Positions 1 through 11,912 are shown, numbered from the stretch's first letter. The stretch: 11,912 nt of DNA from Candidatus Iainarchaeum sp. (GCA_030649735.1 JAUSFL010000031.1:1-11912); one strand, 5' to 3'. Numbers and translations are program-made. Notes: generated from the sequence alone by a model not told the origin.

Positions 1-324
1 TTTTTGCGGATTTTAGGGTTTGTTCATGGCGTATTGAATGCTACAAAAACATTCAGCTACAAATACAATGGAATAGAATTTGCGTTGGTTAAAGTGCCAA
101 AATGGGGCAATTACTTCGAGGCCGAAATCCTCACAAGCAAAAGAAAAATGAAGAAGGCCGACGGAAAGCTTGACGCCGGACTGGAAAAACTGGGTTTAAA
201 AATAGTCAATGAAAAACAATACCACAAGCTTCTCAATGACTTGAACAACAGGCCTGGCTTCAGGTTTGATTTTGAAAAAGAAAGCTTTTCAAGAGTCAAG
301 AAAAAATTCAAGGAATACTTTTGA
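1..324 (+). CDS. CYTH-domain (triphosphate tunnel metalloenzyme / class IV adenylate cyclase-like) protein, 5'-truncated by window edge
   Basis: Frame is open from base 1 to TGA at 322-324. The translation ...ILGF...FSYKYNGIEFALVKVPKWGNYFEAEIL...LEKLGL...Y resembles the C-terminal half of CYTH proteins (LGF; Y-x-x-x-x-x-E-hydrophobic; G-x-x-F-E-x-E; LGL...Y). The N-terminal ExExK motif would lie outside the window. Confidence 0.65.
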   Translation, partial: FLRILGFVHGVLNATKTFSYKYNGIEFALVKVPKWGNYFEAEILTSKRKMKKADGKLDAGLEKLGLKIVNEKQYHKLLNDLNNRPGFRFDFEKESFSRVKKKFKEYF

Positions 325-332
325 GAAAAATT

Positions 333-818
333 ATGGCTCACAAAATAACGCCTTCAAGGCAGAAGTTCAGGGTTGCAAGGCAAGCAGTGCAAGAATTACT
401 GAAGACTTATGGAACTAACTTGAAGGCAGCTTACATTGCAGGAAGCGTTGCCTCAAATATGGCATTGCATGACTCGGATATTGATTTAGGGCTGATTTTT
501 GAAAAAAAGCCAAGCCTTTCAGAAATGGCTGAAATTGAAGCAAGGCTTGAGAAAATAAATCCAGCAATCCAAACGCCTGGCTTTTATGGGGCTAAAGGAT
601 TTGAAACAAGATTGAAAATCAATCGAGGATTTTTTGAGGGAATGCTGCCTGTTTTTGAAAGAGAAAAATACATCACTAATTTTGTAAGGCATTATAGGCT
701 AGCCCCAAACATTCTTTCAATAAGAAAACGATATATTGCAACTAAAGCAAACAGGATTGCAGAACGGGCAGAGTTCAAGCGTTCTGTTGCCGGGCGAAAA
801 CGGTTTTTGCCGCGCTGA
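333..818 (+). CDS. Minimal nucleotidyltransferase (Pol-beta superfamily, MNT-like), about 161 aa
   Basis: AYIAGSVA...DSDIDLGLIF contains the hG[GS]-x(9-13)-DxD signature. ATG at 333 is preferred over the TTG at 321 that overlaps the upstream stop. Both termini are basic. Confidence 0.8.
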   Translation: MAHKITPSRQKFRVARQAVQELLKTYGTNLKAAYIAGSVASNMALHDSDIDLGLIFEKKPSLSEMAEIEARLEKINPAIQTPGFYGAKGFETRLKINRGFFEGMLPVFEREKYITNFVRHYRLAPNILSIRKRYIATKANRIAERAEFKRSVAGRKRFLPR

Positions 819-821
819 GAA

Positions 822-1820
822 TTATTTTCTTCTTTTTGCCTTTTTCTTTGCGGGCCTTCGCGCTGGCCGCTTTTTCTCTGAAAGGATTCTCTTCACTGCA
901 GGCGCGTACTTCTTGAACAATTCCTCAACATTCGCGTTGTTCTTGTGGCCGCCTGCAAGGCTTGAAGCCAATTGAGTCAATTCCATTGGGAACAAGTACT
1001 TTGTTGATTTTCCCCTGCCCAAGCGCTCTAACGCGCGAATGTAATAGTAAGACAATGCCTTGTCTGAAAGCTTTTCAGCGGCTTCCCTGACAGCGTCAAT
1101 TTCCAGGCCGTGCGCCAGCGCCAATTCTCCCCTCGCGAGCTTTTTTTGCTCTGCGGCCTTTTGCTCGCTGAAAGCGTCGCTGATTTGCTTTGGGACAGTC
1201 AAGTTTTGTATTTCAACGGCTTCAATGCTTACGCCCCAAGAATTTGTGATTTGCTCGAGCTTTTCCTTTACTTCCTTGTTGAGTTTTTCAACGCTTGAAA
1301 TCAATTCTGACAATGTCAATGCCCCTGCAGCGTCTCTAATGCTTGAAACGACAAATTGCTCTGCGCCTTTCCTGTAATCGTCAATTTCCAAGACGCTCTT
1401 CATGACAGCGTCATTCTCTTTTTTCACGAACATGTAAATGACGGCGTCAATTGTGACAACTACCTTGTCCACTGTAATGACTTCCTGCGGTTTCACGTCA
1501 AGAGTTTGCGTCCTTAAGTCAACAAGCTTGGCGCTTTCAATGACTGGAATAATGAAAGTCCATCCCGGGCCTCCGACTCTCGAGGCTCTTCCGAACCTGA
1601 AAACAACAGCGCGCTCGTACTCTTTTAAGGTTAGCAAAAAATCATAGCGTGAAATCAGGATAATCACGAACAATGCGAAAAACCCGACCAGAATGTAAAT
1701 TTGGACTATTTCGCGAAAAATGAAAATCGCCGCGGCTGAAAGAAGCAGTATCAGGATAATGAGGACAAAAATCAGCTCTTTAAGCTTGTAGCTTTCCACT
1801 TTTCCGAGCCTTTTTGACAA
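822..1820 (-). CDS. SPFH / band-7 (stomatin/prohibitin/HflK-C family) membrane protein, about 332 aa
   Basis: Two N-terminal hydrophobic segments are followed by EYERAVVFRFGR...GPGWTFIIPVIE...VDLRTQTLDVKPQEVITVDKVVVTIDAVIY...WGVSIEAVEIQ and an Ala/Glu-rich coiled coil, which are classic stomatin motifs. Start re-assigned to TTG at 1820 because an SD-like GGGTG (1830-1826) lies 5 nt upstream; GTG at 1799 is an alternative. Confidence 0.93.
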   Translation of the reverse strand: MSKRLGKVESYKLKELIFVLIILILLLSAAAIFIFREIVQIYILVGFFALFVIILISRYDFLLTLKEYERAVVFRFGRASRVGGPGWTFIIPVIESAKLVDLRTQTLDVKPQEVITVDKVVVTIDAVIYMFVKKENDAVMKSVLEIDDYRKGAEQFVVSSIRDAAGALTLSELISSVEKLNKEVKEKLEQITNSWGVSIEAVEIQNLTVPKQISDAFSEQKAAEQKKLARGELALAHGLEIDAVREAAEKLSDKALSYYYIRALERLGRGKSTKYLFPMELTQLASSLAGGHKNNANVEELFKKYAPAVKRILSEKKRPARRPAKKKAKRRK

Positions 1821-1885
1821 AAAAACACCCTTAATTCCAGCGTAATTAATTAAATACCAAAGCTGCAATAATTAACTACTTGACA

Positions 1886-1893
1886 TATATAAA
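1886..1893. promoter_or_regulatory. Candidate archaeal TATA box in the divergent SPFH/DUF373 intergenic region
   Basis: Reads TATATAAA on + and TTTATATA on -. The minus-strand reading matches the archaeal TTTAWATA consensus. It lies in a ~90-nt AT-rich spacer between divergent genes. Confidence 0.45.
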
Positions 1894-1911
1894 TGTGATT
1901 GGGTTTTAAAA

Positions 1912-3141
1912 ATGGCTGACAAGACAAAAAGCGTCCTGGTTGTTGCAGTGGACCGCGATGACGATTTTGGAAGAAAGGCCAAAATCAGCGGCCCAATCTT
2001 GGGGAGAAAGGCAAACTTGAATGCCGCAGCAAAGCTTGCCTTGGAAGACCCTGAAGATTCGGACAGCAACTGCACTTTCGCCGCAGTCAAGAAATTCCAG
2101 GAGGCAAAAAAGCTTTACGCCAATGTTGAAGTTGTCACTTTGACTGGCGTTGGAAAATTCGGGCTTGAAAGCGACAAGAGGATTAACGAGCAGTTGGATA
2201 ATGTTTTGGAAAAATTTCCCGCAGACGCTTTCATTCTTGTGACTGACGGCGCTGAAGACGACCAAGTCATTCCAATATTGCAGTCCCGCGCGCCAATAAT
2301 CAGCAAGGAAACAGTGATTGTAAAGCAGGCGAAAGAAATCGAAAGCACTTACTATGCAATAAAGGAAGCATTGAAAGACCCTTTTTTGCAAAAAGTGGTT
2401 TTTGGAATTCCTGGAATTTTGCTTTTGACAATAATGATTCTGCCGACAATTGGAACCCAGCTGGTGCTTGGAGGATTTGGGGTTTTCATGCTAATTTACG
2501 GTTTTGGAATTTTTGACTGGGTTGCAGGAATTGTCCGGACTATTACAAAAAGCATTTCGACACAGCGCTCGAGCTTTCCATTCTACATTGCGACAGTGTT
2601 TGTTTTCGGCTTTGGAATAATAAGCTCTTACACGAGCTTTTACGCAAATCCCGCAATTGATGTCATTTCCGCAGGGATTGAGGCAGTGGTGCAATTGGTG
2701 TTTTTCACTTTCATTGCCTCGGAGCTTTTCATTCTTGGAAAAACAATTGACTTGATTCATTTCAAGCGTGCTTACAGGATAAGGAATTACTTCCTTTCAG
2801 GGATTGCAATAGTGCTCATTTGGTACATTTTGGATTCTGGAAGGAATGTGATTGTCCAAAAGACAGACTTGTACTCTTTCCTGATTGCAATAGCCATCAG
2901 CTTTGCCGCCTTTGCATTAAGCTTTAAGGTTTCTGAAGCATTTGATGTCAGGAAAAAAATCACAAAGCTCTTGATTGGCCTGCCAGTCTACAGCAAGAAG
3001 GGCGAATGGGTCGGAAAAGTCGAGGACATTTCCAAAGACAAGCAAAGCATTGAATACTCCTTAATCAAGGGCAAGGAAAAGGCAAGGGCCAAAAGAACAG
3101 AATTCATTCTCAAGGAAGGCAGGATACTGCTTTCGAACTGA
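1912..3141 (+). CDS. DUF373 family archaeal membrane protein with C-terminal PRC-barrel-like extension (409 aa)
   Basis: VLVVAVDRDDDFGRKA...PILGRKANLNAAAKLALEDPEDSDSN...ILVTDGAEDDQVIPILQSR...VIVKQAKEIESTYY is the DUF373 signature, followed by about 6 hydrophobic segments. The tail LIGLPVYSKKGEWVGKVEDI matches the PRC-barrel consensus. Confidence 0.92.
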   Translation: MADKTKSVLVVAVDRDDDFGRKAKISGPILGRKANLNAAAKLALEDPEDSDSNCTFAAVKKFQEAKKLYANVEVVTLTGVGKFGLESDKRINEQLDNVLEKFPADAFILVTDGAEDDQVIPILQSRAPIISKETVIVKQAKEIESTYYAIKEALKDPFLQKVVFGIPGILLLTIMILPTIGTQLVLGGFGVFMLIYGFGIFDWVAGIVRTITKSISTQRSSFPFYIATVFVFGFGIISSYTSFYANPAIDVISAGIEAVVQLVFFTFIASELFILGKTIDLIHFKRAYRIRNYFLSGIAIVLIWYILDSGRNVIVQKTDLYSFLIAIAISFAAFALSFKVSEAFDVRKKITKLLIGLPVYSKKGEWVGKVEDISKDKQSIEYSLIKGKEKARAKRTEFILKEGRILLSN

Positions 3142-3190
3142 CGCCGTTCAAACTTTAAAACAAAAAAAAGTCTGGCAAGAACTGATTTTA

Positions 3191-3206
3191 AGAAAACAAT
3201 TATATT
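3191..3206 (+). promoter_or_regulatory. Candidate BRE/TATA element for a leaderless transcript of the 3228 gene
   Basis: AGAAAACAA followed by TTATAT (3200-3205), which begins 28 nt before the ATG. No SD motif precedes the ATG. Confidence 0.45.
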
Positions 3207-3227
3207 GTACAGTATTTTTTTAATAGT

Positions 3228-5684
3228 ATGAAGCGCCCGCTTATCACTCTTGTTTTTTTCCTGCTGGCTTTAAGCACAGCCAGTTCTGCATTCACAATAA
3301 GCCAGGGCAATATTTTTGACAATTCAGGGCAAAAATGGAAAGGAAATGGCGTGTTTTACCTTACTAATTATGCGGACAATTCGGACAACATTCAAGAAAA
3401 CTTATCAATTATTACCGGGGCATTCAATGCTTGCGCAATTGATCCTTTAACCCCGAGAGAAACAATTCCAAACGACAAAAGAATTTGCTTATGGAATTAC
3501 TATGATAATGAATTAAACAAGAGAAAACAACTGGTAAGCGCAGAATTTGATAACATAAAAAATTCAGGATTTAATTCAATAACTTTAACCGTGGGATTTA
3601 TTTATAATACTCAAAAGATTATGCCTTCAAGGCCAGGCCAGCCGGAGATTGCAAACAGAGATTCTCTGCCACCTTATAGTTGTGACGGAATAAAGGATGC
3701 ATTGCGCCTTGCAAAAAGCAAGGGACTTACAGCAACTTCTTTAATGTTCAAGCCAGTGACAACTTTTAACGAAGGCCAATGCGATCCAATGCTTTATGTC
3801 GGGGAAATAAACCCAAGTTGGAAAATGTTCGGTGCCGGAAGCATTGGCTGCCTTGAATCACTAAGGCTTTGCGATTTTGCGCACAGCGATGTAAGCGATG
3901 CTTTCATTTCTTACGACATTTCATGGGAGCCGACTTTTTTTTGGGTTCCAGAATGGCATCCCACCATGCTTGAAGTTTACGACTGGCATTACAAGCATTG
4001 GGCGACTGGAGAATATATTGAGTATTCAATTGGTTGGGACACTCGCCCGGCTTTTCCCGCAACTCTTGCAGCATACAATCAAATCCCTTACAAGGGAGCA
4101 TATTATGCGTTCCTGAAAAAAGAATGGGAAAACTGGCTCATAACAAATTATGGTTCAGTGGATGCTGCAACTGTTGCTTTCGGACAGTTTGTGGGAAACC
4201 CTCAAGGCTTGCTTAATTTAATGGACAATCCATCACAGCCCCCAAACCAGGGAATTATTTGCGCTGAAAGCCCAAGCGTCTTGGCTTCTGCTGAAAGAAG
4301 ATTCATGAATGATGTTTTGAACGCAAAATACAAGCTTGCTGTTTCGCAAATAAAAAGCATTGATCCAGTCCATGCAGTAAGCACGAGGGCGGCAAGCAGC
4401 ATTGAGCCCAACTGCGCCTATTACATGCCTTACGAGCAAAGGGCATTGGCAAAAAACTTGGACATGATTCCAGAAGAACTTTACCAGTTTGGCCAGTTTT
4501 TCCTGCAAAACAACGGCGATTTCATTCTGCCAGGCTCAACAAGCCCTAATGCTGCATTAAACAGTTCTGAAGCTTTGCTTAAAGCAAAGGCAATAATGGA
4601 TTTCATTTACGGGTTTTCAAGCTTTAATGGAAAAAAGCCAGTTTACGCCCCTGAAGTGGGATGGCAATTGAAAATAAACAATGGCGGCAATGAAGACTCG
4701 CACACAAAATTTTTGAACTTGCTTTACCAAGCAGCAGCGCATTCAAACTTTACCAGCCTGACCTTGTGGGTTTACAGCGATAGTTCAGCGCACTATTTAG
4801 ATGTTGAAGGAGTTGATTTTCCAATCACTTTTAACGAAACTTCAGGGCCCAGGTTACGAAACAAGCCAAGAATTGCGGCAAACTCTCAAACTGCGCAAAA
4901 CTTCCTAACTTCAAACAACAATCCAACCCAAACCGTGACAATCGACTTGGACAAGTACGGGGACAGGCAAAAAGTGTACAGTGAAAAAATCAACGAAATT
5001 TATAACATTTTGAAAGCAAACCCTTCAGCCGTTGTCGGAGTGAAAACAGACTGCACTGACAGGAGCTCTACAGACAGTTTTGGCCTGATAAAATGCGTCG
5101 GCAACGCAGCAAACAATTATGCCTGCCCTTTGAAGTGCTTTAACGCGCAATTCAACAATTTGGAAATCATGAACTCAAACAACCAATGGCAAAAAATAAA
5201 AAGCGGGAATCAAGTTACCGTCAAGGCAAACTCGCCTATCAAGGCAAGGGCTTCTGTCGGAAACTTGACTGAAGGCGTTTGGAAGACAGCGAACGTACGC
5301 CTTGGAAGCATTGAATGGAAGCCTGACGCAATATCATTCAGAAAAAGCATTTCTTCAGATGTTCAAGCATTAGGAGACAATGATTTTGGAGAATTTGAAC
5401 TGCCCTCAATAAGCGCCACAAAAAAAGCATACTTTAGGATGGTTATAGAAAATGTCGCTTGGTTCGGGGAAGAAATACAAGTTACGTTAACGCCCGCTAA
5501 AACTATAACAAATGCCTGCCCTGACGCTAAAAAAGACGGAGTAATAAACATCCTGGACTTGGTGGCAATGGCAAAAGCAATAAACCAAAACGATTTGGCC
5601 TACAACCTCAATGCAGACACATCAACAGACATTGAAGACTTGCGCTTAGTGGCAGACAAGATAGGAATTAATTGCCAAAGTTAA
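3228..5684 (+). CDS. Secreted clan GH-A-like (GH5/GH42-like) glycoside hydrolase with Ig-like domain and C-terminal dockerin-like module (818 aa)
   Basis: Sec signal peptide MKRPLITLVFFLLALSTASSA. TIM-barrel motifs: EFDNIKNSGFNSI; ISYDISWEP (putative acid/base E234); WENWLITNYGSVDAATVAFG (GH42-like WLxxxYG helix); IKSIDPVHAVS; KPVYAPEVG (putative nucleophile E476); LTLW. These are followed by a beta-rich ARASVGNLTEGVWK...VRLG domain and a two-loop dockerin-like tail. Confidence 0.75.
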   Translation: MKRPLITLVFFLLALSTASSAFTISQGNIFDNSGQKWKGNGVFYLTNYADNSDNIQENLSIITGAFNACAIDPLTPRETIPNDKRICLWNYYDNELNKRKQLVSAEFDNIKNSGFNSITLTVGFIYNTQKIMPSRPGQPEIANRDSLPPYSCDGIKDALRLAKSKGLTATSLMFKPVTTFNEGQCDPMLYVGEINPSWKMFGAGSIGCLESLRLCDFAHSDVSDAFISYDISWEPTFFWVPEWHPTMLEVYDWHYKHWATGEYIEYSIGWDTRPAFPATLAAYNQIPYKGAYYAFLKKEWENWLITNYGSVDAATVAFGQFVGNPQGLLNLMDNPSQPPNQGIICAESPSVLASAERRFMNDVLNAKYKLAVSQIKSIDPVHAVSTRAASSIEPNCAYYMPYEQRALAKNLDMIPEELYQFGQFFLQNNGDFILPGSTSPNAALNSSEALLKAKAIMDFIYGFSSFNGKKPVYAPEVGWQLKINNGGNEDSHTKFLNLLYQAAAHSNFTSLTLWVYSDSSAHYLDVEGVDFPITFNETSGPRLRNKPRIAANSQTAQNFLTSNNNPTQTVTIDLDKYGDRQKVYSEKINEIYNILKANPSAVVGVKTDCTDRSSTDSFGLIKCVGNAANNYACPLKCFNAQFNNLEIMNSNNQWQKIKSGNQVTVKANSPIKARASVGNLTEGVWKTANVRLGSIEWKPDAISFRKSISSDVQALGDNDFGEFELPSISATKKAYFRMVIENVAWFGEEIQVTLTPAKTITNACPDAKKDGVINILDLVAMAKAINQNDLAYNLNADTSTDIEDLRLVADKIGINCQS
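5517..5675 (+). repeat. Dockerin-like module, copy 1 (53 codons, Cys to Cys)
   Basis: CPDAKKDGVINILDLVAMAKAINQNDLAYNLNADTSTDIEDLRLVADKIGINC aligns without gaps to 8777-8935 (offset 3260): 29/53 aa and about 104/159 nt identical by hand count, including an exact 17-mer GCAAAAGCAATAAACCA (5571-5587 and 8831-8847). Confidence 0.9.
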
Positions 5685-5693
5685 AAGAAGATT

Positions 5694-7664
5694 TTACGCA
5701 ATCTCCGGCTTTACAATATTTGCCAAGTTTATTTTCAACAGCTTTTTCAAGTCTGCCAAAAGCTTTGTCCTCGCATTGTTTTTTTCAAAAGCGTGCTCTA
5801 AAACTTCACTGAGGTTTTTTGCGGGAATGATTGTTATTCTTTCCAAGTCTGCCTTTGGCAGTACAACATCATCCATGTTTGAAGCCGGAATAATGACTTC
5901 CTTGAAGCCGGCCTTTATTGCAGCCTGCACTTTTGCAGTAATTCCTCCAACAGGCATTACCTCTCCTCGAACGCTTAAAGAGCCAGTCATTGCAAGGTCT
6001 TGCTTGACTGGAATTTGCTCCAATGCAGAAATTACTGCAGTCGCAACGCTAACAGAAGCTGAATCTCCTTCGACTCCGCTGTAAGACTGCAAAAACTGGA
6101 TGTGCAGGTCGTAATGGGAAACATCCTTTCCTGAAAGCTTTTTTATGATTGCTGAAACATTCTGCACTGCCTCTTTCGCAATTTCACCAAGCTTTCCAGT
6201 TGCAACGAGCTTTCCTTCGCTCTTGCTCATTGCGGGAGCGACTTCAGCCTCAATGGGCAAAATCATTCCGGCATCTCCGTCTCCAGAGACTGCAAGGCCG
6301 TTGACTCTTCCAATCATTGCACCCTTGCTCAAATAGACCTGGTAGTCTTTTCTTTCATCAAGCATTTTTGAAACCATTTGCTGCTCTAAAGTCCTTGCAG
6401 AATACTTTGCGAGGAAAACATCGTCTTCAGTAACCAGCAAGTGGCCTTTCTCTATTGCAATGTCTCCGGCTCCCCTAATCAAGCCGCCCAAATCACGGAG
6501 CTTTAAAGTAAGCTTGTTTTTCCTGCCAGCGCGCTGGCGTGCTTCAAAAATAATCTTTTCAACTGCTTTCGCGTCAAAGTGCGGGATTTTTCCATCCTTC
6601 TTGACTTCTTGAGCAATGAATTGGATTATTTTATTGCGGTTTTCTTCATTGTCTGGCATGTCGACATTCAAGTAAACTTCATAGCCGTAGCCGCGAATCC
6701 TGGAGCGCAGTGCAGGATGCACTTTTTCCAAATCCTCATAATTCCCTGCTGCAGCCAATACAAAATCGCAAGGCACTGGGTCAGTGCGGGTCATTGCCCC
6801 AGAGCTCATTTCGCTCTGGCCAGTAATTGAAAACTTTCTTTCCTGCATTGCAGTCAGCAAATCCTGCTGTGATTTTTGAGTGAGAGTTGCAATTTCATCA
6901 ATGAACAAAACTCCGCCTGAAGCCCTGTGGATCATTCCAGGCTCTACTCTAATGTGCGCTGGAGTTCCAAGGCCGCCACTTTGGAGCGGGTCATGCCTCA
7001 CGTCCCCGAGAAGTGCTCCAGCCCTTGCTCCTGTTCCTTCAAAGAATGGCGCGGATTTTTTTCCTGCATTGTCAACCAGCAATTTTGGAACCTGGTTGGA
7101 TGATTTGGTTTTCATTTGCCCGCCTAATGCAATTCCAATGAACAAGAAGCCGCCTAAAATCAGTGTTGCGGCATAAACCACGTCCGGAATCCACGCGAGC
7201 TTCCAAATGACGTATGAAAGAATGAACCATCCAATGCTGAGCAAGAAAGTCAAAAGCCTTGCATTGTCTTCCTGCGCTCGCGCGTCAGTGCGGAGCTTGT
7301 GGATTATTTTCTTTCCCTCGCCGGCCTTTACAATCCGGACTTTAGGAGTGTTAGGGTCCTGGCGGTTTGGGTATATTAGTATGTCATGCAATTGCTGCAC
7401 TGGCATTAGCTCTGACATTGCCTGCGCCAAAAGAGATTTTCCAGTTCCTGGCTTTCCAATAAGCAAAATATTCCTTTTTTGCGCCGAAGCCTTTTTTGCG
7501 ATTTCAACTGCCTGCTCTTGCCCGACAATTTGCTCAATAAGTTTTTCCGGAACTTGAACTTCAGCAGTGCTTTTGATTTTCAGGCCTAAGGCGCCGTCAA
7601 TTCCTTTCTCTTCATTTTTTGGAACAACGGCATTGGCGCTTTTCGCTTTTTTAGAATCAGGCAT
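5694..7664 (-). CDS. lonB: Archaeal membrane-anchored ATP-dependent protease LonB (656 aa)
   Basis: Walker A GKPGTGKS, two transmembrane helices inserted in the ATPase domain, [18 protein letters not shown], Walker [19 protein letters not shown], and a catalytic Ser-Lys dyad (VEGDSAS ... PVGGITAK). No intein seen. Confidence 0.97.
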
Positions 7665-7753
7665 GATTCAAATTGCATTAAAAAAGGTTAAAAATGCTTT
7701 GATTTTGAAAGTAAATAGTACAATGATAAAAAAAACTGTTTTCTGGTGGAATA
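7665..7753. promoter_or_regulatory. AT-rich divergent promoter region between lonB and rnz, with SD-like GGTGGA (7745-7750) before rnz
   Basis: 89-nt spacer between head-to-head genes. It contains several weak TATA-like words, and the functional one cannot be picked by eye. Confidence 0.4.
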
Positions 7754-8668
7754 ATGCAGGGAATTAAAATTGTTTTTTTGGGAACTAGCGGGGCAACGCC
7801 TTCAAAAGAGCGCAATCTTTCAAGCACTTGCATTAACTTTAACGGACAGAATTTTCTTTTCGACTGCGCTGAAGGCACTCAAAGGCAAATAATGCAAAGC
7901 GGGTTGAGCTTCATGAAAGTCGACTTTATTTTCATTAGCCATTTGCACGGAGACCACATTTTGGGAATTCCAGGGCTTTTGGCTACAATGACAATGCAGG
8001 AAAGGCAGAAAGAATTGCTCATTGCAGGACCTAGAGGAATTGCCGCAAAAGTAAAAAGCGCAATTTGGCTTTCAGGCTTTTGCCCGACTTTTCCATTAAA
8101 AGTTGTTGAAATTTCTGGAAAGAAAGTATTGTTGAAGGAAAGCAAATTCAAAATCACTGCATTTCCATTAAGGCATGACGCGCCTTGCTTTGGCTTTGTG
8201 TTTGAGGAATTAAAGCCTGAAGGAAAATTCCTGCGCGAAAAGGCAGTAAAGCTTGGAATTCCAGAAGGTCCTTTGTGGAGAGACTTGCAACTAGGCAAAA
8301 GCGTGAAATTCGAAAAAAAGACTTTCAAGCCGGCGCAGGTTTTGGACTATGCGAAAGGGAAAAAAGGAAAAAAAATTGCAGTCATAATGGACACTTTGCC
8401 AAAATATTCGCTTGCTGAAATCAACGAGTGCGACTTGATAGTGCATGAAGCCTGCTTTTCCTCAAAGTTTGAGGACCGCGCCAAGCAAACCAGGCATTCT
8501 ACAGCAGCGCAGGCCGCAGGAATTGCTAAAAAAACAAAAAGCAAGCGATTGGTCATAACGCACATCAGCACGCGCCACCAGAAAGACATTGAAGAATTGG
8601 AAAAAGAGGCAAAAGAAATTTTTCCAAACTCTGAAGTTGCGAAAGACTTGGAAGAAATTGTGATTTGA
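7754..8668 (+). CDS. rnz: Ribonuclease Z (tRNA 3' endonuclease, short form), 304 aa
   Basis: FLGTSGATPSKERN, LFDCAEGTQRQ, metallo-beta-lactamase motif SHLHGDH, GP-type flexible arm (LGIPEGPLWRDLQ), DT, HEACF, HST and THISTRH motifs. Confidence 0.97.
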   Translation: MQGIKIVFLGTSGATPSKERNLSSTCINFNGQNFLFDCAEGTQRQIMQSGLSFMKVDFIFISHLHGDHILGIPGLLATMTMQERQKELLIAGPRGIAAKVKSAIWLSGFCPTFPLKVVEISGKKVLLKESKFKITAFPLRHDAPCFGFVFEELKPEGKFLREKAVKLGIPEGPLWRDLQLGKSVKFEKKTFKPAQVLDYAKGKKGKKIAVIMDTLPKYSLAEINECDLIVHEACFSSKFEDRAKQTRHSTAAQAAGIAKKTKSKRLVITHISTRHQKDIEELEKEAKEIFPNSEVAKDLEEIVI

Positions 8669-8670
8669 GA

Positions 8671-8685
8671 ATAAACAGTTAAATA
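8671..8685 (+). promoter_or_regulatory. Candidate BRE/TATA element for a leaderless transcript of the 8708 gene
   Basis: ATAAACAG followed by TTAAATA (8679-8685), which begins 29 nt before the ATG. No SD motif. Confidence 0.45.
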
Positions 8686-8707
8686 ATACTTTTAATTTGA
8701 TTAATTA

Positions 8708-10486
8708 ATGAAAAAGATTTTTGCCCTGGCGCTAATTCTTTTATTTCCTGCCTTTGCTTTTGCATTTTCTGCAAATTGCCCGGACACTAAAAAAGACGTA
8801 AAAATAGACGTTTTGGACTTGGTCAAAATTGCAAAAGCAATAAACCAGCAAAGCGTTTTTTTTGACTTGACAGATGATGAAAGAATTGACATTCAAGACC
8901 TGCAGGCAACAGCAAACAAAATTGGAACAAACTGCCAGGAAAACCAAATTGTGGTAAAAGCAAACTCTAACTACAGGAATTCAAGCGGTTATGCAATAAT
9001 GCCGCAAACTCTGCCTTCAGGAGCAATTGTTGTTGAAAAAAACCTTTTTTCACAAAAACTTACAGCGAAAGACATTCAGAATGCAAGCCTTTTCGTGTTT
9101 GGAGACATTCACATAAAACAAATAAACACAGCCACAGCAAGCAAAGCCAGAACATTGGATGCTTCAGAAATCAACCTTTTAAGAAGTGCTTTAGAGAATG
9201 GAATGAACTTAATCTTTACAGCAGGCAGTGGAGTGACTGAAAACTACAATGACTCAAGCTTTGGAACAAGGGACATATTGAACAGGCTCACTGACAAAAT
9301 ACAATACACTCAGGCAGTGAACTTTGTTGCGGACGGTTTTGAAATCCCAAACTATTCCCAGTTTCCATTCATGCAAAATGTAGTTTTCGACTTTAATGGA
9401 ATGTATAATGCTCCCGGAACAATGAATGTCTCAAGCCCAGCAAGTTGCGTTATGAATTATGCTGGAAAATGCATGGCTGCGTTTTTGCCAAAGACAGGCA
9501 ACAGCGGCTTTATTTTCGTTGACGGCGGTTCAGGCAATGCGAATCCAGAATTATACTTTGATAATCTGATACGAATGTCTTACAATCAGCAATTACGGGA
9601 GAGTTCGCAAAAAATTTACGCGGCAGTTGATAATGCTCCGCGATGGAGCAATGACTTTTCAAACAGAATTGACATTAAAGGCCTTGCTGATGATTTGGAA
9701 AGCCTGAAATTCAATAATTACCAAATGATAATAACTCACAATGAAAAAGACTGGGAAGACTTGAAGCTGTTGGTTGAAGAATTGGACCAGAGAAATTCAA
9801 GAGTTACGGTAACTGCCAATTTGCCCGGGTTTAATCAAAACCCAAAGAGGGCAAGCGGCATTTGGCGCTGGGCAGAGCCCTACAAAGACGATTACAAAAC
9901 ATGGTTTGTTGAAATTGCAACTTATTCATTGCAGCACCCCAGATTGACAGGAATAGTCATTGATGATTTTACCGCGAAAAGAAATCAATGGCCTGCAAGC
10001 AGTCCAGATCGTAAAGGGTTTACTCCAGCAATAATTCAAGACATGGTTTCTGCAGGAAAGGCAATAAACCCCAACCTGAAATTCTATCCAGTAGCTTATT
10101 GCAACCCGCATTTTGACGTTTTAATGAATTCTTTCATCAGAAACCAGCCTTCGGCAGAATACATTGACGGCTTGACTCTTTACGCGTCAATGGATTTGCT
10201 AGACAATCCAGCCACAGTGAAAAATTGCTTTTTGGGTAATGAAAAAGAGCTTTCCAGAATGGGAAAAAACGTCATCTATGGAATTTACATTGTAGGAAAC
10301 AGCGCATACCAAATGAGCATTAACACTGCAAAAGCAAATATTGACCGCGGCTTTAGCTATCCTGGCCTTGGAGCCACATTCTACACATATCCTCCAACCG
10401 CAAGCTATCCTGGAATTTGGCCTCCAGTTGAAGTAAGCCAAATTCCTGAGTTAAGGAATTATTTGAGCGGAAAACTGGCCAATTGA
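8708..10486 (+). CDS. Secreted protein: N-terminal dockerin-like module, GATase-like/DUF4350-like alpha-beta domain, putative glycoside-hydrolase TIM barrel (592 aa)
   Basis: Signal peptide MKKIFALALILLFPAFAFA and dockerin-like module (aa 24-76). The middle domain has LTAKDIQNASLFVFG...LDASEINLLRSALENGMNLIF, a class-I GATase-like-fold pattern. The C-terminal domain has LTGIVIDDF (D419-D420), GKAINPNLKFYP and YIDGL, typical of (beta/alpha)8 glycosidase-like folds. The CDS is certain; the function is tentative. Confidence 0.6.
   Translation: MKKIFALALILLFPAFAFAFSANCPDTKKDVKIDVLDLVKIAKAINQQSVFFDLTDDERIDIQDLQATANKIGTNCQENQIVVKANSNYRNSSGYAIMPQTLPSGAIVVEKNLFSQKLTAKDIQNASLFVFGDIHIKQINTATASKARTLDASEINLLRSALENGMNLIFTAGSGVTENYNDSSFGTRDILNRLTDKIQYTQAVNFVADGFEIPNYSQFPFMQNVVFDFNGMYNAPGTMNVSSPASCVMNYAGKCMAAFLPKTGNSGFIFVDGGSGNANPELYFDNLIRMSYNQQLRESSQKIYAAVDNAPRWSNDFSNRIDIKGLADDLESLKFNNYQMIITHNEKDWEDLKLLVEELDQRNSRVTVTANLPGFNQNPKRASGIWRWAEPYKDDYKTWFVEIATYSLQHPRLTGIVIDDFTAKRNQWPASSPDRKGFTPAIIQDMVSAGKAINPNLKFYPVAYCNPHFDVLMNSFIRNQPSAEYIDGLTLYASMDLLDNPATVKNCFLGNEKELSRMGKNVIYGIYIVGNSAYQMSINTAKANIDRGFSYPGLGATFYTYPPTASYPGIWPPVEVSQIPELRNYLSGKLAN
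8777..8935 (+). repeat. Dockerin-like module, copy 2 (53 codons, Cys to Cys)
   Basis: CPDTKKDVKIDVLDLVKIAKAINQQSVFFDLTDDERIDIQDLQATANKIGTNC is a direct, gap-free paralogue of 5517-5675. Confidence 0.9.
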
Positions 10487-10494
10487 AAAAGACC

Positions 10495-10526
10495 TTCAAG
10501 AAATAATTATTTGAATTTTTCTTGAA
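10495..10526. repeat. Intergenic inverted repeat (9-bp arms) with nested 12-bp palindrome; possible terminator or operator
   Basis: TTCAAGAAA (10495-10503) pairs with TTTCTTGAA (10518-10526). AAATAATTATTT (10501-10512) is a perfect palindrome. It starts 9 nt after the stop of the 8708 gene. Confidence 0.5.
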
Positions 10527-10534
10527 AAAGCGGG

Positions 10535-10546
10535 GAAAGTTATTAA
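10535..10546 (+). promoter_or_regulatory. Candidate BRE/TATA element for the 10570 gene
   Basis: GAAAG followed by TTATTAA (10540-10546), which begins 30 nt before the ATG at 10570. Confidence 0.4.
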
Positions 10547-10569
10547 TTCTAGAAATTTTTATTTCATGC

Positions 10570-11912
10570 ATGAACTCTTTTGCAAAAAGCCTGGCTTTGA
10601 CAGGAATTTTATTTCTTGCATTTCCCGCACTGGCTAGCGCTGCTTGCGGAAGCCTTGCCAGCGGCCAATACTACCTTGTGAAAGCGCCTGCTTTAACAAG
10701 CCCTGACGCAAACTACACAGTCTTTTTGAAAAATGATGCATATGTCCACGAACAATTCATCTACTCAATCCAAGGAATTGCAAACAGGCAGGGGCCTTGC
10801 TTTTACGTTGAAATGAACAACGCATGGCCTGAAGGAAAAGATTACACTTTCACTTGGGAAAAAGTCCTTGCAAGCGATCCTGACATAAGGGCAGTTTCTG
10901 GAACAAACTTCCAGCCAATTACAGTTCCAAAGCAAGATATTTTCATTGCAGCTAATGATTTGGGAGTTGCGAAATACTTTTTCTGGAATGTAAGGAGCGA
11001 AGTCTCAACGCATAATTGGGACTGGATTGACATCAGGAAAAGCCCCGCAAGAATGGCGGCCTCATCTTATGCAGGCGCAACAAGCGCCATAGCAATTCCT
11101 TACAGGAAAGGCGCGTCAAACGCTCTTGCAATTTCAGTCCAAAATCATTCCACAATGCAGGATTTCCAAACAATCGAGGAATTGAAAACATACCTTGACG
11201 GCCTTGGCTTCTCCCAAGTGCAGGATGAATGGAATGCCTTTGAAAATGAAATCGCAAACTATTCCACCGCACATAATGAACTTGAACTAAGAGACCATGA
11301 GTACAGGTGGCTTGTCCAAAACTGGCTGAACAATCCCTCATTTGGCTTGAGCAAGAATTATTTTTGCGCATTAGGAATCGGCGCCGATGACCAATGCGTT
11401 GAAAAAAAGGCTTTTGCATTTTTCCTATCATATTGGCCAAACCAAGCCTGCAATTCAGAAAGCACGCCGTATGCAAGCCAGTGCAGGATAGCCTATGCGC
11501 TTTCAAACTCAACAAACTTTTATGACAAAGAAAAAGACCATGCAATGGCTGAGTTCATTCTCTCGCAATCAACAGGCAATGCGACTGTTCTTGGCTGGAG
11601 CAATTCAGAGCCTTGGTTTGCTTTCACTAACGCAAAATTCGGCCACGTGACTTCGCAAACTGGCGGACGCAATTTCAGCTTTATCTCAAAAATCCCGGTA
11701 AATTCTCAATACTTGAGAGCTCCCCAACCAAGGACAGAATTCCAGTATGACGAAAGCAAGTATTATTCGGGAATAATGATTAGCGATTCGTCATATGTTA
11801 ATGGCGCAGGGTCAATGTTTTATGACTCTTTCACTGTCAATGCTTCGGGAGTAGGGAGCTTTACAACGCAGACAAAACTCAATTGGGGAATTGACTCCGC
11901 GTTTTATGACCG
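10570..11912 (+). CDS. Secreted GxGYxYP-family-like putative glycoside hydrolase, 3'-truncated (>447 aa); absent from the supplied ORF track
   Basis: Hand translation from ATG 10570 shows no stop before the window end: MNSFAKSLALTGILFLAFPALASA (signal peptide)...FIYSIQGIANRQGPCFYV...EYRWLVQNW...ATVLGWSNSEPW...KFGH...RNFSFISK...DESKYYSGIMISDSS...KLNWGID. The SxQGxxNR, YxW, VxGW..E, NxSxxS and KxY...SD motifs occur in the order known for GxGYxYP proteins. The eponymous motif would lie beyond the window. Confidence 0.72.
   Translation, partial: MNSFAKSLALTGILFLAFPALASAACGSLASGQYYLVKAPALTSPDANYTVFLKNDAYVHEQFIYSIQGIANRQGPCFYVEMNNAWPEGKDYTFTWEKVLASDPDIRAVSGTNFQPITVPKQDIFIAANDLGVAKYFFWNVRSEVSTHNWDWIDIRKSPARMAASSYAGATSAIAIPYRKGASNALAISVQNHSTMQDFQTIEELKTYLDGLGFSQVQDEWNAFENEIANYSTAHNELELRDHEYRWLVQNWLNNPSFGLSKNYFCALGIGADDQCVEKKAFAFFLSYWPNQACNSESTPYASQCRIAYALSNSTNFYDKEKDHAMAEFILSQSTGNATVLGWSNSEPWFAFTNAKFGHVTSQTGGRNFSFISKIPVNSQYLRAPQPRTEFQYDESKYYSGIMISDSSYVNGAGSMFYDSFTVNASGVGSFTTQTKLNWGIDSAFYD

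Follow-up and report, generated by a model that had tools for sequence, protein, structure and literature searches.

The window considered here, the whole stretch of 11,912 nucleotides that was analysed, forms an entire contig (C15) of a small-genome DPANN-type archaeon, Candidatus Iainarchaeum sp. (1.28 Mb), and is quite likely the half that encodes the enzymes in a cohesin-dockerin locus for cell-surface display. The archaeon would thereby probably carry a set of glycan-digesting enzymes on the outside of its own cell, much like certain bacteria with their cellulosomes. The first-pass annotation had taken a short module shared by two secreted proteins for a portable tag that docks diverse glycan-active enzymes, and as far as computation goes every check that it proposed has come out in favour of this reading.

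The dockerin module and its carriers in the window

An ORF scan of the window identified three same-strand ORFs with signal-peptide-like N-termini, namely protein 1 (3228..5684, plus strand, 818 aa), protein 2 (8708..10486, plus strand, 592 aa) and the 5' part of gene 3 (10522..11912, plus strand, open at its 3' end at the window edge), so that the three large, co-directional signal-peptide proteins initially described within about 8.7 kb are indeed present. The tagged ORFs are not contiguous, since two further genes separate proteins 1 and 2, one for an archaeal LonB (5694-7664, minus strand) and one that is tRNase Z-like (7754-8668). All three proteins would be exported via the Sec pathway. 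A simple hydropathy scan found no later transmembrane (TM) segment in proteins 1-3 and sequence inspection found no lipobox-like Cys context, both in agreement with the earlier description of the two complete ones as having neither a C-terminal TM helix nor a clear lipobox. The habitat of this archaeon is groundwater.

Pairwise comparison of the two complete proteins aligned residues 764-817 of protein 1 with residues 24-77 of protein 2 (30 of 54 identities, 56%, E = 2e-15) and revealed no other similarity between them, the next best match having an E-value of 0.41; they therefore share, as had been claimed, one module of about 53-54 residues and nothing else. The module is C-terminal in protein 1 (5517..5675, plus strand, Cys764 to Cys816, with two loop-helix repeats) and N-terminal in protein 2, directly after the signal peptide (8777..8935, plus strand, Cys24 to Cys76), and both copies belong to a subtype designated A. 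Two tandem Ca-loop and helix (F-hand) segments are seen in an alignment of 18 copies (A1) and in both AlphaFold2 (AF2) models, where the helices span residues 775-786 and 802-809 of protein 1 and residues 35-46 and 62-69 of protein 2, with module pLDDT values of 83-95. The invariant columns of the alignment are C4, D10, D17, D44, L45, G53 and C56. When the 18-copy profile was compared with the PDB, the top six matches were all dockerins (2b59_B, 2jnk_A, 5lxv_B, 3kcp_A, 4wi0_B and 5g5d_B; E = 6e-5 to 2e-4). Dockerins made up 11 of the 22 listed chains with E ≤ 1, the other 11 being EF-hand-type Ca-binding proteins (centrin, caltractin, calmodulin and a Ca exchanger), suggesting that the sequence signal of the module is partly a generic Ca-loop signal. 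With 15.7 and 14.2 bits, the two window copies fall short of the Pfam Dockerin_1 (PF00404) cut-off of 22.9; eight of 26 six-frame rows (7 ORFs) exceed it, four outright and four only with in-frame neighbours, and a paralogous copy on contig C2 passes with 26.9 bits in the six-frame search and 23.3 bits by hmmscan. Fold-search lists for proteins 1 and 2 were filled by barrels. The profile matches and the two-helix models together support the identification of the module as a dockerin.

In canonical dockerins, positions 1, 3, 5, 9 and 12 of the loop hold Asp or Asn as Ca ligands. Loop 2 of protein 1 reads N-x-N-x-D-x-x-x-D-x-x-D, which we take to be the canonical ligand pattern; in loop 1, D-x-K-x-D-G-x-I-N-x-x-D, position 3 is Lys. 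Because this position is occupied by Lys in subtype A and by Thr in most of subtype B, neither being Asp nor Asn, canonical Ca coordination in loop 1 is uncertain. The Cys residues at the two ends of the module are invariant in 18/18 aligned copies and probably form a disulfide clasp between them. An intramolecular clasp has been reported to stabilise the dockerin fold and cohesin binding (Slutzki et al. 2013, PMC3821032). The clasps described there are non-covalent (Trp-Pro stacking, Glu-Arg and Tyr-Lys), and neither 'cysteine' nor 'disulfide' appears in that article. The contact in the present module would likewise run from just before Ca loop 1 to the dockerin C-terminal end; unlike in the published cases, both positions are invariant Cys residues, which suggests a covalent clasp.

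Protein 1 consists of a signal peptide, a predicted (beta/alpha)8 barrel (residues ~19-560), a beta-sandwich (~565-757) and the C-terminal dockerin, and has no Pfam or NCBIfam match of its own. Its AF2 model is of good quality (pLDDT 84.3, pTM 0.85), and the best Foldseek matches listed are all glycoside hydrolases (GH42, GH5_18, GH164 and GH157; E = 2e-8 to 3e-6), families that we take to belong to clan GH-A. Two candidate catalytic glutamates, E234 and E476, are conserved as Glu in 33 of 36 and 37 of 40 rows, respectively, of a further alignment (A3) and lie at the ends of modelled strands 226-233 and 472-477. They presumably correspond to the acid/base after strand 4 and the nucleophile after strand 7, a strand numbering that we assume independently of any residue-level superposition. 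Two relatives (P0012 and P0025) pass Pfam Glyco_hydro_42. Like clan GH-A members, protein 1 is thus predicted to combine the barrel with conserved strand-end glutamates, a GH-A-like assignment supported by the model, whereas it is no more than 9-12% identical to any solved member; no CAZy family is assignable from the Pfam and fold evidence here. Protein 2 carries an orphan cargo behind its signal peptide and dockerin, for which sequence searches found no relatives. Its model is of low confidence (pLDDT 56.6), and a fold search with this poor model indicated that residues 265-582 resemble TIM barrels of the GH5/GH1/GH10 type, so this region may tentatively be regarded as a glycosidase-type TIM barrel.

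The window part of protein 3 yields only a GxGYxYP_N_3rd match at E = 0.08. Beyond the window, contig C19 or C10 continues gene 3 with a GxGYxYP_C domain followed by a C-terminal subtype-A dockerin, giving a full protein of about 919-935 aa. The domain match on the C19 continuation is marginal (27.8 bits against a cut-off of 27.0), and the literal G.GY.YP motif is not present in protein 3. Of the three glycosidase-like labels originally proposed, the GH-A-like one for protein 1 is upheld by its model, while those for proteins 2 and 3 stand as tentative and marginal. A paralogue of gene 3 on contig C16 (72% identical; 21.6 bits on GxGYxYP_C, under the cut-off) lacks the dockerin and has a C-terminal TM anchor instead, making it a natural control for the tag. 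Because this paralogue aligns from residue 17, the true start of gene 3 is likely ATG 10570. The joins beyond the window (C15+ to C19- or C10- to C13+) rest on assembly overlaps, each an exact 141 nt, and are backed by the reading frame, a shared 46-residue tail and collinearity with the C16 paralogue; the stop codon is bridged by one run contig, from a run that may be the source sample. Reading past position 11912, as had been advised, showed the module at the C-terminal end of the third protein as well and, as placed by the contig overlaps, two genes with Cohesin matches directly after it: about 75 nt after the stop codon lies a small cohesin-anchor gene (C13 79-660), followed by the gene for a large cohesin protein (C13 665-3781).

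Tagged proteins and cohesins across the genome

An HMM search of the genome, building on the two window copies as first suggested, detected the module in 24 ORFs at 23 loci, on cargo that is diverse, together amounting to 4.1% of the 1.28 Mb. The module is always terminal, being C-terminal in 18 ORFs, N-terminal just after the signal peptide in 6 and internal in none. Two Cys-bracketed subtypes, A and B, occur. Subtype-A cargo comprises GH10, GH18, GH88, an SASA esterase, heparinase II/III and GxGYxYP proteins, and catalytic CAZyme families defined by Pfam are present at six of the 10 subtype-A loci. Beta-helix, GH39 and lectin- or Ig-rich giant proteins make up the subtype-B cargo, in which Laminin_G_3, cadherin-like, Big_9, He_PIG and fn3 domains are abundant. 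Tagged proteins exceed Pfam cut-offs for GH10 (162 bits), GH88 (290), GH18 (63), SASA (72), Hepar_II_III (38 and 31), GxGYxYP_C and GH39 (68), and Beta_helix matches reach 40-42 bits. A lyase together with GH88 forms a coherent degradative pair, and this combination, alongside the SASA esterase, GH10, GH18 and the GH-A barrels, points to mixed, partly acidic polysaccharides as putative targets, such as biofilm or cell-surface glycans. The further idea of host association and attack on host glycans is speculation.

The same genome encodes four matches to Pfam Cohesin (PF00963; cut-off 24.1 bits). They score 34.9, 34.0, 31.6 and 24.6 bits in the six-frame search, whereas hmmscan of the corresponding ORFs gives 34.4, 28.0, 31.3 and 21.0 bits and leaves the C30 copy under the cut-off. 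Each of the four proteins has a signal peptide, one N-terminal cohesin and a C-terminal TM segment whose helix ends in a basic tail, so that the search for cohesins urged by the first-pass annotation returned membrane-anchored candidates throughout. These proteins also carry fn3, LamG, Ig-like and Cys-rich regions, and no SLH, sortase-signal or CBM family appears among their Pfam matches. An HMM built from the four cohesins and searched against the genome found no further confident cohesin domain or protein. A dockerin gene immediately precedes each of the three cohesin loci, the subtype-B genes C24_13662 and C30_60899 lying directly upstream of the two cohesin genes outside C13.

These arrangements suggest a mechanism in which each exported protein carries a dockerin of about 53 residues, built from two Ca-loop/helix repeats and closed by the Cys-Cys bracket, that would plug into a membrane protein bearing one cohesin and anchored through its C-terminal helix. 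The nearest candidate sockets for the window enzymes would be the products of the two cohesin genes just downstream of gene 3, and the glycan-degrading enzymes would thus stay on the cell surface and not be lost to groundwater. Two channels can be envisaged from gene adjacency, on which any pairing of cohesin with subtype depends: subtype A, mostly CAZymes, adjoins the C13 cohesin pair, and subtype B adjoins the C24/C30-type cohesins. Co-folding of the small C13 cohesin (residues 21-152) with the protein 1 dockerin scored 0.55, compared with 0.21 for the best of three controls, with runs agreeing in at least 88% of contacts and partner pLDDT of at least 58. In the benchmark, 58 of 80 solved complexes and 2 of 110 mismatched pairs attain the mark applied; of these, only 7 of the solved complexes, but both mismatches, do so with scores of 0.60 or less, and the use of custom alignments means that these benchmark counts hold only roughly. 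Since solved cohesin-dockerin complexes exist, the pass may also stem from the model having memorised them or from likeness to them. The co-folding with a candidate scaffold that had been recommended thus separates the pair from its controls and weakly supports binding in this archaeon.

Among 196 genomes of the order, six contain both module and cohesin, four the module only, three cohesin only and 183 neither (module in 10, cohesin in nine); because relatives are not independent, a Fisher p-value overstates this association. The present genome (G000) is the only one with more than four module copies. The four module-only genomes, in which cohesin was not detected, are 61-92% complete, and the closest relatives have neither module nor cohesin. 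In two relatives (G008 and G030), the genes are arranged in the same sequence as here, with a dockerin gene first, then a small cohesin anchor and then a larger cohesin protein.

Known systems and alternative readings

Bacterial relatives of the cellulosome include the amylosomes of Ruminococcus bromii (PMC4611034), the 'mucinolysomes' of Limousia (PMC12997984) and the minimal system of Cellulosilyticum lentocellum (PMC13487519). As in the cellulosomes of Clostridia and Ruminococcus, the genes described here, taken by themselves, encode secreted glycan-active enzymes with terminal dockerins and cohesin proteins that would tether them to the cell; several dockerin subtypes presumably have separate cohesins, and the cargo extends beyond cellulases. 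Dockerin-bearing carbohydrate-active enzymes, a defining feature of cellulosomes, are thus found in this genome by Pfam. In contrast to those systems, the host here is archaeal and its genome measures 1.28 Mb, one cohesin is present on each of four proteins in place of a multi-cohesin scaffoldin, anchoring relies on a C-terminal TM segment with SLH and sortase families absent from the Pfam matches, the dockerins are bracketed by invariant Cys and are N-terminal in 6/24 cases, and a CBM-bearing scaffoldin was not seen. With a single cohesin per protein, this is not an organised multi-cohesin complex, and the SLH or sortase anchoring and scaffoldin CBM of cellulosomes sensu stricto are likewise absent from the Pfam matches. 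According to PMC9012536, binding of archaeal cohesin-dockerin pairs has been verified, and large scaffoldins were absent from archaea in an earlier survey. Non-cellulosomal modules are known from Archaeoglobus fulgidus (Bayer 1999, Haimovitz 2008 and Peer 2009, as cited in PMC9012536), and common ANME cargo consists of ABC-transporter substrate-binding proteins and S-layer proteins (PMC9012536). All these archaea share the same cohesin and dockerin families, whereas the present set has grown to 23 loci although the genome is very small and, unlike in ANME, its subtype-A cargo consists chiefly of glycoside hydrolases, a lyase and an esterase.

The gene content could also be read as serving mainly attachment, be it to a host cell, a partner cell or biofilm, and not feeding. 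The tagged 'enzymes' would then be adhesins that bind glycans or open walls, with the giant subtype-B proteins as the main players. The lectin-, cadherin- and Ig-type domains of subtype-B cargo and the adhesive-looking regions of the cohesin proteins agree with this possibility, which nevertheless appears unlikely given the catalytic families at most subtype-A loci, the retention of both catalytic glutamates in protein 1 and the coherent lyase-GH88 pair; moreover, digestion and adhesion are not mutually exclusive. Somewhat less likely still, the module may be a Ca-binding, disulfide-braced stabilising or sorting tag that leaves the cohesins unbound and has as its partner an S-layer, a glycan, a partner-cell protein or nothing at all. 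The sub-threshold Pfam scores of the window copies, the non-canonical loop 1, the EF-hand-type proteins among the profile matches, the four module-only genomes and the weak co-folding support are all compatible with such a tag, but it would leave unaccounted for the placement of 3/3 cohesin loci directly after a dockerin gene, the repetition of this arrangement in G008 and G030, the joint occurrence in 6/196 genomes and the joint absence from the closest relatives.

An assembly or binning artefact, with bacterial cellulosome-type contigs placed in an archaeal bin, is highly improbable. Many module copies do lie at contig ends, a C10/C19 bubble shows strain mixture and estimated contamination is 2.27%; however, archaeal LonB (LonB_AAA-LID) and DUF373 genes lie between or beside the tagged genes of the window, and C13 carries Cdc6/Orc1 (Cdc6_lid), an RFC-like protein and a YGR210 GTPase, all of archaeal or eukaryote type. 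Tagged genes are also present on 149- and 160-kb contigs, with a uniform GC content of 0.38-0.44. The same cassette recurs in related archaeal genomes of the order, including one (G019) that is 99% complete in one contig.

A Cys-bracketed dockerin-like module on secreted proteins

The locus is supported as a cohesin–dockerin surface-display system bearing carbohydrate-active enzymes in a small-genome archaeon, with binding between its parts predicted. The first-pass annotation had proposed that dockerin tags dock diverse glycosidases, and the modules, the cohesin anchors, the adjacency of their genes and their co-occurrence among genomes all favor this proposal. The assembly (G000) comprises 51 contigs and 1.28 Mb, with an estimated completeness of 92.7% and contamination of 2.27%, and the window is one complete contig of it (C15, 11,912 bases). 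The window starts with the 3' end of an unnamed gene; a Pol-beta-type nucleotidyltransferase gene (321-818), an SPFH/Band 7 protein gene and a DUF373 membrane protein gene also lie upstream of the gene for the first secreted protein, P1 (3228-5684). A LonB gene of archaeal type on the opposite (minus) strand and a gene for a tRNase Z-like metallo-beta-lactamase occupy 5694-8668, followed by the gene for P2 (8708-10486) and the 5' part of a third gene running from 10522 to the contig end. Because the housekeeping LonB and tRNase Z-like genes intervene, gene 1 lies outside any operon formed by genes 2 and 3 and the cohesin genes.

P1, P2 and P3 each start with a signal-peptide-like hydrophobic stretch and have no transmembrane (TM) segment further on. 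Anchoring of the enzymes as lipoproteins or through PGF-CTERM was ruled out, as they show neither a lipobox-like context nor a C-terminal hydrophobic stretch, in keeping with the earlier statement that the two complete proteins have neither PGF-CTERM nor a clear lipobox. The same annotation had held that P1 and P2 have a single module in common, and pairwise alignment agrees: P1 764-817 matches P2 24-77 with 30/54 identities (E 2e-15), and no other common region was found in this alignment. P1 carries the module at its C-terminus and P2 at its N-terminus, immediately behind the signal peptide.

Scanned alone, the two copies matched only the Pfam Dockerin_1 and EF-hand models, the former at E 0.018 and 0.05, under the family cut-off. 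The proposed proteome search was carried out with an HMM built from both copies and iterated to convergence on the six-frame ORF set of G000; it recovered 24 module-bearing ORFs with varied cargo, the module always occupying the extreme terminus (6 N-terminal, 18 C-terminal). Together the 23 tagged loci encode 17,603 residues, equivalent to 4.1% of the assembly. Two subtypes were distinguished, A with 11 ORFs (motif CPDAKKDG.IN.LDLV..KAIN...) and B with 13 (C.DLT.D.KVD.FDLVFVALR.GN..GDPADV.GNDGVNI.DLQ...), and the first and last Cys, three Asp, one Leu and one Gly are invariant across 18 aligned copies. When the profile of these 18 copies was compared with the PDB, the top six matches were solved dockerins (E 6e-5 to 2e-4), and the 22 chains listed divided equally between dockerins (11) and EF-hand-type Ca-binding proteins (11). 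In a six-frame scan of G000 with Dockerin_1, 8 of 26 rows, spread over 7 ORFs, were flagged as over the cut-off. AF2 models of P1 and P2 render the module as two helices (pLDDT 83-95); since the barrels of both proteins filled the two fold-search lists, the dockerin fold rests on the profile matches and the modeled secondary structure. Loop 2 of P1 shows the canonical Ca-binding pattern, as N-x-N-x-D...D-x-x-D, while position 3 of its loop 1 is Lys.

Other dockerin-like sequences occur in the same assembly. A 1343-residue secreted protein on C47 (30663-34694, minus strand) terminates in another, third type of dockerin-like tail that contains Cys; the A/B profile missed it, and Dockerin_1 scored it at 23.7 bits, over its cut-off. 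On C18 (8732-8812, minus strand), a 26-codon frame closed by TAA covers profile positions 30-56, a half-module that looks from its sequence like a decayed dockerin copy.

Predicted carbohydrate-active cargo of the tagged proteins

Subtype A corresponds to 10 loci when the alternative contigs C10 and C19 are counted once, and its cargo over Pfam cut-offs comprises GH10, GH18, GH88, a SASA-type esterase, N- and C-terminal heparinase II/III domains and GxGYxYP_C. Subtype-B proteins reach 1528 residues and carry GH39, right-handed beta-helix (pectate-lyase-like), Laminin_G_3, fn3, Ig-like and cadherin-like domains. No Pfam family apart from the dockerin was found in P1, P2, the ORF C30_146878 or a fragment on C2, and an NCBIfam scan of P1, P2 and P3 gave no match.

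P1 had been described as GH-A-like, and its model upholds this description. Built from a 51-row alignment (pLDDT 84.3, pTM 0.85), the model resembles GH42, GH5_18, GH164 and GH157 structures (E 2e-8 to 3e-6; 9-12% identity). Two glutamates, E234 (Glu in 33 of 36 alignment rows) and E476 (37 of 40), are conserved at modeled strand ends, as would be expected for the candidate acid/base and nucleophile of clan GH-A. A whole-protein sequence search of the PDB returned a single match for P1, confined to the dockerin region (E 0.23), and a word-indexed homologue search found one relative (71% identity). HMMER against 1.84 billion representatives gave 211 matches at E<=1e-3, 94 at <=1e-10 and 6 at <=1e-30, and two P1 relatives pass Glyco_hydro_42. 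The protein is modular, with a barrel region that has few relatives, a widespread domain at about 560-757 and the dockerin. The beta-sandwich at ~565-757 (window 4920-5498) belongs to no Pfam family and recurs C-terminally in many long proteins (dozens of matches, E 1e-10 to 1e-38); it may be an undescribed carbohydrate-binding module.

The cargo of P2 is an orphan. No relatives were found by the word-indexed homologue search or by a six-frame search of the 195 other genomes of the order, and the whole protein had no PDB sequence match. Its annotation as a TIM barrel is tentatively supported: residues 265-582 match barrels of GH5, GH1 and GH10 type (Foldseek E 2.5e-6; by VIA, Z 10-12.7 over 220-270 residues with rmsd >5 Å), but the underlying model is poor (pLDDT 56.6). 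Atlas leads for the window proteins were all below 0.9; those for P2, DUF4434, DUF4015 and GHL10, point in the same direction at TM 0.36-0.44, under the atlas bar.

Completion of gene 3 and the cohesin anchors

Exact contig overlaps allowed gene 3 to be read past position 11912. C15 shares its terminal 141 bases exactly with the reverse-complemented starts of C19 and C10, two 1699-base contigs that are mutual alternatives (88% identical, with the same 141-nt flanks), and both run at the far end into a 141-base overlap with the start of C13. This pair is a population-level bubble. The frame of gene 3 is unbroken across the join, the ORF tails are concordant over 46 residues, and the joined product is collinear with an intact paralogue on C16 (C15 part to residues 1-448, C19 to 403-905, 72-75% identity). 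A contig of 11.8 kb from the sequencing run X1, possibly the source sample, spans C19 1-258, extends past base 1 and bridges the stop codon; no listed Logan piece covers the whole of C19, and the run X2 provides no cover for bases 799-1699. The overlaps, frame, collinearity and bridging contig together indicate that gene 3 encodes ~919-935 residues. Its product carries a GxGYxYP_C domain (27.8 bits, cut-off 27.0) followed by a C-terminal subtype-A module, so that P3 bears the tag as well. A third variant of the C10/C19 stretch, ~95% identical, was observed in an independent groundwater run.

The C16 paralogue (35264-40066, locus L055) is a 1600-residue protein with 72% identity to gene 3 over its N-terminal 448 residues; a long, Cys-rich extension and a TM anchor at the C-terminus stand in for the dockerin. 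One enzyme thus exists in both directly anchored and dockerin-tagged versions, a swap that would be expected if the dockerin were an alternative means of surface attachment.

About 75 nt past the gene 3 stop lies a gene for a 193-residue protein with a signal peptide, a cohesin, a TM helix and a basic tail. The next gene, 4 nt further, encodes a Cys-rich protein of 1038 residues that has its cohesin at the N-terminus and a TM helix at the C-terminus. Further on, C13 encodes Cdc6/Orc1, an RFC-like protein, PheRS beta and a YGR210-type GTPase, which identifies it as archaeal chromosome rather than a stray bacterial contig. The search for cohesins suggested at the outset yielded four in the six-frame set of G000 (34.9, 34.0, 31.6 and 24.6 bits; cut-off 24.1), each the single cohesin of a protein with at least one C-terminal TM segment; the C30 cohesin scored 21.0 bits, under the cut-off, by hmmscan of its ORF. 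An HMM built from the four found no additional cohesins in G000. Pairwise scores separate three types among them: small-anchor, "large" and C24/C30. A dockerin gene precedes each of the three cohesin loci; it belongs to subtype A ahead of the C13 pair and to subtype B immediately ahead of the C24 and C30 cohesin genes.

Co-folding of the small C13 cohesin (residues 21-152) with the P1 dockerin scored 0.55, against 0.21 for the best of three controls, and was graded as weak support, with contact agreement of at least 88% between runs and partner pLDDT of at least 58. Of 80 solved complexes 58 reached the mark, as did 2 of 110 mismatched pairs; passes at 0.60 or less numbered only 7 among the solved complexes and included both of those mismatches. 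These counts hold only roughly here, as the alignments were our own. A pass may also reflect likeness to solved cohesin–dockerin complexes. We therefore infer binding and its specificity mainly from gene adjacency and co-occurrence.

Among the 196 genomes of the order (presence at E<=1e-5), the module was detected in 10 and a cohesin in 9: 6 have both, 4 the module alone, 3 a cohesin alone and 183 neither (Fisher's p 2e-7, or 3e-6 minus G000, the relatives not being independent). Cassettes in G008 and G030, two other genomes of the order, repeat the gene order of G000, namely dockerin gene, small cohesin anchor and larger cohesin protein, and the G008 modules are subtype-A-like and Cys-bracketed. 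G000 holds 24-25 module copies compared with at most 4 in every other genome. No module was found in same-genus and same-family genomes (81-91% complete), nor a cohesin where searched, and a phylum sample of 215 genomes added no further carrier. A pattern search for related loci with the subtype-A alignment gave 11 matches, none confirmed, and such a pattern would miss variants like those of G008. Cargo families are likewise rare in the order: full-length GH88 occurs only in G000, and GH10 in 3 of 196 genomes, the other two also being module carriers.

Two further features were noted. Regions resembling the NCBIfam acidic double-disulfide repeat are common to a cohesin protein and tagged proteins, all sub-threshold (bits; cut-off 41): the large C13 cohesin protein (38.7), C30_146878 (33.9) and the C19 ORF (22.7). 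The nucleotidyltransferase of the window has a paralogue at C13 17465-17944 (47% identity, E 1e-44), and the two flank a ~30-kb stretch containing the enzyme and cohesin locus.

Relation to known cohesin–dockerin systems

Archaeal cohesins and dockerins are known and their binding has been demonstrated; the archaea surveyed earlier are described as being without multi-cohesin scaffoldins, and most cargo in ANME consists of S-layer proteins and the binding proteins of transporters (PMC9012536). A 2024 survey of cellulosome-displaying bacteria names archaea in its reference list only (PMC11557425). Judged by titles and the opening of abstracts, the literature on dockerins in DPANN, Diapherotrites or Iainarchaeota yielded no paper on such a system, although supplementary tables of genome surveys may list the domains, and the sole relevant passage located on dockerins and DPANN concerns a CPR bacterium (PMC9123182).

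The G000 system falls outside the definition of a cellulosome sensu stricto, lacking a multi-cohesin scaffoldin, anchoring by SLH or sortase, and a CBM scaffold; its most likely mode of action is that of a cellulosome's anchoring tier. A fuller reading, offered tentatively as possible rather than probable, is that this is the first cellulosome-like system for enzyme display in any archaeon, here one of DPANN type. Disulfide-clasped dockerins and single-cohesin TM anchors would form two orthogonal plug-and-socket channels, subtype A with the C13 cohesin pair and subtype B with C24/C30, coating the cell with lyases, GH88, GH10, GH18, esterases and novel GH-A barrels that harvest biofilm or host-surface polysaccharides, at a cost of ~4% of a 1.28-Mb genome and with an expansion seemingly limited to one lineage.

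DPANN archaea are usually seen as metabolically poor dependants. If true, the reading would give one of them an active part in complex-carbon breakdown in groundwater and provide a concrete mechanism by which so small a cell retains its exoenzymes. For cohesin–dockerin biology, it would add a minimal architecture of single-cohesin TM anchors and two apparently separate specificities within one small genome. Dockerin clasps so far described are non-covalent (PMC3821032), and the clasp here is possibly a covalent version. Cys-bracketed dockerins and single cohesins could also serve as small, potentially robust modules for protein engineering.

An unusual multi-dockerin architecture was observed in a metagenomic protein retrieved by the P1 search (P0066, 917 residues), in which a dockerin-like repeat of the CPDLNGDG.V.ILD type occurs eight times in tandem.
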